Positions 1 through 64,000 of a DNA stretch of 64,000 nucleotides are shown piece by piece. Where the stretch lies: IMG/VR virus record IMGVR_UViG_3300035698_011327, positions 12,293-76,292 of that record; one strand, 5' to 3'. Under the pieces are notes generated by a model. The model saw nothing but the letters and a program-made list of their open reading frames with translations, did no database searches and was not told the DNA's origin. This stretch comes from a virus. Each line of letters begins with the position of its first letter. Within the stretch, counting starts at the first letter, position 1. The translations under genes were made by a program, and so were the position numbers.

Positions 1-1083
1 ATCCTGTCTCCTGAGGCACACCTGCCAATTGAGATCCGTAAGGATTTTATGTCACTTGAGCTTCCGTTGCCTGATGAAGGCGAGATCAGAACTTCTATGA
101 AACATATCTCTGATTCAGCACGCAAGCCTGATCTTATGAAGGGCGACCTTGAGCCTGTTGTACAAGCAGCAAAGGGCCTTACCCAAACTGAGATTGAAAA
201 CGTGCTCGCCTTGTCGTTTACCTCTAAAGGGTGCTTCGATGTAAAAACAATCAACGAACAGAAGATCCAAACAATTGAAAAGTCTGGGTTGATTGAAGTC
301 CTCAGGACTGATAGAAATTACAGCGACATCCTTGGCTACGAGAAAGGCAAGCGCATCGTCTCTAAGATGATCAAGAAACGAACATCTAAAGGCGTGCTAT
401 TCGCTGGCCCTCCCGGTTGTGGCAAGACTCTGTTTATGGAGTGTACCGTTGGTGAGTTTGACAAGATTGGCCTACTTATTAACTTTGGAAGGTTGTATTC
501 AAAGTTCCAAGGTGAAGGGTCGAACAATGTTGAAGAGATTATCGACGTTATTGAGGCCGTTGGCGATTGCGTTGTCATTATGGATGAGTTTGAAAAGCAG
601 TTCGCAGGTGCCGGTTCTTCTGGCGATACCGATTCTGGTACAGCCCGAAGGATGACCGGACGGTGGCTCCAGTTTATGCAGGAGAAACCCGAAGGTGTCT
701 ATATGATGGGTACTTGTAACTCATTCAAGGGAATCCCTGATGAATACCTCAGGGTAGGTCGTTGGGATTCAAGCCCCTTCTTCATTGATATGCCTAATGA
801 GTTGGAAAAACTTGCTATCCTTGACTACTATGTCAACAAACTAAAGCTTGACGTTAGCATTAAAAAAGCTGATCTCCCTAAGATGGAAAAGTGGACTGGT
901 GCTGAAATAGAGGGTATGTGCGGTATGTCTATGAACATGGACTGTAGCCTCAAAGAAGCAGCCAATTACATTGTTCCTCAAAACAAAAGGGGATTCGCTG
1001 AAGCCGATGCTCTCAGAGAGTTCTGTATCGACGCTTCGGATGTCGTTGTCAAAGACGGCAAACGCAGACTCGACGTTGCCTAA
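1..1083 (+). CDS. AAA+ ATPase, Ycf46-like (5' end truncated by window edge)
   Basis: Walker A GPPGCGKT, Walker B VVIMDEFEK, SRH-like LRVGRWD, WTGAEIE; frame is open from base 1. Confidence 0.85.
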   Translation: MLSPEAHLPIEIRKDFMSLELPLPDEGEIRTSMKHISDSARKPDLMKGDLEPVVQAAKGLTQTEIENVLALSFTSKGCFDVKTINEQKIQTIEKSGLIEVLRTDRNYSDILGYEKGKRIVSKMIKKRTSKGVLFAGPPGCGKTLFMECTVGEFDKIGLLINFGRLYSKFQGEGSNNVEEIIDVIEAVGDCVVIMDEFEKQFAGAGSSGDTDSGTARRMTGRWLQFMQEKPEGVYMMGTCNSFKGIPDEYLRVGRWDSSPFFIDMPNELEKLAILDYYVNKLKLDVSIKKADLPKMEKWTGAEIEGMCGMSMNMDCSLKEAANYIVPQNKRGFAEADALREFCIDASDVVVKDGKRRLDVA

Positions 1084-1092
1084 GGAGGGCAA

Positions 1093-1488
1093 ATGAACAC
1101 TATAACAAAGTTTTACGATATTGGCGACACGGGTGTATCAGTGGCCCGTGTCGAAGGCCAAGGAGGGTCACACCTTGTTGGTATCATCGACGCTAGCTAC
1201 CAAGACTTGGTTAAAGCATTTGGTGAGCATATGAGCGAAGGCGATGCTTACAAAGTAAGCGCTGAATGGGATCTTGATCTTATGTACGGCGGTGCGGCAA
1301 TATCCGTCACGATCTATGACTATAAGACAGGTAGAAATTACCTTGGTGCTGAAGGCGTTGACTACGAAATTAACCGTAAATGGCATATCGGTGCGGCCGG
1401 CAACGACCGCAAACATGCTATTGACTTTATTGAGATGGCGTTTGGTTACAAAATCAGCGTCGTCCAAAGACACGACAGAGGGAGGTGA
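1093..1488 (+). CDS. hypothetical phage protein
   Basis: 131 aa ORF with AGGAGGG RBS. Confidence 0.7.
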   Translation: MNTITKFYDIGDTGVSVARVEGQGGSHLVGIIDASYQDLVKAFGEHMSEGDAYKVSAEWDLDLMYGGAAISVTIYDYKTGRNYLGAEGVDYEINRKWHIGAAGNDRKHAIDFIEMAFGYKISVVQRHDRGR

Positions 1489-1492
1489 ATAG

Positions 1493-1747
1493 ATGCTGAG
1501 AGTATCGGTACCAAACCAGAGGTCTGCTACTTTCACCTATAAGTGCCCTTGTGATTCTATCGTTGAAGAAGGGGATGTGTTACATGTCTGCTCTATCTGT
1601 GGCGACTGGCTTTGTAAAGGGTGCTTCGATTACGACTCTAAAGGAGAGCCTGGAATCTATATTTGTGAAGAATGTGTCAGCATTAGCAAAATAGTAAGGC
1701 CAGAAAAATTACACAACCGTTCAGAGACAATACAAGGAGGTGAATAA
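1493..1747 (+). CDS. Cys-rich zinc-finger protein
   Basis: Multiple CxxC pairs; GGAGGTG RBS. Confidence 0.6.
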   Translation: MLRVSVPNQRSATFTYKCPCDSIVEEGDVLHVCSICGDWLCKGCFDYDSKGEPGIYICEECVSISKIVRPEKLHNRSETIQGGE

Positions 1748-1948
1748 ATGTCAAGAGTTGAAATCATTTTAGGTGACGATGGGTCAATCAAGTCAGAAGC
1801 CTTTGACTTTAAAGGTGCTACTTGTGAGGCTGCTACACAATTCCTTGATGAGCTATTCGGTGACGCCGACGAAGTGGAACATAAAACGGAGTATTATCTC
1901 CGCAATAAGAACACAGACTTTATCTGCGATAGCGATTGGTGCGGATAA
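1748..1948 (+). CDS. DUF2997-like small protein
   Basis: DGSIKSEAFDFKGATCEAATQFL...HKTEYY pattern; usual neighbour of Ycf46-type AAA ATPases. Confidence 0.7.
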   Translation: MSRVEIILGDDGSIKSEAFDFKGATCEAATQFLDELFGDADEVEHKTEYYLRNKNTDFICDSDWCG

Positions 1949-1954
1949 TATAGC

Positions 1955-1983
1955 TTTACTTTCTCTCAGATCCATAGTATAGT
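1955..1983 (+). promoter_or_regulatory. sigma70-like promoter
   Basis: TTTACT-17 nt-TATAGT; the -10 box lies within a long inverted repeat (1975-2015). Confidence 0.5.
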
Positions 1984-2020
1984 TTGCTTGTCTGTAAAGC
2001 AAGTAAACTATACTAAACAG

Positions 2021-2092
2021 AAAGCCCTGAGAGTCTTGTAGCGGTAACGCTATGAGGCGGTACTTGCTACCGCAGACAACTCTCAGGGTTTT
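2021..2092 (+). ncRNA. structured three-way-junction leader, copy 1
   Basis: Outer stem CCCTGAGAGT/ACTCTCAGGG, hairpin TAGCG-GTAA-CGCTA, hairpin GCGGTA/TACCGC; homologous to 12825-12896. Confidence 0.6.
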
Positions 2093-2108
2093 TTATTTAG
2101 GGAGTGCT

Positions 2109-2588
2109 ATGATGAAGAGGAAACCTAGAAAATATTGTGAATGTGGGTGCGGCGAAATAGTGAACCAAGGTATGAGATACCTATTTGGACACAACAGGAT
2201 AGGAAAATCAAATGCTGGAAATAAACACCCAATGTGGGGGAAGAAACACAAGCCAGAATCGAAAAGACAAATGTCTATATCGAGATCTGGGGCTAACAAC
2301 CCTAATTGGAAAGGTGGAAAAACTTGGGAAACATACTGCCCAATATGGTTTACACCTGAATTCAAAGAGATGGTGAAAGAAAGGGATGGGCATAAATGTA
2401 TGAACCCTTTGTGTAAAGGTCCTAGCAAAAGACTCGCAATACACCATATAGACTATGATAAGAAAAATTGTAGCCCGTTGAATCTAATATCAATCTGTAA
2501 TTCTTGTAATGCTAGAGCAAATTTCAACAGATCATTTTGGCAAGAACACTATAAAAACATAATAAGGGAGGTGGTAATGAATGAGTAA
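2109..2588 (+). CDS. HNH homing endonuclease with NUMOD3 repeat
   Basis: N-terminal CECGCG, HPMWGKKH, NPNWKGG, HHIDYDKKNC..NL..C..CN. Confidence 0.85.
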   Translation: MMKRKPRKYCECGCGEIVNQGMRYLFGHNRIGKSNAGNKHPMWGKKHKPESKRQMSISRSGANNPNWKGGKTWETYCPIWFTPEFKEMVKERDGHKCMNPLCKGPSKRLAIHHIDYDKKNCSPLNLISICNSCNARANFNRSFWQEHYKNIIREVVMNE

Positions 2589-2802
2589 AAAGCTGCCAAA
2601 ACTCTTTAAAGAGTATGGCGAAATGCACTCTGAGGGGATAATCTCAATCGAGAATGTCCCCGCCAGAGTATCCGTTGGAGACTTAGGCATACAAATTGCT
2701 AAGGATGGTCGAGTATGGATATGTATAGATGGAGTGGCCTTCTTAAGATTTATGCCTAAGTCAAAATACAAAAAGTATAATGAACAGGAGGTGGTAAAAT
2801 GA
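2581..2802 (+). CDS. hypothetical protein
   Basis: ORF coupled to both neighbours, RBS present. Confidence 0.6.
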   Translation: MSKKLPKLFKEYGEMHSEGIISIENVPARVSVGDLGIQIAKDGRVWICIDGVAFLRFMPKSKYKKYNEQEVVK

Positions 2803-3680
2803 CAGAGCAGAAGACAGATAACCTTTACAGTGGTGGATGTTTAATCATCATCACCACTCGCTTCTGGGGAGCTACGAAAAAGATTGATCAAGACCAGCTC
2901 GGTGATCTTCCGAAGGAAATCGTCAGAGCTTCAAGAGACTTGCTATTAAGGACAGACAAGATCGAAGCGGTCAGAGGTATCCTTGGCGAGGCAAAGAGAT
3001 TTGTCAAGTCGAACACCATGGACTTCCCGATACCGTCTGTTGATTTTATCAGCAAGAATCGGATAAGCTTTGTTGATGAAGGACTCCAAAGCAGGAAGGA
3101 ATGGGCAGAAGGTGCGCTTGAAGATGTAATCGATGCGCTTGAACAGTTGAAAGCAGAGTATCAGGCCAAGTACCCCGATATGTACTCTGAAGCCAACTAC
3201 CCTACTCCAATCCAGTTGAGGGATAACTTCACGTTCGAATGGAAGTTCCGAACGATCAGTCCTCCAGGTAAGGAGCTGGGTATCTTGACCCCTGAGATTT
3301 ACGATAGGGCAAGGGCATCTTTTGATCATGATATGAAAGAATTTCAAGACGGATTAATTTCTGCCGTTGCGAAAGACTTTTATGACCGGATTGATAAGCT
3401 CAAGGCTCAATGCTTTGGGGGCGATATCTCTGCCTCAACAGTAAAGTCTATCAATAAAGTCCTTGAAAAATTCGATACCGTCTATGACGGGTGTATTGCT
3501 CACGAAGGACTCAAGGAAATGATCGATGACGTCAAGCTCTACATGGGAGGAACGGACGCAAATATGCTTAAAGCAGACGATGGCTTAAGGTCTATGGTTG
3601 GCAAGAAGATGAAGGAAGTCACTTCCTTGATCGTCAACTCAAAAGACAAAAGGCTTACACGTAGGCTTGATATAGCATAG
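2799..3680 (+). CDS. DUF3150-like helical protein
   Basis: 293 aa helical protein with ANYP..LRDNFTFEW motif, in AAA/DUF2997/DUF1257 context. Confidence 0.55.
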   Translation: MTEQKTDNLYSGGCLIIITTRFWGATKKIDQDQLGDLPKEIVRASRDLLLRTDKIEAVRGILGEAKRFVKSNTMDFPIPSVDFISKNRISFVDEGLQSRKEWAEGALEDVIDALEQLKAEYQAKYPDMYSEANYPTPIQLRDNFTFEWKFRTISPPGKELGILTPEIYDRARASFDHDMKEFQDGLISAVAKDFYDRIDKLKAQCFGGDISASTVKSINKVLEKFDTVYDGCIAHEGLKEMIDDVKLYMGGTDANMLKADDGLRSMVGKKMKEVTSLIVNSKDKRLTRRLDIA

Positions 3681-3696
3681 TTCGTTGTAGCAAGTT

Positions 3697-3730
3697 AAAG
3701 GGCCTCACCCCTACGGGGTGAGACCTTTTT
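3697..3730 (+). terminator. intrinsic terminator-like hairpin
   Basis: CTCACCCC-TACG-GGGTGAG hairpin followed by a T run. Confidence 0.55.
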
Positions 3731-3760
3731 GAAAGTTACAACTAACCAAGAGGAGGTCAA

Positions 3761-4507
3761 ATGAGGATCTATTCAAAGTTCCACGACTACTATGATATTG
3801 CTCTTACGCATGGCATTGACCCTAATGCCGTGTATAAGCGTAACGTATCAGAGTTTAGTTGCAATGCAACTGAATACGAGAGGATGTTAGAGGTGCCGGA
3901 AATTAAGACTGCTATAAGCAGAATGCCTTCCCGACCTTGGAATCAGAATGGAGTGTGCATAGACATAGGGTATATCATTATATTTTGCGGTAAATTATAC
4001 CCTTGTGCCAGATATACATTCACCCCAGAGCAGGGCTATAGAAAAAATAAATTCAAATTCTGTTTCAAAGAAGAAGATGTCTCTGCTTTTATATCTAAGT
4101 ATGGAACGAAAGAAGAAAAAAGGCATTACTTTAAAGCAGCAAGACAGGCAGGATATTACAGCCAATGCTTCAGGCGTGCGGGAATAGAATCCGTCAAAAG
4201 GCTTTATGATGTTCCTAAAGACAGGACGCCTGCTATAGTAGATTGGCAGTGTGAGATAGGAGTACCTATCTCTGTCGTCTCTTCTGAAAGAGAATACAAG
4301 CTCATCTACAATCCTGTGCTTAAAGACCTTAGATTCTACAAGGTGCTTGATCCTTACACGGCATTCCAAGAATTATCTATGTTTATTAGTGGAGTAATGG
4401 GAGGTAGTGCTCCTCCTATGATACAAATAAGCGATGAAATTAGACTTGAAAAGCACGGGTTTGATAAAAAGACTAGCTTCAGAAAAGACCCTACAAAAAG
4501 GAGGTGA
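3761..4507 (+). CDS. hypothetical phage protein
   Basis: 248 aa ORF, GAGGAGG RBS. Confidence 0.75.
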   Translation: MRIYSKFHDYYDIALTHGIDPNAVYKRNVSEFSCNATEYERMLEVPEIKTAISRMPSRPWNQNGVCIDIGYIIIFCGKLYPCARYTFTPEQGYRKNKFKFCFKEEDVSAFISKYGTKEEKRHYFKAARQAGYYSQCFRRAGIESVKRLYDVPKDRTPAIVDWQCEIGVPISVVSSEREYKLIYNPVLKDLRFYKVLDPYTAFQELSMFISGVMGGSAPPMIQISDEIRLEKHGFDKKTSFRKDPTKRR

Positions 4508-4719
4508 TTTGACTGTATATTCACGAAGCCGTAGAAAAGGCTTGCCTTGAACCGACTTTGCTTGATGCGTTAACCTGGATATGCATATGGGAATCAGAGC
4601 GTGTCGTGAAACAGGCAAGAGAACATCCAGAATGGGAAACTTGTTTCAGAATATGTATAAAACAAGTCCTAGAGAGCTATGATCTTGATCTAACAAGAAT
4701 ATAAAGGAGGTGGTTGTAG

Positions 4720-4968
4720 ATGGAGGATGATTTATTTACCACGTTAAGGAGAAGATTGGTAGCAAGAATAAACGAATCTTCTATGGAAAGAGAAGCCCTT
4801 GAAAGGCGCTATGGTAAGGTGTACGATACCAAAGAACTCCAAGAGCATTTCACAGTAAGATCATTTGCTGCTCCGTTTTGTATGGTAACAGAAATGGCGA
4901 CTGGTAAGGATGGAGCGTTAATGTTCCAACACATGCCACGATTCTACTTTGATTTCACGGAGGTATAA
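4720..4968 (+). CDS. hypothetical protein
   Basis: RBS AAGGAGGTG; C-terminal FQHMPRFYF. Confidence 0.65.
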   Translation: MEDDLFTTLRRRLVARINESSMEREALERRYGKVYDTKELQEHFTVRSFAAPFCMVTEMATGKDGALMFQHMPRFYFDFTEV

Positions 4969-5216
4969 TGATACAGCCACTAAGCGAGAAACAACTTGAG
5001 GCTTTACCTCAAGAGATGGACAGGGAAAGGAAGCCATTCAGGGTAATGTCCGATGGTATGGCTACGAACATTTGTACCGGCCACCAATATAGCAAGGGGT
5101 CTAACATTATGTACCATCCCTTGTACTGGGATAGGCCAAGGGCATTCCTTGACGCTGTTCTTTGCGACCTTAAAAAGAACAACCCGAATGTAATCTTCAA
5201 AGTATCTTACCATTAA
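4968..5216 (+). CDS. hypothetical protein
   Basis: TAATG coupling with upstream ORF. Confidence 0.6.
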   Translation: MIQPLSEKQLEALPQEMDRERKPFRVMSDGMATNICTGHQYSKGSNIMYHPLYWDRPRAFLDAVLCDLKKNNPNVIFKVSYH

Positions 5217-5225
5217 GGAGGAAAA

Positions 5226-5657
5226 ATGATAGAACAAAGCAAGATCGATGAGAAGGCATCCGAAATCCACAATTGGTTACAGGATGCCGTTGGTGATTAC
5301 GCCGGCAATATCTTCGGATTCAATATGAATCAGAATCCCAAGCCTGATTTCTATGGCGACCCAAAAGCCGAAGCATGGTTCAAGGAAATGAAGAGAAACG
5401 CTGCTCATTGGAGTGGCCCTTGTGATTATTGCGGGGCATACGCCGACTACCTTTACGATGACGTTGGAACGTTGTGTGACCTAGCTGGCGACAGAATCTG
5501 TGACGCCTGTTCCGAACTAGGTGTAAGCTATAGCAAGCTTGATCTCTACAAGGAAACATTCAACCGCATAGCCCAAGCCATTGCCGATAGAGGGCATAAT
5601 GGTTTGAAAGAAGCGTGCGAGAAGATGATGTACCCAAGAGGAGGGCAAGATGGCTGA
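5226..5657 (+). CDS. hypothetical protein
   Basis: RBS AAGGAGG, CxxC motifs. Confidence 0.65.
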
Positions 5658-5910
5658 AAAAGAATATGCTATTTGCTCTTGCGGCCTTATGATGAGGCCT
5701 TATGGGGCGTGCCTTACAGAGGAAGTCACCCTTACGGACGGCAAGGAATACAGCCGTATCCGGTTTGGTAGCGAATCAAACCAATGGGTGACGGACGACA
5801 CCGAATACTGTCACGACTGTAACGTTGCGGTTGGTACGTTCCACCACCAAGGGTGTGACGTAGAAGAATGTCCAAAATGCGGAGGGCAATTGCTCTCTTG
5901 CGGTTGCTAA
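5650..5910 (+). CDS. zinc-binding small protein
   Basis: CHDC...[22 protein letters not shown]. Confidence 0.7.
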
Positions 5911-5955
5911 TATTAACCTCATGCAACGTAGTTGCATGGATTGAAAGGAGGAAAG

Positions 5956-6318
5956 ATGTCTCACGTAAGTCAATACAAGATCAAAGTTGGCGACCTTGAC
6001 TGTCTTAAGAAAGTGCTTGAAGAGAAGGGCATTGAGTACAGAGACGAAGAAGGCACCAAGGCAAAGCAGTATGGATCTAACAGAATCCCTTGTGCGTTGG
6101 CGTTCAAATTGCCTGGATGGGGTTACGAGTGTGCCGTTCAAGAAGATGGTCAAATATCGTATGACCATTTTGGTAGCCAACCTAACACGAAACACCTGTT
6201 AGGCGAAACTATCAGAGACTCAAACAAAGAAGCGGTAATGGAAAAAGTTTGGATGCTCGGAAAGAATTGGTGGGAAGAGAAAGTCGATAACGGACTCAAG
6301 ATAGTCATCGAGTTCTAA
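5956..6318 (+). CDS. DUF1257 (Ycf35-like) protein
   Basis: N-terminus MSHVSQYKIKVGDLDCLKKVL typical of the family; RBS AAGGAGG. Confidence 0.7.
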   Translation: MSHVSQYKIKVGDLDCLKKVLEEKGIEYRDEEGTKAKQYGSNRIPCALAFKLPGWGYECAVQEDGQISYDHFGSQPNTKHLLGETIRDSNKEAVMEKVWMLGKNWWEEKVDNGLKIVIEF

Positions 6319-6493
6319 AAAAGACTGCCAAGCGTTAAATTCGGGAATGAAAAGTCTTAAGGTATAGGTAGGTATAGGGTAAACTGTCTGCGTCGATTGT
6401 ACACGTGTATACGCTCTTTGTAGAGCGTGAATAGGTCTATTCTATATCCTACTTCTACCGGAAACCAGATAATTAGGCTAAAAGGAGGTGGTT

Positions 6494-6922
6494 ATGACGG
6501 AGCCAAAAAGAGTCAGAGGCATTAAACGCCTAGTTGACAGAGGGTTCAAGCTTAATAGCAAAATCAAAATGCTTAACAATGAGCTTGATGGCATTAAAGC
6601 TGATATCAAAAGGCACGCAAAAGCAACTATCCAAAATAATCTTTCTGGTTATGAGGCTAGGGTTGTTGTATCAGATAAACGCATAAATATTATCAAGCCG
6701 ATGGATGTTTGGAAACTTCTCAAAAGGAATATGAGTGATTTTCAAAGAGTCGTTAGTATCAAAGTTGGTTTGTTAAGGGATCTTGTTGGGAGTGAGGCTG
6801 TTGATAAGATAACAAAATCTTCTTTGGAAGAGTTTTTCTCTGTTAGATTCTATGGCCTTGATGAAAAAGAGGATGATACAGACTCTGGTAGACCAAGTAG
6901 AAGGATGGATACAGAGGCTTAA
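6494..6922 (+). CDS. hypothetical protein
   Basis: RBS AAGGAGGTG; coiled-coil-like N-terminus. Confidence 0.65.
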   Translation: MTEPKRVRGIKRLVDRGFKLNSKIKMLNNELDGIKADIKRHAKATIQNNLSGYEARVVVSDKRINIIKPMDVWKLLKRNMSDFQRVVSIKVGLLRDLVGSEAVDKITKSSLEEFFSVRFYGLDEKEDDTDSGRPSRRMDTEA

Positions 6923-7080
6923 AATAGCACGAATCATAGTGTTATAAAATCATTGTCTGCAATTGAGTATATCTTTGATATACGATAAGTAATCTAGATT
7001 AATTAATTATATAATATAAATGCGTGCGCGCACACGATGACAACATCCTTTATCGTGATAATGACTTGAAAGGAGGATGA

Positions 7081-7284
7081 ATGTTCGACGACCACTATGT
7101 CGTTTGTACTTTGATTGGGCTGGTTTGTTTGGTTGTAACATTCAAGATCATACTACTTGTTAGCAATGTTGTGGATAAGGTTGATAATATTCTTGATAGG
7201 GTTATATCCCTTGTTAGGATATCACACGAGGTTGAGACAAGGCCAGACTTAATAGCAAGCTTTGAAAAGGAAAGTGAAGCGTGA
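7081..7284 (+). CDS. small membrane protein
   Basis: Hydrophobic N-terminal segment, RBS. Confidence 0.55.
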   Translation: MFDDHYVVCTLIGLVCLVVTFKIILLVSNVVDKVDNILDRVISLVRISHEVETRPDLIASFEKESEA

Positions 7285-7366
7285 TACTAAAGTAATGATC
7301 TCTTCCAAGGCTCGTTGTGGAGGCAATGAGTCTTTGTAGAAACCAATACTAACAAAAGGAGGGTGT

Positions 7367-7591
7367 ATGAAAAAGAAATTTTCTATTAGGAAGTATGACG
7401 GCGATGACGCTTATAGTTATGCCGTATTCTTTGCTAAAGATGTCAAGAACATAAGAGGCCAGATTTTTTATCACGACGCTAGACCCTTAGTCTGCGGGTG
7501 TACAAAGAGAGAAGCAGTCTACCACTCTAAAGAATTTGAAAAGGAGCGTCAAGATGCTGAGGAGAAAAAGAGGAGACATGAGCAAGGATAG
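7367..7591 (+). CDS. hypothetical protein
   Basis: RBS AAGGAGG. Confidence 0.6.
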   Translation: MKKKFSIRKYDGDDAYSYAVFFAKDVKNIRGQIFYHDARPLVCGCTKREAVYHSKEFEKERQDAEEKKRRHEQG

Positions 7592-7690
7592 GCGTTGGAA
7601 AAGAGTCAGGTATCTCTGTAGGCAAGCAAGGTACGATGAAGCGTCACGCCTTGTAAAAAAGATTGAAAGAGATTGGGGGAGAAACTACTA

Positions 7691-8074
7691 ATGAAAACAA
7701 TTGGGATGATAGGAACCAGACGCAGGAATACATTCAATGATCGGAAAGATTGTATCCAAGCCTTTGAAGCGATATATGAGGCGGGTGATATACTTGTTAG
7801 TGGTGGATGCCCTAAAGGTGGAGATAATTTTGCCGAATTTATTGCTAAAGAAGACGGCATAGGCATATTGATTTTCTATCCTAATTGGAACAAGTATCAT
7901 AGAGCTGCTGGGTTTGTAAGAAATTCAGACATAGCAGATAACTCCGATGTTCTTATTGCTTGTGTAGCAGAGGACAGGAAGGGTGGAACAGAGGACACGA
8001 TCAAAAAATTTATCAAGAAGTTTTCCTTCGATGAAAAAGCTGCTGTGAAAGAAGGAAAACTAATTTTAGTGTAA
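7691..8074 (+). CDS. SLOG/DprA-like (DUF2493/YspA-type) nucleotide-binding protein
   Basis: IGMIGTRR, LVSGGCPKGGD.FAE, AGFVRNSDIA, GGTEDTI. Confidence 0.75.
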   Translation: MKTIGMIGTRRRNTFNDRKDCIQAFEAIYEAGDILVSGGCPKGGDNFAEFIAKEDGIGILIFYPNWNKYHRAAGFVRNSDIADNSDVLIACVAEDRKGGTEDTIKKFIKKFSFDEKAAVKEGKLILV

Positions 8075-8083
8075 GGAGGTAAC

Positions 8084-8302
8084 ATGGACACTGTAAGAGT
8101 AATTGAGTATGGAAAAAAAGAGGACAGAGAAGATCATCCTGAGAATTGGCACACAGTTGATATTTCAGAATTCAAACCAAAGCTTACTAAACAGGGGACA
8201 TTCGTCAAGTACCAAAGAAACATTATAATCAAAGCCATCTTTGATTCAATGGACAATCCAAACAAGAAATTTATCATTGAGAAAGGAAAATTCGGGAGGT
8301 GA
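8084..8302 (+). CDS. hypothetical protein
   Basis: RBS AAGGAGG. Confidence 0.55.
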   Translation: MDTVRVIEYGKKEDREDHPENWHTVDISEFKPKLTKQGTFVKYQRNIIIKAIFDSMDNPNKKFIIEKGKFGR

Positions 8303-8306
8303 TTAG

Positions 8307-8657
8307 ATGAATAAGATGGCACCAATAATTGCTACTCTTGCTTTTATTATCTCTGGGTGTGCTCCAACAATCCCTGTAATTTGTAGACAGCAAGTATTAA
8401 GCCAATACGCTGCGGCGTTAGACTCTGATGATGTCTATAAAGCAGAGATATGGTATGTAGCATCGCCTGATGTCACAAGAGCACATAGTGCAGTAAGAGT
8501 GCTTGTATCTGAAGGAGATGGATACAAATGGTATTGGGTTGCTCAACCGACGATGTCTTTAAAACTTGAAGAAAAATTACATCGTTCATATACCCCAGTC
8601 AAAGTCGTTGACTGGGATGAAGCTGTTAGCTGGTCAAAAAGCTTGAAAAGGAGGTGA
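8307..8657 (+). CDS. putative lipoprotein
   Basis: Signal peptide with lipobox-like ISGC. Confidence 0.55.
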   Translation: MNKMAPIIATLAFIISGCAPTIPVICRQQVLSQYAAALDSDDVYKAEIWYVASPDVTRAHSAVRVLVSEGDGYKWYWVAQPTMSLKLEEKLHRSYTPVKVVDWDEAVSWSKSLKRR

Positions 8658-8990
8658 TTATAGTTGACTTATCCAAAAAGAGTCATTAAGGTTAAATGTA
8701 GGAGATGTAAGCACGACTTTGATGAAGAGGATGTTGAGTTTGTTAACGTTGAAGAAGACTTTTTTGGAGCAGATATCTTAACATTCGTTTGTCCTGAGTG
8801 TGGGCAAACTACAACTTCAAACAGAAGGGGGTGATATAGTTGGGAAGAAAAGAAGGGAATTACCTGAGTGGTGGAAGCCTTGAACTAGCGCAGATGCTTG
8901 GAGAGATAATAATGTTCTATGAACCTGCGTTCTCTCCTCCTGAAGCGTTTAACCTTATTATGAAACTCATGAATAGGGGGATTAGAATAA

Positions 8991-9776
8991 GTGAAAAAAA
9001 ATCCACTGGACGGAATAACAATAAACGGAAAAGCTTTAGCAGACTCTGATATCTTTGAGAAAGGATGTGAGAAGGAGTCAAATCTTCTAGCTGATAAGAT
9101 TTCAAAAGAAGAAAAAACTTCCGCTAAAAGCAGCAGGAAGTTGATCTATCACAAACCAAGAGATCATAGATTAAAAAAAGATCACGGTGAAATCGATTAT
9201 GGGAGGAAACTTAATATGGCTGAAATAAATGGCGAGTACCTTGAGACTAACCTTAAGGCAGCACAATCAATAAGAGAGGGTGTCGTTGCTTGTTTACTTA
9301 CAGGCAAAAAGCTTACAGCTGGTGAGATAAGTATGCTCATCTCTGATCGCTTTAAACTCTATTCGAATGCTACCGCAGCTGCTATGTATAGCATAAATAA
9401 AACAGAGCTTGGTAGGCTAATAAATAAAGCTCCACACAGGGGACATTTTATTTATCAGCTTATCGAACCCGCTTGTCACATGTCTTTCAAGACTGCGCTT
9501 TGTTTGATGCTGAAATCGAACAAGATTATAACATTAAGGACTGTTGGGACATGTACAGATAATCCAAAGTTCCAGGGAGTCATAGACAGGCTGATGGGCT
9601 GGGATAAAGAAGAAGAAATACTTTTAGCAGATGAGGGACCTGTTAAGGAAGTGTGGCCAGCTGAAGGGTTTATTGAAGATGCCAGAAAACGGCTGTCTGA
9701 TGTACTAGGGGTCGATGTAAAAATCGACATAAATATTAACATTGAATTTGGCCCGATTGGTGGCTATGAAAAATGA
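8991..9776 (+). CDS. hypothetical protein, possible winged-HTH region
   Basis: 261 aa ORF; LTAGEISMLIS helix pattern. Confidence 0.6.
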   Translation: MKKNPLDGITINGKALADSDIFEKGCEKESNLLADKISKEEKTSAKSSRKLIYHKPRDHRLKKDHGEIDYGRKLNMAEINGEYLETNLKAAQSIREGVVACLLTGKKLTAGEISMLISDRFKLYSNATAAAMYSINKTELGRLINKAPHRGHFIYQLIEPACHMSFKTALCLMLKSNKIITLRTVGTCTDNPKFQGVIDRLMGWDKEEEILLADEGPVKEVWPAEGFIEDARKRLSDVLGVDVKIDININIEFGPIGGYEK

Positions 9777-9981
9777 AGGAGGTGATTAGGTGAAATATGA
9801 TAAAAGAAACTGTTCAAAAAGAGATGGAATGTATTGTCTGCTTAAATAGGCAAATCATCCATCGCAAAGAGCACAAGAACAAAAAGGTGGGGCACAGAAA
9901 AGGATTATGGTGCCATGTCTGTAAGCGGAAGACCAAGCACGTTGAGCTACCTGAATTCAGAATGGAATAGCGGAGGTGTTT

Positions 9982-10536
9982 ATGCGAGACGAAGAATTTA
10001 TTTCTTGTGAGAAAATTATAGCATCTCTTGCTTACCGTTGGGTCAGGTTGCTTCCAAGGTCTGCGATGTACGATGCCAAAGATTTGATATCAGAAGGCTG
10101 GATAATTTACATTAAATGCTTGAAAGGATATGACGAGGATTATGGCGTCAAGTTTACAACCTATTTGTATGCTTCTGTGTATACGCAGTTTATTAAAATA
10201 GCACAGACAGAAGCAAGAAAGTGTCTGCCTAATAGGAAAGAAGGTTATGATTGCGTTGAACTTCCGACTAAGGTAGGTGAGACTCCTGATAGGCAAGTAA
10301 TGCTTATACAGGCACTTAATGCTATAGCCGAAGTATCCGCTGATTTTGCTAAGATGATAGTTGAAGGGGTTCCAGAAGAACTCGTGATACAGTCAAGAAG
10401 GCTAAGAAGGCATAAGGCTAGAAGGAATAGGTTTGATAATCCATCTTTTAATGTAACATATCCGAATAGTATGATAGAAGATTATTTTGGCGTGAGCTTA
10501 AAAGAATTGGAGAAGATAGTAAATAACTATATTTGA
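9982..10536 (+). CDS. sigma-70 region 2-like phage transcription factor
   Basis: DAKDLISEGWIIYIKCLKGYDEDYGVKFTTYLY resembles sigma region 2 (DLxQEG...FD...G.KFSTYA). Confidence 0.7.
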   Translation: MRDEEFISCEKIIASLAYRWVRLLPRSAMYDAKDLISEGWIIYIKCLKGYDEDYGVKFTTYLYASVYTQFIKIAQTEARKCLPNRKEGYDCVELPTKVGETPDRQVMLIQALNAIAEVSADFAKMIVEGVPEELVIQSRRLRRHKARRNRFDNPSFNVTYPNSMIEDYFGVSLKELEKIVNNYI

Positions 10537-10565
10537 ATAGGTTCGAAATGCTGTTAACATAAACA

Positions 10566-11417
10566 ATGAAAGAGGAGGACGGTATGGTAGATGTTAATTA
10601 CAAAATGCTTCAGGATAATGTAAAGGCACTTAACGATGCTTGTGGGACAGAGATCAAGGTTATCTCGGTGAAAAAGGATTCCTTGATTAAGAATTTCAAG
10701 GATGCTATGGAGAATGGCCTTGAAGGTGTACCGCAGAATATCGCTGAGTATTACGCTGCTACTTTCGGCACAAAAGCGCCACCGGATGCTGAAGAAGCAG
10801 AGAAAGATGCTGAAGAGACACCGGATGCTGAAGAAAAGGTTAAAGATGTTACCGCCTTTGGTAACTCCGTTGCCGATTTGGCTGGGTTCGCTACGATCCT
10901 TAAGATTGAAGTGACCGAAGCAACGACAGCCCAGAAGCTTGAGACCGCTATCCTTGCGGGTTTGGATAAGCTCAAGGATGTCGAATGGAATGCTCTCCCA
11001 AAACCGATCCAAGATTGGGACTTGGGTATGACCGACAAGCTTAATGCTTCGAAAGCGACAGCCAAGGATGAAAAGAAAAAGGCTGCTGCGGCTAAAAAGA
11101 AAGCGGATGCTCCTGAAGGTGAGCCGGCCAAGAAGAAAGAGCACGGAGCACGCCCTGACTTCAAGTTCTCCGAAGGGACGAACGCTGCTGAGATCATGGA
11201 TGTCTTCGGCAAACTCTTTGCCGCAAGCAAGGGTGAAGGTGTTAAGCTGAAAGACCTTCAAGATGCGTCCGTTAAGGCGAAGGTCAAGTCTGGTAACATT
11301 CCTGGCCGTGTAACCGCCGTTGTACGGTACGCTATGACGGAAGAAGGTGGCTCTCAGGTCGTCAAAGTTGGCGGGTTGGTATTCCCTGCTGATAAGGCAC
11401 CGACAGAGAAGAAATAA
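10566..11417 (+). CDS. Ala/Lys/Glu-rich protein, possibly DNA-binding/nucleoid-like
   Basis: Low-complexity KKKAAAAKKK linker, PDAEE repeat; followed by a long hairpin. Confidence 0.65.
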   Translation: MKEEDGMVDVNYKMLQDNVKALNDACGTEIKVISVKKDSLIKNFKDAMENGLEGVPQNIAEYYAATFGTKAPPDAEEAEKDAEETPDAEEKVKDVTAFGNSVADLAGFATILKIEVTEATTAQKLETAILAGLDKLKDVEWNALPKPIQDWDLGMTDKLNASKATAKDEKKKAAAAKKKADAPEGEPAKKKEHGARPDFKFSEGTNAAEIMDVFGKLFAASKGEGVKLKDLQDASVKAKVKSGNIPGRVTAVVRYAMTEEGGSQVVKVGGLVFPADKAPTEKK

Positions 11418-11423
11418 GGGTTA

Positions 11424-11482
11424 GGCAGGGGAGATTGTCTTATTAGGGTACGCATCGTGTGTATTGATAATCTCCTTTGCCT
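11424..11482 (+). terminator. long hairpin, possible terminator
   Basis: AGGCAGGGGAGATTGTC...GATAATCTCCTTTGCCT inverted repeat directly after the stop codon. Confidence 0.4.
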
Positions 11483-11498
11483 TCTTATTGGAGGCTCT

Positions 11499-11777
11499 AT
11501 GTATAGACCATTTCCAGAAAGAATGATGAGAGAAGATAGTGGATGGGGTATGGACCCTATCTTCTATTCGATAGGAAATCATTACGATGAACGTTTAAGA
11601 ACAACCCTTAGAGACGGTTGGTATTTTTACGATGAAGTCTGGGCTACTCCTATTGGCCCGTATAAAACAGAATGGGACGCAGAAAAGATGTTAAGCCTCT
11701 ATTGCTTTGACATCAGAGGTTGTGGAGAATGTGAGTTACTGTATATTGATTTTAGCAGAATGTCAGCTGTATCTTAA
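11499..11777 (+). CDS. hypothetical protein
   Basis: GGAGG RBS; GWYFYDEVW...GPY motif. Confidence 0.55.
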   Translation: MYRPFPERMMREDSGWGMDPIFYSIGNHYDERLRTTLRDGWYFYDEVWATPIGPYKTEWDAEKMLSLYCFDIRGCGECELLYIDFSRMSAVS

Positions 11778-11797
11778 TTTCATCAAAAGGCGGGGAT

Positions 11798-12742
11798 ATG
11801 AAAAGAATATTGATTATCGGGGCAGGAATTTCTGGTATGATAGCAGAAGGGGCTTTCTCTGAAGACCCTGATAACCAAGTGATGGTCATAGACCCGTTTT
11901 TTGACGAGCATAAGATTATGTCATCTCATAAAGCTGTGATGAGGTTGAGAGATGAGCGCATAAAAAAGTACGTTCCTTGCGACTTACAGGAAATAGTTGC
12001 ACACAAGGCTATAGTAACTGATGGTAAAATAGTGGACAGCCCTACAATCCGACTTAATAACCTGTACAGTCTCAAGACTTATGGCTCTCTTGGTGTGAGA
12101 TCGCTAAATGATCTTGGAGCGCAAAAAAGATTCTTATTCAATCGGTTCAAAAAGACAGACTGGAATTTATATGATAAAGATAAGCTACTTGGCGTGGCCA
12201 AAAAAGCTTGTTGGACGAGTAAATTTGAGCACTTAGAATACGATATCTGTATAAGCACCATCCCTATGCCACATCTGCTAAAAATCACTATGGAATTTAT
12301 GTGGCCGTCTGATATTGTATTCAAGTCCAATCCTATCTACATAACGACAGGGACTCTAATTATAGATTCAAACGTACACCAGACCCTATACTTTGTTGAT
12401 TCAGAGACTCCGATTTACAGAGCTACAATTGAGAGTAAGTCGATTCTTATAGAGGCAATAGAGGAGCCTGATAACGACGATATAGAATACTGTATCAGCT
12501 GCTTTGGTATAGAGCTGTCCCATGTTACCAATTGGAAAAGAACAGAACAGAAAATGGGAAAGATATTTCCTATTGACGACACGGTGCGGAAAAGAATAAT
12601 GATGGATTTAACAGAGCACTATAATGTGTACTCGTTTGGTAGATTTGCTACTTGGAAATCCTTGCGAATAGATCAGACGTTAGATGATATTGAAAGAATT
12701 AAGATGATGATAAAGGTTAGATCTGGGGACTACTATTCGTGA
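11798..12742 (+). CDS. FAD/NAD(P)-dependent oxidoreductase
   Basis: Rossmann IIGAGISG, ISTIPMP, C-terminal SFGRFATW. Confidence 0.75.
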   Translation: MKRILIIGAGISGMIAEGAFSEDPDNQVMVIDPFFDEHKIMSSHKAVMRLRDERIKKYVPCDLQEIVAHKAIVTDGKIVDSPTIRLNNLYSLKTYGSLGVRSLNDLGAQKRFLFNRFKKTDWNLYDKDKLLGVAKKACWTSKFEHLEYDICISTIPMPHLLKITMEFMWPSDIVFKSNPIYITTGTLIIDSNVHQTLYFVDSETPIYRATIESKSILIEAIEEPDNDDIEYCISCFGIELSHVTNWKRTEQKMGKIFPIDDTVRKRIMMDLTEHYNVYSFGRFATWKSLRIDQTLDDIERIKMMIKVRSGDYYS

Positions 12743-12824
12743 CTCATTGCTAAAAATAACGCTTTACTTATCCTCTAAAATATAATACATAGTAGATGAC
12801 TATGATAGCGATACTTAAGACATC

Positions 12825-12896
12825 GAACCTTGAGAGTCCTTTTCCGGTGACGGATTATGGGCAGCCGTCGCTGGCTGTAGTCAACTCTCAAGGTTT
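12825..12896 (+). ncRNA. structured three-way-junction leader, copy 2
   Basis: Outer stem CCTTGAGAGT/ACTCTCAAGG, TCCG-GTGA-CGGA hairpin, GCAGCC/GGCTGT hairpin; covaries with copy 1. Confidence 0.6.
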
Positions 12897-12914
12897 TTCT
12901 ATTTAGGAGATGCT

Positions 12915-13682
12915 ATGAAAAGAAAGAGGAGGACATGTAAATGTGGGTGTGGAGATCCAGTGAAACTAGGTGGTGATCTATTTATACCAACATTGTCGAT
13001 TAAGAAAAAGCTTGGTGAGATAGAAGAATATTATTTACATAAATATCAGGACAAGGGGATACCCCCTCTTCCAAAACTTGACCATAAAGAGGTCATTAAA
13101 GAGCTTTATATTTTCAGAGAAGCAACGAATCTCTTACACCTTAAGACTATCCTTTCAAATGAGTTCTTGTGCTTTGAAGCAGCTCAAGGTCTTATGCTTG
13201 ATCAGGACTATGGAGATTTCCCTTACGTCACTCGTTCAAAAACAGGCATCGACTATGCGGCTAATTTCTGTTCCGGTCTGGGTATCGACATAGATAAGAC
13301 GATCTATGTCACAAGAGCTTACAATACAAGACATGGTGCTGGGCCTCTTAGAGGTGAAGGAAAAATGGAGTCATTCTCAACTGGGATAGATGTAACTAAT
13401 ATCTATAATAGTTGGCAAGACAGCCTAAGATTTGCTCCGATTAATCTTGATCGGATGAGTCAAGTTATCTTAAAAGATAGGGATATTTATAATCGGTCTG
13501 AAAAGATTCGGATGATGACTCACTTAGATACGATACCAGAAGAAACAAGGTCCATCATATTTGACGATGAGATACGCCTATCGAAAGGGGCTTTCATCGG
13601 AATAGCAGAGTATGCGTACGACATTGTCTCCTATGGTCCACGTAGATGGGATGTTGAATTAACAAAAGAATTATCATTGTAA
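12915..13682 (+). pseudogene. purA: C-terminal half of an adenylosuccinate synthetase-like protein fused to an HNH-type N-terminal stub
   Basis: FEAAQGLMLDQDYGDFPYVTRS and VTRAYNTRHGAGP are PurA motifs; N-terminal GDEGKG P-loop is absent; ORF starts MKRKRRTCKCGCG like the HNH genes. Confidence 0.7.
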
Positions 13683-13693
13683 AATCTTTTTTC

Positions 13694-13752
13694 TTTACTT
13701 TTTAGGTTATCACGGTATAACTAAGTAACGAAAGAAATTTGTTCTTTGAAAA
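13694..13752 (+). promoter_or_regulatory. promoter plus rrn-type boxA antitermination element
   Basis: TTTACT-16 nt-TATAAC, followed by TGTTCTTTGAAAA at 13740-13752. Confidence 0.55.
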
Positions 13753-13754
13753 TT

Positions 13755-13962
13755 TAGACGGTACTTTGAATGCTTACACGCAAATTATAGGTTCGAATCC
13801 TATAGTCCCCACCATTTTAGCAGATTGTGGCCATGGCCACTGGCCAAACGAGTCGCCAAGCGTCTTGGCGGGCCATTTTATGGGGACTTGGCGCAATTGG
13901 TGACGCACTATCATATTGAGATAGCTTCAAAAGCAACGACAGCACTCTTGACTCACCGTCTA
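13755..13962 (+). ncRNA. Y-RNA-like module 1 containing a circularly permuted tRNA-like domain (YrlA-like)
   Basis: Closing stem TAGACGGT/ACCGTCTA; T-arm ATAGG-TTCGAAT-CCTAT and AGTCCCC-A-CCA precede GGGGACT and the D-arm. Confidence 0.7.
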
Positions 13963-13972
13963 TTACATCTTC

Positions 13973-14100
13973 TCCAGCAGTACCACTAAGGCATACATGC
14001 AAAAATAGCTCAATTGGTTGAGCATTAGACTCTTAATCTAACTGTTACGGGTTCAAGTCCCGTTTTTTATACCATACGGCCTTTATAACTCACTGCTGGA
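13973..14100 (+). ncRNA. Y-RNA-like module 2 enclosing tRNA-Lys
   Basis: TCCAGCAGT/ACTGCTGGA closing stem, TAAGGC-ATACATGC, AACTC. Confidence 0.65.
13999..14074 (+). tRNA. tRNA-Lys(CTT), weak acceptor stem, nested in module 2
   Basis: Cloverleaf: GCTC/GAGC, TTAGA-CTCTTAA-TCTAA, ACGGG-TTCAAGT-CCCGT, ACCA end; acceptor GCAAAAA/TTTTTAT has a mismatch. Confidence 0.7.
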
Positions 14101-14107
14101 AATTTTC

Positions 14108-14171
14108 GCACAGAACTTCTTGTCCATACATGCCATGGAACCGCAAACAAAGGACATATGACTCTCTGTGC
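14108..14171 (+). ncRNA. Y-RNA-like module 3 (minimal)
   Basis: GCACAGA-AC..TGTCC-ATACATGC...GGACA..GACTC-TCTGTGC. Confidence 0.65.
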
Positions 14172-14181
14172 TTCGTCTTCT

Positions 14182-14288
14182 AAGGTAGCACTCTTAGAGC
14201 ATACATGCGACCAAAGGACTCATACTCCTGCCAAAAGTGTAGGCACGCAAACCTACAGATTCATCCTGCTCTTAGGACTCGCTGCCTT
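14182..14288 (+). ncRNA. Y-RNA-like module 4
   Basis: AAGGTAGC-AC..TAGAGC-ATACATGC...GCTCTTA-G-GACTC-GCTGCCTT. Confidence 0.65.
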
Positions 14289-14326
14289 TCACATTTTATA
14301 AACCACAATCTATGAAAGGAGCAACT

Positions 14327-15799
14327 ATGACTGAAAGGGAAACGATCAGCAGAAACCAGATTGTCTCTGGCCTCCTACGCATAGGCCATGGCGACTTGGG
14401 TATCTACCAAAGCGACGGTATTGCTGCGGCTAACGAGGATGCCGAATTATTTGGGCACTTCTTGTGCTGGAACAGCAAGAACGGTGAGGTTAGAGACTCT
14501 AAGGTTGCCTTTCCTGTGTTAGCCTTGAGAGGAATAGCGGACGATGAGCTATTTGAAAATGCGGTAGCCAATCTCTGCTTACTTGACCCAAGGAATTTCC
14601 TGAGGGCAGTAACCTACCACAAATCATTACCTGTAAAGGTAACGGATGGTGGAGGGGCCTTTCTTAAAAAGGCCGTCAAGATGTACCTTAAGCATAGGCA
14701 GCATGGAGGCTTACGGAACAGCGCCCTTCTTCAGCACAGAAAATCTATGAAGGCGTTGTATGCTCTTTATCACGAAACCCCTGATCCAGTTTCACAGGCA
14801 GTTCTTTTTGATAAGAAAAAGCCTAAAGGGTCTGTCTTTGAAGCAGTAGCTAACCTTAAAGATATGACACCTACGAAAGCCGCTGGTGAAATCATGACAA
14901 AGAAGATTCCATTCCTTGTCGCTGTCGGTGCTCTTGGTGGGATCAAAGATAAACCGGACGTCATAATCGCTTTGATGGATAGGATGTCTGGTAGCGAGTT
15001 AATCAATAACACGAAATCCCTTAAGAGGATGGGCGTTTTTGAAAACCCAGTGCTTTCTGCCGCTTACGAACAAGCTTTGGAAAAAGTAAAAACGGACAAG
15101 AAAGTGTCAAGCCTTAAGGCTAGCGTTGCCGCAAAACAGGTAGGAGGCAAGGCTAAGAAGAAGATGAAGGCAGTCCAAGAGAAAAAGCTTGTTGACCTTG
15201 GAGGCATTAAAGGCGACTGGCTTGTTCTTGGAGATGCAAGTAGCAGTATGCATGCTTCTGTAGAGATTGCTAAGCAAGTTGCTGCTCTTATTTCTCAGCA
15301 AGCGTTAGGTACGGTTGACCTTATCTTCTTTAATCAAAATGTCATCAAGCATATAGATGCTACTAATAAGACTCTTGAGGAAATTGAGCACGAAGCAAGG
15401 CTTGTTAGGGCAGGCGGGATGACTTCTTGTGGCGCTGGAATCGACTATATCAAGCGTCAAGGAAGGGTTGTTAATGGTATAGCGATTATTACCGATGGTG
15501 GCGAGAATCAATGGCCACATTTTAGCGATGCATATATTGAGTATTCAGACCTGCTTGGTATAAAGCCAGCCGTCTACATGTACCACATTAGTGGTGATCG
15601 GGATACTATGAGTGTGCATTGTAAGCAGCAGCAAGTACAGACCGAGAGGTTTGAGCTTGGTCACGATGTAGACTATTACAGTCTGCCTAATCTTATTAAG
15701 ACTATGAGAGCAAACCGCTATGCTTTGGTAGATGAGATGATGGAGATTCCACTTTTAACCTTAAAGGACGTTTTTAGCGGAAACGGAAAGAGATCATAA
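14327..15799 (+). CDS. Ro60/TROVE-like protein with C-terminal vWA domain
   Basis: Helical N-terminal ~290 aa followed by vWA MIDAS VLGDASSSM, GGMT, IITDGGEN; ~490 aa, matching Ro60 architecture. Confidence 0.65.
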   Translation: MTERETISRNQIVSGLLRIGHGDLGIYQSDGIAAANEDAELFGHFLCWNSKNGEVRDSKVAFPVLALRGIADDELFENAVANLCLLDPRNFLRAVTYHKSLPVKVTDGGGAFLKKAVKMYLKHRQHGGLRNSALLQHRKSMKALYALYHETPDPVSQAVLFDKKKPKGSVFEAVANLKDMTPTKAAGEIMTKKIPFLVAVGALGGIKDKPDVIIALMDRMSGSELINNTKSLKRMGVFENPVLSAAYEQALEKVKTDKKVSSLKASVAAKQVGGKAKKKMKAVQEKKLVDLGGIKGDWLVLGDASSSMHASVEIAKQVAALISQQALGTVDLIFFNQNVIKHIDATNKTLEEIEHEARLVRAGGMTSCGAGIDYIKRQGRVVNGIAIITDGGENQWPHFSDAYIEYSDLLGIKPAVYMYHISGDRDTMSVHCKQQQVQTERFELGHDVDYYSLPNLIKTMRANRYALVDEMMEIPLLTLKDVFSGNGKRS

Positions 15800-15800
15800 G

Positions 15801-16109
15801 ATGAATGTAAATGCTATCAGATCCATCATCAGCAATATCGATGGTGGGGGAACCGACGATCTAATTCTGGCGAAACAAAATGCTCAGCTGCTTTTGACTG
15901 GGTATGAAGAGGCAAATGTCTCTGCGCCTGATTGGGTTTACGATGGGATCAACGTCCTTAAGAGGGAGATTGATCACCGTAACAAGGCTGAGCTTGAGCT
16001 TCGGCTTAAGAAATTGAAAGCCCAGAGAGAAGGCCTGTCTACTATCGCTGAGAAGCGGAAATCTGCCGACGACGAGATTGAACGCCTTCAGAAGGCACTT
16101 AATGCCTAA
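15801..16109 (+). CDS. coiled-coil protein, probably co-transcribed with the vWA protein
   Basis: Starts 1 nt after the previous stop; heptad pattern. Confidence 0.65.
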   Translation: MNVNAIRSIISNIDGGGTDDLILAKQNAQLLLTGYEEANVSAPDWVYDGINVLKREIDHRNKAELELRLKKLKAQREGLSTIAEKRKSADDEIERLQKALNA

Positions 16110-16118
16110 CCTTTTACC

Positions 16119-16140
16119 GGGGTCACCTTCGGGTGACCCC
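16119..16140 (+). terminator. cUUCGg tetraloop hairpin (terminator or stabiliser)
   Basis: GGGGTCACC-TTCG-GGTGACCCC perfect 9-bp stem. Confidence 0.55.
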
Positions 16141-16153
16141 TAAAGGGGCTTAC

Positions 16154-16933
16154 ATGGAAATCACCCTCCTAGATACAAACAATCTAGCTCAAGAATTACT
16201 CATCATGAGCAAAAATACCAGACATCTTGACGACCCTAATGTCTGGGATCAAATCTTAAAAATGTCCGAAGCAGAAAAAGCCAAAGAGCTTGAGTATGTC
16301 TTCGGCACAATCACTTCTGCTTTTGAGTTTGTAGATTATGTCTTTTTACTTAGGGACGTAACAAGAGCATTCACCCACCAAGTCGTCCGACACCGAGTCG
16401 GGACAAGCTTTGCTCAACAGAGTATGCGTGTCGCCCCGGCAGAAGCCTTTAAATATTTCGTGCCTGATGACCTTGAGAGAGATCAGTATCAGATTGCCGT
16501 CTACGATTCAACTATGATGAGCATACAGGAAGGATACAATCTCCTCCTAAATAAAGGCACAGACGTACAAGACGCACGTGGAGTACTCCCAACGAATATC
16601 TGTACGAATATACTGATGAAGATTAACCTCCGTGCTTTGGCGTTGCTTATGGAGACTCGACTCTGTATTCGTGCACAAGGTGAATTTCAACAAGTGGCCT
16701 TGGCTATGAAAGAGATCGTATCTGAAATCCATCCTTGGGCTGCTCACCTGTTGTTTCCGATGTGTGTTGCTAAAAACCACTGCCAATTTATAAATTTTAA
16801 AGAGTGTCCTTTAAAAAACAAGTATCCACACCTACAACCTATTAAAGGCGATCTCAAATCGAAAGTTGAGAATGATTGGATGAAACTAATGGAACATAAT
16901 TACTCTCCGCAACCAAAACAATCTATCATATAG
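16154..16933 (+). CDS. thyX: FAD-dependent thymidylate synthase ThyX
   Basis: HQVVRHRVGTSFAQQSMR, DARGVLP, INLRAL...RLC.RAQGE. Confidence 0.9.
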   Translation: MEITLLDTNNLAQELLIMSKNTRHLDDPNVWDQILKMSEAEKAKELEYVFGTITSAFEFVDYVFLLRDVTRAFTHQVVRHRVGTSFAQQSMRVAPAEAFKYFVPDDLERDQYQIAVYDSTMMSIQEGYNLLLNKGTDVQDARGVLPTNICTNILMKINLRALALLMETRLCIRAQGEFQQVALAMKEIVSEIHPWAAHLLFPMCVAKNHCQFINFKECPLKNKYPHLQPIKGDLKSKVENDWMKLMEHNYSPQPKQSII

Positions 16934-16941
16934 GGGGCAAA

Positions 16942-17919
16942 ATGGCAAAGAAAATGTCGATAGATGAGATGACCGATATAATAACAAACCCAAAAAGAAA
17001 GGCGATGCTCGACATAGGCTGCGGAATGAATAAGCGCAGCGAAAACCATATAGGCATAGATATTTCTGCACGTGTAGAGCCAGAGATCGTCTGTGACGTG
17101 ACGAAACAAGAACTCCCGTTTGAAGCTAATAGCATAGATGTCATTAACTCAGCCCATACTTTTGAACACTTCTCCAAAGAAGAACTCATGGTAGTTATGA
17201 ACGAGTGCTGGAGAGTGCTTAAATGGGGAGGTGAGCTTTTCATTCAAGTTCCGCATAGAGATTGTGAATTAGCAGCACAAGACCCAACCCACAAGAACAC
17301 TTTCGTTCAAAGCAGTATGAAGTTTTTCTGCGGAGACTATCTCGTTAAGTATGGCCTTGACTATCCGATCAAGTGTATCTTCCGTGAATTTATGAATACA
17401 CACGATAAGGTGCCAGGAAAAGCTCCGACATATATCACGATGATAAAATTCGGCTTAAAAAAAGACTTGAAGCATTGGAGGAAACTTGTCGGGAAATTTC
17501 CTTTTGGTGGGAAACTTAAACAGCGTGCTCTTAAGCTTGACATGGTAACAGACGTTATAAAGGAGCAGAAAAAACTCCGCTTTGATCCAGAGTGGTATAG
17601 CGATACCACTTGGAACACAAAGCATAACGTTGAATTCTCTGGTGTTATGAAGCGTACCGCTAAGCAAGCAATCAATAAGCACTTTAGAAGGATGATGAAG
17701 ATAAAGGCTGATGCGACAAAGCGGTACGGCACGAACCCTGCTCACCTTGGGGTTAAGGGTCTTTTCGCAGACCTTAACAGGAAGAATGAAAGGCTGAAAC
17801 AGTATATGTGGGAAGGTGAGAAGGTGACGTCAGAGGATATCAAAGATACGCTCTATGATAATGCTATATATTCAATATTAGCAGTCATGGAGATTGAAGA
17901 GGAGGAGAATGATGTCTAA
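16942..17919 (+). CDS. SAM-dependent methyltransferase fused to a nucleotide-modification-associated (DUF1599/Nmad1-like) domain
   Basis: LDIGCG, HTFEH, RVLKWGG, DPTH; C-terminal RYG...DLNRKNERLK...EDIKDTLYDNAIYSIL. Confidence 0.7.
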   Translation: MAKKMSIDEMTDIITNPKRKAMLDIGCGMNKRSENHIGIDISARVEPEIVCDVTKQELPFEANSIDVINSAHTFEHFSKEELMVVMNECWRVLKWGGELFIQVPHRDCELAAQDPTHKNTFVQSSMKFFCGDYLVKYGLDYPIKCIFREFMNTHDKVPGKAPTYITMIKFGLKKDLKHWRKLVGKFPFGGKLKQRALKLDMVTDVIKEQKKLRFDPEWYSDTTWNTKHNVEFSGVMKRTAKQAINKHFRRMMKIKADATKRYGTNPAHLGVKGLFADLNRKNERLKQYMWEGEKVTSEDIKDTLYDNAIYSILAVMEIEEEENDV

Positions 17920-18322
17920 AGTATTAGAAGGGAAGGTTGTTGCAGTCGATTTCGATGGCACAATCGTAGGGTATACCGGCTGGAAAGGCGTAGGCGTTTT
18001 TGGTAAAGTCCTTGACGGTGCTAAGTGGGCGTTAGATCAGATGAAGAAAGAAGGAGCGACGATAATCATCAATACGTGTAGACGTGAAGTTGATATCGTG
18101 AACTCTTATCTGATTGACAACGAAATAGAATTTGATTACATAAACTTTAACCCTGAGAATAAAAAACTTAAACTGAGTGATAGCAAAGTCAAGGCTGACT
18201 TTTATATCGACGACAAAGGTATATCATTCAGAGGAGATTGGCGAGAGACATATCTAAGCCTTATTAATTTCAAGACACATTGGGAGCGAGATGGCAGCGC
18301 CATATCGAGTGATACGGTTTGA
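17912..18322 (+). CDS. HAD-superfamily phosphatase
   Basis: VAVDFDGTI, INTCR, KADFYIDDK. Confidence 0.8.
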   Translation: MSKVLEGKVVAVDFDGTIVGYTGWKGVGVFGKVLDGAKWALDQMKKEGATIIINTCRREVDIVNSYLIDNEIEFDYINFNPENKKLKLSDSKVKADFYIDDKGISFRGDWRETYLSLINFKTHWERDGSAISSDTV

Positions 18323-18507
18323 CAGAAAGGGCCATGAGCGTAACAGAAGTTGCTGAAGAAGTCAAGAATGTTGTTTTCTTTCTTGAAGAAAAGGGGTATA
18401 CTCCTATGCAAATCACAGCTATCTGTGCCTCAGCAACTTCTACAGCAAAAGAAACGATGGCCCTTCTGAGTATGATTGATTATGTTAGAAGGAACATAAA
18501 AGATTAA
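18319..18507 (+). CDS. hypothetical protein
   Basis: Short ORF in the operon. Confidence 0.45.
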   Translation: MTERAMSVTEVAEEVKNVVFFLEEKGYTPMQITAICASATSTAKETMALLSMIDYVRRNIKD

Positions 18508-18648
18508 AGGCGGGAGACATGGTAGGAAATGGTGCGATTATCATAGCAGGCCGCTTTGTAGCACTATCTTCCGGTTCGACTCCGGTGAGAATGCCTCGGT
18601 GGACGCACGATGACCTCGTTGCGAGCAAGTTCGACTCTTGCACCGCCT
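18508..18648 (+). ncRNA. tRNA-like RNA with two T-loops
   Basis: AGGCGG/CCGCCT terminal stem; CCGG-TTCGACT-CCGG and GCAAG-TTCGACT-CTTGC. Confidence 0.45.
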
Positions 18649-18655
18649 AATTAAC

Positions 18656-18731
18656 GGTCTCATAGCTCAGCTGGAAGAGCCTTCGGCTCATAACCGAAAT
18701 GTCCTTGGTTCGAACCCAAGTGAGACCACCA
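18656..18731 (+). tRNA. tRNA with CAT anticodon (elongator Met or Ile2)
   Basis: Full cloverleaf, CT-CAT-AA loop, ACCA end. Confidence 0.9.
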
Positions 18732-18732
18732 T

Positions 18733-18807
18733 AGTCCCATAGCTCAACTGGTAGAGCACATGACTGATAATCGTGGTACTTAAGTTCAATTCTTAATGGG
18801 ACTACCA
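18733..18807 (+). tRNA. tRNA-Ile(GAT)
   Basis: Full cloverleaf, CT-GAT-AA loop, ACCA end. Confidence 0.85.
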
Positions 18808-18826
18808 AACGATAGAAAGGAGAAAG

Positions 18827-19576
18827 ATGGCGAAGAAACTGTATGAACTGTTAGCAACAGAAAGCGAATTGGCAGGGGTATTCAAGAATATTATAACCGA
18901 GACAGGGACTAATTTCTTGAAGAAAGCAGATCGGTACACTGGGTACCATACAGAAGTCAAATATTTTGACGAGAGTGCTCCAAGAGAAGCAGATACTCAC
19001 GTTAAAGTAGACGATACTGTTCCAAGTAAGCTTGCTTATACAGCTGGTCACATTACAGCGTATCTTGACGCCGTATTACAGAAAGAGTCTGCTAACCAAA
19101 AAGCCATGGCTGACGTCGTAATTGACGGCGTGGTTATAGCAACTGATGTACCAGCGACATTCCTTCTTGGGCTTGAAACTAAGTTAAAGAAAGTAAGGGA
19201 CGAAGTGTATGCGAAGATCCCTACATTACAACCCAGTATCCACTGGGATGTAGATACGAACGAGATGGAAGGTGTCTTCAAAAAGAGAGACTCTGATGAG
19301 AAATTCAGAACGAAGAAGATGATGAAGAACCATGTCCGTGCTGCCGCTACCGACAAACATCCTGCTCAAGTCGATGTCTATAATGAGGATGAGAAGATAG
19401 CAAGAATCGTTACGGATACCTGGTGTGGGATGATCTCTTCTGCTGAGAAGTCAAGGCTTTTGAATAAGGTCGATGCTTTAATCAGAGCAGTAAAGACCGC
19501 AAGGCAGAGAGCTAATTCTGTAAAGGTCGATGATGTGAAAATTGGCGAGAAACTTTTTGGTTTTATTAATTCATAA
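18827..19576 (+). CDS. conserved helical phage/bacterial protein (DUF7873-like)
   Basis: VPATFLLGLE..L, IPTL.PS..W, AATDKHPAQV, AVKTARQRAN motifs. Confidence 0.7.
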   Translation: MAKKLYELLATESELAGVFKNIITETGTNFLKKADRYTGYHTEVKYFDESAPREADTHVKVDDTVPSKLAYTAGHITAYLDAVLQKESANQKAMADVVIDGVVIATDVPATFLLGLETKLKKVRDEVYAKIPTLQPSIHWDVDTNEMEGVFKKRDSDEKFRTKKMMKNHVRAAATDKHPAQVDVYNEDEKIARIVTDTWCGMISSAEKSRLLNKVDALIRAVKTARQRANSVKVDDVKIGEKLFGFINS

Positions 19577-19965
19577 GATTGGGATAGCGTCAGCTTCAAT
19601 GCCTTTAAGAGTCAAGGCGCAAAACAAGCTAACCCCTGAAGGTTAGTCTTGAAACAAAGTCCATGGCTCAAGGTATCAAACTCAGATTCAAATTTAGCGT
19701 GAAACCCAATAGCTTCAAGGCAGGGTTCTATAGAATTGTTGAAAGTCGATACACTACACCCTGGGTCGTGGGTTCGAATCCCTCCCCAGCCCCCAAAAAT
19801 TATGGCTGGGTAGCTCAGTGGAAGAGCAAGGGTCTTAATCAAATTGATACGACTTTTCAATATACTTCATAGACGAGCCGTCATAACTTATTACGCAATG
19901 GTTAATATCCATTAAATAAAATGACATAGACAGGGGCGGTGGCTCAAGGAATGCTACCGCCCCAT
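19577..19965 (+). ncRNA. large putative ncRNA with a circularly permuted tRNA-like domain (19758-19833)
   Basis: T-arm and CCCAGCC-CCCA precede GGCTGGG and the D-arm; enclosed by TTGAAAGTCG/CGACTTTTCAA; ends in a GC-rich hairpin at 19933-19963. Confidence 0.6.
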
Positions 19966-19978
19966 TTCAAACAGTTAA

Positions 19979-20057
19979 TGCGGGGTGGCCTAGTCCGGTC
20001 CAAGGCATGTGGCTCATAACCACAAAATCGTGGGTTCGAATCCCACCCCCGCTACCA
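19979..20057 (+). tRNA. tRNA-Met(CAT), initiator-like
   Basis: Cloverleaf; U1:U72 mismatch; GCGGGG acceptor; ACCA end. Confidence 0.85.
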
Positions 20058-20083
20058 AAAACTAACAGAAGGGAGGTGAATAT

Positions 20084-20533
20084 ATGGAAGGCTTTATTAG
20101 CAACGTTATTAGCAATATGCTGCCTATCGCTTTAATCTGTGTAGTTGCGTTGATATTTATCTATGCTGCTTCTGGTATCATAATACATTATGTAAGAAAG
20201 TCAAATACGAAGGACGAAGACAACGAATCCATCAATGTGATTAAGATGGTAAGAGGCATAGCATGTGCTGCAACCTTATTTGTAGGCGTTCTTGCAGGTG
20301 TAGTTTTTGCTGTTTTCTTATCGAATCCTTTTGGTAGCAATAAAGAAGTTATGCCTAGGGCAATCTCTGACGAATCTTTTTCTTCTCCAGCTAAAGCTGA
20401 AATTAAAGTATCAAACAAGATAGCTGTTAGTGAAAAAGCAGTTGAGCTGAAGAAAGATGCTACGGCTAATAACAATGCTGCTATGTCCGAGATCGACAAG
20501 TTGGTCAATGATTCTGCGGTAAAAGCAGAATAA
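20084..20533 (+). CDS. membrane protein (2 TM)
   Basis: Two hydrophobic segments; directly upstream of the SPFH gene. Confidence 0.7.
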   Translation: MEGFISNVISNMLPIALICVVALIFIYAASGIIIHYVRKSNTKDEDNESINVIKMVRGIACAATLFVGVLAGVVFAVFLSNPFGSNKEVMPRAISDESFSSPAKAEIKVSNKIAVSEKAVELKKDATANNNAAMSEIDKLVNDSAVKAE

Positions 20534-20556
20534 ACAAAACGCCTTAATAGGAGGAA

Positions 20557-21486
20557 GTGAAAATGAAAAAGGGGCTATTTATTTTAATCGCTGTTATTAT
20601 GTCGGCGTTTTTTCTGGTTAGATGCGGTAATGTTGTCCCGCCTGGGATGACAGTCATCATCGTAAAGCCTGATGGCGAGACTACCATCCACAAGAATGGG
20701 GCTTACAAAGCTTGGAACAGAGACAGAGCCTATTTTGTAGATGGCAAATTGAAGTCTTTTAAAAAGGACTTGAAGATACTTTGTGCTGACGATATCAATA
20801 TGAGCGTAAGTGTAAAGTGGGTTGGGTCTTTTCTTGTTACAGACCAGACAATCAGTGTCATAAAGGCAAAGGTTCCTGCTAAGACTGCTAATATAGAAGG
20901 CAATGAAGTCCAGCAGCTATCTCTCGATGCGTTCTTTAGGATTGCGATGGCAGATATCATGTCAAGTATTACACGTGATACCGTATCGCCTTATAACACA
21001 GATAACATCAGAGAGCAAAGAGACGTTATCCGTCAGGCTATAAAGAAAGAATTTCTTAAGCGGATGAAAGAGTTGAAGTATCCTATATCAACTGCCGACC
21101 TGCTTATAACGAATCTTGATTATCCTAAAAATGTAACGGCGATGAGACAAAAGATCAAGCATGCTGAGCTAGCGGACTTAGAGAACGCTGCGATAGCAAA
21201 GGCGAATGTTGCTAAAGCTAAACGTGACGCTGAGCTTGAATCTGAGAGAGGCAAGGCGAGTATCGTTAAAGCCAAGATCGATGCTGCCGCTAACAAAATC
21301 AGATCGACAAGTCTTACTCCAGCCATCCTTGCCGTAAAGCAACTTGAGACTTTAGTGACGCTTGCTCAAGGAACAAACAACACAGTCGTTGTAATCCCCT
21401 TTGATGCAATCAGGCCTGGTGGTCTACAAGATACGATCCTGATGAAAAGCGCAATTGATAACGGGAAAAGGATAGCGACGAAATAG
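20557..21486 (+). CDS. SPFH/Band 7/prohibitin-like membrane protein
   Basis: N-terminal anchor, VPPG, ITNLDYP and Ala-rich coiled-coil tail. Confidence 0.75.
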   Translation: MKMKKGLFILIAVIMSAFFLVRCGNVVPPGMTVIIVKPDGETTIHKNGAYKAWNRDRAYFVDGKLKSFKKDLKILCADDINMSVSVKWVGSFLVTDQTISVIKAKVPAKTANIEGNEVQQLSLDAFFRIAMADIMSSITRDTVSPYNTDNIREQRDVIRQAIKKEFLKRMKELKYPISTADLLITNLDYPKNVTAMRQKIKHAELADLENAAIAKANVAKAKRDAELESERGKASIVKAKIDAAANKIRSTSLTPAILAVKQLETLVTLAQGTNNTVVVIPFDAIRPGGLQDTILMKSAIDNGKRIATK

Positions 21487-21528
21487 TTTTTAGTCAGAAG
21501 GGGTGGCATCCGGTGGATGCTCCTCCTT

Positions 21529-21604
21529 GTGGCCGAAGGCAACTTGATGCGCCGATGGGATGTGGCCCCATTGTAAGAGGGTTTGAATCCCTCCGGTCAC
21601 CCCA
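21529..21604 (+). tRNA. tRNA-His(GTG)
   Basis: GTGGCCG/CGGTCAC acceptor, ATGGG-ATGTGGC-CCCAT, C73-CCA. Confidence 0.75.
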
Positions 21605-21607
21605 CTA

Positions 21608-21682
21608 GCTCCGGTCGTCTAACGGTAAGGATATGGGCCTTTCACGCCCACGATCAGAGTTCGATTCTCTGTCGGAGCACCA
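21608..21682 (+). tRNA. tRNA-Glu(TTC)
   Basis: TGGGC-CTTTCAC-GCCCA, T-arm, ACCA end. Confidence 0.9.
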
Positions 21683-21827
21683 AAGGAGTATATGGACCAC
21701 GGAGATGTACCTCTCACTCCACCTGAGATAGTCAAACGGAGAGCAAGGTTAGAAAATTTTCGAGTGAGAAGAAAAAAATTCAAGGAGAATTGGCGTATAA
21801 CTAAATATAGGATAGGAGATAATAAAA

Positions 21828-22730
21828 GTGAGGGATATAAGACTGTTGAAAGGCAAAGTAGGGATAATTCTACCAACATGTAACCCTGATGTCGTTTTCA
21901 AAGACCTGCTTCCATCCGTCAAATATATTTCTGAGTTATCAGATATAGCGACATTCCTTATAAACTTCAACGGCCCTGAATGGGATAGCATAAAGATTGA
22001 AGAATGTGTTCGGCAGCTAAACGACTTTGGATTTGTAGTCAAGTGGGATCATACAGGCATATGGGATAGACCTATAAAGCTAATTATGATGAGAGAGCTT
22101 ACGGCTGCTCTTGAACCTAACTGCGACCTATATCTTTTTGTAGACGATGACTTTAGATTTGTTGAGAAGACAGCCAAGTATCCTTTCTCATCCGGTGAGA
22201 GATACCTTCACTCTATAGACTACATAATGAGATTCCCTAAGTGCGGCGTGCTTAATACAAAATCCTTCCTTGGCGGTGCTCACCAGAAACTCAAGATAAT
22301 AAATACTAAAGATGATATGGTCGCAACGAATCGTGGCCTATTCCTCCGAAACATGATAGACCACGGATTCTTCTTAGCGCCAGAAGACACATGGGATATA
22401 CCTGGCGGGTTAGAAGAAACTCTGATGTCGATGTGTCGAGTCGAGAGAGGGTATTGGTGCGGAAAACAGATGACAAACCCGACTGTTCACATAACAGGAA
22501 AATTATCTGATTACGATAATAAGCCTGAGAATTTCCATAACATAAGCTTAATCGATAATAACATAGGTGATTATCTTAGAAGGCGGTATGACGATTGGGA
22601 ATGGATGTACGAAGAAAAACGTTGGCCTAAAAAACTGTGGGAGATGTATGCTAAGAACGGTGGCCTTGATATGAAACCGGCTGATCCAAAATATACAGTG
22701 GATTATGCTGAGCTTTATCCAAATTGGTAA
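21828..22730 (+). CDS. GT-A fold (GT2-like) glycosyltransferase
   Basis: GIILPTCN start and LFVDDDF DxD motif. Confidence 0.6.
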   Translation: MRDIRLLKGKVGIILPTCNPDVVFKDLLPSVKYISELSDIATFLINFNGPEWDSIKIEECVRQLNDFGFVVKWDHTGIWDRPIKLIMMRELTAALEPNCDLYLFVDDDFRFVEKTAKYPFSSGERYLHSIDYIMRFPKCGVLNTKSFLGGAHQKLKIINTKDDMVATNRGLFLRNMIDHGFFLAPEDTWDIPGGLEETLMSMCRVERGYWCGKQMTNPTVHITGKLSDYDNKPENFHNISLIDNNIGDYLRRRYDDWEWMYEEKRWPKKLWEMYAKNGGLDMKPADPKYTVDYAELYPNW

Positions 22731-22935
22731 CTTTAATATGAATAAGAAACCAAAAAGACAAGATAGCTGATCTTTGCGTACACCTTGAGAACAAGTACAA
22801 GTATCCAGAGACGGACAACGTAGTTGCTCTTAAGCTGGCTATAGAGAATGACGAAGAAGCTGTAGTCAAGCTTGCTAACAACTGGGGAGAAAAAGAAAGA
22901 GGCGAGTTGCCTTTGGCGGCTTGTATGTAGAATTT

Positions 22936-23037
22936 GTGGCAGTGGCTGAATAGAGCAGAGACTGAAGAGTGAACCTCATCTCAAAGCACTCCGTCACGGA
23001 GATCCATAAAGGTACAGGTTAAAGTCCTGTCTGCCAC
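22936..23037 (+). ncRNA. tRNA-like RNA or pseudo-tRNA with expanded anticodon/variable region
   Basis: GTGGCAG/CTGCCAC acceptor, GCT/AGC D-stem, ACAGG-TTAAAGT-CCTGT T-arm; no CCA. Confidence 0.45.
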
Positions 23038-23045
23038 TTAACAGC

Positions 23046-23122
23046 GTATCGGTAGCTCAACTAGGTAGAGCGCTGGACTCCAAACCCAGTGGTTGAAGGT
23101 TCGATTCCTTCCCGGTGCGCCA
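23046..23122 (+). tRNA. tRNA-Trp(CCA)
   Basis: CT-CCA-AA loop, G73-CCA. Confidence 0.88.
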
Positions 23123-23140
23123 ACCTTAAAAGGAGGCAAT

Positions 23141-23410
23141 GTGAAAATTGAAGGTGAGTTCAGAACAGACTTTATTGAGTTATTTAGGTTATATACATTT
23201 ATCATTAAGATAACACATGCGCAGTCTTCCCCATTCATCGTCGTGACTCCAAAAAAGATGGAGATGTTTACTCACGTCACGACTCTTATAAACTCGAAAT
23301 ATAACAAGAATACTGTTGTGTTACAATCCTGGCCTGGTAGCTACAAGACTGATTGTTTTGTATTTACCCTTGGTGATCTAAGAGATTATGCTTCAATACA
23401 TTCGTGGTAA
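23141..23410 (+). CDS. hypothetical protein
   Basis: AGGAGG RBS plus GTG start; QSWPGSYKTDCF. Confidence 0.55.
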   Translation: MKIEGEFRTDFIELFRLYTFIIKITHAQSSPFIVVTPKKMEMFTHVTTLINSKYNKNTVVLQSWPGSYKTDCFVFTLGDLRDYASIHSW

Positions 23411-23430
23411 ATAATAAGAGGAGGTGAATT

Positions 23431-23979
23431 ATGAGTCAATGGACTCATGTAAACGGTAACATCCGATACGATTCTATGGCCCACGCTGGATCAACTATTG
23501 GAGGGAATAAGACAGAAGAAGAACATGCTGTAGAAAAAGCAGCTAGGTGCGAGCAAATCGATCTTATTTTCTTCCAAGAAATCAAAGAGATATTAGGGGA
23601 GATGATAGGCTACGAGCACGTTGGCTTATTTGGAGAGGATGGCGGGAACTGTCCTCAATCTCACATCCCGTGCGGTAGTGAAGGCAGTATAGAATACGAG
23701 GCAATTAAATGTGATCGTGGATATAATGTTATTATTTGGGGCGACCTTCGCAACTACGGGGATTCAGACACGAAGAAGGAAATCTTCCCGTGGTTCGAAA
23801 AGGTGATAGCCGGTGAGCTTACCGACCTTATCTTTGTTAGATCTGCTATCCTTCACGTCCAAGTGGAATATGGAAATGATTATATCATTCTTAGGGACGA
23901 TGATTCAATAGGGGATAAAGATAGGCCCCGTACCATAGTTCACGATCTTGGTAAGAAAAACCGGAAATTACAGATATAA
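23431..23979 (+). CDS. hypothetical phage protein
   Basis: MSQWTHVNG..R.D, P.GSEG, GDLR motifs; RBS. Confidence 0.7.
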   Translation: MSQWTHVNGNIRYDSMAHAGSTIGGNKTEEEHAVEKAARCEQIDLIFFQEIKEILGEMIGYEHVGLFGEDGGNCPQSHIPCGSEGSIEYEAIKCDRGYNVIIWGDLRNYGDSDTKKEIFPWFEKVIAGELTDLIFVRSAILHVQVEYGNDYIILRDDDSIGDKDRPRTIVHDLGKKNRKLQI

Positions 23980-23989
23980 CTAATAAAGT

Positions 23990-24066
23990 CTTGGTGTAGC
24001 CGAGTCTGGTACGGCACCTGCCCTGGGAGCAGGGGATCGGGGGTTCAAATCCCTCCACCGAGACCA
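23990..24066 (+). tRNA. tRNA-Pro(TGG)
   Basis: CCTGC-CCTGGGA-GCAGG, C1-G72, ACCA end. Confidence 0.9.
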
Positions 24067-24082
24067 ATTAAAAGGAGAAGAA

Positions 24083-24385
24083 ATGATAGTTAACGGGAAA
24101 GAATATCCTCTATGGAGTCAATTTATAGAGAAAAAAGCAGACTTCATAGGGAAGAAACTTGTTTCTATTGATGAGGGTCAAGAAGCACAGACAATAGTGA
24201 CAGATCTAACATTAGAACCAAATGGTAAAGACTCTGCCATGTTCCGAGTACACGGCAAAGATTTCAATTGCGGTTTCGATGTTCATCATGGTGGTATATC
24301 TGGAGATGCTGAAGGAGTAGAACAAGGCTATATATCATTTTCATCTACATACTGTGGGACGTTTAGGATATACCATGCTAAATAA
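24083..24385 (+). CDS. hypothetical protein
   Basis: RBS AAGGAG. Confidence 0.6.
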   Translation: MIVNGKEYPLWSQFIEKKADFIGKKLVSIDEGQEAQTIVTDLTLEPNGKDSAMFRVHGKDFNCGFDVHHGGISGDAEGVEQGYISFSSTYCGTFRIYHAK

Positions 24386-27300
24386 AGATTTTTGTCACTT
24401 ACATCTCCATACACAATATTCACTTCTAGACGGTTTTGGCACAGCGGCTATGTATGCCAAAAGAGCATCTGAGTTAGGGTTTACTCATATGGCTATCACT
24501 GATCATGGAGGGGTTGATGGTGTTATAGAATTTCAAAAAGCCTGTAAAGAAGAAGGGATCAAAAGCATTATAGGCTGCGAGGGGTACATCGTACCTGATA
24601 TTTCTGTTAAAGAGAAAGAAAAGAAGTACCACATTACACTACTTGTTAAGAATGAAGTAGGCTGGAAAAATCTCCTTCAGCTTCTTACCATAGCAAACAT
24701 CCAAGGGTTCTACTATAAGCCACGGTTCGATCCACAAACCCTTCTAGACTATTGCGAAGGGCTTGTTGTGATGAGTGCGTGCGCTTCTACTTTCCTTAAT
24801 ATGGGGAACGTAATTGAAAAACCCTCTAGACCTGCAAGGGGCAGAAGATTAGACATGGCCCCAACTTTAGATACGATGGGCATAGACTTGATGCTACAGC
24901 TTAAAGAGAGAACCGATGTAGCGATAGAGATCATGCCTCTTGATCTTAAAGAGCAGATAGAAGTGAACAAGATGTCGATAGAGATAGCTAAAGAGAATGA
25001 TATAATGCTCGTTGCTACTAACGACTGTCATTATCCTTTGGCTGAGCACTCTAAGCTTCAAGAAGTTCTGCTATGTATGCAAACCAAATCAAAATGGTCT
25101 AACCCTGATAGGTGGAAATTTGATATAGACGATCTATATCTAAAGACGGCTGATGAGATGATAGATTCGTTCGCTGAACAAGGCGTAGTTAGTCGTGAGG
25201 ATGTCGGAGTAGCATTATTGAATACAATGACTATAGCGGAGCTATGTGACTTCGAAATAGAAGCAAGAGAACCAAACTTGCCCAGAGTCCACGTATCTAA
25301 GTATCCAGATTTCAGCGAAGATGACCAGATTATAAGACTTGTCCTTGATGGCTTGGATAGCAGGGCTGAAGATCACGAGTGGATAAAGAACGATATAGCA
25401 GCATATCAAGAAAGAATAGAAGAAGAACTTGAGCAGATTATGCCAAAGTTCACAAGATACTTTCTTGTCGTGTGGGAGCTTGTACATTGGTGTGAAAAAG
25501 AGAAAATAATGGTGGGGCCGGGGCGTGGATCTAGTGGAGGTTGCTTAGTTGCTTACTGCTTAGGGATAACGGACGTTGACCCTTTAAAGTACGACCTTGT
25601 ATTCTCAAGGTTCATATCTCCAGGCAGAATCGATTTACCTGATATTGATATGGACTTCGAAGATAGAAGGCGAGAGGATGTCAAGAAGCATCTTGCCGAT
25701 ATCTACGGGAAGTGGAACGTCATAGAAGTCTCTACCTTCCTGAAAATGCACGGTAGAGGAGCAATAAGAGACGTCAGCAGAGTTTTCGATATACCATTAT
25801 ACGAAGTGAAGAAAGCAGCAGAATGTATCGTTACAAGATCGGGTGGTGATGTTCGGGCTGACTTTTCTATCGAAGATGCCTTCAACACATTTGAAGATGG
25901 GATAGCCTTTAAAGCAAAATACCCAGAAGTGACTAAGATGGCTATGTCTTTTGAAGGACAGATAAAATCTGCTGGTAGACATGCCGCAGCTACGTGCGTA
26001 TCAGAGACAGACTTAAGGTTAGGAGAAAATGCTAATTTTGTAGTCAGGAATAAAAAGAATGTCTGTAACTGGGCCAAAGAAGATGCTGAATATATGGGCC
26101 TAATGAAGCTTGATATATTAGGGCTGAACTCTTTGACGATCTTGAGTGAAACAAAAGACCTTGTTAAGGATAGGCACGGGATAAATATAAACTACAATCT
26201 CATAGACTTGGACGATGAGAGATTGTATGTAGAGTTCATAGCTGGGAATACGATAGGCATATTCCAGTTTAGCTCTAATAGCATGATGAAGTTATGTCGA
26301 GATATCAAAGGAGATTGTTTCGATGAAGTTGTAGCCCTCAATGCCCTTCATAGGCCTGGTGCTCTACGAAGTGGTTTTACGCAAATATATAGAGATCGTA
26401 AATTTGGCGCTCAAGACGTTGAGTATGCCCACCCGTGGATAGAAGGGATAACCAAGGATACCCAAGGTCTGATCATCTATCAAGAGCAAGCGATGCGCTT
26501 GATGTATGAGCTCGGTGGACTTACTTGGAAGACCGCAGACACTATCCGTAAGGTAATCAGTAAATCGAAGGGCGTTGAGGAATTCATGAAGTTCGAACAG
26601 CAATTTATAGATGGCTGTAAAGAACGGGATACCCTTAATAAAGCAGAAGCTATGATAGTTTTCGGTGAGCTTAAGAATATGGGCAGCTATAGTTTTAATA
26701 AGTGTTTACGGGGGGTTACGTCCCTTATAAGATCTGCTGCCGGGAAGCATAGCAAAAAACAAGAGATAACTGTTGAAGAATTATACAAGAGATGGAACTC
26801 TAAAGCTCAAGTAGGGACAAAATACAGAGACCCAAAAAGGGGTCTAAAGATTATGCAAGTTGATCCTGATGGCAGAGTAAGGCCAGCAAAAATAAAGGCT
26901 ATCCACAGGAACGGAACAAGAAGGACAATAGCAAGGATAACGACTGAGTCTGGCAAGCAGATAGACGCTACGATGAATCATAGGTTCCTCACAGATAAAG
27001 GATACGTTTTGGTTGGAGAGCTTAAAGTTGGCGATCTTATGGCTATAATGGGAGAAAAAGAAGAACATATTAAAAAGGGAGAGCCGCACAACCAAAAAAC
27101 TACATATGATGGATGTGGATTTCAAAAGGGAAAAGATAACATATCTTATATAGATGGCAGAGCTAAATATTTCAAAGAAGGGAAGAAAGCAGTAATAAAA
27201 AGAGCAGATGGGAAATGTGAAAATTGTAAAATAGAGATAGAGGGTGTGTGTGAATGCTGCCACCAGAAAATAAAATATGGTAGGCCTGAGATAGCCCACA

Positions 27301-28997
27301 TTGAAAATATAGAGCAATGCGATTTTGATTATTCTATTTATCACTCACATAAAAATTTAAAATATTTGTGTAACCCGTGTCATAAAAAACTTGATTATAA
27401 AAAAGGTGAAAGAAAAGTAAGGCACTCTATTGGTAAACCAGTAGCACTTGATCCTATAACGTCGATAGAGATAGTTAAATGTGGAGAATATGTTTACGAT
27501 GTAGAGATGGATACAGAGCAACACAACTTTATAGCAAACGGATTTGTATCTCACAATAGCCACGCTGTCGAGTACGGAATGATAGCAGTCTGGATGATGT
27601 ACTTAAAGATAAACTATCCAGTCGAATTTATGGCAACTCTTTTATCTTATGGGCCGGCTGGAAAGAAACACGAGCTTATAAATGAAGCCAAAAGATTGGG
27701 TGTCAATATACTCTTACCTGATATTAATCTTTCTACAGCTAAAAAGTGGAAGATTGACGACGATGGCAATCTACTGTCACCGTTCTTAGAGATTAAGGGT
27801 ATAGGGGAGGTAGCCGCAACCGAGATCATTCGTTGCAGAGACGATGCAGGCCCTTACAAAAGCCCTTCCGACCTAGAGTCTAGAGTCCCTAAGAGAAAAG
27901 TCAATGTAAAAGTCCGTAGGCTACTAGAAGAAACAAAAGCATATGAGTCTCCTGAGAGTAAAACTTTCTTACCTGAAGAGGAACTTGAAGCCTTATCTCA
28001 ATATTTCGATTTCGAATTATCAAATGATCCTTTATATAGGTTTAGAGGGATATTCAAAATCCTCGACCAGAGCCTTGGGTTCATCAACCTTTGCGATTCT
28101 ATTCCGATGGGGAATGAGCTTGGATATTATTATGGTAGGATGGAAAGTCTAAAGGTTGGGTATAGGCAAGCCGTTAAGCAGACGAGCAACAGTAGCGACT
28201 TTGGCTCTCTTGGTGGAGTATACGGCCACCTTAAAGACGATACAGATTTCAAGATGCTTATCTTTGGTAACCAGATTTACGATGAGAAGAAAAGTATAGT
28301 AGAGCATTGTGAAGGGCAAGCCATAATAACTCTTGCTAATAACACGGATGATAAAGAAGCCTTGAAGACTCAGGCTGCTTGGTTTAGCGACGAACTCACG
28401 TCAGGTAATCTTGAGGGTTTAGATGCTAAACTCGGCAAAGAAAGCGAACCTCCGGCAGATTTAAGCATCATCAACGATTGCGATGCTTGTGAGTTACGTG
28501 AAGAATGTGAGCGGCCAACCTTCCCTAAGCAAGGCGAATGTAACATAATGATAGTTGGAGAGATGCCAACTAAAGCAGACAATGATAGCGGGTATGTTTT
28601 CTGCGGTAGGCCAGCAGAAGTCCTATTCAGAAAGCTGGATAGCTATGGCCTAGACAGGGAGATGTTCTATCTTACGAACGTCATAAAATGCTGGCCAAGT
28701 AGAACCAAAAAGCCTAAAAAGAAACACGTCAATGCTTGTAAAAGAATTTTATCTGAAGAGATAGCAGTAGCAAAACCATTCTTGGTCCTGTCTCTTGGTA
28801 ATCTCGGTAGGCAGTTCTTTGATGGAGAAGAAGCCGGCATCATTGCTGTAAACGGAACAACTAAATGGAATATGGATCATAACTGCTGGGTAACATATTC
28901 TATAAGCCCGTCAATGGTAGCATATAGTGAAGAGAATATGCCGCTACTTGACGCCTCAATAGCAGAATTTGCTAACAAGGTATCTATTTTATTCTGA
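24375..28997 (+). CDS. dnaE: DNA polymerase III alpha subunit with an intein and a C-terminal family-4 uracil-DNA-glycosylase-like domain
   Basis: PHP HLHLHTQYSLLDG, AITDHG, GPGRGS, PDIDMDF, KLDILGL, FNK/SHA; C-terminal CxxC..IVGE.P..TNVIKC.P. Confidence 0.95.
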   Translation: MLNKDFCHLHLHTQYSLLDGFGTAAMYAKRASELGFTHMAITDHGGVDGVIEFQKACKEEGIKSIIGCEGYIVPDISVKEKEKKYHITLLVKNEVGWKNLLQLLTIANIQGFYYKPRFDPQTLLDYCEGLVVMSACASTFLNMGNVIEKPSRPARGRRLDMAPTLDTMGIDLMLQLKERTDVAIEIMPLDLKEQIEVNKMSIEIAKENDIMLVATNDCHYPLAEHSKLQEVLLCMQTKSKWSNPDRWKFDIDDLYLKTADEMIDSFAEQGVVSREDVGVALLNTMTIAELCDFEIEAREPNLPRVHVSKYPDFSEDDQIIRLVLDGLDSRAEDHEWIKNDIAAYQERIEEELEQIMPKFTRYFLVVWELVHWCEKEKIMVGPGRGSSGGCLVAYCLGITDVDPLKYDLVFSRFISPGRIDLPDIDMDFEDRRREDVKKHLADIYGKWNVIEVSTFLKMHGRGAIRDVSRVFDIPLYEVKKAAECIVTRSGGDVRADFSIEDAFNTFEDGIAFKAKYPEVTKMAMSFEGQIKSAGRHAAATCVSETDLRLGENANFVVRNKKNVCNWAKEDAEYMGLMKLDILGLNSLTILSETKDLVKDRHGININYNLIDLDDERLYVEFIAGNTIGIFQFSSNSMMKLCRDIKGDCFDEVVALNALHRPGALRSGFTQIYRDRKFGAQDVEYAHPWIEGITKDTQGLIIYQEQAMRLMYELGGLTWKTADTIRKVISKSKGVEEFMKFEQQFIDGCKERDTLNKAEAMIVFGELKNMGSYSFNKCLRGVTSLIRSAAGKHSKKQEITVEELYKRWNSKAQVGTKYRDPKRGLKIMQVDPDGRVRPAKIKAIHRNGTRRTIARITTESGKQIDATMNHRFLTDKGYVLVGELKVGDLMAIMGEKEEHIKKGEPHNQKTTYDGCGFQKGKDNISYIDGRAKYFKEGKKAVIKRADGKCENCKIEIEGVCECCHQKIKYGRPEIAHIENIEQCDFDYSIYHSHKNLKYLCNPCHKKLDYKKGERKVRHSIGKPVALDPITSIEIVKCGEYVYDVEMDTEQHNFIANGFVSHNSHAVEYGMIAVWMMYLKINYPVEFMATLLSYGPAGKKHELINEAKRLGVNILLPDINLSTAKKWKIDDDGNLLSPFLEIKGIGEVAATEIIRCRDDAGPYKSPSDLESRVPKRKVNVKVRRLLEETKAYESPESKTFLPEEELEALSQYFDFELSNDPLYRFRGIFKILDQSLGFINLCDSIPMGNELGYYYGRMESLKVGYRQAVKQTSNSSDFGSLGGVYGHLKDDTDFKMLIFGNQIYDEKKSIVEHCEGQAIITLANNTDDKEALKTQAAWFSDELTSGNLEGLDAKLGKESEPPADLSIINDCDACELREECERPTFPKQGECNIMIVGEMPTKADNDSGYVFCGRPAEVLFRKLDSYGLDREMFYLTNVIKCWPSRTKKPKKKHVNACKRILSEEIAVAKPFLVLSLGNLGRQFFDGEEAGIIAVNGTTKWNMDHNCWVTYSISPSMVAYSEENMPLLDASIAEFANKVSILF
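26703..27557 (+). mobile_element. intein (285 aa) with an HNH-type endonuclease, inside DnaE
   Basis: Interrupts the YSFNK|SHA motif; begins CLRG, has block B T.NHRF, ends VYDVEM...FVSHN; internal CxxC...H...NL..LC.PCH. Confidence 0.9.
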
Positions 28998-29047
28998 TCG
29001 ACTTAAAAGTCTTGTTTCGCTATATAACTATACAGGGGGAATAAAGA

Positions 29048-29524
29048 ATGCCAATAATTGATGAGTCAATAATAATAGACCGCAACAACCTGGATGAAGA
29101 GTGCGCTTCTGCTCCTGCCTTTTTTGATTATTGGCAGACCCAAGAGACGGACGCAAAAACAAGAAAAGAGAACCTTGAATCTCAAATGAGTATGGAGCTC
29201 AGAGGGATGGCTGAAGAAGTCCTTATGAGTAGGTTTGGGGTAAAGAAACTTACAGAGGGGGCGATCAATTCAATCATCGGCAGCGACGAAAACTTCCAGC
29301 AGTTAAAATCTCAACAGCTTGGAGCAGAAGCAGAAAGGAAATCATTCGAACAAAAGATTAGAATGCTCGACGTGTTGGCCAGGTTACATGGCCAAGGCTA
29401 CTTCTCAAAAATAGAGTCGAAGCCTAACATGAGAACAATTATAGCGAACAAAGTAAAGAAGGAGATTGAAAAGCAGATTAAGAGCAGAAAAACATCTGGA
29501 AAGCCACGGAGACCAAGGACTTAA
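29048..29524 (+). CDS. UvsY-like recombination mediator
   Basis: Helical ~158 aa, KKLTEGAINSII, located upstream of SSB/RecA. Confidence 0.5.
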   Translation: MPIIDESIIIDRNNLDEECASAPAFFDYWQTQETDAKTRKENLESQMSMELRGMAEEVLMSRFGVKKLTEGAINSIIGSDENFQQLKSQQLGAEAERKSFEQKIRMLDVLARLHGQGYFSKIESKPNMRTIIANKVKKEIEKQIKSRKTSGKPRRPRT

Positions 29525-29658
29525 GATTTTGGAATCATTTCTGATTAAAACATTTATAGTGACAGCAATAATCTGCTTCTTAGCTTATTTTATTCCAGGC
29601 ATATCGTTGAGAGCCATAAGGGATTTTAAGAAGCGTTACATAGATAAGGAGAACTGAC

Positions 29659-30774
29659 ATGGCAAAGAGGGAGTTTCAACCAGGGCTAGGAAGCAAAGCC
29701 CTCAAGAAAAAAGATGAGAAGAAAGGGCAGTACTACAAAAGCCCAGGTTCCCGCATCTCCTATATTAAGCAAGGTGTGATGAGAGTATTCATCCCTAAAG
29801 AAGGGAAGAATAGGCTGAGGATTATTCAGCCATTTGAACTCGCTGCTCTTGGCTTCTATGGGTTGGAGATGAGCTTCCACCGAAACGTAGGCGATGAGGG
29901 AGAAGAACTACACGGTGATTACTTGTGCAATGAGAGGATGAAGATTCCTCTTAGAGATTGCTACGAGGACATAAAGGTTCCTAATAAGTGTTTCGTCTGC
30001 GAACAGCAGACACCTGAGCTTTGGGATGCGAATCCTGATCTCGCTAAAACATTCTACCCTGACCGGAGAATGTGGTTCTTTGTCCACGATCTTCTTTCAG
30101 ACGATAAAGAAGAAGTTTTGCTTTGGAGCTGCCCTTGGACTCTTCACGAAGAAATTCTTTCAAGATCATCAGACGAAGAAACTGGCGCATACATAGATGT
30201 ATCCGATCCTGTTAAAGGCGTTCCGATTTCTTTTGAAAGAGACGGCAAAGGCAAGATGACGAGATACAAAAATGTCCAAGTGTTTAAGGCTGCTCATCCT
30301 CTTGATCCAAAAGTTCTTGATGATATGGTAGAGTTTCGTGAGCTTCTTATAGTCCCAGAATACGATGCTGTAAAGGCTGCGTTTGAATGCTCTGAGGACT
30401 ACGAGCCAGCTGAAGGTGGAGAAGAGCCAGCTGAACAAGAACCAGAAGAGAAAGAACCAGAATCGGAACCAGAAGGGCCGCCAGAATGCTTCCAGAAGGA
30501 GTTTGACGAATGGCAGGATTGCGTAGATTGCGAATACGCTGGCGACTGCGAAAATCCTCCAGAGCCTGAACCGGAACCAGAGCCTGAACCAGAAAAACCT
30601 GTAAGGCCGAAACGACCCAAGCGACCAGTCAAACCAGAAAAGCCATCAAAGCCAGAACGTCCGACAAGAAAGTCAAGGACGCAACCGGAAGAAAAAGCCA
30701 ACGGCAAATCTGAAGCTGCTAGGTCAGCGATTAGAGAACGCATAGCAAAAGCAACGGAAGATAGGGATAAATAA
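29659..30774 (+). CDS. single-stranded DNA-binding protein (gp32-like) with acidic/Pro-rich tail
   Basis: GKNRLRII.P, CFVC, D.SDP..G.. motif, PE repeats. Confidence 0.65.
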   Translation: MAKREFQPGLGSKALKKKDEKKGQYYKSPGSRISYIKQGVMRVFIPKEGKNRLRIIQPFELAALGFYGLEMSFHRNVGDEGEELHGDYLCNERMKIPLRDCYEDIKVPNKCFVCEQQTPELWDANPDLAKTFYPDRRMWFFVHDLLSDDKEEVLLWSCPWTLHEEILSRSSDEETGAYIDVSDPVKGVPISFERDGKGKMTRYKNVQVFKAAHPLDPKVLDDMVEFRELLIVPEYDAVKAAFECSEDYEPAEGGEEPAEQEPEEKEPESEPEGPPECFQKEFDEWQDCVDCEYAGDCENPPEPEPEPEPEPEKPVRPKRPKRPVKPEKPSKPERPTRKSRTQPEEKANGKSEAARSAIRERIAKATEDRDK

Positions 30775-31853
30775 TGGCAGATAGAGTGAGGAGAAGTGTT
30801 CAGGTAGATGACGAACACCCTGTTGACTTTATCACATCAGGTTCTACTGTTCTTAACCTTGCCCTTTCGCAAAGGGGCTTAGATGGTGGATGGGCAAGGG
30901 GTAGGATAGACAACCTAGTTGGGGACGGCAGCAGTGGAAAGACGCTTTGTGCTCTTGAAGCTGCTGCCCATGCGTTCTATTTTATGGAAGGAAACGATAG
31001 CCATAATTTCCCTAAAGTCAAGAAGGTCACTATTGTCTACAATAATGTTGAAGGCGTTATGGACTTCCCAATCGACACGATGTATGGCAAGAAATTTAAC
31101 GCTGGCGTTGAGTGGATGAGAACAGGTACCATACAAGCCTTTGGGAGAGATTTTCTTAATAGGCTAAAAGCACTTAAGTCTGGTGAGTTTCTACTTTATA
31201 TAATCGATAGTTGGGATGCGCTTGATTCTGATGAAGAGCTTGAGGAATTTATAAAATCAGTTGAAGAAGACAAGGCGATGGAAGGGTCATTTGATCTTGG
31301 AAAGCAAAGATATGGATCAAAAAGATTTTTCAAGACTTTATGCTCTAAGATGGAAGGCGGGAATGGTAGAGTCCATAAAGATTGTACCTTGCTTATCGTA
31401 TCTCAGACTAGAGCGAATATAGGTGTAAAATTTGGAGCTGCTAAAGTGCGAGTTGGAGGAGATGCTCTAAACTTTTATACTCATCAAGTAGCTTGGTTGA
31501 GAGAGCACGAGAAGATAAGAAAGACCAGAGAAAAGATAAGCATGGTCACTGGAATTGGGTGTGAGGCAAAGGTAAAGCGAAATAAAGCAGCAAAGCCTTT
31601 TAGAGAAGCCAGATTCCCTATCATGTTTGACTATGGGATAGACGATATCTCATCTATGATCCATTATCTTTATGGCCCGAAATCTAAAGCCATAAAAGAT
31701 TTATTTGATCTCAAGTTCAAGAAATATGAATCTGCTATAAAGTATGCTTATGATAACGACAAGCAGGCAGAGCTTGTTAAGCTTACGGAAGAAAAATGGA
31801 AAAGAGTTGAAGACGCTGCTAAATTTTCCCAGAAAAGCAGGTTCCCGATATGA
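30774..31853 (+). CDS. recA: RecA/UvsX-like recombinase
   Basis: ITSGS..LNLAL..GGW.RGRI, GDGSSGKT, IIDSWDAL, GGDALNFY, KRNK...PFR. Confidence 0.9.
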   Translation: MADRVRRSVQVDDEHPVDFITSGSTVLNLALSQRGLDGGWARGRIDNLVGDGSSGKTLCALEAAAHAFYFMEGNDSHNFPKVKKVTIVYNNVEGVMDFPIDTMYGKKFNAGVEWMRTGTIQAFGRDFLNRLKALKSGEFLLYIIDSWDALDSDEELEEFIKSVEEDKAMEGSFDLGKQRYGSKRFFKTLCSKMEGGNGRVHKDCTLLIVSQTRANIGVKFGAAKVRVGGDALNFYTHQVAWLREHEKIRKTREKISMVTGIGCEAKVKRNKAAKPFREARFPIMFDYGIDDISSMIHYLYGPKSKAIKDLFDLKFKKYESAIKYAYDNDKQAELVKLTEEKWKRVEDAAKFSQKSRFPI

Positions 31854-32704
31854 AGGCGTTAGTCATAGACTGTAACTATATCTGCCATGCTACATTTCAT
31901 TCTATGCCAATTTTATCGTTCAAGAATAGCACTACATCTATAGTCTACGGTTTTGTGAAAAGAGTCATATCCTTTGCTGAAAGGTTTGAGCCAGATAGCA
32001 TAGTCTTTGTATGGGATTCAAAAAGCTCAATAAGAAAAGAAGTCTATCCAGATTACAAAAAGCCACGTATAAAGGCGGGGAAGGAAGCAAGTACAAAAGA
32101 GAAAGAAGCGAAGTCTGTCGCTTACAACCAGTTCGATGAGATTCGCCTTAATACTCTCCCAAGCCTAGGCTTTAACAATGTATTCGTACAAGATGGATAC
32201 GAAGGCGATGACTTAATGGCGGCTGCTGTAAATTGTAACCCAGGATATGAATTCGTAGTCATAACTACAGATAAGGACATGTACCAGATAATAGACGATA
32301 ACTGTATGCTCTTTAATCCTATGACGAAGATCATCAGGGACAAGAAATGGTTCGTCGATGAGTTTGGATGCCACCCTCTAGCTTGGGGATATGCTAAGGC
32401 GATATCAGGATGCTCTACAGATAATGTGACTGGTCTTAAAGGGGTAGCTGAGCCAACGGCTTTGAAATTCTTAACAGGAAAGCTTAGCAAGTCGTCAAAG
32501 AAATACGAAAAGATCGAAAATTATTTCCCGACTGCCTTAGAAAACAGGGAGCTTGTTGTACTTCCTATGTACGGTACGATGGACATAGACATAGTAGAAG
32601 ATGCTCCAAGCGTCAGATCGTTTAAAAGCGTATGTGAGTCTTATGGATTCAAATCACTTCTTAGTGCAAATATGGTGAACAAATGGTTAAACCACATATG
32701 CTAA
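31850..32704 (+). CDS. 5'-3' exonuclease/flap endonuclease (RNase H-like)
   Basis: VIDCN, YPDYK, GYEGDD, TTDKDMYQ, GCSTDNVTGLKGV. Confidence 0.85.
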   Translation: MKALVIDCNYICHATFHSMPILSFKNSTTSIVYGFVKRVISFAERFEPDSIVFVWDSKSSIRKEVYPDYKKPRIKAGKEASTKEKEAKSVAYNQFDEIRLNTLPSLGFNNVFVQDGYEGDDLMAAAVNCNPGYEFVVITTDKDMYQIIDDNCMLFNPMTKIIRDKKWFVDEFGCHPLAWGYAKAISGCSTDNVTGLKGVAEPTALKFLTGKLSKSSKKYEKIENYFPTALENRELVVLPMYGTMDIDIVEDAPSVRSFKSVCESYGFKSLLSANMVNKWLNHIC

Positions 32705-33042
32705 ATGCTGGCAGGACGACTCACGAGATGTGTCCTGGCGATATAAAAGCAAGAAAAGGCAAATGGAAGATATCGATAGACTATGCCTTAAAGCCTGACT
32801 ATGAGCTACTCATGTTCTTCGCCCACTTTGTCATAATAAGAGCAGAAGCGATTCTGTCTAGCGATTGCGTCGAATACGAAGGGTACTCGCACCTTTTTGA
32901 TCCAGTTAAAGACTATTCTGAAGTGCCGGAATATCATTTTACTCTAACAAAGAAAGTGGACGGCAACCTTGATATCATAGCTATAAAAGATAATGAACCT
33001 CTTCCAAAAAAGCCAAGGCTCACAAGAAGGATCGACGGATAA
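32698..33042 (+). CDS. hypothetical protein
   Basis: ORF in the operon. Confidence 0.6.
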   Translation: MLNAGRTTHEMCPGDIKARKGKWKISIDYALKPDYELLMFFAHFVIIRAEAILSSDCVEYEGYSHLFDPVKDYSEVPEYHFTLTKKVDGNLDIIAIKDNEPLPKKPRLTRRIDG

Positions 33043-33287
33043 TGCTCAGCTACGGCGGCAAAGCTAAGATTTCAATCGATGGTGTAGAAATTGACGGATT
33101 TGTTTCTAATTGGACTATGAGTCAAGGGATGATAGAGGTTTCAGAATTTAGTGGGACAATGGAGATGATTCCAGATGGGCTTGCTAATTTACATATAGAG
33201 TTTGAAGCAAAAATAAGTGAACCTGAAGCTAAAATCCAGCTTGGTATTGAACCTAAAGAAAGACTGCTGAGAAAGATTGATGGGTGA
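33042..33287 (+). CDS. hypothetical protein
   Basis: TAATG coupling. Confidence 0.6.
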   Translation: MLSYGGKAKISIDGVEIDGFVSNWTMSQGMIEVSEFSGTMEMIPDGLANLHIEFEAKISEPEAKIQLGIEPKERLLRKIDG

Positions 33288-33753
33288 CATTTTAACAGGA
33301 GTAGTAATCGTGTCTATATTTAGTGCGATTGGAATACTTACAAAGATGATTGGTGGACTCGCTTCTAAAAAAGATATGGATAAAATACCGCCTAATGAGA
33401 TAATCCTTTATGAAGAAGAGATAGAATCCCTTAGAATGGAAATAGCTGAGGAGGCTGATAGAGCAATGGAAGCGCCAAGTGGTCCACCTTTTTCACAAGT
33501 GACTCTACCTGACGGAATGATACTACCTGTTGCGAATACCGTTGAGATAACATATGGCTATGAATCTCCTCCAAATCATACACAGGTGATGCAGATGGGC
33601 ACTTCTTATGCTGGATCAGACGGAATAAATATATTCCCAACTGTAAATGGGATGAGAAGTAGATTGATGCCACAGAAAGTCAAAGAAGTGAAAGTTGAAA
33701 GTCCATTTAGCAAAGTAAACACGGAAAGAAAATCAAGGAGAATTGATTCATGA
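33280..33753 (+). CDS. membrane-anchored hypothetical protein
   Basis: N-terminal TM segment. Confidence 0.6.
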   Translation: MGDILTGVVIVSIFSAIGILTKMIGGLASKKDMDKIPPNEIILYEEEIESLRMEIAEEADRAMEAPSGPPFSQVTLPDGMILPVANTVEITYGYESPPNHTQVMQMGTSYAGSDGINIFPTVNGMRSRLMPQKVKEVKVESPFSKVNTERKSRRIDS

Positions 33754-34220
33754 TTTTATTTATGGGAGTAGATCCAGGACAATCAGGGGCCGTAGCAGTA
33801 ATAAGCAGCGAAAGAGAAATAGTCAGGATAGAAGATTGGCCTGGTGATGAGATCCAAGCAGCAGGAGTAATAAGAAGTATAATTGTCAATTCAGGTGGAT
33901 GGGAAATTCACGCTGCTATTGAAAAGGTATCTGCTATGCCTAAACAGGGAGTTGTGTCGATGTTTAAATTCGGCATGAACTACGGCATATGGCAAGGTCT
34001 ATTAGCCGCAGCACAGATACCTTTTGTGCTGGTGGCCCCACGGGTATGGCAAAAGGGCGTTATATCAAAAGCACAAGATAAAAAGCCATCTGTCGCTGCC
34101 GCTGGCCGAATGTTTCCGAATGCAGAGTTGTTTGGTCCAAGAGGCGGCAAAAAGGACGGTAGAGCAGATGCACTTCTTATTGCTGATTATTGCAGAAGAC
34201 AGCATATAGGATTAGCATGA
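33750..34220 (+). CDS. RuvC-like Holliday junction resolvase
   Basis: MGVDPGQSGA, AIEKV, FG.NYG, DGRADALLIA. Confidence 0.85.
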   Translation: MILFMGVDPGQSGAVAVISSEREIVRIEDWPGDEIQAAGVIRSIIVNSGGWEIHAAIEKVSAMPKQGVVSMFKFGMNYGIWQGLLAAAQIPFVLVAPRVWQKGVISKAQDKKPSVAAAGRMFPNAELFGPRGGKKDGRADALLIADYCRRQHIGLA

Positions 34221-34921
34221 CAGAAAGGAAACGCCGATGTTGTAAATGTGGGTGTGGAGAGGAAGTAATGCCTGGTAACACTTGGATAAAAGGTCATAAT
34301 ATAAAAAAGAATGGAAACCCGTTCTTTGGTAAAGTGCGAAGTGGCAGACTAGCGCCTATGTATGGTAAAAAGTTTTCCGCTAGACATTGCAATAGAATAA
34401 GAAAGTCTAAAATAGGCACTAGCCTATCTGAAGAAACAAAGGTGAAAATAGGATTGGCATCTAAATCTAGTGAGAAATCAAAAGAATTTATTGCAATGAT
34501 CGGGAGCTTTAGCGATGTCAATTCAAGAAAAGGTATTGCTTTATCAGAAGAGCACAGGTTAAAAATATCAACTTCTATGACCGGTGTTATATTTAGTGAA
34601 AGGCATAAGGATAACATATCTTTGTCTATTTCAGGAAATAAACACCCAAATTGGCAAGGCGGGAAGTCTTTTGAAGAATATTGTCGCACTTGGACTGATA
34701 GTGAATTTAAAGCATATGTCCTTGAAAGAGATGAGTATAAGTGCCAAAATCCATTATGCAACAAGACTTGTAAAAAGCTGTGCCGACACCATATAGATTA
34801 TGATAAGAAGAACTGTGGACCAAGCAATATAATAACAGTATGCGTCTCATGTAACTCAAGAGCCAATTATAACAGAGAGTCTTGGCAAGAACATTATGAA
34901 GAGATAATGGCTAATAGATGA
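34217..34921 (+). CDS. HNH homing endonuclease with NUMOD3 repeats
   Basis: CKCGCG, SEETKVKI/SEEHRLKI repeats, HHIDYDKKNC. Confidence 0.85.
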   Translation: MTERKRRCCKCGCGEEVMPGNTWIKGHNIKKNGNPFFGKVRSGRLAPMYGKKFSARHCNRIRKSKIGTSLSEETKVKIGLASKSSEKSKEFIAMIGSFSDVNSRKGIALSEEHRLKISTSMTGVIFSERHKDNISLSISGNKHPNWQGGKSFEEYCRTWTDSEFKAYVLERDEYKCQNPLCNKTCKKLCRHHIDYDKKNCGPSNIITVCVSCNSRANYNRESWQEHYEEIMANR

Positions 34922-36015
34922 TTAAAGAAGTAGAGATATCAAACTTCCAATCCCACAAGTACACCTTACTCCCGTTTGGGAAAGGTGTCAATGTGATAAC
35001 CGGAAGAACTCATTCCGGCAAGTCATCTATCGTAAGAGCTATAAGATGGGCCTTACAAAATAGGCCACAAGGAGATGGATTTAGACTTGATGGGTGTAAG
35101 CCAAAAGACCCAACCTCCGTAGCGATCCAGTTCGATGATAATCAGCACATCGTAAGGGAAAAAAGCAAAAAGAAAGGAATCAACTTATATAGGTCATCTG
35201 AAAGTGAAGATCCATACGCAGCCCTAAAGACAAATGTCCCAGAAGAGATTCGCTCCATTACTCGCATGAGAGATGAGAATGTACAGTCTCAAGGCGATCC
35301 TTACTTTCTTATAGACAAGACACCAGGCAAGGTAGCGGAGGAAATAAACAGAGTCGTAGGCCTGAAGATAATCGCAGAGAAGCTGAAGAAAGCAAAGAAG
35401 ATCGTGCTTGATGCTAACTCGCATGTAACCGTCCTTAACTCTCAAATAGAAACTGCTGCTGAAAGCCTTAAGTCTCCTGAGATGGAAGGGATAGATGACC
35501 TATACGCCCAAGCTATAGAGATTGAAGATGCGGACAAAGCACTAGACTTTATAGACAAGAACATCGAAGCTATCGAAGCTATCTTATCGCAGCTAGACGA
35601 TGAAAGAAACAATGTGAGTGAAAGTCGCTCTATCCTTAATATAAAAAAGAAGATGGATGCTTTTAAAATAGAATATCAGGCACACGTTAGGAGAATAGAA
35701 GAACAGAAGAAGATATCCGACACTATATATCTTCTTCACGGGTATGTCGATGACTCTATTATAGAAATTTCAGAGAATGCTGAAGAGACGATAGAAGAAT
35801 TATCAGCATTTACTGACAGGAGAAATACCTTGTTCGAGATTAAAGGGGTATACTCCGCTATTCTAAAAGAAAAACAATCCCTGCAAACGTGTGTCAGGGG
35901 CCTACAAAAGCTTGAATCGGATAGGATAGAGGCCGAAGATAAGGCGGGATATTGTACAAAATGTGGATCTTCACGTGAATACTGGGATCAAGAAAGGATA
36001 GATGATGAAGCCTAA
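34918..36015 (+). CDS. sbcC: SbcC/Rad50-like ATPase, N-terminal half
   Basis: NFQSH, GVNVITGRTHSGKS, coiled coil ending in zinc hook CTKCG. Confidence 0.8.
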   Translation: MIKEVEISNFQSHKYTLLPFGKGVNVITGRTHSGKSSIVRAIRWALQNRPQGDGFRLDGCKPKDPTSVAIQFDDNQHIVREKSKKKGINLYRSSESEDPYAALKTNVPEEIRSITRMRDENVQSQGDPYFLIDKTPGKVAEEINRVVGLKIIAEKLKKAKKIVLDANSHVTVLNSQIETAAESLKSPEMEGIDDLYAQAIEIEDADKALDFIDKNIEAIEAILSQLDDERNNVSESRSILNIKKKMDAFKIEYQAHVRRIEEQKKISDTIYLLHGYVDDSIIEISENAEETIEELSAFTDRRNTLFEIKGVYSAILKEKQSLQTCVRGLQKLESDRIEAEDKAGYCTKCGSSREYWDQERIDDEA

Positions 36016-36208
36016 AGAATTAGAAGCGATTGAAAAGGCACTTGATTTTGAATTAGGATACGGTAAATTTAAAGACAAGACGCTTGATGAAGTTCCGTCT
36101 TGGTACCTTAAATGGTTAGCTGGAAATATAAAGAACGATAGAGTTGCCATAATGGCAGACCTTGTATATGAATACAGGGAATCAACAAGCACCCATATTT
36201 GGGATTGA
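36002..36208 (+). CDS. DUF3820-like small protein
   Basis: GYGKFKDKTLDEVPSWYLKWL. Confidence 0.65.
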   Translation: MMKPKELEAIEKALDFELGYGKFKDKTLDEVPSWYLKWLAGNIKNDRVAIMADLVYEYRESTSTHIWD

Positions 36209-36221
36209 AAAGGAGAACGAA

Positions 36222-36632
36222 ATGTTGGAACGGTATTTTTATCTCAGGAAAGAAAAGACTGTAATCGATGAGGAAACTGGAAAGACCATACCGAATGGGA
36301 TACATAGGTGTGGCGTAGTTTATCTCGTTATGAATGAAGGTGGCCTAACTGCCAGAGGCGTATCCCTATGTAACGGTGGAGAAGATCCATTCGTCAGGGA
36401 TGATGGCTTTCTGAAAGAGAAAGGTGGTGAGTGGAAACCTTTCGTTGGCGGCTTGAAGCTGGCAAAGAAGCGAGCTATGAGAGCGCTGAATTCAAAAGCG
36501 AACTCAGAGCCAATCACGGGTTTTTCTGCTATAGAGAAAGTTTCAGTGTTCAATATCCTTGATAAGTCAGAGTATCTGCCTGTACTTAGCAAGTTTGAGC
36601 TGAAGATTCTTGAAGAGAAGAAAGAAGCCTAA
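36222..36632 (+). CDS. hypothetical protein
   Basis: RBS; ARGVSLC..EDPF....G..LAKKRA. Confidence 0.65.
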   Translation: MLERYFYLRKEKTVIDEETGKTIPNGIHRCGVVYLVMNEGGLTARGVSLCNGGEDPFVRDDGFLKEKGGEWKPFVGGLKLAKKRAMRALNSKANSEPITGFSAIEKVSVFNILDKSEYLPVLSKFELKILEEKKEA

Positions 36633-37198
36633 TGAAGATGCCAGCTGGCTTTAATAAAGGGGAAAACAACCCTATGTATGGTAGAAAAGTTTCTAAGGGA
36701 ACAAGAGCTAAAATATCAAAGGCTCTCAAAGGGGCTGTTTTCTCCGACCAGCACAGAGCAAATATATCAAAAGCAAAAAAGGGTGTAAAATGGCCTGAAG
36801 GGATTCCATACCCACAGACTGGTAAAAAATTATCAGAAGAGCATAAGTTAAAAATATCAAGGTCTTTAAAAGGTAAATTTGCTAAAGATAAAAATCCTAA
36901 TTGGGGTAAATTTGGAAAGCTAAACCCTAACTGGAAAGGCGGCAAGTCTTACGAACATAGGCCGGCCATTTGGTTTAAGAAAAAATTCAGGGATAGCATT
37001 AAAGAGCGTGACATGTATAAGTGTAGGAATCCTAGCTGTGACGGGAAATCAATAACCTTGTGTATTCACCATATCGATTACGATAAGATGAATTGTAATA
37101 AAGGGAATCTCATAACATTGTGCATGCCGTGTAACGCTAAAGCAAATTTTAACCGGGACTACTGGGAAGAATTTTACAGTAGAATCGTGATGGTGTAA
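36632..37198 (+). CDS. HNH homing endonuclease with NUMOD3 repeats
   Basis: NPMYGRK, SEEHKLKIS, NPNWKGG, HHIDYDK.NC. Confidence 0.85.
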   Translation: MKMPAGFNKGENNPMYGRKVSKGTRAKISKALKGAVFSDQHRANISKAKKGVKWPEGIPYPQTGKKLSEEHKLKISRSLKGKFAKDKNPNWGKFGKLNPNWKGGKSYEHRPAIWFKKKFRDSIKERDMYKCRNPSCDGKSITLCIHHIDYDKMNCNKGNLITLCMPCNAKANFNRDYWEEFYSRIVMV

Positions 37199-37199
37199 A

Positions 37200-38117
37200 A
37201 TGGCACAACTTATAGCCACGGGTGATTGGCACCTAACAGAGTATCGGCCTAGGTCAAGGAAAGACGATTACATATCGGCTATGATAGCAAAGATTAAATT
37301 CATAGCCGATATGAAGGCTGACCGCATCCTTAATCCTGGAGATGTTACAGATAGTCACGAGTTTCCAGATAAGTTTAAAACCAAATGGATAAGCAGACTT
37401 AGTAAAAGGATCATCTGTGTTCCTGGACAGCACGACTTAAGATACCACACCTCTGGAATAGTGAATACACCTCTCGGTGTTCTTAGTGAGGCGGTAGGTT
37501 TTAAGATAATCCATAATACCGATGGCCCTTTTACAATGCAGAAACATGTAAGAACGGCTCTTGGTAGCAAAGAGGTATCTGTCTATGGTGCGGGATGGAA
37601 TAAAAAAATCCCAGAGATAATAGACATGGAAGCTTACAACATCCTGCTTACCCATAGGATGGTGATAGAAAGCAAGCTTTGGGATAAGCAGGAAAGCTAT
37701 GATGTAGCAGGTAGTCTTTTAAGAAGGAATAAATTCGATCTCATTGTAAGCGGAGATAACCACCAAAGCTTCCATTATGAGCGAGATGGCAAGATGCTTA
37801 TAAATTGCGGAAGCCTGATGAGAAGCAAGATAGATCAAGTTGATCATAAACCTTGCGTTTGGGTAATTGACACTGATAAGAAATCATATGAGCAGATATT
37901 TATTCCAATCGCTCCAGCCGAAGAAGTATTCAATGTCGAAGAAGTAGAGATCATAAAAGCAAGAAACAATAGGCTTGATACTTTAAAAGACTCATTTAAG
38001 AACAGAAAAAAGCTAACTGGGTTGGACTATAAAAAAAGAGTAATAAAGAGAACTGCAGAGTTAAAGCCGAAGGCTCTTACTAAGAAAATAATAAATGGCA
38101 TAATGTCAGAGGCGTAA
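37200..38117 (+). CDS. sbcD: SbcD/Mre11-like metallophosphoesterase nuclease
   Basis: GDWH, PGDVTD, PGQHD, SGDNH, NCGS. Confidence 0.85.
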   Translation: MAQLIATGDWHLTEYRPRSRKDDYISAMIAKIKFIADMKADRILNPGDVTDSHEFPDKFKTKWISRLSKRIICVPGQHDLRYHTSGIVNTPLGVLSEAVGFKIIHNTDGPFTMQKHVRTALGSKEVSVYGAGWNKKIPEIIDMEAYNILLTHRMVIESKLWDKQESYDVAGSLLRRNKFDLIVSGDNHQSFHYERDGKMLINCGSLMRSKIDQVDHKPCVWVIDTDKKSYEQIFIPIAPAEEVFNVEEVEIIKARNNRLDTLKDSFKNRKKLTGLDYKKRVIKRTAELKPKALTKKIINGIMSEA

Positions 38118-38124
38118 GGAAGCT

Positions 38125-38361
38125 ATGATAGAGATACATGATATAAAAACGATAGAAAGAAATATAAAAAAAGCCAGAAACAAAAAAGCATCAGCTGAGG
38201 GTGCTATAAAAGTGCTTTTAAAGCAGCTTAAGGATAATCATAATCTCGATAGCGTAGAAGATGCGGAAGTCTTTGTAGAGAAAGAAGAACGCAGACTTGC
38301 TGCTGAAGAGAAGAAGCTGAACAAGAAGCTTGATGTTTTAAAGGATGAATGTGGACTCTAA
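38125..38361 (+). CDS. coiled-coil protein (possible SbcC coil segment)
   Basis: Heptad-rich 78 aa between SbcD and the SbcC C-half. Confidence 0.6.
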   Translation: MIEIHDIKTIERNIKKARNKKASAEGAIKVLLKQLKDNHNLDSVEDAEVFVEKEERRLAAEEKKLNKKLDVLKDECGL

Positions 38362-38998
38362 TCTTCTTCAGGAAATAAAAGCAGGAATTGTAGAAGTGGT
38401 TGAAGAAAGGGATGCTCTTTTGCTAAGGGAGGAAAATCTTCTGAAGGAAAAGAAAGCCGCTGATGAATTTCTCACATGTGCTAAAGAAGCTCAGGCTATC
38501 CTATCATCAGTAGCCAAAGAAACTCAAGCTGATATAGAAGATCACCTAACAAATATCGTAACTATAGCCTTGGCTGCTGTGGAGTCCGACGATAGTAGCA
38601 TACCAAAACCTCCAGAGTTTGTAGCGAGGGTAGTTGAAAGAAGGAACACGATAGAGTGCGATCTGATGTTTAAAGAGGGTAAGCGAGAACAGCACCCTAA
38701 AGAATGCTCTGGTTTTGGATATGTCGATATAGCTGACTATGCTTTAAGAGTAGACTTCATTCTTCTTGAGCTTGAATACTCTGATGAGAATATAAGAAAG
38801 ACACTTGTATTGGATGAGCCATTCAGATTTGTCGATCCTTCCCTTCAATACAAAGTCTCTGAGATGCTTAACATGGTATCTGATGATCTTGGATTCCAGC
38901 AGATAGTTGTATCGCACGCTAAAGGCGTAAATAAAAATGCCGACACAACGCATAAGATAACGAAGGTCGGCAAACATAGTAAAGTGGTTACGGCCTAG
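38345..38998 (+). CDS. SbcC/Rad50-like ATPase, C-terminal half
   Basis: Signature-like CSGFG, Walker B LVLDEPF, H-loop IVVSH. Confidence 0.75.
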   Translation: MNVDSNLLQEIKAGIVEVVEERDALLLREENLLKEKKAADEFLTCAKEAQAILSSVAKETQADIEDHLTNIVTIALAAVESDDSSIPKPPEFVARVVERRNTIECDLMFKEGKREQHPKECSGFGYVDIADYALRVDFILLELEYSDENIRKTLVLDEPFRFVDPSLQYKVSEMLNMVSDDLGFQQIVVSHAKGVNKNADTTHKITKVGKHSKVVTA

Positions 38999-39071
38999 AG
39001 GGTTGGCGAAACGGCTAACGCATCGGGCTTTGGTCCCGACACCACAGGTTCAAGTCCTGTACCCTCTTCCA
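38997..39071 (+). tRNA. tRNA-Gln(TTG)
   Basis: AGAGGGT/ACCCTCT acceptor, TCGGG-CTTTGGT-CCCGA, TCCA end. Confidence 0.85.
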
Positions 39072-39338
39072 TCATTTACTGACGATAGTGACAGTTATAG
39101 TCCTATCCTCTGTCCTAGTAGGCGTAACAATCCTATTGACTATCGTGTGAACATCCCCTATGGTTCCACCTGATAACCAGATAGTAGCAGTCTTAGTGCT
39201 GTTCGTATCAGAGTCTTTTGTTATTCCTGTAGGGACTATCCATGTACTAGTGCTAATTACATCTCCATTTAACCAAAGCGTCCAATCAATTTGATAATCC
39301 ATCACTGCATCTGAGTCTTTTTCAAAATCACAAGGCAT
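39072..39338 (-). CDS. small virion protein (fibre-tail adaptor-like)
   Basis: KDSDAVMDYQIDW..WL.GD.I..STW, TIWLSGG. Confidence 0.6.
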   Translation of the reverse strand: MPCDFEKDSDAVMDYQIDWTLWLNGDVISTSTWIVPTGITKDSDTNSTKTATIWLSGGTIGDVHTIVNRIVTPTRTEDRTITVTIVSK

Positions 39339-39346
39339 GGCCCCTC

Positions 39347-40663
39347 CTATACTTCTTTCTCTGTAATTGTCCTGCTTTCAAGGTTTATAACAAAAGTCCT
39401 ATTTTCATATCTCACTTTACAGGCTCTGTCTTCAAATATCACAGCACATATATTTTTGAACGATGGCTCTCTTGATAAAACTACTACTATTCCTTCAACG
39501 ATTGTTACATTGTCTGAGACTGATGGGACTGGGTCTGAACCTTCAACCTGAGCAGATGCTATTTCGCTTATCCCTATGTTGTCACGAGCATCTGCTAATA
39601 TCTTTATAATAGCTTCTGATATTTCACTTATTTCTATACTATCTTGAGCGCTAGCAAGAAGTCTATCAAAAAGAACCGTTAGGCTTGAATCGTCTATGAC
39701 TATAGATTCAGAACTTAAAAAGCTAAAAGACGCATCCTCACCTATATCTTCAGCCAGGTTAACATCGTCTGATATTTCTATGACAATGTCTAACGCAGAG
39801 TTGTCGATGACTTCTGATATTGTTATGCCATCGTTAGCTTCTATTTCAAGATCAACAGCTACAGTTGGTGTATCTGAAACTTCTATATCTTGACTAACAT
39901 CGATTACGATGTCAAGATTAGAAACATCTGGAGTTTCGCTTACTTCTATATTATCTGAAGCTGTGACGGATAAATTCACACCCTCAAGCTGAATAGTTGG
40001 TGTATCTGAAACTTCTATATCTTGACTAACATCGATTACGATGTCAAGATTAGAAACATCTGGAGTCTCGCTGACTTCTATGTTGTCGTCAGCTTCTATT
40101 TCAAGGCTGATATTTGCTTCTGGAGTCTCGCTGACTTCTATGTTGTCGTCAGCTTCTATAGATATGTCTACGCTAGCTTCAGGTGTGTCTGAAACTTCTA
40201 TGTTGTCGTCAGCTTCTATAGATATGTCTACGCTAGCTTCTGGTGTGTCTGAAACTTCTATGTCTTGACTAACATCGATTACGATGTCAAGATTAGAAAC
40301 ATCTGGAGTCTCGCTGACTTCTATGTTGTCGTCAGCTTCTATAGATATGTCTACGCTGGCTTCAGGAGTTTCGCTGACTTCTATGTTATCTGAAGCTGTG
40401 ACGGAGAGGTCTACAGCAGCAAGACCGGTGACTGTTGGGATTTCTGATACTTCTATGTCTTGACTAACATCGATTACGATGTCAAGATTGGATATGTCTG
40501 GAGTTTCGCTTACTTCTATGTTGTCGCTAACATTGACAGAAAGATCACCGCTGACACCGGCTTGTTCTAAATAGTTACCGCCACCTGGAATAAACACGAC
40601 AGCGTCTTTCTCAGTATCTAGAACATTGCCGCCACCAGGAATAAAATATAAAGTATCAGCCAT
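39347..40663 (-). CDS. acidic Ser/Thr-rich tandem-repeat virion protein
   Basis: About 12 repeats of 20-24 aa (DNIEVSETP core). Confidence 0.75.
   Translation of the reverse strand: MADTLYFIPGGGNVLDTEKDAVVFIPGGGNYLEQAGVSGDLSVNVSDNIEVSETPDISNLDIVIDVSQDIEVSEIPTVTGLAAVDLSVTASDNIEVSETPEASVDISIEADDNIEVSETPDVSNLDIVIDVSQDIEVSDTPEASVDISIEADDNIEVSDTPEASVDISIEADDNIEVSETPEANISLEIEADDNIEVSETPDVSNLDIVIDVSQDIEVSDTPTIQLEGVNLSVTASDNIEVSETPDVSNLDIVIDVSQDIEVSDTPTVAVDLEIEANDGITISEVIDNSALDIVIEISDDVNLAEDIGEDASFSFLSSESIVIDDSSLTVLFDRLLASAQDSIEISEISEAIIKILADARDNIGISEIASAQVEGSDPVPSVSDNVTIVEGIVVVLSREPSFKNICAVIFEDRACKVRYENRTFVINLESRTITEKEV
39830..40530 (-). repeat. coding tandem repeat array, ~60-72 bp units
   Basis: Near-identical units, e.g. 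ACTTCTATGTTGTCGTCAGCTTCTAT recurring at a 60-bp period. Confidence 0.85.
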
Positions 40664-41994
40664 TAGCTAATCACCACCACTGGATCAACGTACGCAACTT
40701 TTGATGCTATCGCCAAATTTGCCCAAACAGTATGAACTCCAGCACCTCCACCAGTTACGGAAATACTTGCTTGTTCTTTTATAGGTGTGCCTAACCCTCC
40801 ATCTGTCCATGCTTCAGTGTTGTCTGTTAGTTGAGTAACGGCTGTGTCGAAATATGCTGGCTTTGTAGTCCATAATTTACCAAGCATCAAGTCAGTGCTT
40901 GCAACCGGAGCTTCAACTTCAATCCAAAATTCATCATTAACAAAGCCGCTTGACGTACCTGTGCCTTGTGAATCATGGATGATGTTTACTGTTATTGTCG
41001 GGTTAGCAGTGCAATATACTTCACAGAGTTTGAATCGTAATGGAGCAATATACTCGATAGCATGGGTGTTCGTAGTCATTTTTGCGGAATAGTCCGCACC
41101 AAGATTACAGTAAGTATCGTGCTCTATATCACCATCATAATACTGCTCAAATAATTGGTATAATATGTCGGAGTCGGTACATGAGTGAACTTTTAAACTC
41201 CCTGCCATATTGGTTGGAGCCGCCGCTATCATCCCGGTAGTTGCTGGCAACTTACACCGTCTAAATTGGACATCGTTGAGCGTGTCATATGTCATAGACA
41301 CAAGATTCTCACCCGTTGGAAGACTCGACATGTCAATGTCTGCAATAGTGGCTTTGGTTGATCTGCCGCTATCCCCAATTAAAAAGTGCGCAGCGCCTAT
41401 GCTTGTACCATTGAATAGAAAGGTTCCACCCTCCCACTCAAATCTACATACTTTGATTTTAACGTCTACATTGACCCCGCCAGCCAAAACTTCAAGAGTA
41501 CAGTTGTCTATAAGGCGAATAAAGCAATCGGCCCCGAGGTTTCCGTCTGTCTTAAATTCTCTATCGAACGCAAACCAGCTATTCGACCATATCTGGGCAT
41601 TACCGTCACCAGCATAAAGAAAAACATCTTCACCACTACCTGCCCCATCGCCAGCTACAAATTTTGCACCGAAACCCAATATGCTACCATTTATTCTAAT
41701 CCAGTTTGCCCCAGTGGTTTCAATTTTACCACCACCTGTCGCCATCGACTCATAGCTATCATCTGTCTTGTCAACTGACTTTATAATGTTAGGAGTGGCA
41801 ATCGCCCCAGGAAAAGCATAGGTTTTATCTCCCGCACTTTGGGTTTCATAATGAATGCTGGCTATGTATAAAGTCTCACTTGCCGCCAAATCTACTAAAA
41901 CAGCCGTCAATGTAGTATAAGAAATGGTTGAGCTATTCCATGTTGCATCGGAATCGTCTTGCAAAGTATCCATCCATAAATATCTATCAGCCAT
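40663..41994 (-). CDS. tail fibre/spike-like structural protein
   Basis: 443 aa, beta-rich Gly/Thr composition, tail module context. Confidence 0.55.
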   Translation of the reverse strand: MADRYLWMDTLQDDSDATWNSSTISYTTLTAVLVDLAASETLYIASIHYETQSAGDKTYAFPGAIATPNIIKSVDKTDDSYESMATGGGKIETTGANWIRINGSILGFGAKFVAGDGAGSGEDVFLYAGDGNAQIWSNSWFAFDREFKTDGNLGADCFIRLIDNCTLEVLAGGVNVDVKIKVCRFEWEGGTFLFNGTSIGAAHFLIGDSGRSTKATIADIDMSSLPTGENLVSMTYDTLNDVQFRRCKLPATTGMIAAAPTNMAGSLKVHSCTDSDILYQLFEQYYDGDIEHDTYCNLGADYSAKMTTNTHAIEYIAPLRFKLCEVYCTANPTITVNIIHDSQGTGTSSGFVNDEFWIEVEAPVASTDLMLGKLWTTKPAYFDTAVTQLTDNTEAWTDGGLGTPIKEQASISVTGGGAGVHTVWANLAIASKVAYVDPVVVIS

Positions 41995-42372
41995 TTATTT
42001 CACCGCCGTTATTTTTACTGTTTCTAAATCAAGATTGTCTTTAAGTGTTACAGCATTGTTATAATCAGATTCTCCAATTAAAACCGCTTCATTTAAAGCT
42101 ATCATCAACTCTGACTTAGTAGCAAATTGTAGTGGATACCAAGATGCGCCTTGTTCCATCTTTTTTATCACTCCAGAGATTTCAAGGACTTTTAGCTGCA
42201 TCTCAAGCTTTTGCTGTCGATCTTTTAAGAATTGGATCGTATCCGCTTTTAGATCAATATCGCAGCTGTTAATGTGCCTGCGTTTCAAGTGATCTGTGAA
42301 ACAATACCGAATTTTTCGCTTACCATAAGCCTGTGGATGATCTTCTATTATTTCAGATTTTATGATCGTCAC
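41995..42372 (-). CDS. hypothetical protein
   Basis: ORF in the late operon, RBS GAGGGG. Confidence 0.55.
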   Translation of the reverse strand: MTIIKSEIIEDHPQAYGKRKIRYCFTDHLKRRHINSCDIDLKADTIQFLKDRQQKLEMQLKVLEISGVIKKMEQGASWYPLQFATKSELMIALNEAVLIGESDYNNAVTLKDNLDLETVKITAVK

Positions 42373-42384
42373 TGTGCCCCCTCA

Positions 42385-43140
42385 TCAAGGGAATTGCTGC
42401 CCTGTTGATCTATCAATATGCTGACAAAATATAGACGTATCGCATAAAAGTGGATATTTCTTTCTAGCCAATTTATCCCATCCTGTTGCCTTAAGTGCTT
42501 TTTGCTCCATCATCCTATTAAAAAAATAAAGGTCTTGAGTTCCTTGTTCGCTATGCGTCTTACCAGTCTCAGGATCGAACCAAGCTCTCTTAGGGGTCTC
42601 AAACACACGCCTAGACTCTGTGCCATTAAGCATTGTATAAGGTTCACTATTCTCCCACATGTAAGCAAGAACAGGTACATGTATAAGGAGGCAGCCCATA
42701 GGAAGGCCATCAGCCCTAACTTTATCACCAAGCTTCCATTTAAGATACGGCCCAGTCCCTCTCCCTCTAAAAATCAAAGGCTGAGAAGGGCTAGACTTTG
42801 TGTAGTAAAGTCCAGACACAACTGCTTCTTCCCCTTCTTCCATATACTTTGTAAATTTTAGAAAAGTGTCTACAGGTATCAAGACGTCATCTTCTACAAG
42901 AATCAGCCACTCGACTCCCATATCAAGAGCCTTTTTTGTAATCATGTTATATGCGTCGTCTATCCAGTACCCGCACATTGTAAGATTTAAATCAAAAGAT
43001 GTAGACTCCCAGTTGACTGGTATCATTTGACCATAACGCTTATGTGCCCATTCAAATCTTATCAGACCCTCTGTTGCTGTTGATATGAGAATCTTCCTTT
43101 TCCACTTTGTATCGCAATACTCTACCACTTCTTCATTCAT
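42385..43140 (-). CDS. GT-A fold (GT2-like) glycosyltransferase
   Basis: WLILVEDDV, VVSGLYY, GLPMGCLLI, TQDLYF, CDTSI.C.H. Confidence 0.75.
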   Translation of the reverse strand: MNEEVVEYCDTKWKRKILISTATEGLIRFEWAHKRYGQMIPVNWESTSFDLNLTMCGYWIDDAYNMITKKALDMGVEWLILVEDDVLIPVDTFLKFTKYMEEGEEAVVSGLYYTKSSPSQPLIFRGRGTGPYLKWKLGDKVRADGLPMGCLLIHVPVLAYMWENSEPYTMLNGTESRRVFETPKRAWFDPETGKTHSEQGTQDLYFFNRMMEQKALKATGWDKLARKKYPLLCDTSIFCQHIDRSTGQQFP

Positions 43141-43600
43141 TGTTAGCCCCTTTTGCCTTTTGAAATGCTACTTCTATATCCCCCCACTTGTTCCAGAAAA
43201 GCCTCTCTATTGTCCAAGGCTGCGGCTTATATACATCATAAAGCGGCAAGCCTTCAACGAAATATTGTGGAGTTGCTTCTATCCAAGATGTACAATGCGT
43301 CGGATCTTGATGCCATCTTGGTGATCCACCATACGGCGTAGATATAAGAAGATGGCCTTCATCTTCAAGTGCTCTCCAACACTCATCCATAAACTTGAAC
43401 TGTAACCAAGGCTTAATGTGCTCAATGAGATGAGAGCATACTATGACTGCACACGAATCATCTTCAAGCGGCCAAGGGAACGACTCTATGTCGTGTACGA
43501 TCTGGACACCAGGCAAATCCCTAATGTCCATACCAACATAGCCCTTATTACAGTTTGCACCGCAGCCTAGGTCTAGCATAATCTTTTGTTTTAATTTCAT
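43133..43600 (-). CDS. class I SAM-dependent methyltransferase
   Basis: LDLGCG, SHLIEH, ECWRAL, QDPTH. Confidence 0.85.
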   Translation of the reverse strand: MKLKQKIMLDLGCGANCNKGYVGMDIRDLPGVQIVHDIESFPWPLEDDSCAVIVCSHLIEHIKPWLQFKFMDECWRALEDEGHLLISTPYGGSPRWHQDPTHCTSWIEATPQYFVEGLPLYDVYKPQPWTIERLFWNKWGDIEVAFQKAKGANNE

Positions 43601-43618
43601 GTTTGCCCCTTAATTAGT

Positions 43619-44080
43619 TTACGCTGTTGCGAATACCAACTGATACGTAGCGGATACACCTTGATTCGCATTCCAAGTTGAGCTAGCAAACGTATTCCCA
43701 CAGCAGATTGTAGCAGCTGTATTCCCTAAAGCAATATTGCTGATATTACATACGCCTGGATTATCAGTAGAAGCCCATGCTCTTGTCGCCTGTACAGTCT
43801 TAGATGTCTCAACGGACATAGTACAGGTACCACTAATCGTTGAGCCATCGAGAGCAGTGTGGGCAGCACCGGGAGCACTACCAGTGCCAAGAAGCATAGC
43901 CGTAAGCTGCTTTGATCCTCCTGCTCCTGCTACGCAACCACAAATAAAATCCTGAAAACCAAGGTTGACAACTTCGTTCTCACACCAACCAGAATCACCA
44001 ACGATTTTCCTACCGTCTTTTCCTTCACCAATTTTGATTCTAAAGAATCCTCTCACTGGTGAAAATTCTTTTGTAGCCAT
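43619..44080 (-). CDS. virion structural protein
   Basis: ENEVVNLG, LGTGSAP beta-rich pattern of tail-proximal proteins; strong RBS. Confidence 0.55.
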   Translation of the reverse strand: MATKEFSPVRGFFRIKIGEGKDGRKIVGDSGWCENEVVNLGFQDFICGCVAGAGGSKQLTAMLLGTGSAPGAAHTALDGSTISGTCTMSVETSKTVQATRAWASTDNPGVCNISNIALGNTAATICCGNTFASSTWNANQGVSATYQLVFATA

Positions 44081-44105
44081 ACCCTTCCTCCTTTTTCAGC
44101 CCCTT

Positions 44106-44158
44106 CCCTATATCCTACTATAGGCTTAAAGGCGTTTGTAGATTGCAGACGCTCTGCA
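44106..44158 (-). promoter_or_regulatory. repeated intergenic motif, candidate late promoter (copy A)
   Basis: CTGCAATCTACAAA-N10-GCCTATAGTAGGATATAGGG on the - strand; recurs at 63100-63151. Confidence 0.45.
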
Positions 44159-44328
44159 TAGCCTGACAATCCGTCTTAAGTTAAACTCTTTCCCTCTATT
44201 TTATCTTTATCAACTCTTTCCATATTCCATTTATTGCTTCGATGTTTCCGCATATTAAAATCGTAAGAAAGAATATCAGCAGCAATGTCACTGCTAAGCA
44301 CCATCTTGCTGTTTTATCTACCGGCACA

Positions 44329-44625
44329 TCAACTCCTCAGTACCATCATCTTTTTATTAAGAAGCTCAATCTCTTTCTTCATTCTTCTAAGCATATCTTT
44401 AATATCTAAAGGCATTGGCTTATTATCATACCGATCTTCTATCTTCCAAATTCTATCTTGAAGCTGGTTAATGCGATCTTCAACGATCTTATTATCAAGA
44501 CGCATAGATAAGAGCTTAACTTCTTCCGTCTTGGCAAAATGACAATAGCCCTTGTATGTGCTACCTCCAAGAGCTATCATCCCAATTAAAACACCGATTA
44601 TAAGGCTTGCTTTTTTAAGAGTCAT
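44329..44625 (-). CDS. membrane-anchored coiled-coil protein (lysis module)
   Basis: N-terminal TM, next to the holin. Confidence 0.55.
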   Translation of the reverse strand: MTLKKASLIIGVLIGMIALGGSTYKGYCHFAKTEEVKLLSMRLDNKIVEDRINQLQDRIWKIEDRYDNKPMPLDIKDMLRRMKKEIELLNKKMMVLRS

Positions 44626-44642
44626 AAGCCCTCCAATATAAT

Positions 44643-45281
44643 TTACATACCAAGTTTGTTTTTAGCCATAGCTAAAATAGAACCTATCCCTCCAGCTTGT
44701 TTGACTTTTTCAACTCCCCTTGAAGCGGCGCTAACACCAAGGACAGCAGACCAGAATATATAGATACTATCTGGAATATGCGCCCAAGTAAAGGTAAATT
44801 CTGTAACGATGGCGGCGGCATTGGCTGCTAAGATTTCTGCATTCTTTGCTAAGACCCATCCTTTAATCACCGCTATGACGATTTGAGAAACAAAATAATC
44901 AAAGAAAATGGTGGTGCCAAACAGATAACCATTATAAGGTCTCCATCCAGCTTTCCATCCTTTCCCGTGCATAACTTCTGCTTGAATAGTCTTATTCACT
45001 TCAGACATGTGCTCATATTCAGCTTGGATTCGTTTCGTCTCCTCTTGTTCAATAGCTACACGATATTCAAGCAATGATTCTTTATACTGAATAGCAAGCT
45101 CTGGCTTAGCATCAATTTCTTCTAATATCTTATCAGGATCTTTTTGTCCTGTAATAGTCATACCCATATCTATTACTTTTTCAGCTACATCTTCAGCCTT
45201 ATCGCCCATAAGCTTCCCAATAAGAGCTGGAGCGAACTTGGTTGCTAATTGAATTGCTATCGGTATAAGCATCGGTAACAT
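44643..45281 (-). CDS. holin (3TM GTA-type)
   Basis: GWRPYNGY, AVLGVSAASRGVEK; adjacent to the endolysin. Confidence 0.7.
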   Translation of the reverse strand: MLPMLIPIAIQLATKFAPALIGKLMGDKAEDVAEKVIDMGMTITGQKDPDKILEEIDAKPELAIQYKESLLEYRVAIEQEETKRIQAEYEHMSEVNKTIQAEVMHGKGWKAGWRPYNGYLFGTTIFFDYFVSQIVIAVIKGWVLAKNAEILAANAAAIVTEFTFTWAHIPDSIYIFWSAVLGVSAASRGVEKVKQAGGIGSILAMAKNKLGM

Positions 45282-45290
45282 TGTTCCCCC

Positions 45291-45716
45291 CTAACTGATT
45301 AACTCAAAATGTACAAGGTCTTGAAAGTCTTGGTCTGTCATCGCCTCTCCGTCCATGTCCCAATCACCACCCCACCGGATTCTTACTCCCATGTGAGCCC
45401 CAACTCCGCAGACAACTCCTGCTAAATATATACAATGTCTAGCGTCCCAAGAGATTGCGCCTCTTATGAATGGGGCAGCATCAACTGCCAAAGACAGGTC
45501 ATTAGGTTCGACTACATTGTGCTTCCCTAATGGCCATTTTAGTCTCGACTTGCCGTTTTTATAGAATTTGTTCTGACGCTCTTTTGACCTTACGCCTTCT
45601 ACAATAGAAACATCCATAATCCCTGCTTCTATGACAGAATAGAAAACTCTCTGAATACTTAGGTTACAGGTCTGAAGTCGCTCCATAGACCTTCTGCCGT
45701 AAGAATATCTACTCAT
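45291..45716 (-). CDS. endolysin, peptidase M15 (L-Ala-D-Glu type)
   Basis: EGVRSKERQ, KHN...SLAVD, IRWGGDW, DLVHFEL. Confidence 0.9.
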   Translation of the reverse strand: MSRYSYGRRSMERLQTCNLSIQRVFYSVIEAGIMDVSIVEGVRSKERQNKFYKNGKSRLKWPLGKHNVVEPNDLSLAVDAAPFIRGAISWDARHCIYLAGVVCGVGAHMGVRIRWGGDWDMDGEAMTDQDFQDLVHFELIS

Positions 45717-46074
45717 CTTGTTTTTCCTCTTTCGACACAAGTATGTCCTTACAAGTATCGCAGTAATTGAATCCATAAAGAAGTTGTAAAGGATATGCTA
45801 AAATCTCCCACCAGCTATCGCCAGCTTCAAACATCAGACATCGCATCTTATCGCAGCCTTTAATTCCATGGACGTGTCCAAGCTCGTGGTTAATGATTGC
45901 GCTAGTGAAAAAATCACGCAATCCGAACCAAGTCGGTATCCATTTAGGTGGATAAACATCAACCCAATACATATTGCCTTTGAATCGATATTGACCTGGC
46001 ATAAAGAATGATAGCCATCGTGGCTCTATATTAATATCGCATTTATCTGGTATAGGCGATCTGTATTTTATCAT
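45709..46074 (-). CDS. small zincin metallopeptidase-like protein
   Basis: HELGHVHG..C....CLM...YCDTC (archaemetzincin/matrixin-like). Confidence 0.6.
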   Translation of the reverse strand: MIKYRSPIPDKCDINIEPRWLSFFMPGQYRFKGNMYWVDVYPPKWIPTWFGLRDFFTSAIINHELGHVHGIKGCDKMRCLMFEAGDSWWEILAYPLQLLYGFNYCDTCKDILVSKEEKQDE

Positions 46075-48287
46075 GTCGCTACCCTCCACCATCTTTGAAA
46101 AATCGTCTCCCCTTGAATCTTCCGATCAATTAAGATACACTTTTCACCAGACCAACCAGCTCCATCTGAACTCGCCCCTTCTTCTACGGTCAGCGCCCCA
46201 GCATCCCCTTCATACACATCGTACCCTTCCCAAATAGGAGTAGTTCTTTCAACTATATCATGACGGAAAGCATGAAGGTCAATATAGCGATTCGCAAGAA
46301 TCCTAGCAGACGCTTCACCTTGAACATCAGGGTATTTCAAAACCACTTGGGCACGTGATCCATATTGATAATAAGACTTTTCAAGTGAAGATGAATTTGT
46401 CCTATCTAGAGTCAACTCTAATTCATATTTACCTGTTGCTGGATTTAAGCCGTACTGAATCAATAAATCATTGCACACTTTATCGTCTGGCGTCCTGGAA
46501 ATTTTCACAGTAGATCCAACTTGATCAAATCTTTTAGGCTGAACCAAGGTTGGACCATTAGCGTTAACGCCAACGACAGATATTTTGCCACGTTTTTGAA
46601 TTCGTGTATAACTACATTGATTCAAAATTCTATCGATGACGTTTAAAACCTCTGTTGTGCTATTTATGATTGTAGCAAAATTTAAGCCAGGTAGCAGTGC
46701 CTTCATCGTCTTTAAAGATTCTACCCCAATATCGTCGGTTGAAAGATCTGTGTAGTGCTCTAAAAGATAGTAAACAATGTCTGCTGGGTGTTCAATTAAA
46801 CTTCCAGCAGTACCAGTTATTGTTCCAATTCCATCTTCCAAGCCTTGAATTGAGCACGATAAAGGTTCGCTTGCCACTTGGTCTGAAGTGAAATCAAAAT
46901 AGGCGACTACATTACCTTCGCTATCAGTTCCAGATGGGTAGAAAGTAAAACCTGCCGCAGAAATAACAGCACCGTCCTTATCGTAAGAATTTTCAGTTGT
47001 GGCTGTATATTCAGCATCGGTTGAAATTGACACACCAGCCATAGCAAGATACTTAAATCCAGACGTATCTATGCATCTCAACGGGATACCTCTCGACCAA
47101 TCTCCAAAAACGATAGCTTGTGGCAAGCCAGCTACAGACCCACCACCGCCAGCAGTCCTATGGATAGGCCATGTGTCTTCATTAATCGTTGTGCTTGGTA
47201 CTACGCCAAATTGAACTAGTGGCTGTTCAGCAAGAGAAAATGAATATGTAAACTTATCGTGATATTTTTTACGGAATATGCCACGGAAGATCACTCCTTC
47301 AATGTCTATATCAGCCCACTCTAATCCATCAGCCCAGATGTAAACAGATCCAGAAGAACCATCTAGCCGCCGACGCACTTCTTGGTCTTGGAATCTATCG
47401 TCGTTAGCGACATTAAAAGTGATTTCTCGGAGAGAAGTGGATTGTGATTCAAAATTATAGGATGAGGCGATAGATACTTCATTTAACATCTTCCCTTCAA
47501 ACAACCTATTATGTCCAGTAGCACCGGAAGGGGAATTATAAAGGGCTTTTATTTCATTTGTGGTCAATGCCTTATCGTAGATTCTAATTTCATCTAATCT
47601 TTCACCTGGCAAATCAGCAGAGGCAAAAAACTCTAAGTTGGTTATAACTGTAAAATCTTCAAGGGGTGTATTCGGTGGAGCAATTGGAGTTATGTATTCC
47701 GCATCAGTATACACTCGCATCTCATCATTTGTTCGATCATAGATAGCAACATTGTGAACCCACTCGTCGTAAGGAATATAACCGCCTTTCCATATAGAGT
47801 GTCCGACCCCTGTGTTTTCACCGAACCAGAAACCAGTGCCGGAACCTGTATCGGTACCATGCTCAAATCTAAATTGATTACCATCAAAAAGAAACGAGAT
47901 AAGGTCAGCGAAGCTAAGTTCTATAGAGGGTCGCCACCAAAATGAAAAGCTAAAATCCCCTGTCTCAAATGCCGCTTTCATATTATTTGATGGTGTAGCA
48001 ATCGTTATAATTCCAGCCGCACCCTCTTGTAGACAAGATCCGACAACACCAGATGGATACGTCACAGCCCCGGCAACGCTCCCATCATTCCCACTGCCAC
48101 TATAATCTTTAACGTCACCATTTAACGGCCAATAGCCAACCAAGTTGTCGTCGCTCGGCATTCTTGCGCCGGGATGCTCTACCATGATATTCTCAGTAGA
48201 CCACCGTTTTACAAGTCCTTCAAAATCAATCTCTACAAGCATGCGAGTGGATCGTGCAGCTTTCAATTTATCTGAGATAGTAGACAT
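46071..48287 (-). CDS. tail tip/baseplate protein with inserted LamG (concanavalin-like) domain
   Basis: LVGYWPLNG..DYSGSGN.G, LDEIRIYDKALT..EI..LY. Confidence 0.75.
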   Translation of the reverse strand: MSTISDKLKAARSTRMLVEIDFEGLVKRWSTENIMVEHPGARMPSDDNLVGYWPLNGDVKDYSGSGNDGSVAGAVTYPSGVVGSCLQEGAAGIITIATPSNNMKAAFETGDFSFSFWWRPSIELSFADLISFLFDGNQFRFEHGTDTGSGTGFWFGENTGVGHSIWKGGYIPYDEWVHNVAIYDRTNDEMRVYTDAEYITPIAPPNTPLEDFTVITNLEFFASADLPGERLDEIRIYDKALTTNEIKALYNSPSGATGHNRLFEGKMLNEVSIASSYNFESQSTSLREITFNVANDDRFQDQEVRRRLDGSSGSVYIWADGLEWADIDIEGVIFRGIFRKKYHDKFTYSFSLAEQPLVQFGVVPSTTINEDTWPIHRTAGGGGSVAGLPQAIVFGDWSRGIPLRCIDTSGFKYLAMAGVSISTDAEYTATTENSYDKDGAVISAAGFTFYPSGTDSEGNVVAYFDFTSDQVASEPLSCSIQGLEDGIGTITGTAGSLIEHPADIVYYLLEHYTDLSTDDIGVESLKTMKALLPGLNFATIINSTTEVLNVIDRILNQCSYTRIQKRGKISVVGVNANGPTLVQPKRFDQVGSTVKISRTPDDKVCNDLLIQYGLNPATGKYELELTLDRTNSSSLEKSYYQYGSRAQVVLKYPDVQGEASARILANRYIDLHAFRHDIVERTTPIWEGYDVYEGDAGALTVEEGASSDGAGWSGEKCILIDRKIQGETIFQRWWRVAT

Positions 48288-50725
48288 TAAAGGGTTTCCT
48301 TAAGCTTTATACTAAAATCAAACATATCGCCATATCTGTGTTTTTGTTCTATGTCGCCTATCAGCTTCACTAGATAACAGTCAGTTAGAGTGTCAGAGTC
48401 AGGAACCATAGCAATAGACTTCCCATCTATATAATCAGCTAATGCGATCACTTCCTCTCTAGTGTCGTCACTACCTGTCCAATCAAGTTGAAAAGCCCTT
48501 CGTCTTTCCGCACCCTTAATAGGTATCATTCCACCATATGGAGTCTCAAGGTAAGTAATGTCACGGATGTTTGTTTTTCCATATCTTGGTGCCCATGGTC
48601 TTGTAAGCGTGATTGCTTCTCCTATTACCATCGCACCTATCTGATAATAGTCATCGGCGGTCTGTTGGGCCGGGATCGAAATCCGGACAAATTGATAAAG
48701 CCCCCCGGTAAAAGTCTTCACAATGGACCCCTGAAAGATTGCAAACGCATCCCCATTTTCAATCCCTGAAGCCGCCGTTGTGTCAAGGACAATATAATCC
48801 CCCACATTGTCCTTGATCTTCCAGGTCGCGCCTGATCTGGCCACCCCCGCTTCAATATCCTGAAGGTATAGACCCTTCAATTCGTGGTCCTTATAATTAG
48901 CTAAAAGGGAAGTGTCTTTCACCGTATTTCCATTGGCCGCTTCATCCGCTTCCCCGGTGGCCAGATCAAAAGATACGGATTCATCAATGGTTGGGGCCCC
49001 CCATGAATCGGTAGCATTCATCTGAAATGAAAGGGCCCGGATATTACATCCAAAAAAACCCACTCCGGAAGCCTTGAACCTTTCATTAATCCCCAGATCA
49101 ATAACGATATTACATTCCGCCCCATCCGTTTCAGACCGCCAGGGCTTAGAGGGTGAGTCAGATATGATATTGGACATAGCATATTGATACTTAGGTTCAA
49201 ATGTCCACTTATCGCCGACTATGCCTGCACCACCATGCCATACGACTTTCACTCCACAGGCTAACAGCGTTTCTTGTGCTGAGGATGGGACTGTAATTGC
49301 ATTAGCTGAATATGGTTCGAATCCACCTCTGCTTACGGCTTGAATAGTCGTATTATTATCAGACCAAATACAAAATATCTTACCGGCTTCATTAGACACT
49401 AAATCTGGAAAGGATACAGAATTTCCAGCATTGTGTAACTCAGTCGGGGTACTGGCATTGAATGTATATCCTTTATCTATCGATTTACACAATTCAATTG
49501 TTTCATTTGTAGCATCATTAGCCACAGCATAAATGACACCAGCAAGATCTGTGAATATATGGGGGTCTCTCATATTGCCAACAAAATCAATAATATCGAT
49601 CCTGCTACTCCAAGTAGCCCCGCTATCAGTGCTGATCTTGCCCTTTATATCGTAATCGCCAGCTGAGGCAATATCAGTCTCATATGCTACTAAAATATCA
49701 CCATCTTGATTTACACAAATAGCACCTCTACTGTCGGCATCTGAATCGACATCGATTGGAGTTGCTGACCAAGAGTTCCCACCATCGTCTGAAAATCGCA
49801 CCATAACATTTGAAGTATATGCAACAACCATCACAATCCGACCCCCAGGAAGGACCGCAATATCACCAAAATATATATCTGGAAGGGAAACCAAATTAGA
49901 CCATGTATCGCCATCATCATCTGAATAAAAGATTGCACTTGTGGAACTTGGTGCGCTAGCACTTATAATCAGCCTTCCACTCCCTAAAGTACAAATCCCA
50001 TAAACTACATAACCACTTGCTATTGCTTGCTCTATATAAATAGGGCTATTCCAAGATAACCCGCCATCAGTAGACTTAATTGCGATAACATCGTAGCTTC
50101 CAACGTCATCTACCCACGTAGCAACTACAAGGTCACCATTTTGAGCAAGAGTGGACCGTCTTGTTACGTTTGACCAACAAGCATCAGCAATATCAGAAAC
50201 TTCTGTCTCATCTGGCCATGTAGCTGTGTCTGGGTCGTCACCGCCAAAATAATTACTACCGCCATCGTGAGAAAATTTAAAAGTAGCAGTTCCAGCATCG
50301 CCTCCAGCGATTAATTCTGCTATGAAGTCTCTGGTAGCATAGTGAAGCGTCAACGTGAAAGTATCACTGGTAGTGGTGGAAGTTACAGCGCCAACCCATG
50401 TTAGCGTCCCAGTAGATTTAGTGAAATCAGTTATTGTTGCAGTCCCAGATGTATTTGCTCCAGTCAAGAATGTAATTACAGCGCCAATAAACCAATCATC
50501 TCCAAACGCTGCTAAAGAAGAATCAACCATTGTGGTGGTAGACCCATTACTAGTAGCTGTTCCTGAATTAACATAATCCGCAATATCGCCTTTTGAGATT
50601 AACCGGAAGCTTCCTGTGTTTGCAGAATTAGAGGCTGGTTGACCGATAAACACTCCATCCTGTTCTGTAGCAGAAAGAAAGTCGCTATCTTCCAAAATAT
50701 TTTCAGCTATGAGTTTAGTTGTCAT
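48287..50725 (-). CDS. distal tail protein with a BNR/Asp-box (sialidase-like) propeller
   Basis: Repeated S.D.G.TW Asp boxes (STDGGLSW, SDDDGDTW, SDDGGNSW, STDSGATW); downstream of the tape measure gene. Confidence 0.75.
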   Translation of the reverse strand: MTTKLIAENILEDSDFLSATEQDGVFIGQPASNSANTGSFRLISKGDIADYVNSGTATSNGSTTTMVDSSLAAFGDDWFIGAVITFLTGANTSGTATITDFTKSTGTLTWVGAVTSTTTSDTFTLTLHYATRDFIAELIAGGDAGTATFKFSHDGGSNYFGGDDPDTATWPDETEVSDIADACWSNVTRRSTLAQNGDLVVATWVDDVGSYDVIAIKSTDGGLSWNSPIYIEQAIASGYVVYGICTLGSGRLIISASAPSSTSAIFYSDDDGDTWSNLVSLPDIYFGDIAVLPGGRIVMVVAYTSNVMVRFSDDGGNSWSATPIDVDSDADSRGAICVNQDGDILVAYETDIASAGDYDIKGKISTDSGATWSSRIDIIDFVGNMRDPHIFTDLAGVIYAVANDATNETIELCKSIDKGYTFNASTPTELHNAGNSVSFPDLVSNEAGKIFCIWSDNNTTIQAVSRGGFEPYSANAITVPSSAQETLLACGVKVVWHGGAGIVGDKWTFEPKYQYAMSNIISDSPSKPWRSETDGAECNIVIDLGINERFKASGVGFFGCNIRALSFQMNATDSWGAPTIDESVSFDLATGEADEAANGNTVKDTSLLANYKDHELKGLYLQDIEAGVARSGATWKIKDNVGDYIVLDTTAASGIENGDAFAIFQGSIVKTFTGGLYQFVRISIPAQQTADDYYQIGAMVIGEAITLTRPWAPRYGKTNIRDITYLETPYGGMIPIKGAERRRAFQLDWTGSDDTREEVIALADYIDGKSIAMVPDSDTLTDCYLVKLIGDIEQKHRYGDMFDFSIKLKETL

Positions 50726-53700
50726 ATGTCAATTCCTGCTTCTACCTGATTTACAGTTTCATACTGATTTCCTACCCTATTTGTCTGCGTCTTATTCATC
50801 CGATTTGCGAACCAAGTGTCTATATCGTCAGTTGTTATTATGCCTTTATTTATAAACGTAGCACCTTGAGATCCACCTACTATCTCTACAGGGATTGTCC
50901 CTCCACCTTGTAAAGGAACGACTGCTTCATCACCATGAAGAGTTGCATTATATCCTGATTCTGGCCCTCTTGAAATGCCGCCGTACCTATACTCGTTCGA
51001 TGACACTCCACTTGCTGATATACTCTTACTCATCCTTAAGTCTCCAGCAAGTGCTCCAAGTGTAGAAAAAAGCCCATTGTCGTCCATACCAAGAAAGGAG
51101 ATACTAGCCCCGGCATCCTGATCAGTGCTACTCCTTATAGCTGATCCAAAAGTCCTTGACATGCCCATCCTTGCCGCTTTACTACCAAGACGACTAGCCA
51201 GCCTTGAACTGGCTGAACCTACCCAAGCTCCGCTAGCACCTGGGCCGCCAGCAGCAAATGCCCCTGTCCCTGATGTTGCGGCATTCCCTCCAGCTCCAAC
51301 GGCTGTTTGTGGCACCGAGCCAGCATTACCAATACCCTGTGCTACATTTCCTGCAACATATGTGGCAAACCCAGCCACATAAGCACGTTCTATGGTCTCT
51401 TTGAGATCCCTTTCATTCATTTGGCTTGCAAATGCTGACCCAAGAGCAGCCCCTACTGGCCCACCAAAAAAGGCTCCTGCGATTGGAAGGACAACATCTG
51501 CCATCAGCTTTGGGTTCAGCAGACCACTAGTTTTCATGAAATCGCTGACGCCACCCATAACATCGCTAACGCCACCCATAACATCGCTAAACACTGAAAA
51601 CTGAGGAAGGCCAGTTGCGGGATTAATTGTACCAGACCCACCTATAGCCATAAGCAATGCTGCCTCTTCAGGATTAATATGAGCCAAAAGAGTATCACCG
51701 TGCTGGCCTTGAGCAGCAATCTTAGATGTCTGTGATCTTGGGACTACATACTCGCCTGGAGATAACATGGACCTATAGGTGTCATTTGCAAAAGAGTCTC
51801 CACTGCCTTTGCCACCTGGGACAAAACCGCCATAAGCCATGTTGCGTTGGCCTTCAATACCACTCCAACTGCTGTTAATCCCATCGCCCCTGCCAGCGCT
51901 CCCTCCGCTATCGCCACCAAAGAACTCTGCACCTATCTTAGCAAGGCTAGATATCAAGCTTAAAGCACTGCTACCTGTATCGACCCAATCGGCTTTAAAT
52001 AAAAGAACCACCTGGTCGATCGCAGCTTCCACAATCATCTTTGCTATAATATCAGTAAACGTCCTAAGCAGAGAATCTGTAAATGTTCTCCAAGCAACTT
52101 GGAAGTCTTCTAAGTCACCTGTCATCGCATCAAAAAGACGCTTAGATACTAAGGCTTGCGCTGATTCTGAAAAATCTTTAAATATTTGAAGTCCGGCATC
52201 AGCCATCGTCATTTGGTCATCGACCATCTGCATATAACCAAGTTTTATTCCGTCGAAAAACTCCTTTGAGTGAGCAAGTCTTTCTTCTTCATTATCTCTA
52301 TGTAACTGTAAAGAATAAGCATCTATTAGGTTTTGATTTTCTTGTAATTTGCCATATAGCTTGAACTTGTTTTCAATAAGCGTCACTTCTTCCTTGATGA
52401 GCTTCTTTGATTCTGGGTAATACTCATTAAGTGCTTTGTACATCTTCTTTTTTGTCTCCAGGACATACTTATCTTGTTTCAGATCTTTCTTTGCTTGCTT
52501 TCTCCTTTTTTCCATCGCTTTTATTGAATCTTCAGTCTTCTTATCTACATAAGAAAAATGCATCTTGTCGAAAATGTGCTTCTGTTTTTTCAGGTATAAC
52601 TCTTCATGTTCAGCAAACGTCATCTTCTCACTATAATTGTTGAGAAAACCAATCCTCATCTTTTCATTTTCAAGCTCATATTTTATCTGCAAATTATAAG
52701 CTGCTTTATTTGAATCTTTTTGTGCGCTATATTTCCGCTCAAGCATCTTTTTATATTGATCAAGATAGTCAGCTATTGCTACATCAGGATTTTCAGCGAA
52801 CATCTCACCAAGCTGTAGATTCTTTTGTTTTGCTAGATCTCTCTTAAGGTTAAGCGCATCAGCCATCGCTTTTTCATATTTTGCATTTATAGGTGCTTCT
52901 GCTGCTGCTAAAGCAGCAATAGGCTGGTTTCCGTAGACAGGTTTCCTTTCAGGAGCAGCTTGGGGAGCAATATCACCCCATATTCTTTTCCCTTTAGTCC
53001 CTGCGTAAGCTAGACTCGGATCTCCTTCGCCATACACTTCAGAAAGACGTTTCTTAAAAGCAGCAACTTTTCCAAATTTCTCCTCAGCCTCTTTCATCTG
53101 TTTATCAAAATATATGAAAGCGACAGCTGAACCAAACAAGGCTGCTGCAACCAAAATGAGAGGGTTAGCGATAAGAGTGATGCCTAACCCTGTTGCTGCT
53201 GCTTCTGCTGCTAATATTGAATTTCTCAGCGCAACAAAGCCAGCGATTAAGCTCTGTGCTATTTTCATAGTAGCAAGAGCTGCTGTAAAAGCCAATATGC
53301 CTGGTGTCCAGTTGACTACATCGTCAACAAACTCGCCAATTGCTTCTTTATGTGTCCTGATGTAACCAGTCACGCTTTTTAAAGCACTTTTTATTGTATC
53401 TACATATTTTTCCCATACATCTATCGATATGCTCGTCACAACAGAAACAAGTTTCTTCCAAACGCTTATTGTTGTGTTTTCAATTATTGCTGCTGCTTTA
53501 GCAGTTTCACCTGCGCCACTTCTTATCTTTTTTTCAAGTTCTTCTTGAGCTTTTATGTTCGCCTTAAGAATAAGGACTGACTTCAAGGAAATCATCCCGT
53601 ATGCTTTTCTTATCTGGGTGATTATCTTTTCTCTAGCAATCGTCTTACCCATCGATGCTGCATATTCTTTCTCTCTCTCATTCAGCTTTTTAAGAACATC

Positions 53701-54588
53701 GATAAGCTTGGCACCAGGACCAAGATTAAATGTCTTAGCCGCTTTCGTGGTCCTAACAAAAGCCTGTTGTAAGTTCCTGCCTGCGATACCAGCTTTAACA
53801 CCAGATTGGGCAAGGATGCCTATATAAGATGAAAGCTCCTGTATATCGTAACCTAACTGACCAGCGACAGGGGCTGCGAATTTCATCGCATTCCCCATCA
53901 TCTCAATATTTGTATTTGTTCTGGTAACTGTGGCAACGAAGACATCGTTAACCATCGTAAGGTCTTTTGTCTCAAGATTCATCGCATTAAGAGTATCAGT
54001 AACAATATCTGTAGCGCGACCAAGATCAAGTTCGCCTATAAGGGCTAGGTCAAGAACGCCTTTCAAAGCTTCTATCGATTCTGTAGCATTGAAGCCGGCC
54101 ATAGTAAGGTACTTTAAGGCATCGCCAGCTTGTATCGCTGTCCATACGGTCTGTTCGCCAGCAGCTTTAGCAGCATTCTTTAATGCTTCGAACTGATCAA
54201 CGGCATTAGTAAATCCAGGAGCAAGATCAGTAGAGATGGCATGAACAAAGCCCATCTTCTGTTCAAATTGAGCACCTGCCCCTATGCCACCTATAATCCC
54301 TCTCCAAGCAGAACGCATAGCCATATAAGCAGCCGTAACCTGGGCAACGTGGGGAACAAGGCCCATCATCGATCTTTTCTGCTTATTAGCAGATTTGGTC
54401 ATCCTATCCATACCACCAGCAGCGGTATTAGATGCCTTGCTGACCTTATCGTAACCTCTATAAACATTGCTGAAACTTGACTTAATAGCCAAAGCTGATC
54501 TCTGAGCTTGTCTCTCAATAGAATCGAGATCAGCTTTGAACTTAGCCATGTTCACTCTAACGTCTACATATGCTACGCCTATTCTCAC
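50722..54588 (-). CDS. tail tape measure protein (TP901 family)
   Basis: 1288 aa; T.WTA..A.DALKYL.MAGF, MKFAAPVA, GVKAG.AG motifs. Confidence 0.92.
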   Translation of the reverse strand: MRIGVAYVDVRVNMAKFKADLDSIERQAQRSALAIKSSFSNVYRGYDKVSKASNTAAGGMDRMTKSANKQKRSMMGLVPHVAQVTAAYMAMRSAWRGIIGGIGAGAQFEQKMGFVHAISTDLAPGFTNAVDQFEALKNAAKAAGEQTVWTAIQAGDALKYLTMAGFNATESIEALKGVLDLALIGELDLGRATDIVTDTLNAMNLETKDLTMVNDVFVATVTRTNTNIEMMGNAMKFAAPVAGQLGYDIQELSSYIGILAQSGVKAGIAGRNLQQAFVRTTKAAKTFNLGPGAKLIDVLKKLNEREKEYAASMGKTIAREKIITQIRKAYGMISLKSVLILKANIKAQEELEKKIRSGAGETAKAAAIIENTTISVWKKLVSVVTSISIDVWEKYVDTIKSALKSVTGYIRTHKEAIGEFVDDVVNWTPGILAFTAALATMKIAQSLIAGFVALRNSILAAEAAATGLGITLIANPLILVAAALFGSAVAFIYFDKQMKEAEEKFGKVAAFKKRLSEVYGEGDPSLAYAGTKGKRIWGDIAPQAAPERKPVYGNQPIAALAAAEAPINAKYEKAMADALNLKRDLAKQKNLQLGEMFAENPDVAIADYLDQYKKMLERKYSAQKDSNKAAYNLQIKYELENEKMRIGFLNNYSEKMTFAEHEELYLKKQKHIFDKMHFSYVDKKTEDSIKAMEKRRKQAKKDLKQDKYVLETKKKMYKALNEYYPESKKLIKEEVTLIENKFKLYGKLQENQNLIDAYSLQLHRDNEEERLAHSKEFFDGIKLGYMQMVDDQMTMADAGLQIFKDFSESAQALVSKRLFDAMTGDLEDFQVAWRTFTDSLLRTFTDIIAKMIVEAAIDQVVLLFKADWVDTGSSALSLISSLAKIGAEFFGGDSGGSAGRGDGINSSWSGIEGQRNMAYGGFVPGGKGSGDSFANDTYRSMLSPGEYVVPRSQTSKIAAQGQHGDTLLAHINPEEAALLMAIGGSGTINPATGLPQFSVFSDVMGGVSDVMGGVSDFMKTSGLLNPKLMADVVLPIAGAFFGGPVGAALGSAFASQMNERDLKETIERAYVAGFATYVAGNVAQGIGNAGSVPQTAVGAGGNAATSGTGAFAAGGPGASGAWVGSASSRLASRLGSKAARMGMSRTFGSAIRSSTDQDAGASISFLGMDDNGLFSTLGALAGDLRMSKSISASGVSSNEYRYGGISRGPESGYNATLHGDEAVVPLQGGGTIPVEIVGGSQGATFINKGIITTDDIDTWFANRMNKTQTNRVGNQYETVNQVEAGIDI

Positions 54589-54929
54589 GGCTTACCCTCT
54601 GCTTCTGCTTCATCTGTGATCAGCGATAAAGCATAATGATAAAGACCATACACCCCTTTGAATATCCTTTCCCTATCCTCTTGCTTCGTCTCTAACATAT
54701 CCATAACAACTTCAATGCTTTTTACATCTATGTCTATTGGACCACCCATGCTCATTATGTGCTGATTCTTTACATAAATAAAGACTTTGAAGATATCAAC
54801 GTTATCTGGTAGAAGAGCAGGCATACATTCAGCACAGTTTGGTTCTTTTTCATACATCTCCCAAGTTTTCCGACACAAATCGCAGTCGGGTTTATCTTGT
54901 AGCCTGTCTACTACCTCTATCAGTTTTTT
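54585..54929 (-). CDS. tail assembly chaperone GT extension (-1 frameshift product)
   Basis: -1 frame is open from the slippery A AAA AAC to the stop overlapping the TMP start. Confidence 0.7.
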   Translation of the reverse strand, partial: KKLIEVVDRLQDKPDCDLCRKTWEMYEKEPNCAECMPALLPDNVDIFKVFIYVKNQHIMSMGGPIDIDVKSIEVVMDMLETKQEDRERIFKGVYGLYHYALSLITDEAEAEGKP

Positions 54930-55315
54930 TCGAGCATCTCCAAATAAGCACCATCTTCTTCTGTAAGTTTATCAAGCGCATCGCCTACAAACTTAGCAAA
55001 CTGTACAGATTCTTTCATGAGTTTGGATCTATTCTCAGGCGAACATAGAATAGGGTTGCCGTCATTATCGACTACATTATCCCAGCTAACGATGACATAT
55101 TCCCAAAGCATATCCGTCCTCTTTGATTCATTGTCTTCGATAACTTCATGTCTTGCGCCTTTTCTGTACTCTATCTTCTTTTTTGTACACTTCTTGTTCA
55201 TCTCCTCAATAATATCAGAGTTTGCAAGCCGAAGTGTAACGCCTCCTTCTTCCGCATTGTCTTCATCGAATGGGAAGTACATTCCTGGGTTTAAGTTCTC
55301 CAAATCAAATTTCAT
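54920..55315 (-). CDS. tail assembly chaperone G
   Basis: Between tail tube and TMP; IVSWDNVVD..G..I.CSPEN; ends EKN at the slippery site. Confidence 0.8.
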   Translation of the reverse strand: MKFDLENLNPGMYFPFDEDNAEEGGVTLRLANSDIIEEMNKKCTKKKIEYRKGARHEVIEDNESKRTDMLWEYVIVSWDNVVDNDGNPILCSPENRSKLMKESVQFAKFVGDALDKLTEEDGAYLEMLEKN

Positions 55316-55429
55316 ATATCACCTGCCCCTTTCTAATTATGCCCCTATGAGATTGTGGGGACAAGGCCAGAAGGGGCTTTGACTGACCTTGCCAGGGTGC
55401 GAACACCCCAAGACCCACAAGATGTTAAA

Positions 55430-55885
55430 TTATACAAGCACCATCAAACCAGTTACCTTGCCTGTAAACGAGACAGTAGCTAGGCCAGCCTTATCCATGC
55501 TAATGTCATAAGACGTTATATTGACAAGAGACACCTTCCCATCCTGCCCTGTTGAAAGAGTACCAGGTGCAAAATATTGGGTGGATTGACTTGGTACATA
55601 ATACGATGTGTTGTCGACATACAGCCTTAAACTAGTCAAGTCTGTATTGTCCATATTAGCCGCTTGAAGGGCTTGTTGGCCTGTCGTATCAGACGGATCG
55701 AGAAATCCATTAAAGGAAATCTGTCCACCATCTTTCATACCAAATTCATACGACTTCCAGTTGTCGCCAAAAGACGAGGACTCCATCTGATCGGCGGTAA
55801 TGCCGCTAATACTCCACGTACCCATCGCAACGATGGTGCTTGCTCCGAGCGTTACTTTTCCTAAATGTCCTACTTTTACTGCCAT
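55430..55885 (-). CDS. major tail (tube) protein
   Basis: WSIS.ITADQMESSSFGDNWKSY..GMKDG, SFTGKVTG. Confidence 0.8.
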   Translation of the reverse strand: MAVKVGHLGKVTLGASTIVAMGTWSISGITADQMESSSFGDNWKSYEFGMKDGGQISFNGFLDPSDTTGQQALQAANMDNTDLTSLRLYVDNTSYYVPSQSTQYFAPGTLSTGQDGKVSLVNITSYDISMDKAGLATVSFTGKVTGLMVLV

Positions 55886-55894
55886 AATGACCTC

Positions 55895-57823
55895 CTAAAC
55901 ATCATTAGGTGTACAATCTCCATTTTCAGGAGGTGGCCTCCATTTGAGGCCTTCTACTTCCTTGTAGAGTAAATAAAAATCTCTTGTTATTTCAACATGG
56001 GAAATATGGCCAATCTCTATCGATGTATCGATATGGATCTTATAGCCAGACTTCTTTAGCTTAGAGCAAAAATCAATATCTTCCCCTACATTTCTCCCAT
56101 CCTCAATCTTGTATGTTTCAAACCAAGGATAAGGTATATCAAGAAAAACAGCTGTGTCGTACATAACACATGCGCAGCCTGTTGCGTCTACTTCTATGAG
56201 ATCGCCTGAGAAACATTCATCATCTGGAACATGATCGTATGATCCGAGCTCACCACGTAGCGCAATGACATCAAAAGGCGGCCAACGCCTATGAACTAAC
56301 CCTGTTACAACTTCCTTCTCATGACTCAGCAGCTTCGGAATTGTATCCATTGGATAATTCTGATCCGTGTCCATCATGAGTAAATGAGTACATCCTTCTT
56401 TAAGGGCTTGTACAACCAGGTCATTCCTGATAATATCTATAGGCCCTGGATTCTTTGGAAGGAGAAATGTAAAATCAGGTTTCTCCATAAGCGTCCAAGA
56501 CGTTAAAAACGACGTATAAACTTTAACATCAGTCAGTGGAAGGGCTATACCAAGTTTTGTAAATCCAGTAGCACGCTTCCTCTCATGATATAATTTTTGA
56601 TCTTTAAGTCTACTCTTTTCATCATAAACTCTTTTATAGTCATCGTCGTTCCATTTTTTATCTAAAACCGGATGATTATGCTTAACCACAGCATCTTTTG
56701 CCCATATATACCGACCAAGCTCTTTTGCTTTATCTGTTAACTCAACGTCGCAAAATAAATGGGTATACCCTGTATAGAAAAATTCTTTATTTTCAAGAGA
56801 ATTAAGGATGCGCTTATCTGCTAACCAATGAGTAGCTGCAGTGTCCCCATCATTCATTTCGTCGTTGAAACCAACAATCCCCCATCTCCCTTCAAAATCA
56901 TTCATCTTTATGACGGCTCTTATTAAAAAACCTTTCTGAGGGATTGTATCGTCACCTAAGAAAAGTACAAGATCATGCTTGGCTTTCTTGACGAGCCTTT
57001 TAAGCATCTTCGGGCAGCCTATCCTATCTTTATCGACTTCCGTCACTATCTCATATCTTTCTTCTGGATAGCATGTGTTCTTTTTTATAGCCGCAATACA
57101 GTCCCTAACTCTATCTTCTCTGATGACTGGTATTAGAATTGATACTGATGGGATCGTTTCAATATCAATCCTTTTCGTATCAAGAAGATACAATGCGTCT
57201 TCAGGTTTCGGCTTATTATAATCAGGAAGATCAAGAATCTCTAACTCAACTCCGTCATAAAATGCACTTTTAGCAGAGATATCGTCTTGGTAGATAGTCC
57301 ATCCAGTAAGAAGCCCTGTGCCCTCATCTATCTTCGATATCTTATCAGACCTACCAACTAGTCCTGATCCTCCAACAGTTTCCCAATGGACAATATTATT
57401 CCCGATAAAGTCTTCAGTCTTGCTTATTTGCAGGAGATGATCCCAATCTTTCACCCCTTTGATTATAAATTTGTGCTTTGCCTGTACAAAATCTAATGAG
57501 CCAAAATCTAAGGCTGATACGAGAGCACTAAGCCAACCTTTTGGGACTAGTGTGTCATTGTCTACTTTAGCGAATAGCCCTTCTCTTCCAACAAGATCAA
57601 AGAACTGATTCATAGCGCCAGCGACACCACGATTCTCATCGTTTAATATAATCCCTCTAATCCCCTTATCAGATAAGCTGTTAAGGTATTCTACAGTCCC
57701 ATCAGTTGACCCATTGTCTATTATGACCACCTCTCCAAAATCTCTCGTGTTCTCAAGAAGAACTGGTAGGGTCTGTCGTGTGTAATCGATTCGGTTAAAC
57801 GTTGTGTATAATACTGGTATCAT
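55895..57823 (-). CDS. multi-domain glycosyltransferase (three GT2-like domains)
   Basis: IIDNGSTDGT..KVDND; LFLGDD..CD.EL; LMMDTD..GEDIDFC. Confidence 0.85.
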   Translation of the reverse strand: MIPVLYTTFNRIDYTRQTLPVLLENTRDFGEVVIIDNGSTDGTVEYLNSLSDKGIRGIILNDENRGVAGAMNQFFDLVGREGLFAKVDNDTLVPKGWLSALVSALDFGSLDFVQAKHKFIIKGVKDWDHLLQISKTEDFIGNNIVHWETVGGSGLVGRSDKISKIDEGTGLLTGWTIYQDDISAKSAFYDGVELEILDLPDYNKPKPEDALYLLDTKRIDIETIPSVSILIPVIREDRVRDCIAAIKKNTCYPEERYEIVTEVDKDRIGCPKMLKRLVKKAKHDLVLFLGDDTIPQKGFLIRAVIKMNDFEGRWGIVGFNDEMNDGDTAATHWLADKRILNSLENKEFFYTGYTHLFCDVELTDKAKELGRYIWAKDAVVKHNHPVLDKKWNDDDYKRVYDEKSRLKDQKLYHERKRATGFTKLGIALPLTDVKVYTSFLTSWTLMEKPDFTFLLPKNPGPIDIIRNDLVVQALKEGCTHLLMMDTDQNYPMDTIPKLLSHEKEVVTGLVHRRWPPFDVIALRGELGSYDHVPDDECFSGDLIEVDATGCACVMYDTAVFLDIPYPWFETYKIEDGRNVGEDIDFCSKLKKSGYKIHIDTSIEIGHISHVEITRDFYLLYKEVEGLKWRPPPENGDCTPNDV

Positions 57824-57845
57824 TTTTAGTTAGCCCCTTCGTTAA

Positions 57846-58295
57846 TCATTTAACTGCTATTAAAAGACCTTTTGTATGAATTATCTTTAATTTTTCATCA
57901 GTAACAACGTCCCACAAATTTCCTTTAAACTTTGCTTTAACTGAATATAAATCCCGATATAAATCATCCATGTAATAAAGCCAGCTGTTTATGTTCCAGA
58001 AGCTTACGTGCGTTGGGTCTTGAAAGGCACCTCTACCGTCCGTACTAGGAGTCATATGGACAAATTTTCCGTTTGGCTTAAGCACCCTATATATTTCTTC
58101 TATGACGCCAACTGTTTTCCCAATTGGAATGTGCTCAAGGAAATCAGCTGCCATCACTTCATCTACAGATGAGTCGTCGTAAGGCAAGCCTTCTGCTACA
58201 TCGACTATAATATCAGGGCTGACATCAGGTCTATTGTCGATGTTAACGTAACCTTCTATCTTGCGGTATCCGCATCCAAGATTAAGCTTCAGCAT
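57846..58295 (-). CDS. class I SAM-dependent methyltransferase
   Basis: LNLGCG, DFLEH, YRVLKPNG, QDPTH. Confidence 0.85.
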   Translation of the reverse strand: MLKLNLGCGYRKIEGYVNIDNRPDVSPDIIVDVAEGLPYDDSSVDEVMAADFLEHIPIGKTVGVIEEIYRVLKPNGKFVHMTPSTDGRGAFQDPTHVSFWNINSWLYYMDDLYRDLYSVKAKFKGNLWDVVTDEKLKIIHTKGLLIAVK

Positions 58296-58863
58296 CTTCG
58301 TCCTGACTTTCAATTTCGTCGGCTATTTCACTAAGATCATCTTTAACCTCAACTGGTTCTTCAACTTCACCAGCTTTCTTTGCTATAAGAATAGCATCTC
58401 TCCAATAACCGTTATTATCTGTCATAGCATAAATAACATCAAGCTCAACGAACTCTGCCATACCGCTTAAAGCTTGAGCTGTCATGTGGTATTTCTGTCC
58501 TTCTCCATACTCTCCGGCAGATGCTACAATTACGCAGCACAAAGCACCAGGCTTCATAACTCTATACATCTCGCAGAATATCTTCCAAGGTTGGTCAAGT
58601 GAAGTAAGGAATTGGCCAGATACCACAATATCGCAAGAATTATCAGCTATCTGATTCCACTTGTAAATATCCTCAGCGACAGTATCGACATTAGGCCCAT
58701 CGATTTCATCCAAAGATGTATAATTCCATAGCCTTGTATCGAAAATATTTCTATACGATCCATTCGTGCTAAGACCACCTACATCAAGGATTTCAAGTTT
58801 TTTGTTTTTCTTGAAATTATCCGATACGAATTTTTTCATTTTTTCAACTGAACTTGGATGCAT
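58282..58863 (-). CDS. class I SAM-dependent methyltransferase
   Basis: MHPSS..KM, ILDVGG...NGSYR, DIVVSGQ, RVMKPG. Confidence 0.8.
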   Translation of the reverse strand: MHPSSVEKMKKFVSDNFKKNKKLEILDVGGLSTNGSYRNIFDTRLWNYTSLDEIDGPNVDTVAEDIYKWNQIADNSCDIVVSGQFLTSLDQPWKIFCEMYRVMKPGALCCVIVASAGEYGEGQKYHMTAQALSGMAEFVELDVIYAMTDNNGYWRDAILIAKKAGEVEEPVEVKDDLSEIADEIESQDEDAEA

Positions 58864-58871
58864 AATTCCTC

Positions 58872-59282
58872 CTAATCCTTTTGTATTAAAAGGGTGTACC
58901 TGACAATCGCTTCGTAGACATCATCAGGCTCTATTTTTATCGATGGCATTATCATGTCCCTTTCCATCTCTAATGCTGAATATCCACTAACTGTAAGGTT
59001 AGCGTAGTCGTAAAGAGCAATTAAGTCTATAACTCCATCATCACATTCGTTCGCCGTTTTACCATAGTAATTAAATTGTACAAAGACGTGCTCAAATTCA
59101 AGATCAAATGTGCGTTCTGGCAGCTGTTCAAAAATATAGAATACACAGTATGGAGTTCCAGGATTCTCTGGGGCCTCAACGTAATAGAGTTTTTCTCCAT
59201 CCAAGTCGTAATACAGAGGAGACGTTGTGTTATCGTCTATTAGGTGCCCATACACTCCGGTTCTTATTGTCCCTGTTGCCAT
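58872..59282 (-). CDS. tail terminator/completion protein (DUF3168-like)
   Basis: YYVEAP....PYCVF; position in the neck module. Confidence 0.7.
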   Translation of the reverse strand: MATGTIRTGVYGHLIDDNTTSPLYYDLDGEKLYYVEAPENPGTPYCVFYIFEQLPERTFDLEFEHVFVQFNYYGKTANECDDGVIDLIALYDYANLTVSGYSALEMERDMIMPSIKIEPDDVYEAIVRYTLLIQKD

Positions 59283-59283
59283 T

Positions 59284-59754
59284 TTAAACCCTAGTGAAAG
59301 ATGTTTTTATTGCTTCTCTCGCCCTTCTAAGGGCTGGCCACAAATACGGCCTCGACTGTAATTTTCTTCTCGCAGATCCTTTCTCAAGAGATAAAGCGTA
59401 AGGCACATTCGACCCAACTGAGACGACATACCCTCCCATCGCCCTAGATGGCCTGCCTATTTTATCAGAGTATTTCGCTGCTGGCCCAACGCCCGACTTG
59501 TCGCCCCAATTTGTTTGATATGATATCGAATCGTGTAATCTGCCTGAAAAAGGTGAAGGTGGTTGGCCAGGAGCAGAGGCTTGATGGGTAACGCCCTTGC
59601 TAATCCTATATTTCCTGCCACCTTTACCAGCAGCAGCCATAGACCTTCTTATGTCACTTACCATAAACCTTCCGACATCAATTAAAGCAGCCCTACTTAC
59701 CTGCTCTACTCGCCTATACAACCCTGCCGGCCTTAATTTAAATACTAAGCCCAT
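59284..59754 (-). CDS. neck protein, HK97 gp10-like
   Basis: HQASAPGQPP..SGRL..SI, YA..LE.G, RPYLWPA. Confidence 0.8.
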   Translation of the reverse strand: MGLVFKLRPAGLYRRVEQVSRAALIDVGRFMVSDIRRSMAAAGKGGRKYRISKGVTHQASAPGQPPSPFSGRLHDSISYQTNWGDKSGVGPAAKYSDKIGRPSRAMGGYVVSVGSNVPYALSLEKGSARRKLQSRPYLWPALRRAREAIKTSFTRV

Positions 59755-60080
59755 TACTTCACCTTAACCAAATCTATTTTTAACAGCCAGCCCTTTTCAA
59801 GGAGATCATCCACATATACTATCCGATATCTCTGCTCAGTACCAAACTTGGAAAACTCGTCAGCTTCTGTAATCTTAGTGCCCCTTGGGTAAGAACACCA
59901 GAACTGATGCGTAGCATAAGAAGTCTCTTTGCCTGTCTTTGGATACTCTACGCCTTTTATGAGAGCAAGCATGCCTCTTATTTTTCTGATAGTCGTCCAA
60001 GTATGCGTAAGCCCACCGCCTCCATCGCTTACAGACGATTTCCTTTTAAGCTCTAACTGGACTTTTGGCCCTCTCATCAT
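59754..60080 (-). CDS. head closure/head-tail adaptor (SPP1 gp16-like)
   Basis: SDGGGG...TW, position in the neck module. Confidence 0.75.
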   Translation of the reverse strand: MMRGPKVQLELKRKSSVSDGGGGLTHTWTTIRKIRGMLALIKGVEYPKTGKETSYATHQFWCSYPRGTKITEADEFSKFGTEQRYRIVYVDDLLEKGWLLKIDLVKVK

Positions 60081-60083
60081 AGC

Positions 60084-61370
60084 TTACACCATAAGCCTTT
60101 TTGTTCCGTAAAGATGATATGAGTAAACTCCCGGCATAACATATGTGTCGTAACCTTTCGCAATGAGCTTATCATAATAGTCGTTGTCGACTCCAAAAAA
60201 TCCATCTTTAAACCCACCGACATCTTCCCATGCTTTCTTATTCGTGAGTATAAAGAATCCAGAGAAAGGGGAATCAGGATTAGACTTAAATGTTCTATCT
60301 CCGAATTTATTCCAAAGATTATTAGCAGTCTCTATGTGCATAATGATATCCGTACTAAGAACACAAGACTCTGCTCTTTGATCAGGGCAGCTTATTGCAT
60401 TTGTACAGCAAGTTATCCATCCTGCTTTTTCTCCATATTTATCGATAGCACTAAGGCAAGCTCTGTACCAATTCCTGCTAAGAAGAAGGATGTCGCTATC
60501 AAGGAACAATGTCCAACCACTCGACTGATCCATGATCTTGTTGTATTCTTCTCCTATATTCCCTGTCATAGAATACGGTATGCGAATATCTATTGAGGCA
60601 GCATTCTTTAAATTAGGCATCGGGTCTATATTGTTTCTTATGTTATCTGCTCCAGCAAGCCTTATCCAAGTCCTCGACATATCGTCTCCAAATGCATCGA
60701 CTACGCTACCGATATCTATACAGTGTATATCAATCTCCATCTCCCAAAGGCGGCAAGCTGTCACCTTCGATGCTGCTCCGGCAGCAAGAATCACAACGTC
60801 ACATTCTTTTACTTTCTTTTCAACTTCTGGCCACCACTCGTCTATGCTATAATAAGCATTTTCAGGTGGGGTGCTAACATAGAAATCTATTTCACCAAAT
60901 ATCCTTTCTACTTCATCCTTGCTTCTTGTCCCAACAAATAGCACCTTCTTGTTCCTTATGAACATATTAAGGAAATCATTTAACATCCCTGGATTAAATA
61001 CACTAAGATAGTGAAAAACAATTGGGCTGTAAAACTTCTCTTGCGAGGTTATGCTCTCTGCTTTCTCTACAAGAAGCTTGTTATAACTTCCACCATCTAC
61101 TGATCCTTCTATAAACATCCCAGGCTTCATTCCTTCTTCAAAAGGATACCCTATGCTTGCTGCTTTTATGAATCTATCGTCATCTATCAGAAATGACTTT
61201 TTAATATCTCTTGCTAACTCTGGACTAGATGTATGCCTTCCATCGTAATCCCCAGTCATAAGCATCATCTCTCCGTCGCCATATCTCGTATAAAAGAGAC
61301 GCTTGTGACATCTCATCATGTACGATAAGTAATTTATGCTATCAGCTACATTTGCTACATCAAATGTCAT
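60084..61370 (-). CDS. GT-D fold (DUF1792-like) plus GT2-like glycosyltransferase fusion
   Basis: YTRYGDGE, PPENAY, LAAGAASK, IDIGS; C-terminal LFLDSD...GVDNDY. Confidence 0.75.
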   Translation of the reverse strand: MTFDVANVADSINYLSYMMRCHKRLFYTRYGDGEMMLMTGDYDGRHTSSPELARDIKKSFLIDDDRFIKAASIGYPFEEGMKPGMFIEGSVDGGSYNKLLVEKAESITSQEKFYSPIVFHYLSVFNPGMLNDFLNMFIRNKKVLFVGTRSKDEVERIFGEIDFYVSTPPENAYYSIDEWWPEVEKKVKECDVVILAAGAASKVTACRLWEMEIDIHCIDIGSVVDAFGDDMSRTWIRLAGADNIRNNIDPMPNLKNAASIDIRIPYSMTGNIGEEYNKIMDQSSGWTLFLDSDILLLSRNWYRACLSAIDKYGEKAGWITCCTNAISCPDQRAESCVLSTDIIMHIETANNLWNKFGDRTFKSNPDSPFSGFFILTNKKAWEDVGGFKDGFFGVDNDYYDKLIAKGYDTYVMPGVYSYHLYGTKRLMV

Positions 61371-62533
61371 ACAAGCGTCCTTCTGTATCTATCAAGTATG
61401 TCTTTTGTCTCTTTTGGTATCGTGCCTTTTTCAAAGATCGTTCTTAAGCCAGTCGACCCAGAAGCACCTATATTATAAAAATCGATACCAAAGACAGAGT
61501 TCATTGTTCTCTCATAGTAATATTGAATAAGACCTTTTACTGCGAATTTTAAATCATCCGGCATATCAGTAGCACTATAACCGGCAGTATAATCAATAAA
61601 AACATTTCGAAAGCCTCTTGAAAAGCCAGGATGGAGCACCACCGTACCTGTTTCATAATCGACTTCGACATCGTATTCTCCTTCATCCGGTATCGAAAGA
61701 TATACAACTTTGCTGTTTATACAGCTCTTAGCGGATTCTGTTACTATGTCGGTTGACTTAAATGAGGAATAGGTTGTACTGGAGACTGCGGCTGACCAGC
61801 CGCTTCCTAGGGCGTTTACAGCCCCTATAACCGTTGTTATTGTAGGGTATGTAGCAAATAGGATTGTCTCGTCTGCGGTGCCGTCAAGAACAAGCCTTAA
61901 GCCCGTACTCTTTACAGATGCAGAAGCTGAAGAACCTGTGCTTGTATTCTTTATCTCTATCACATTAATCGTACCAACTGCTACACGATCAACATTTATG
62001 ACTGGATATTGCTTAAGATTTATCGCTTTGTGACCATTCCCGCTATATCTCTCAAGCTTATAATCTGTTTCCTCAAATGTTCTTTTACAGTAACCCTTGA
62101 CATATCTTTCAGCTTCATCGTGGATTGAGTTAGCTATATCAGAAGGATCTCTTGCTGTAGAATCGCTCACGTTCGTTTGAGCTGCAGCTTGATCAGCGGT
62201 AAAGCCTAGAGTCAACCCAGCTGAACTACCAGTTTGAGTATACGCAATTGTATTCCCTGCTCCAGCGTCAATTGTATACTTGTGAGTAGGGAGGCTGTAT
62301 GAGACATCAAAAGCAACCGTACCCCCTGTAAGGGTAGAGTCTGCGTTTATAGCAGTCTGAAGAGCCACTCCAAGAGCGTCAGCCTCATAAGTGCCTTCTT
62401 CTATTCTAAGGGTAGATGGGCCACCTTCGCTACTAGTAAGCACAATGTTATCATTTATCGTGTTAACTGTGAAGTACCCTTGTCCTTCTTCAATAAGCAA
62501 AAAAGCATATGTGTCGGTCATTGAAACAATCAT
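61367..62533 (-). CDS. head-tail connector (gp6/gp15-like) with inserted domains
   Basis: AE.YV..YCKRTF, IDYTAGY....PDDLKFAV, ILDRYRR. Confidence 0.7.
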   Translation of the reverse strand: MIVSMTDTYAFLLIEEGQGYFTVNTINDNIVLTSSEGGPSTLRIEEGTYEADALGVALQTAINADSTLTGGTVAFDVSYSLPTHKYTIDAGAGNTIAYTQTGSSAGLTLGFTADQAAAQTNVSDSTARDPSDIANSIHDEAERYVKGYCKRTFEETDYKLERYSGNGHKAINLKQYPVINVDRVAVGTINVIEIKNTSTGSSASASVKSTGLRLVLDGTADETILFATYPTITTVIGAVNALGSGWSAAVSSTTYSSFKSTDIVTESAKSCINSKVVYLSIPDEGEYDVEVDYETGTVVLHPGFSRGFRNVFIDYTAGYSATDMPDDLKFAVKGLIQYYYERTMNSVFGIDFYNIGASGSTGLRTIFEKGTIPKETKDILDRYRRTLV

Positions 62534-63093
62534 AGTCTTTTCCTCCTTGCCGCCGTCATCTTTTCTATTGTTTCAGGACTATGCTTTCTCCCATACATCG
62601 GGTGAGCCTTGCCTAGTTTTTTTTCTCGCATTTTTGCTATTGCTTCAGGGCTATGCTTTCTTCCATACATTGGGTTCCTACTACCAGTTCTATCAACTTT
62701 GGCAGCTCTCATAGAGATGCTCATGTTGTTTTTGTGCTCTTTTGTGAATTCCCTTCCAATTAACCCTGCTGATATCCGATCTCTTTTCCAGCCACAGATA
62801 CCTGACCCACCTGATGTCAGGTTATATCCACCGATACCAAATGAATTAAATTCGGCTATATAAAAAATCTCCTTCTTATCAAGTTCTTCTCCTGAATCAG
62901 CAGAACAAATCGTCTCCCAGATGAACGACTCTTTTCCATTCTTCTTAAGAGCATTGTGAAAATAAGCTCTTGGGCCTGTCTTTATTCGCCTTTCATGAAC
63001 GGCACGTCTGCGCTTAAGAGAGTGGATGGTTTGACCTATATAAGCCTTTCCATTTGTTAGATTCGTTGCTTTATAGATTATACCGAATGTCAT
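62530..63093 (-). CDS. GIY-YIG homing endonuclease with NUMOD3 repeats
   Basis: GIIYKATN..NGKAYIGQT, GYNLT.GG, NPMYGRKHSPE-type repeat x2. Confidence 0.9.
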   Translation of the reverse strand: MTFGIIYKATNLTNGKAYIGQTIHSLKRRRAVHERRIKTGPRAYFHNALKKNGKESFIWETICSADSGEELDKKEIFYIAEFNSFGIGGYNLTSGGSGICGWKRDRISAGLIGREFTKEHKNNMSISMRAAKVDRTGSRNPMYGRKHSPEAIAKMREKKLGKAHPMYGRKHSPETIEKMTAARRKRL

Positions 63094-63099
63094 TGGTTG

Positions 63100-63151
63100 C
63101 CCTATACCTACCTATAGGCCCCTTCCTATTTGTAGATTGCAGAGCCTGCAG
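63100..63151 (-). promoter_or_regulatory. repeated intergenic motif, candidate late promoter (copy B)
   Basis: CTGCAATCTACAAA-N11-GCCTATAGGTAGGTATAGGG on the - strand. Confidence 0.45.
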
Positions 63152-63195
63152 AGGCCCTAAAATTAAATTATAACGGTATTCCCGTTCTTACTTCT

Positions 63196-63507
63196 TTATT
63201 CAACCGGATCTGGACTTTCCAGAACCCGATGAATAAAAATAAACATTATTATGGCACTTACAGCCGCTAACGGCACATTCTTTGTTATCCACCACCAATC
63301 ATCGTGAATTGAAAAATACCAATCGACACCATGAATCCTTGATATGTAACTCAAAAACACTGAATACCAAAGGGCCGCAAATAAGCAGACAATGCACCTA
63401 AAAATAGTGCTTATTTTAGGGTAAACATAAGCCCACCATATCAACATCGATATATTAACCCCCATGCTGACTAGAATCACCAAGTACACAGTCGCCGCAA
63501 GATCCAT
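63196..63507 (-). CDS. membrane protein (3 TM)
   Basis: Three hydrophobic segments. Confidence 0.6.
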   Translation of the reverse strand: MDLAATVYLVILVSMGVNISMLIWWAYVYPKISTIFRCIVCLFAALWYSVFLSYISRIHGVDWYFSIHDDWWWITKNVPLAAVSAIIMFIFIHRVLESPDPVE

Positions 63508-63676
63508 CCTGTTCCCTCTCTAATAGATTCCGTCTGAACCAATCAGGGTCACCATCGATAGTAGCGGTGAGTTCTTTGACTAAATCTTTTACTTCTTCAG
63601 CAGTCTTATTGTTAGTGTCGATTGACTTCTGAAAATCATTAGCCTTGAACTTATCTTTAACCCATTTCAAAAGCAT
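63455..63676 (-). CDS. hypothetical protein
   Basis: Short ORF between membrane genes. Confidence 0.45.
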   Translation of the reverse strand: MLLKWVKDKFKANDFQKSIDTNNKTAEEVKDLVKELTATIDGDPDWFRRNLLEREQDGSCGDCVLGDSSQHGG

Positions 63677-63679
63677 CTG

Positions 63680-63895
63680 CTAATTCCTTCCTGGAAGAAA
63701 TGCGGTCAGCAATGTTTTAATCTCAGCTAAAACGACAGTATTAGCTTTTACCGCATCAGTCTGTTTCCCAATCACCAAGTCTTTTTGTACCAATAACCGA
63801 TAAAACACAAAAATGGAAACTAATGCTATGAGACACGCAGGAGTCATTCCTACTTTTTCAGTGACGCTACCTATTAGCTTTATAATATCCATCAT
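63680..63895 (-). CDS. small membrane protein (holin-like)
   Basis: One TM plus an amphipathic tail. Confidence 0.5.
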   Translation of the reverse strand: MMDIIKLIGSVTEKVGMTPACLIALVSIFVFYRLLVQKDLVIGKQTDAVKANTVVLAEIKTLLTAFLPGRN

Positions 63896-64000
63896 TTATT
63901 TAACTTCCCACCAATACCGAGTAGCATTAAAGCAAACCCAAAGACAATCAGTCTGTCGTCCACGTCATATCCAAGCTTATCATATATTAATGATCCTGCT

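What the first reader, a model, noticed from the sequence alone, without database searches (positions are those of the whole stretch)
13694..16109. Tandem array of four Y-RNA-like 'cargo' modules upstream of a Ro60/TROVE-like vWA protein
Seen: four consecutive units (13755-13962, 13973-14100, 14108-14171, 14182-14288) share one scaffold: stem1 - AC(Y)n - stem2 - (A/U)UACA(U/C)GC - variable insert - stem2' - (G/A)ACUC - stem1'. Stem sequences differ between units but still pair: TAGACGGT/ACCGTCTA, TCCAGCAGT/ACTGCTGGA, GCACAGA/TCTGTGC, AAGGTAGC/GCTGCCTT. Inner stems are TGCT/AGCA, AAGGC/GCCTT, TGTCC/GGACA and AGAGC/GCTCT. The unpaired words ATACATGC and GACTC stay conserved. Inserts range from 18 nt to a whole tRNA. 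A promoter and boxA precede the array; a helical+vWA protein and a coiled-coil partner follow, ending at a UUCG hairpin. Established: Ro60 (TROVE+vWA) binds the stem of Y RNAs, and bacterial Y RNA genes lie next to rsr. Inference: a phage ribonucleoprotein system in which one Ro-like protein binds a constant RNA handle displaying interchangeable tRNA-like effectors, possibly decoys or repair substrates against host tRNA-cleaving defences.
Basis: partly seen in the sequence, partly recalled or inferred. Interest (0 to 1): 0.92.

Follow-up and report, generated by a model that had tools for sequence, protein, structure and literature searches.

The report
Phage Ro60-like protein with Y-RNA array
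A salt-lake phage carries four back-to-back small RNA genes that share one conserved "handle" but hold different tRNA look-alikes, directly in front of a very diverged relative of the RNA-surveillance ring protein Ro60, so this is an undescribed many-RNA branch of the known Ro60/Y-RNA particles.

Summary
Units at 13755-13962, 13973-14100, 14108-14171 and 14182-14288 share a two-stem handle: stem1, ACY, stem2, UACAYGC, cargo, stem2', GACUC, stem1'. A covariance model seeded from other phages found exactly these four in the 64-kb window. It found 149 more in 46 of 53 related loci, all on the gene's strand and almost all within 2.5 kb upstream. All 16 handle pairs covary.

The 490-aa protein matches no TROVE profile, but its model aligns full length with every solved Ro60 (Z 16.5-20.2). 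Its vWA metal-site residues are conserved. In relatives, some units align end to end with Rfam YrlA, below threshold, handle on the Ro-binding stem.

Cargo is modular. Unit 1 is a circularly permuted full cloverleaf with a capped acceptor stem. Unit 2 is a whole tRNA-Lys(CUU). Unit 3 is a short loop. Unit 4 is two hairpins. A ~100-aa helical partner follows the gene in 41 of 63 loci.

My reading is a diverged phage Ro60/Y-RNA particle. Binding, expression and biological role are untested. Phage Ro60 with Y-like RNAs is published, but I found no description of this family, handle or array. The same scan has reported similar systems on other DNA.

The parts
13694..13721 (+). Promoter-like site: TTTACT, 16 nt, TATAAC
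   Evidence: Read. It matches 9 of 12 consensus positions but lacks the final T of the -10 hexamer, so the scan did not list it. Unproven.
13740..13753 (+). boxA-like word TGTTCTTTGAAAAT, one base before unit 1
   Evidence: The near-identical TGCTCTTTGAAAAT starts 14 nt before the first unit of close relative L060. It is not enriched across the family (9 hits on the plus strand, 10 on the minus).
13755..13962 (+). Unit 1: handle plus a circularly permuted full tRNA-like cloverleaf. The handle emerges at the variable-arm position.
   Evidence: R2 hit, 20.2 bits. Fold. Joining 13882-13924 to 13787-13814 in silico gives an ARAGORN tRNA-Asn(AUU) with a 7-bp acceptor stem, A73 and CCA.
13787..13814 (+). 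Unit 1: T arm (13787-13803), 3' acceptor strand (13804-13810), discriminator A and CCA (13811-13814)
13815..13881 (+). Unit 1: 67-nt cap that closes the acceptor stem, with two GC-rich hairpins
   Evidence: Relatives L001, L002 and L058 have a short UUCG-type cap at this place.
13882..13924 (+). Unit 1: 5' acceptor strand, D arm, and anticodon-type arm with loop AUAUUGA
13973..14100 (+). Unit 2: handle enclosing a whole, linear tRNA-Lys(CUU)
   Evidence: R2 hit, 23.8 bits. Fold.
13999..14074 (+). tRNA-Lys(CUU) cargo of unit 2. CCA is encoded. The acceptor stem is weak: G-U, a C/A mismatch and five A-U pairs. Its first G is the conserved G of UACAUG.
   Evidence: ARAGORN. Rfam tRNA 65.1 bits. 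Offset 0 from the motif's G.
14108..14171 (+). Unit 3: handle with an 18-nt loop only (the short class)
   Evidence: R2 hit, 30.9 bits. Fold. 45 of 150 units in the family are of this short class.
14182..14288 (+). Unit 4: handle with two hairpins. One has a 7-nt loop CUCAUAC, like a CAU anticodon loop. There is no T arm.
   Evidence: R2 hit, 28.5 bits. Fold. Classed 'long, neither'.
14327..15799 (+). Ro60-fold protein, 490 aa: helical-repeat ring (about residues 1-290) plus a vWA domain (about 295-470) with a MIDAS motif
   Evidence: AF2 model, pLDDT 87.3. Foldseek top hits all Ro60. VIA Z 16.5-20.2. D303, S305, S307, T366 and D390 are invariant in 32 homologues. No TROVE Pfam hit. AAAGGAG lies 7 nt before the ATG.
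15801..16109 (+). Conserved 102-aa four-helix partner. Its start codon lies one base after the Ro-like stop codon.
   Evidence: tblastn finds it just downstream of the Ro-like gene in 41 of 63 loci. Alignment A12. AF2 pLDDT 88.
16119..16140 (+). 9-bp GC-rich hairpin with a UUCG loop and no U tract. It sits between the partner gene and thyX.
   Evidence: Read. Not listed as terminator-like.

Best explanation
This is an operon for a diverged phage Ro60/Y-RNA ribonucleoprotein. Four Y-RNA-like RNAs sit 8-11 nt apart and are most likely transcribed together. They are followed by a Ro60-fold ring protein and a small helical partner.

Each RNA has two parts:
- A constant handle. Its 5' and 3' ends pair (stem1). 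A conserved internal loop follows, (Y)ACU opposite GACUY. A second helix (stem2) follows, and a near-invariant UACAYG sits at the junction.
- A variable head.

I infer that the ring protein binds the handle, as Ro60 binds the stem of Y RNAs, giving one particle per RNA. The heads are sealed tRNA look-alikes or plain loops. The handle joins the tRNA body at the acceptor end (unit 2), at the variable arm (unit 1) or, in relatives, at the anticodon stem (YrlA type). In every case the tRNA elbow, and often an anticodon loop, is displayed while the aminoacyl end is blocked. The heads would therefore bring tRNA-recognising proteins to the ring or hold them away from it, as Y RNA does for PNPase in Deinococcus. 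The likely setting is RNA surveillance or repair, or the phage-host conflict over tRNAs.

Shown here: the RNA family, its covariation, its linkage to the gene, the protein fold and the cargo types.

Inferred: binding, processing into single RNAs, the role of the partner, and the biological purpose.
For: Protein:
- Full-length structural match to all solved Ro60 proteins, including the Thermus phage phiLo Ro60.
- VIA Z 16.5-20.2 over 410-439 aligned residues, against Z about 14 for hits to the vWA domain alone.
- The MIDAS residues are invariant.

RNA:
- R2 was built without the window's units. It finds 153 units in 47 of 54 sources, all on the gene's strand.
- 147 of the 153 lie within 2.5 kb upstream of the gene. 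Spacers are often 3-15 nt.
- 91.3% of handle cells are paired, against 49% after shuffling and 31-42% with slid partners. All 16 pairs change on both sides.
- Near-invariant positions: A11, C12, U29-G34, G264-U267.

Link to Y RNA:
- Units in L016, L054 and L052 align over positions 1-114 of Rfam YrlA at 37-45 bits.
- In the L016 alignment, stem1, the internal loop and stem2 fall on YrlA's stem.

Cargo:
- Unit lengths are bimodal, 60-80 nt and 115-150 nt.
- Permuted, linear and short classes all occur.
- Unit 1 is a permuted cloverleaf.
- Clamped tRNAs have odd anticodons in 10 of 22 cases, against 9 of 241 free tRNAs (Fisher 1e-7).

Other evidence:
- The partner gene is conserved in 41 of 63 loci, while the other neighbouring genes are not.
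- Precedent: phage Ro60 genes with adjacent Y-like RNAs are published (PMC4201824, PMC12135203).
Against: - No member of the protein family matches the TROVE profile. Identity to solved Ro60 proteins is only 13-16%.
- The window's own units get no YrlA hit. Relatives stay below Rfam's gathering score of 69 bits.
- The conserved handle bases differ from the metazoan Ro-binding helix and from the CGAA motif used for phiLo.
- Binding to the handle is not shown, and no RNA data exist for this phage.
- Alignment A11 was fitted to the model, which inflates the pairing counts somewhat.
- Seven loci with the gene show no unit at E 0.05.
Confidence: 0.8

Rival explanations
1. tRNA maturation or storage cassette. 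The handle is simply the paired leader and trailer of phage tRNA precursors. The Ro-like ring chaperones or gates their processing. RNase P and 3' trimming then release the cargo as working tRNAs.
For: - Unit 2 scores as well as the phage's free tRNAs (65 bits). It encodes A73-CCA, and its +1 base is the conserved G that follows a U.
- Unit 1 keeps a 7-bp acceptor stem, A73 and CCA.
- M. smegmatis YrlA is cut by RNase P and then receives CCA (stated in 10.1101/312249, citing PMC4201824).
Against: - 45 of 150 units carry no tRNA-like cargo.
- Permuted cargos have loop-closed acceptor stems.
- Only 25 of 150 units have CCA before stem2', and only 12 of those follow a helix that starts at the motif.
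- Clamped tRNAs have unusual anticodons far more often than free ones.
- Unit 2's acceptor stem is weak.
- ARAGORN's predicted tRNA start ranges from 8 nt before the motif's G to 5 nt after it.
Confidence: 0.13
2. The handle is a processing or stability element of the phage's tRNA region, for example an RNase III or RNase E site, that happens to lie near the vWA gene. The protein has another ligand.
For: These phages carry many tRNAs around the locus. No binding data exist.
Against: - None of the window's seven other tRNAs has the handle.
- Units sit directly upstream of this gene, on its strand, in 46 of 53 related loci. The other neighbouring genes are not conserved.
- The protein has the fold of the one protein family known to bind such stems.
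Confidence: 0.05
3. A type III toxin-antitoxin-like module: tandem RNA repeats upstream of a protein that they neutralise.
For: Only the layout fits: an RNA array followed by a protein gene on the same strand.
Against: - The units are not near-identical repeats. They share structure and short motifs only.
- The protein folds as Ro60, not as a ToxN-type endoribonuclease.
Confidence: 0.01

Closest known systems
Bacterial and mycobacteriophage Rsr (Ro60) with YrlA/YrlB Y RNAs (Rfam RF02553; Chen et al. 2014, PMC4201824; YrlA structure, 10.1101/312249)
   Same: - A ring protein with a vWA domain is encoded beside its RNAs.
- The RNAs have a stem formed by their 5' and 3' ends, with an internal loop, plus a head that mimics tRNA in T-acceptor-D order.
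- Long (YrlA-like) and short (YrlB-like) RNAs occur together.
- Some units of this family align across the whole YrlA model.
   Different: - The protein is invisible to the TROVE profile.
- The handle has its own conserved bases: (Y)ACU/GACUY and UACAYG.
- R2 finds up to 7 units per locus, against the 1-2 RNAs named for Salmonella and phiLo.
- Heads also include whole linear tRNAs, and permuted cloverleaves that keep an anticodon arm and carry the handle at the variable-arm position.
- A conserved ~100-aa partner is present instead of RtcB.
Thermus phage phiLo Ro60 with Yrl1 and Yrl2 (PDB 9KOP, 9L5Y; PMC12135203)
   Same: It is phage-encoded, the Y-like RNA genes lie just upstream of the gene, and it is among the best structural matches.
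   Different: - phiLo has two RNAs, defined by a CGAA bulge and with no tRNA cargo described.
- phiLo Ro60 was found as a Ro60 homologue by a UniProt search (PMC12135203). This protein reaches no TROVE profile and no PDB sequence hit.
Metazoan Ro60 with Y RNAs (PDB 1YVP)
   Same: The fold is the same (Z 19.8). The RNA is modular, with a stem for Ro and a loop for effectors. GACU occurs on the 3' strand of the stem (my own reading of hY RNA sequences, from memory).
   Different: The conserved bulged helix GGUCCGA/UUGACU is absent. The heads are tRNA-like.
Band-7-associated tRNA and the RtcB RNA-repair loci (Burroughs and Aravind 2016, as cited in 10.1101/312249); ROT/TROVE proteins of jumbo phages (PMC7824862)
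   Same: A tRNA-like RNA is encoded beside an RNA-binding or repair protein, in a setting of conflict over RNA.
   Different: No RNA ligase, kinase or phosphatase is conserved beside this cassette.

Membership tests
Ro60 / TROVE proteins | Match to the Pfam TROVE profile (PF05731) | tested here: not met
   No hit at E 0.1 for the window protein. No hit at E 0.01 for any of the 32 homologues. No hit in the six-frame search of the phage record.
Ro60 / TROVE proteins | Helical-repeat ring followed by a vWA domain, matched over the full length | tested here: met
   Foldseek E 1e-10 to 2e-7 and TM 0.58-0.64 to 9KOP, 9L5Y, 1YVP, 2NVO and 9NEN. VIA Z 16.5-20.2, 410-439 residues aligned, rmsd 4.1-5.3.
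Ro60 / TROVE proteins | MIDAS motif (DxSxS ... T ... D) in the vWA domain | tested here: met
   D303, S305, S307, T366 and D390 are invariant in alignment A1.
Ro60 / TROVE proteins | Binds the stem of Y RNAs and takes single-stranded RNA ends in the central hole | not testable with these tools
   Needs EMSA, RIP or a solved structure.
Y RNA, YrlA type (Rfam RF02553) | Reaches Rfam's gathering score of 69 bits | tested here: not met
   The window's units get no YrlA hit at E 10. Units in relatives score 37-45 bits.
Y RNA, YrlA type (Rfam RF02553) | Long stem formed by the 5' and 3' ends, interrupted by a conserved internal loop or bulge | tested here: met
   Folds. Covariation at all 16 pairs. 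The topology maps onto the YrlA stem.
Y RNA, YrlA type (Rfam RF02553) | Head that mimics tRNA in the order T arm, closed acceptor stem, D arm | tested here: met
   Met for unit 1, which has an extra anticodon arm and a 67-nt cap, and for at least 32 units in relatives. Not met for units 2-4, which are a linear tRNA, a short loop and two hairpins.
Y RNA, YrlA type (Rfam RF02553) | Encoded next to a Ro60 gene | tested here: met
   147 of 153 units lie within 2.5 kb upstream on the gene's strand.
Y RNA, YrlA type (Rfam RF02553) | The known Ro-binding sequence on the 5' strand of the stem | tested here: not met
   The conserved bases here are (Y)ACU, UACAYG and GACUY. They are not the YrlA consensus AUGCu or the CGAA motif of PMC12135203.
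tRNA (cargo of unit 2) | Cloverleaf above the Rfam tRNA threshold, with a standard anticodon loop | tested here: met
   65.1 bits against a threshold of 29; loop CUCUUAA.
tRNA (cargo of unit 2) | A free, stable acceptor end that can be charged | tested here: inconclusive
   CCA is encoded. However, the stem is G-U, a C/A mismatch and five A-U pairs, and it is enclosed by the handle. Processing is unknown.
Type III toxin-antitoxin | Near-identical tandem RNA repeats and a ToxN-type endoribonuclease | tested here: not met
   The units share only structure and short motifs. The protein has a Ro60 fold.

The most novel reading that the evidence does not exclude
The particles are baits in the fight over tRNAs. 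Each handle presents a sealed tRNA body whose anticodon loop changes quickly between phages (CAU, CUU, UGA, CUA, UCA, AUU, AAU and others) and which cannot be charged. Host anticodon nucleases or other tRNA-targeting defence enzymes would be soaked up or sensed by these decoys. The Ro ring and its helical partner would then protect the cut RNA, hand it on for repair, or degrade it. That would make Ro60/Y RNA a programmable counter-defence platform, with one protein reading a library of swappable tRNA heads.
Probability: 0.2. Interest if true: 0.85.

Novelty: new variant of a known kind. Interest (0 to 1): 0.62.

Why it matters
What the tRNA-like head of bacterial Y RNAs binds is still unknown, and so is the purpose of phage Ro60. 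This family gives that question a much richer data set:
- A protein family of about 630 clusters at 50% identity that carries no functional name in the sources searched.
- Arrays of several RNAs per locus.
- One handle joined to tRNA bodies at three different positions.
- Anticodon loops that are kept but vary.
- A third, conserved protein component.

The invariant handle bases give direct mutational targets for binding tests. The natural variety of heads predicts which part of tRNA shape matters: the elbow and the anticodon loop, not the acceptor end. The finding also shows that TROVE profile searches miss a large part of Ro60 diversity in phages.

Tried and rejected
- MAFFT alignments of units from different loci (A2-A7) put the two strands of the stems out of register. 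I could not use them as seeds, so I seeded the model from two units of one locus (A8) and iterated.
- The genome search on the phage's own record with R2 returned nothing, although the direct search finds the four units. I treat that blank as a limit of the tool's first look.
- Complex prediction for the Ro-like protein with the 102-aa partner gave no verdict (score 0.00).
- The look-up of sequencing runs listed no RNA holder, only salt-lake DNA runs.
- Sequence searches of the PDB with the protein and with its profile found nothing.
- For the partner, Pfam, PHROGs, the ESM Atlas and Foldseek gave nothing usable.
- I considered that every unit might be an RNase P minihelix with a 3' NCCA. I dropped this as a general rule: 25 of 150 units have CCA, and 12 have it after a helix that starts at the motif.
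- I considered boxA as a family feature and rejected it.
- GenBank phages hold one relative only, in an unannotated huge phage. No cultured host is known.
- The type III toxin-antitoxin reading is rejected (see the rival explanations).
I did not test this.
Full report
THE OBSERVATION

The layout is: stem1 (7-9 bp), ACY-rich strand, stem2 (4-5 bp), WUACAYGC, cargo, stem2', 3-5 nt, (G/A)ACUC, stem1'. Minimum-free-energy folds of each unit recover both stems, with z-scores of -2.5 to -3.3 against shuffles.

The word WTACAYGC is not over-represented in the window as a whole: 5 matches against 5.9 expected. But four of the five lie within 435 nt on one strand. By my estimate chance would give that about once in a million windows.

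IS IT A REAL RNA FAMILY?

I collected 63 phage loci that encode a relative of the downstream protein. A simple descriptor search required the motif, NACTY and a complementary stem1. It gave 56 hits on the gene's strand, 6 on the other strand and 11 in shuffled sequence. When I also required stem2, which the search had not used, the counts were 32, 0 and 3.

I then built a covariance model from two units of locus L006 (A8, R1). I searched with it and rebuilt the model from the 24 best hits, none of them from the window (R2).

R2 finds 153 units at E 0.05 or better in 512 kb searched on both strands. All are on the gene's strand.

Forty-seven of 54 sources have units, up to 7 per locus by R2. 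Of the 153 units, 147 lie within 2.5 kb upstream of the gene. Neighbouring units are often only 3-15 nt apart, and 8-11 nt apart in the window. L006 is the one locus where the array lies downstream of the gene.

On the 150-row alignment, 91.3% of cells are paired. That compares with 49% after shuffling partners and 31-42% with partners slid by 1-3 columns. All 16 pairs show changes on both sides, and 970 cells do. The alignment was fitted to the model, so these figures lean high. Even so, the descriptor search and the strand asymmetry do not depend on that fit.

The family consensus runs as follows: variable stem1, then Y-A-C-U, then G opening stem2. Next come U-A-C-A-Y-G (96-100% at five of the six positions, with 82% U and 18% C at Y), the cargo and an A-rich linker. 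Stem2' closes on C and is followed by G-A-C-U-Y and stem1'. The two loop strands could form A-U, C/C and U-A with a bulged G. That pairing is my own reading, not a result.

THE PROTEIN

Pfam sees only a weak vWA domain. PHROGs gives a weak hit to phrog_850, 'RNA-binding protein'. Neither the sequence nor a 32-sequence profile finds any PDB entry.

The family is large and has no functional annotation. A word-indexed search finds 353 relatives. An exhaustive search finds 630 clusters at 50% identity. GenBank phages hold one relative, in an unannotated huge phage.

An AlphaFold model from alignment A1 has pLDDT 87.3. Foldseek's 12 best PDB matches are all Ro60: Thermus phage phiLo, Xenopus, human and Deinococcus Rsr. 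They cover the full length, with E 1e-10 to 2e-7 and TM 0.58-0.64. VIA-align gives Z 16.5-20.2 with 410-439 residues aligned. Matches to the vWA domain alone reach about Z 14. The MIDAS residues are invariant.

No member matches the TROVE profile. The protein therefore has the Ro60 architecture but fails the sequence definition of the family.

THE LINK TO Y RNAs

Rfam finds nothing but the tRNA in the window's array. In relatives, however, units of this family align over positions 1-114 of the YrlA model at 37-45 bits, below the gathering score of 69.

In the L016 alignment the correspondences are:
- stem1 falls on YrlA's terminal stem.
- The (Y)ACU strand falls on its AUGCu loop.
- stem2 falls on its second helix.
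- GACUY falls on its AaAcUuG strand.

The handle is therefore the topological counterpart of the stem that carries the Ro60 binding site in Y RNAs (10.1101/312249), with different conserved bases.

Phage Ro60 genes with adjacent Y-like RNAs are already published. Chen et al. report 22 phages (PMC4201824). Thermus phage phiLo has Yrl1 and Yrl2 just upstream of its gene (PMC12135203). Jumbo phages are noted to carry ROT/TROVE proteins (PMC7824862). I found no description of this protein family, this handle or such arrays in the papers I could search.

THE CARGO

Unit lengths are bimodal, 60-80 nt and 115-150 nt. A rough motif-based classification of the 150 units gives:
- 45 short units without a T arm
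- at least 32 permuted (T arm before D arm)
- at least 25 in linear tRNA order
- 30 with a T arm only
- 17 long units with neither arm

The window's four units are these:
- Unit 1 is a circularly permuted, complete cloverleaf. Joining its two halves in silico gives an ARAGORN tRNA-Asn(AUU) with a 7-bp acceptor stem, A73 and CCA. A 67-nt insert caps the acceptor stem, and the handle leaves the body at the variable-arm position. Close relatives L001, L002 and L058 have the same design with a short cap and loops CUCUAAA, CUCAUAA and CUUGAAA.
- Unit 2 is a whole tRNA-Lys(CUU) of 65 bits, clamped at its acceptor end. That stem is unusually weak.
- Unit 3 is an almost empty handle, comparable to the short YrlB next to YrlA in Salmonella.
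- Unit 4 carries two hairpins. One has the loop CUCAUAC.

The handle thus joins a tRNA body at the acceptor end, at the variable arm or at the anticodon stem. The elbow is kept each time, and the aminoacyl end is closed or enclosed.

tRNAs inside units have unusual anticodons in 10 of 22 cases, against 9 of 241 free tRNAs in the same loci (Fisher 1e-7). 'Unusual' here means A34 other than ACG, stop-reading, or an irregular loop. Several of the nine free exceptions lie beside arrays. The loci are related and the numbers are small, so I treat this as a lead, not a proof.

THE REST OF THE CASSETTE

The 102-aa gene starts one base after the Ro-like stop codon. tblastn finds it just downstream of the Ro-like gene in 41 of 63 loci. 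The other neighbours (a PurZ-like gene, thyX, a methyltransferase) are not conserved. Its model is a confident four-helix protein with no informative match.

The promoter-like site and the boxA-like word are plausible but weak. The UUCG hairpin at 16119-16140 has no U tract and sits just before thyX. It looks more like a stabilising or processing element than a terminator.

MECHANISM

My best-supported reading is a Ro60/Y-RNA type particle (confidence 0.8). The ring binds the handle, and the heads present tRNA shapes to other proteins. The comparative facts are shown. The binding, the processing and the purpose are inferred.

The main rival is that the clamps are precursors from which working tRNAs are released. 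That rival explains unit 2. It does not explain the short units, the closed acceptor stems, the rarity of CCA or the odd anticodons (0.13).

A decoy or bait role against tRNA-cleaving defences fits the sealed ends and the variable anticodon loops, but it is untested (about 0.2).

STANDING

This is a new variant of a known kind.

This scan has already reported similar phage Ro60-like genes with handle-RNA arrays on other DNA. One of those reports describes the same trio of array, ring protein and small helical partner. My results agree with those notes. I tested the claims on this locus myself.

Noticed in passing
window 19742-19859 (+): A YrlA-type permuted tRNA mimic: T arm, closed acceptor stem, D arm, on a 7-bp terminal stem. 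It is the best Rfam YrlA hit in the window (45 bits, below the threshold of 69). It lies 4 kb downstream of the Ro-like gene, lacks the UACAYG/GACUY handle and is not found by R2.
   Followed up: partly
window 22936-23099 (+): A weak tRNA hit with a large internal insertion (34.6 bits, 22936-23038) overlaps a weak YrlA hit (24 bits, 22990-23099). Both lie just before or over tRNA-Trp (23046-23122). This may be another tRNA-derived RNA.
   Followed up: no
window 12915-13682, 16133-16933, 16942-17919 (+): Nucleotide-metabolism genes flank the cassette. There is a short adenylosuccinate-synthetase-like gene, hitting phrog_1211 (a PurZ-type family) over its middle part only. There is also thyX, and a methyltransferase with a faint DUF1599 'nucleotide modification' tail. 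Together they may point to modified DNA bases in this phage.
   Followed up: no
L044 15-430 (+): A related phage carries a permuted tmRNA gene (Rfam tmRNA_permuted, 101 bits) about 1.8 kb upstream of its handle-RNA array.
   Followed up: no
L006, L023, L026, L034, L048, L054 (several places): Related phages encode tRNAs with stop-reading anticodons (UUA, CUA, UCA), both inside and outside the handle units. Some of these phages may therefore read a stop codon as sense.
   Followed up: no
L003, L008, L033, L035, L036, L056, L062: Seven sources with the Ro-like gene show no R2 unit at E 0.05. L008 still has three WTACATGC words upstream, and L035 has only 266 nt of upstream sequence. Diverged handle variants probably exist.
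   Followed up: no
window 16119-16140 (+): A perfect 9-bp GC-rich hairpin with a UUCG loop and no U tract lies between the partner gene and thyX.
   Followed up: partly

What the first reader, a model, noticed from the sequence alone, without database searches (positions are those of the whole stretch)
18827..19965. Second permuted tRNA-like domain inside a ~390-nt ncRNA following a conserved helical protein gene
Seen, in order: ACCCT(19758), GGGTC, T-arm GTGGG-TTCGAAT-CCCTC, CCCAGCC-CCCA, 8-nt loop, GGCTGGG-TA-GCTC-AGTGGAA-GAGC-A-AGGGT(19833). This is a tRNA opened at the anticodon loop and closed at the acceptor, mounted on a long stem (TTGAAAGTCG 19739 / CGACTTTTCAA 19860). Upstream lies a 6-nt periodic tract ATCAAA-CTCAGA-TTCAAA-TTTAGC (19675-19698) and scattered TCAA(G) words; a strong hairpin closes the region. 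It lacks the ATACATGC/GACTC scaffold, so it is a different RNA class. Inference: a second protein+tRNA-mimic RNP in which the 249-aa protein binds the hexamer repeats.
Basis: partly seen in the sequence, partly recalled or inferred. Interest (0 to 1): 0.75.

Follow-up and report, generated by a model that had tools for sequence, protein, structure and literature searches.

The report
Phage tRNA-mimic RNA paired with DUF7873
Right after a phage gene of unknown function (DUF7873) lies a real folded RNA made of six-base repeats and a back-to-front, anticodon-less tRNA look-alike; nearly every relative of the gene has this pair, mostly in phages with no Ro60 gene, so it is probably an undescribed RNA-protein particle related to bacterial Y RNAs.

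Summary
Window 19758-19833 is a circularly permuted tRNA: anticodon-stem 3' strand, variable loop, T arm, 7-bp acceptor stem closed by a loop with an encoded C-CCA, D arm, anticodon-stem 5' strand. It sits on a long rod. Rfam calls it YrlA (Y RNA-like) over the full model, but at 45 bits against a gathering score of 69.

The new point is the context. In 68 of 80 IMG/VR loci, 8 of 8 MAG contigs and 6 of 6 cultured phages examined, a DUF7873 gene is followed within about 100-400 nt, on the same strand, by such a head. The T, acceptor and D helices are 99-100% paired, with many compensatory changes.

Seven phage genomes at least 93% complete carry the module without any Ro60 gene. This window's phage does encode a divergent Ro60 3.9 kb upstream.

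Best reading: a structured 3' UTR or ncRNA, probably cut by RNase P, that forms a particle with DUF7873. Binding and processing are inferred, not shown. No paper or library searched describes it. Earlier notes of this scan report the same module in at least 42 other genomes.

The parts
18827..19576 (+). DUF7873 gene (249 aa), the conserved protein partner candidate
   Evidence: Pfam PF25283 at 229 bits. 891 homologues. AF2 pLDDT 90.9. No clear PDB or BFVD fold match.
19578..19583 (+). P0 helix, 5' strand ATTGGG, starting 1 nt after the stop codon
   Evidence: Pairs with CCCAAT 19705-19710. The same helix, with different sequences, is seen in relatives.
19586..19603 (+). 5' hexamer repeats AGCGTC-AGCTTC-AATGCC inside the P0 loop
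   Evidence: Family-wide lag-6 autocorrelation 0.479 against 0.266 +/- 0.014 in shuffles.
19625..19651 (+). Hairpin inserted in the middle of the P0 loop
   Evidence: RNAfold MFE and centroid structures. Relatives also carry variable mid-loop hairpins.
19675..19698 (+).
   Evidence: Sequence. Lag-6 autocorrelation on the 3' side of the loop is 0.347 against 0.279 +/- 0.018 in shuffles.
19705..19710 (+). P0 helix, 3' strand CCCAAT, 47 nt before the anticodon-like stem
   Evidence: Its position 43-56 nt before the stem is conserved across loci.
19726..19748 (+). Rod, 5' strands: P1 TTCTATAGAA 19726-35 and P2 TTGAAAGTCG 19739-48
   Evidence: Constrained fold. A locus's own flanks pair at -21.7 kcal/mol against -13.3 for flanks taken from other loci.
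19758..19833 (+). Permuted tRNA-like head: AC 3' strand, variable loop, T arm, acceptor 3' strand, C-CCA, loop, acceptor 5' strand, D arm, AC 5' strand
   Evidence: Rfam YrlA 45 bits. R1 85 bits. Covariation of the helices.
19792..19804 (+). Discriminator C, CCA, 8-nt loop, and the predicted RNase P site between 19803 and 19804
   Evidence: NCCA is present in 71 of 75 parsed relatives. Consensus CUAU lies just 5' of the acceptor 5' strand, with U at -3 in at least 90%. Cleavage itself is inferred.
19850..19873 (+). Rod, 3' strands: P2 CGACTTTTCAA 19850-60 (one bulged U) and P1 TTCATAGA 19866-73
19933..19963 (+). 11-bp GC-rich terminal hairpin with no U tract, just before tRNA-Met 19979-20057
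   Evidence: Fold. Not called as an intrinsic terminator.
14312..15799 (+). Context only: divergent Ro60 (HEAT ring plus vWA), 3.9 kb upstream on the same strand
   Evidence: AF2 pLDDT 84.5. Foldseek matches TROVE 9kop at 1.4e-10, phage phiLo Ro60 9l5y, Xenopus Ro 1yvp and D. radiodurans Rsr 2nvo. Pfam TROVE misses it.

Best explanation
The stretch from 19577 to about 19965 is one structured RNA element attached to the DUF7873 gene. It has two parts. The first is a loop of 6-nt repeats closed by helix P0. The second is a rod (P1, P2) that carries a circularly permuted, anticodon-less tRNA fold of the YrlA (bacterial Y RNA-like) kind.

Proposed mechanism: it is transcribed with the DUF7873 mRNA and the flanking tRNA genes. 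The head folds into a true tRNA L-shape and is handled by host tRNA enzymes. RNase P cuts 5' of G19804 inside the acceptor loop, leaving a two-piece, base-paired RNA whose upstream piece ends in ...CCCAGCC-C-CCA, as shown experimentally for Mycobacterium smegmatis YrlA. The DUF7873 protein, probably a homodimer, binds the hexamer repeats and/or the conserved internal loops of the rod. Together they form a Ro60-independent particle that presents a tRNA-like head. Its likely role is in tRNA- or RNA-directed conflict with the host, or in control of its own mRNA.

Shown here: the RNA structure, its covariation, the gene-RNA linkage, and the absence of Ro60 in many carriers. Inferred: transcription, RNase P cleavage, protein binding and function.
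For: - **Anatomy.** All tRNA elements are present in permuted order, including U8, A9, A14, G18G19, the T loop TTCGAAT and a C at the end of the variable loop.
- **Rfam.** YrlA matches over model positions 1-114 at 45 bits, E 6.8e-9 locally and 8.7e-7 over the window.
- **Linkage in IMG/VR.** Model R1 finds a full-length head of at least 54 bits just 3' of the DUF7873 gene in 68 of 80 loci plus the window. About 10 more loci have weaker hits or heads with inserts. One locus ends too early to test.
- **Linkage elsewhere.** 8 of 8 MAG contigs have it. So do 6 of 6 cultured phages, of Rhizobium, Vibrio, Arthrobacter, Klebsiella, Ralstonia and Gordonia, where it lies in unannotated gaps.
- **Covariation.** The T, acceptor and D helices are 99-100% paired. 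19 of 21 pairs show double changes. The covariation score is 0.70 against 0.19 in shuffles and at most 0.20 for slid partners.
- **Rod.** A locus's own flanks pair far better than flanks from other loci.
- **P0.** The helix covaries, for example AGGACTCAG/TTGAGTCCT, GGACTT/AAGTCC and TCTGGTTAA/TTGACCAGA.
- **Hexamers.** Lag-6 autocorrelation is 0.479 against 0.266 +/- 0.014 in shuffles.
- **No other conserved partner.** No other protein gene is conserved next to DUF7873.
- **Independence from Ro60.** Seven genomes at least 93% complete carry the module but neither Pfam TROVE nor the window-type Ro60. The positive control scored 765 bits.
- **Cotranscription.** No sigma-70-like promoter lies in 18600-20150, and P0 starts 1 nt after the stop codon.
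- **RNase P.** There is a 7-bp acceptor stem, NCCA in 71 of 75 relatives, and a conserved CUAU leader. M. smegmatis YrlA with a 7-bp stem is cut by RNase P and receives CCA (PMC4201824).
- **Self-association of DUF7873.** Complex prediction with 3 copies scored 0.54, best of 3 controls 0.00. That mark was reached by 20 of 30 proteins solved as pairs of one chain and by 1 of 23 solved as single chains. The runs agree in at least 0% of contacts, and the partner's pLDDT is at least 72. The interface is symmetric. This supports pairing but does not show it.
Against: - There is no expression, end-mapping or binding data of any kind.
- The DUF7873 fold has no known RNA-binding relative.
- CCA is missing in some distant members: phiRSL1, Klebsiella phage KpLz-2_45 and Gordonia phage Ziko. 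An exposed CCA end is therefore not universal.
- One of the three complex runs scored 0.00.
- The window RNA lacks the rod-loop motifs (AGUAAUUGG / UCAAUGAAAG) that many relatives share.
- In this phage a Ro60 gene lies within 4 kb on the same strand, so Ro60 binding cannot be excluded here.
- The sequences used for the pair counts were picked by a parser that required pairing, so the percentage paired is partly built in. The compensatory changes are not.
Confidence: 0.55

Rival explanations
1. It is an ordinary Ro60-bound Y RNA (YrlA). In this phage the RNA is a second partner of the phage Ro60 at 14312-15799, and its position after DUF7873 is incidental.
For: Rfam YrlA is the only family that matches, and it does so over its full length. 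The phage encodes a Ro60 structural homologue. The RNA lies 3.9 kb downstream on the same strand, inside the 4-kb, same-strand criterion of Chen et al. 2014.
Against: The score of 45 bits is below the gathering score of 69, and relatives score 37-42 bits. The GNCGAAN0-1G / CGAA Ro-binding motif is absent: the window has GUCGAUAC. The RNA travels with DUF7873 and not with Ro60. No Ro60-like gene lies within 6 kb in any of the 80 loci, and seven near-complete carrier genomes have none. Ro60 here has its own array of Y-like modules directly upstream.
Confidence: 0.12
2. It is a purely cis-acting 3' UTR element. The tRNA-like head serves only as an RNase P / tRNA-processing signal and 3'-end protector for the DUF7873 mRNA inside a tRNA-rich operon. 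There is no stable particle with DUF7873.
For: P0 starts at the stop codon and no promoter is predicted. 32 of 75 loci have an ordinary tRNA within 400 nt downstream, and tRNA density is twice as high near the gene. NCCA and the leader consensus fit RNase P recognition.
Against: A processing signal would not need a conserved rod, a P0 helix and a hexamer-repeat loop, nor would it be tied to a single protein family across very different phages. 37 of 81 loci have no tRNA within 2 kb.
Confidence: 0.2
3. The hexamer repeats and helices act at the DNA level, for example as iterons or an origin within the replication module, and not as RNA.
For: Neighbours of DUF7873 in relatives are replication and recombination genes: a RecA/UvsX-like protein, clamp loader, 5'-3' exonuclease, primase-polymerase and ligase. 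Short direct repeats are typical of origins.
Against: The element always lies on the coding strand just 3' of the gene. Its helices tolerate G-U pairs and covary as in RNA. The head keeps the tRNA tertiary-contact nucleotides. A 6-bp period does not match the DNA helical repeat.
Confidence: 0.04
4. It is a true permuted or split tRNA gene, a two-piece tmRNA, or decayed remains of two neighbouring tRNA genes.
For: The gene order (3' half, then CCA, then 5' half) is that of permuted tRNA genes and of two-piece tmRNA. Weak local matches to tmRNA models cover the T arm and acceptor.
Against: There is no anticodon loop, because the anticodon-like stem runs into the rod. ARAGORN calls neither a tRNA nor a tmRNA here. 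The tmRNA models score only 10-13.5 bits. A full D stem is present, unlike tmRNA. Conservation with compensatory changes in more than 80 loci excludes decay. Junctions of ordinary tandem tRNAs score only 30-53 bits and their acceptor strands do not pair.
Confidence: 0.03

Closest known systems
YrlA-class Y RNAs with Ro60/Rsr (Rfam RF02553; Chen et al. 2014, PMC4201824), especially the Mycobacterium smegmatis form
   Same: Both have a permuted tRNA-like domain with T arm, closed acceptor stem and D arm on a stem formed by the two flanks. Both keep the tRNA tertiary-contact nucleotides. The 7-bp acceptor stem matches the M. smegmatis RNA, which RNase P cuts and which receives CCA.
   Different: The score is below the Rfam gathering score. 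The GNCGAA Ro-binding motif is missing. The RNA is linked to DUF7873 and not to Ro60, and most carrier phages tested have no Ro60. It has an extra 5' domain of hexamer repeats closed by a helix. CCA is encoded in the genome.
Phage Ro60 with Y RNA-like RNAs (Thermus phage phiLo Yrl1/Yrl2, PMC12135203; mycobacteriophages)
   Same: Both are phage-encoded structured RNAs that sit next to the gene of their presumed protein partner. This window's phage has such a Ro60 with its own upstream RNA modules.
   Different: Those RNAs lie upstream of Ro60 and carry the CGAA bulge. This one lies downstream of a protein with a different, unmatched fold.
Two-piece (circularly permuted) tmRNA
   Same: The gene order of the tRNA-like domain is the same: T arm, acceptor 3' strand and CCA first, then the acceptor 5' strand. 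Maturation by cutting the joining loop is also expected.
   Different: There is no tag reading frame and no pseudoknots. A full D stem and a 5-bp anticodon-like stem are present. ARAGORN and the tmRNA models do not call it.
TRAP and HutP-type proteins that read (G/U)AG triplets repeated every 5-7 nt (from memory; a lead, not a test)
   Same: A run of short repeats with a fixed period, many of the form NAGNNN, suggests that one protein subunit reads each repeat.
   Different: The repeat unit differs between phages. The DUF7873 fold is unrelated. Only a symmetric dimer is predicted, not a ring. Binding is untested.
tRNA-like structures at RNA 3' ends (plant virus TLS; MALAT1 mascRNA) (from memory)
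   Same: A tRNA fold in a 3' region is recognised by RNase P or the CCA enzyme and defines or protects an RNA end.
   Different: Those are not permuted. Here a cut would leave the mRNA-side piece ending in NCCA, paired to a separate 3' piece.

Membership tests
YrlA (Rfam RF02553; Chen et al. 2014) | tRNA-like T and D stem-loops with conserved tRNA nucleotides, in permuted order | tested here: met
YrlA (Rfam RF02553; Chen et al. 2014) | Acceptor-like stem between the T and D arms, closed by a loop | tested here: met
   7 bp, CCCAGCC/GGCTGGG. The stem is 99% paired, with double changes in all 7 pairs across 36 relatives.
YrlA (Rfam RF02553; Chen et al. 2014) | Score at or above Rfam's gathering threshold (69 bits) | tested here: not met
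   45 bits here. Relatives score 37-42 bits.
YrlA (Rfam RF02553; Chen et al. 2014) | GNCGAAN0-1G (CGAA) presumed Ro60-binding motif near the 5' end | tested here: not met
   The 5' strand reads AAAGUCGAUACAC: GNCGA is followed by U, and there is no closing G. Relatives instead share other rod motifs.
YrlA (Rfam RF02553; Chen et al. 2014) | Encoded within 4 kb of a Ro60 orthologue, on the same strand | tested here: inconclusive
   Met in this window: Ro60-like ORF ends at 15799, the RNA starts at 19742, same strand. Not met in relatives: no Ro60 within 6 kb in 80 loci, and none in 7 near-complete genomes.
YrlA (Rfam RF02553; Chen et al. 2014) | Bound by Ro60/Rsr in vivo | not testable with these tools
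   Needs immunoprecipitation or a gel shift.
DUF7873-linked tRNA-mimic RNA (class seen by this scan; in no paper or library searched) | Lies directly 3' of a DUF7873 gene on the same strand | tested here: met
   The gene ends at 19576, P0 starts at 19578 and the head at 19758. The same layout is seen in 68 of 80 loci, 8 of 8 MAG contigs and 6 of 6 cultured phages.
DUF7873-linked tRNA-mimic RNA (class seen by this scan; in no paper or library searched) | Permuted tRNA head that matches the family covariance model | tested here: met
   R1 scores 85 bits, but the window was one of the 36 sequences used to build R1. The 32 loci not used for building score 54-86 bits.
DUF7873-linked tRNA-mimic RNA (class seen by this scan; in no paper or library searched) | 6-nt periodic repeats in a loop closed by a helix between the stop codon and the rod | tested here: met
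   Hexamers at 19586-19603 and 19675-19698. P0 is 19578-83 with 19705-10.
Two-piece tmRNA | tRNA-like domain plus tag reading frame and pseudoknots; called by ARAGORN or the tmRNA models | tested here: not met
   ARAGORN calls none. beta_tmRNA scores 13.5 bits and tmRNA_permuted 10.3 bits, over the T arm and acceptor only.
Permuted tRNA genes (red-alga type) | The halves rejoin to give an anticodon loop and a working tRNA | tested here: not met
   No anticodon loop can form, because the anticodon-like stem continues into the rod. Processing itself cannot be tested here.

The most novel reading that the evidence does not exclude
DUF7873 and its RNA form a self-contained, Ro60-independent phage particle. 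DUF7873 dimers line up on the hexamer repeats. After RNase P opens its acceptor loop, the tRNA head presents a genuine tRNA elbow and CCA end to host tRNA enzymes or to tRNA-targeting defence nucleases. This would be a new class of phage RNP, working as a tRNA decoy, a sensor-blocker or a translation-linked regulator. It is widespread in tailed phages of Proteobacteria, Actinobacteria and Cyanobacteria.
Probability: 0.35. Interest if true: 0.85.

Novelty: new variant of a known kind. Interest (0 to 1): 0.72.

Why it matters
Y RNAs have been defined by their partner Ro60. Here a YrlA-like tRNA mimic has a different, conserved protein neighbour of unmatched fold, plus an extra repeat domain. It occurs in hundreds of phage contigs and in cultured phages of Vibrio, Klebsiella, Ralstonia, Rhizobium, Gordonia and Arthrobacter, where the element sits unannotated. 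This opens a directly testable case for asking what the tRNA-like domain of Y RNAs is for, outside the Ro60 context. It also gives DUF7873 a first functional lead, and it flags a several-hundred-base gap in many phage annotations as a structured RNA gene.

Tried and rejected
- **Expression.** The look-up of sequencing runs listed no RNA holder, only 7 DNA runs, mostly salt-lake metagenomes. Expression could not be examined and read laying was not used.
- **Closed or failing tools.** Several early database calls failed with a transient error.
- **Single-sequence locus search.** The search for related loci with the single protein found nothing. The alignment A1 was needed.
- **DUF7873 fold and family searches.** Foldseek against PDB and BFVD gave no match at E <= 0.001. 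VIA-align's best hit was 3kdq, a protein of unknown function, at Z 8.7 and rmsd 8.5, which is within the noise range. NCBIfam, PADLOC and PHROGs gave nothing. A PDB sequence search gave nothing.
- **Ro60 by sequence.** Pfam TROVE and a PDB profile search missed the window's Ro60. Only the fold search found it.
- **My own errors.** My first regex parser was faulty and was replaced. The loose parser threshold of 17 gives many background hits, so the counts rest on the covariance model. One IMG/VR pattern scan was off by one base and was wasted.
- **Pattern-only scan.** The corrected scan mostly returns tandem ordinary tRNAs with encoded CCA: 71 of 81 matches.
- **Promoter reading of the TTGACC-like motif before P0's 3' strand.** Rejected, because no consistent -10 spacing exists and the motif pairs with the post-stop strand.
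Not seen here: only 19 nt separate tRNA-Ile from the start codon, and they show no repeats.
- **Literature.** There were no hits for DUF7873. None of the papers on YrlA, Ro60 in phages, or permuted tRNA genes describes this pairing.
Full report
**1. The observation**

It runs: outer stem TTGAAAGTCG, then ACCCT, GGGTC, GTGGG-TTCGAAT-CCCTC, CCCAGCC, C-CCA, an 8-nt loop, GGCTGGG, TA, GCTC-AGTGGAA-GAGC, A, AGGGT, and the other outer-stem strand CGACTTTTCAA. This is a tRNA whose acceptor ends are joined by a loop and whose anticodon loop is replaced by a long stem.

The hexamer tract (19675-19698) and the closing GC hairpin (19933-19963) are also present. ATACATGC occurs only upstream of the Ro60-like gene.

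The 394-nt region folds at z = -4.06 against shuffles. ARAGORN calls eight ordinary tRNAs in the window and nothing here.

**2. What the head is**

With relaxed thresholds, Rfam's only real match is YrlA, the bacterial Y RNA-like family. It matches over the whole model (1-114) at 45 bits, below the gathering score of 69.

Chen et al. 2014 (PMC4201824) define YrlA by four things:
- a GNCGAAN0-1G motif;
- tRNA-like T and D arms with an acceptor-like stem-loop between them;
- a position within 4 kb of Ro60 on the same strand;
- for M. smegmatis, whose stem has 7 bp, cleavage by RNase P and CCA addition.

The window RNA has the tRNA-like domain and a 7-bp stem. It lacks the GNCGAA motif, reading GUCGAUAC instead.

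**3. The Ro60 question**

The 495-aa ORF at 14312-15799 gets only weak vWA and PHROG hits, and no Pfam TROVE hit. Its AlphaFold2 model (pLDDT 84.5) is a helical-repeat ring plus a vWA domain. Foldseek places it with:
- the TROVE domain 9kop (1.4e-10);
- Thermus phage phiLo Ro60;
- Xenopus and human Ro60;
- D. radiodurans Rsr.

So this phage encodes a divergent Ro60, 3.9 kb upstream of the RNA on the same strand. It also has its own Y-like modules directly upstream.

**4. The decisive context**

The 249-aa ORF is Pfam DUF7873 (229 bits) and has 891 homologues.

| Collection | Loci or records examined | With a permuted tRNA head just 3' of the gene, same strand |
|---|---|---|
| IMG/VR loci, 38-61% protein identity | 80 | 74 by hand-written parser (75 of 81 with the window); 68 at 54 bits or more by covariance model R1; about 10 more with weaker hits or large inserts; one locus ends too early |
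| MAG contigs | 8 | 8 |
| Cultured phages (Rhizobium, Vibrio, Arthrobacter, Klebsiella, Ralstonia, Gordonia) | 6 | 6, in gaps of 400-700 nt that carry no annotation or only small hypothetical ORFs |

The window itself scores 85 bits with R1, but it was one of the 36 sequences R1 was built from.

Junctions of ordinary tandem tRNAs give 30-53 bits, which sets the background.

On 36 distinct sequences the T, acceptor and D helices are 99-100% paired. 19 of 21 pairs show changes on both sides. The covariation score is 0.70, against 0.19 for shuffles and at most 0.20 for slid partners. The parser required pairing, so the percentage paired is partly built in. The compensatory changes are not.

No other protein gene is conserved beside DUF7873. 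The neighbours are assorted replication and recombination genes.

Seven carrier genomes rated at least 93% complete have neither Pfam TROVE nor the window-type Ro60. The positive control scored 765 bits. Of the carrier genomes tested for Pfam TROVE, only one (G003) has a TROVE gene. The RNA therefore travels with DUF7873 and not with Ro60.

A pattern-only scan of IMG/VR, blind to the protein, returned six true permuted heads:
- three after DUF7873;
- one 452 nt upstream of a canonical Ro60, that is, classical YrlA;
- one after an unrelated 265-aa coiled-coil ORF;
- one between GIY-YIG genes.

**5. The rest of the element**

Across loci the layout is the same:
- The stop codon is followed within 0-13 nt by the 5' strand of helix P0 (window: ATTGGG 19578-83).
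- Next comes a loop built from 6-nt repeats. The unit differs between phages (AGCGTC, AGACTG, AGTGTC, ACTTCA, ACTTAT and others). A hairpin is often inserted mid-loop (window: 19625-51).
- Then a (G)UAUUG motif and the P0 3' strand, 43-56 nt before the head (window: CCCAAT 19705-10).
- One or two more hexamers follow.
- Then a rod of two helices (P1, P2) with internal loops.
- Then the head.

Lag-6 autocorrelation in the first 36 nt of the loop is 0.479, against 0.266 +/- 0.014 in shuffles, and lag 12 is 0.404. On the 3' side it is 0.347 against 0.279 +/- 0.018.

P0 strands covary, for example AGGACTCAG/TTGAGTCCT, GGACTT/AAGTCC and TTATGGTAG/TTACCATAA.

The rod's own flanks pair at -21.7 kcal/mol, against -13.3 for flanks swapped between loci, and are better in 49 of 53 cases.

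**6. Processing signals**

- 71 of 75 parsed relatives encode N-CCA right after the acceptor 3' strand.
- The bases just 5' of the acceptor 5' strand have the consensus CUAU, with U at -3 in at least 90%.
- The discriminator base and the acceptor sequence vary freely, so no single aminoacylation identity is kept.
- No sigma-70-like promoter or canonical terminator lies between 18600 and 20150.
- Ordinary tRNA genes flank the module here. They lie within 2 kb in 44 of 81 loci.

This fits cotranscription with tRNAs and cutting by RNase P, as shown for M. smegmatis YrlA. It is inference. Some distant members (phiRSL1, KpLz-2_45, Ziko) lack CCA.

**7. The protein**

The AlphaFold2 model of DUF7873 is confident (pLDDT 90.9). 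It has four long helices and a long beta-hairpin. It has no convincing structural relative.

A three-copy complex prediction passed:
- The score was 0.54, with the best of 3 controls at 0.00.
- The mark was reached by 20 of 30 proteins solved as pairs of one chain, and by 1 of 23 solved as single chains.
- The runs agree in at least 0% of contacts, and the partner's pLDDT is at least 72.
- The interface is symmetric.

This supports a homodimer but does not show one. Nothing here tests RNA binding.

**8. Reading**

The most economical account is a Ro60-independent relative of the YrlA system. It is a structured 3' UTR or ncRNA whose tRNA head is processed by host tRNA enzymes, and whose repeats and rod loops are the likely docking sites for DUF7873.

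The rivals, with my odds and their tests, are set out in the Rival explanations section:
- an ordinary Ro60-bound Y RNA;
- a purely cis-acting processing element;
- a DNA-level repeat element;
- a true permuted tRNA or a tmRNA.

**9. Novelty**

The head belongs to a known kind. The protein partner, the hexamer domain and the independence from Ro60 are not in Rfam, in Pfam's text, or in any paper I could search.

After I had reached this reading, the scan's own notes showed that the same DUF7873-plus-RNA module had been reported in at least 42 other genomes, with the same conclusion. Those are unchecked AI notes. They are not independent evidence, but they agree with what I tested here.

Noticed in passing
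window 18508-18650 (+): An unannotated stretch of about 140 nt that looks like a tRNA. It has acceptor-like ends (GGCGGGAG... / ...CACCGCC) and two T-arm-like hairpins (18570-86 and 18625-41). ARAGORN calls nothing, and Rfam finds nothing at E <= 1.
   Followed up: partly
window 21501-21607 (+): A second long tRNA-like stretch (GGGGTGG ... GAGGGTTTGAATCCCTC CGGTCACCCC-A, about 105 nt), directly before tRNA-Glu at 21608. ARAGORN does not call it.
   Followed up: no
window 13755-14288 and 14312-15799: A divergent Ro60 (confirmed here by fold search) is preceded by an array of Y-like modules. The array includes another permuted tRNA mimic (about 13783-13945) and an embedded tRNA-Lys. Model R1 does not match that mimic, so the phage carries two distinct tRNA-mimic RNA systems.
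   Followed up: partly
L096 3303-3387 and 3458-3562 (Arthrobacter phage Racecar): Two permuted tRNA heads lie in tandem after the DUF7873 gene, a twin-headed variant of the element.
   Followed up: no
L179:2053-2850 and head at about 3016; L156 head at about 2008: True permuted tRNA heads also occur without DUF7873 or Ro60. One follows a 265-aa coiled-coil ORF with no Pfam family. One lies between GIY-YIG homing-endonuclease genes.
   Followed up: partly
window 18656-20057: The DUF7873 module is wedged between tRNA-Met and tRNA-Ile (18656-18807) and tRNA-Met (19979-20057). Only 19 nt separate tRNA-Ile from the start codon, and no promoter-like site is found, which suggests one tRNA-mRNA-ncRNA transcript.
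   Followed up: partly
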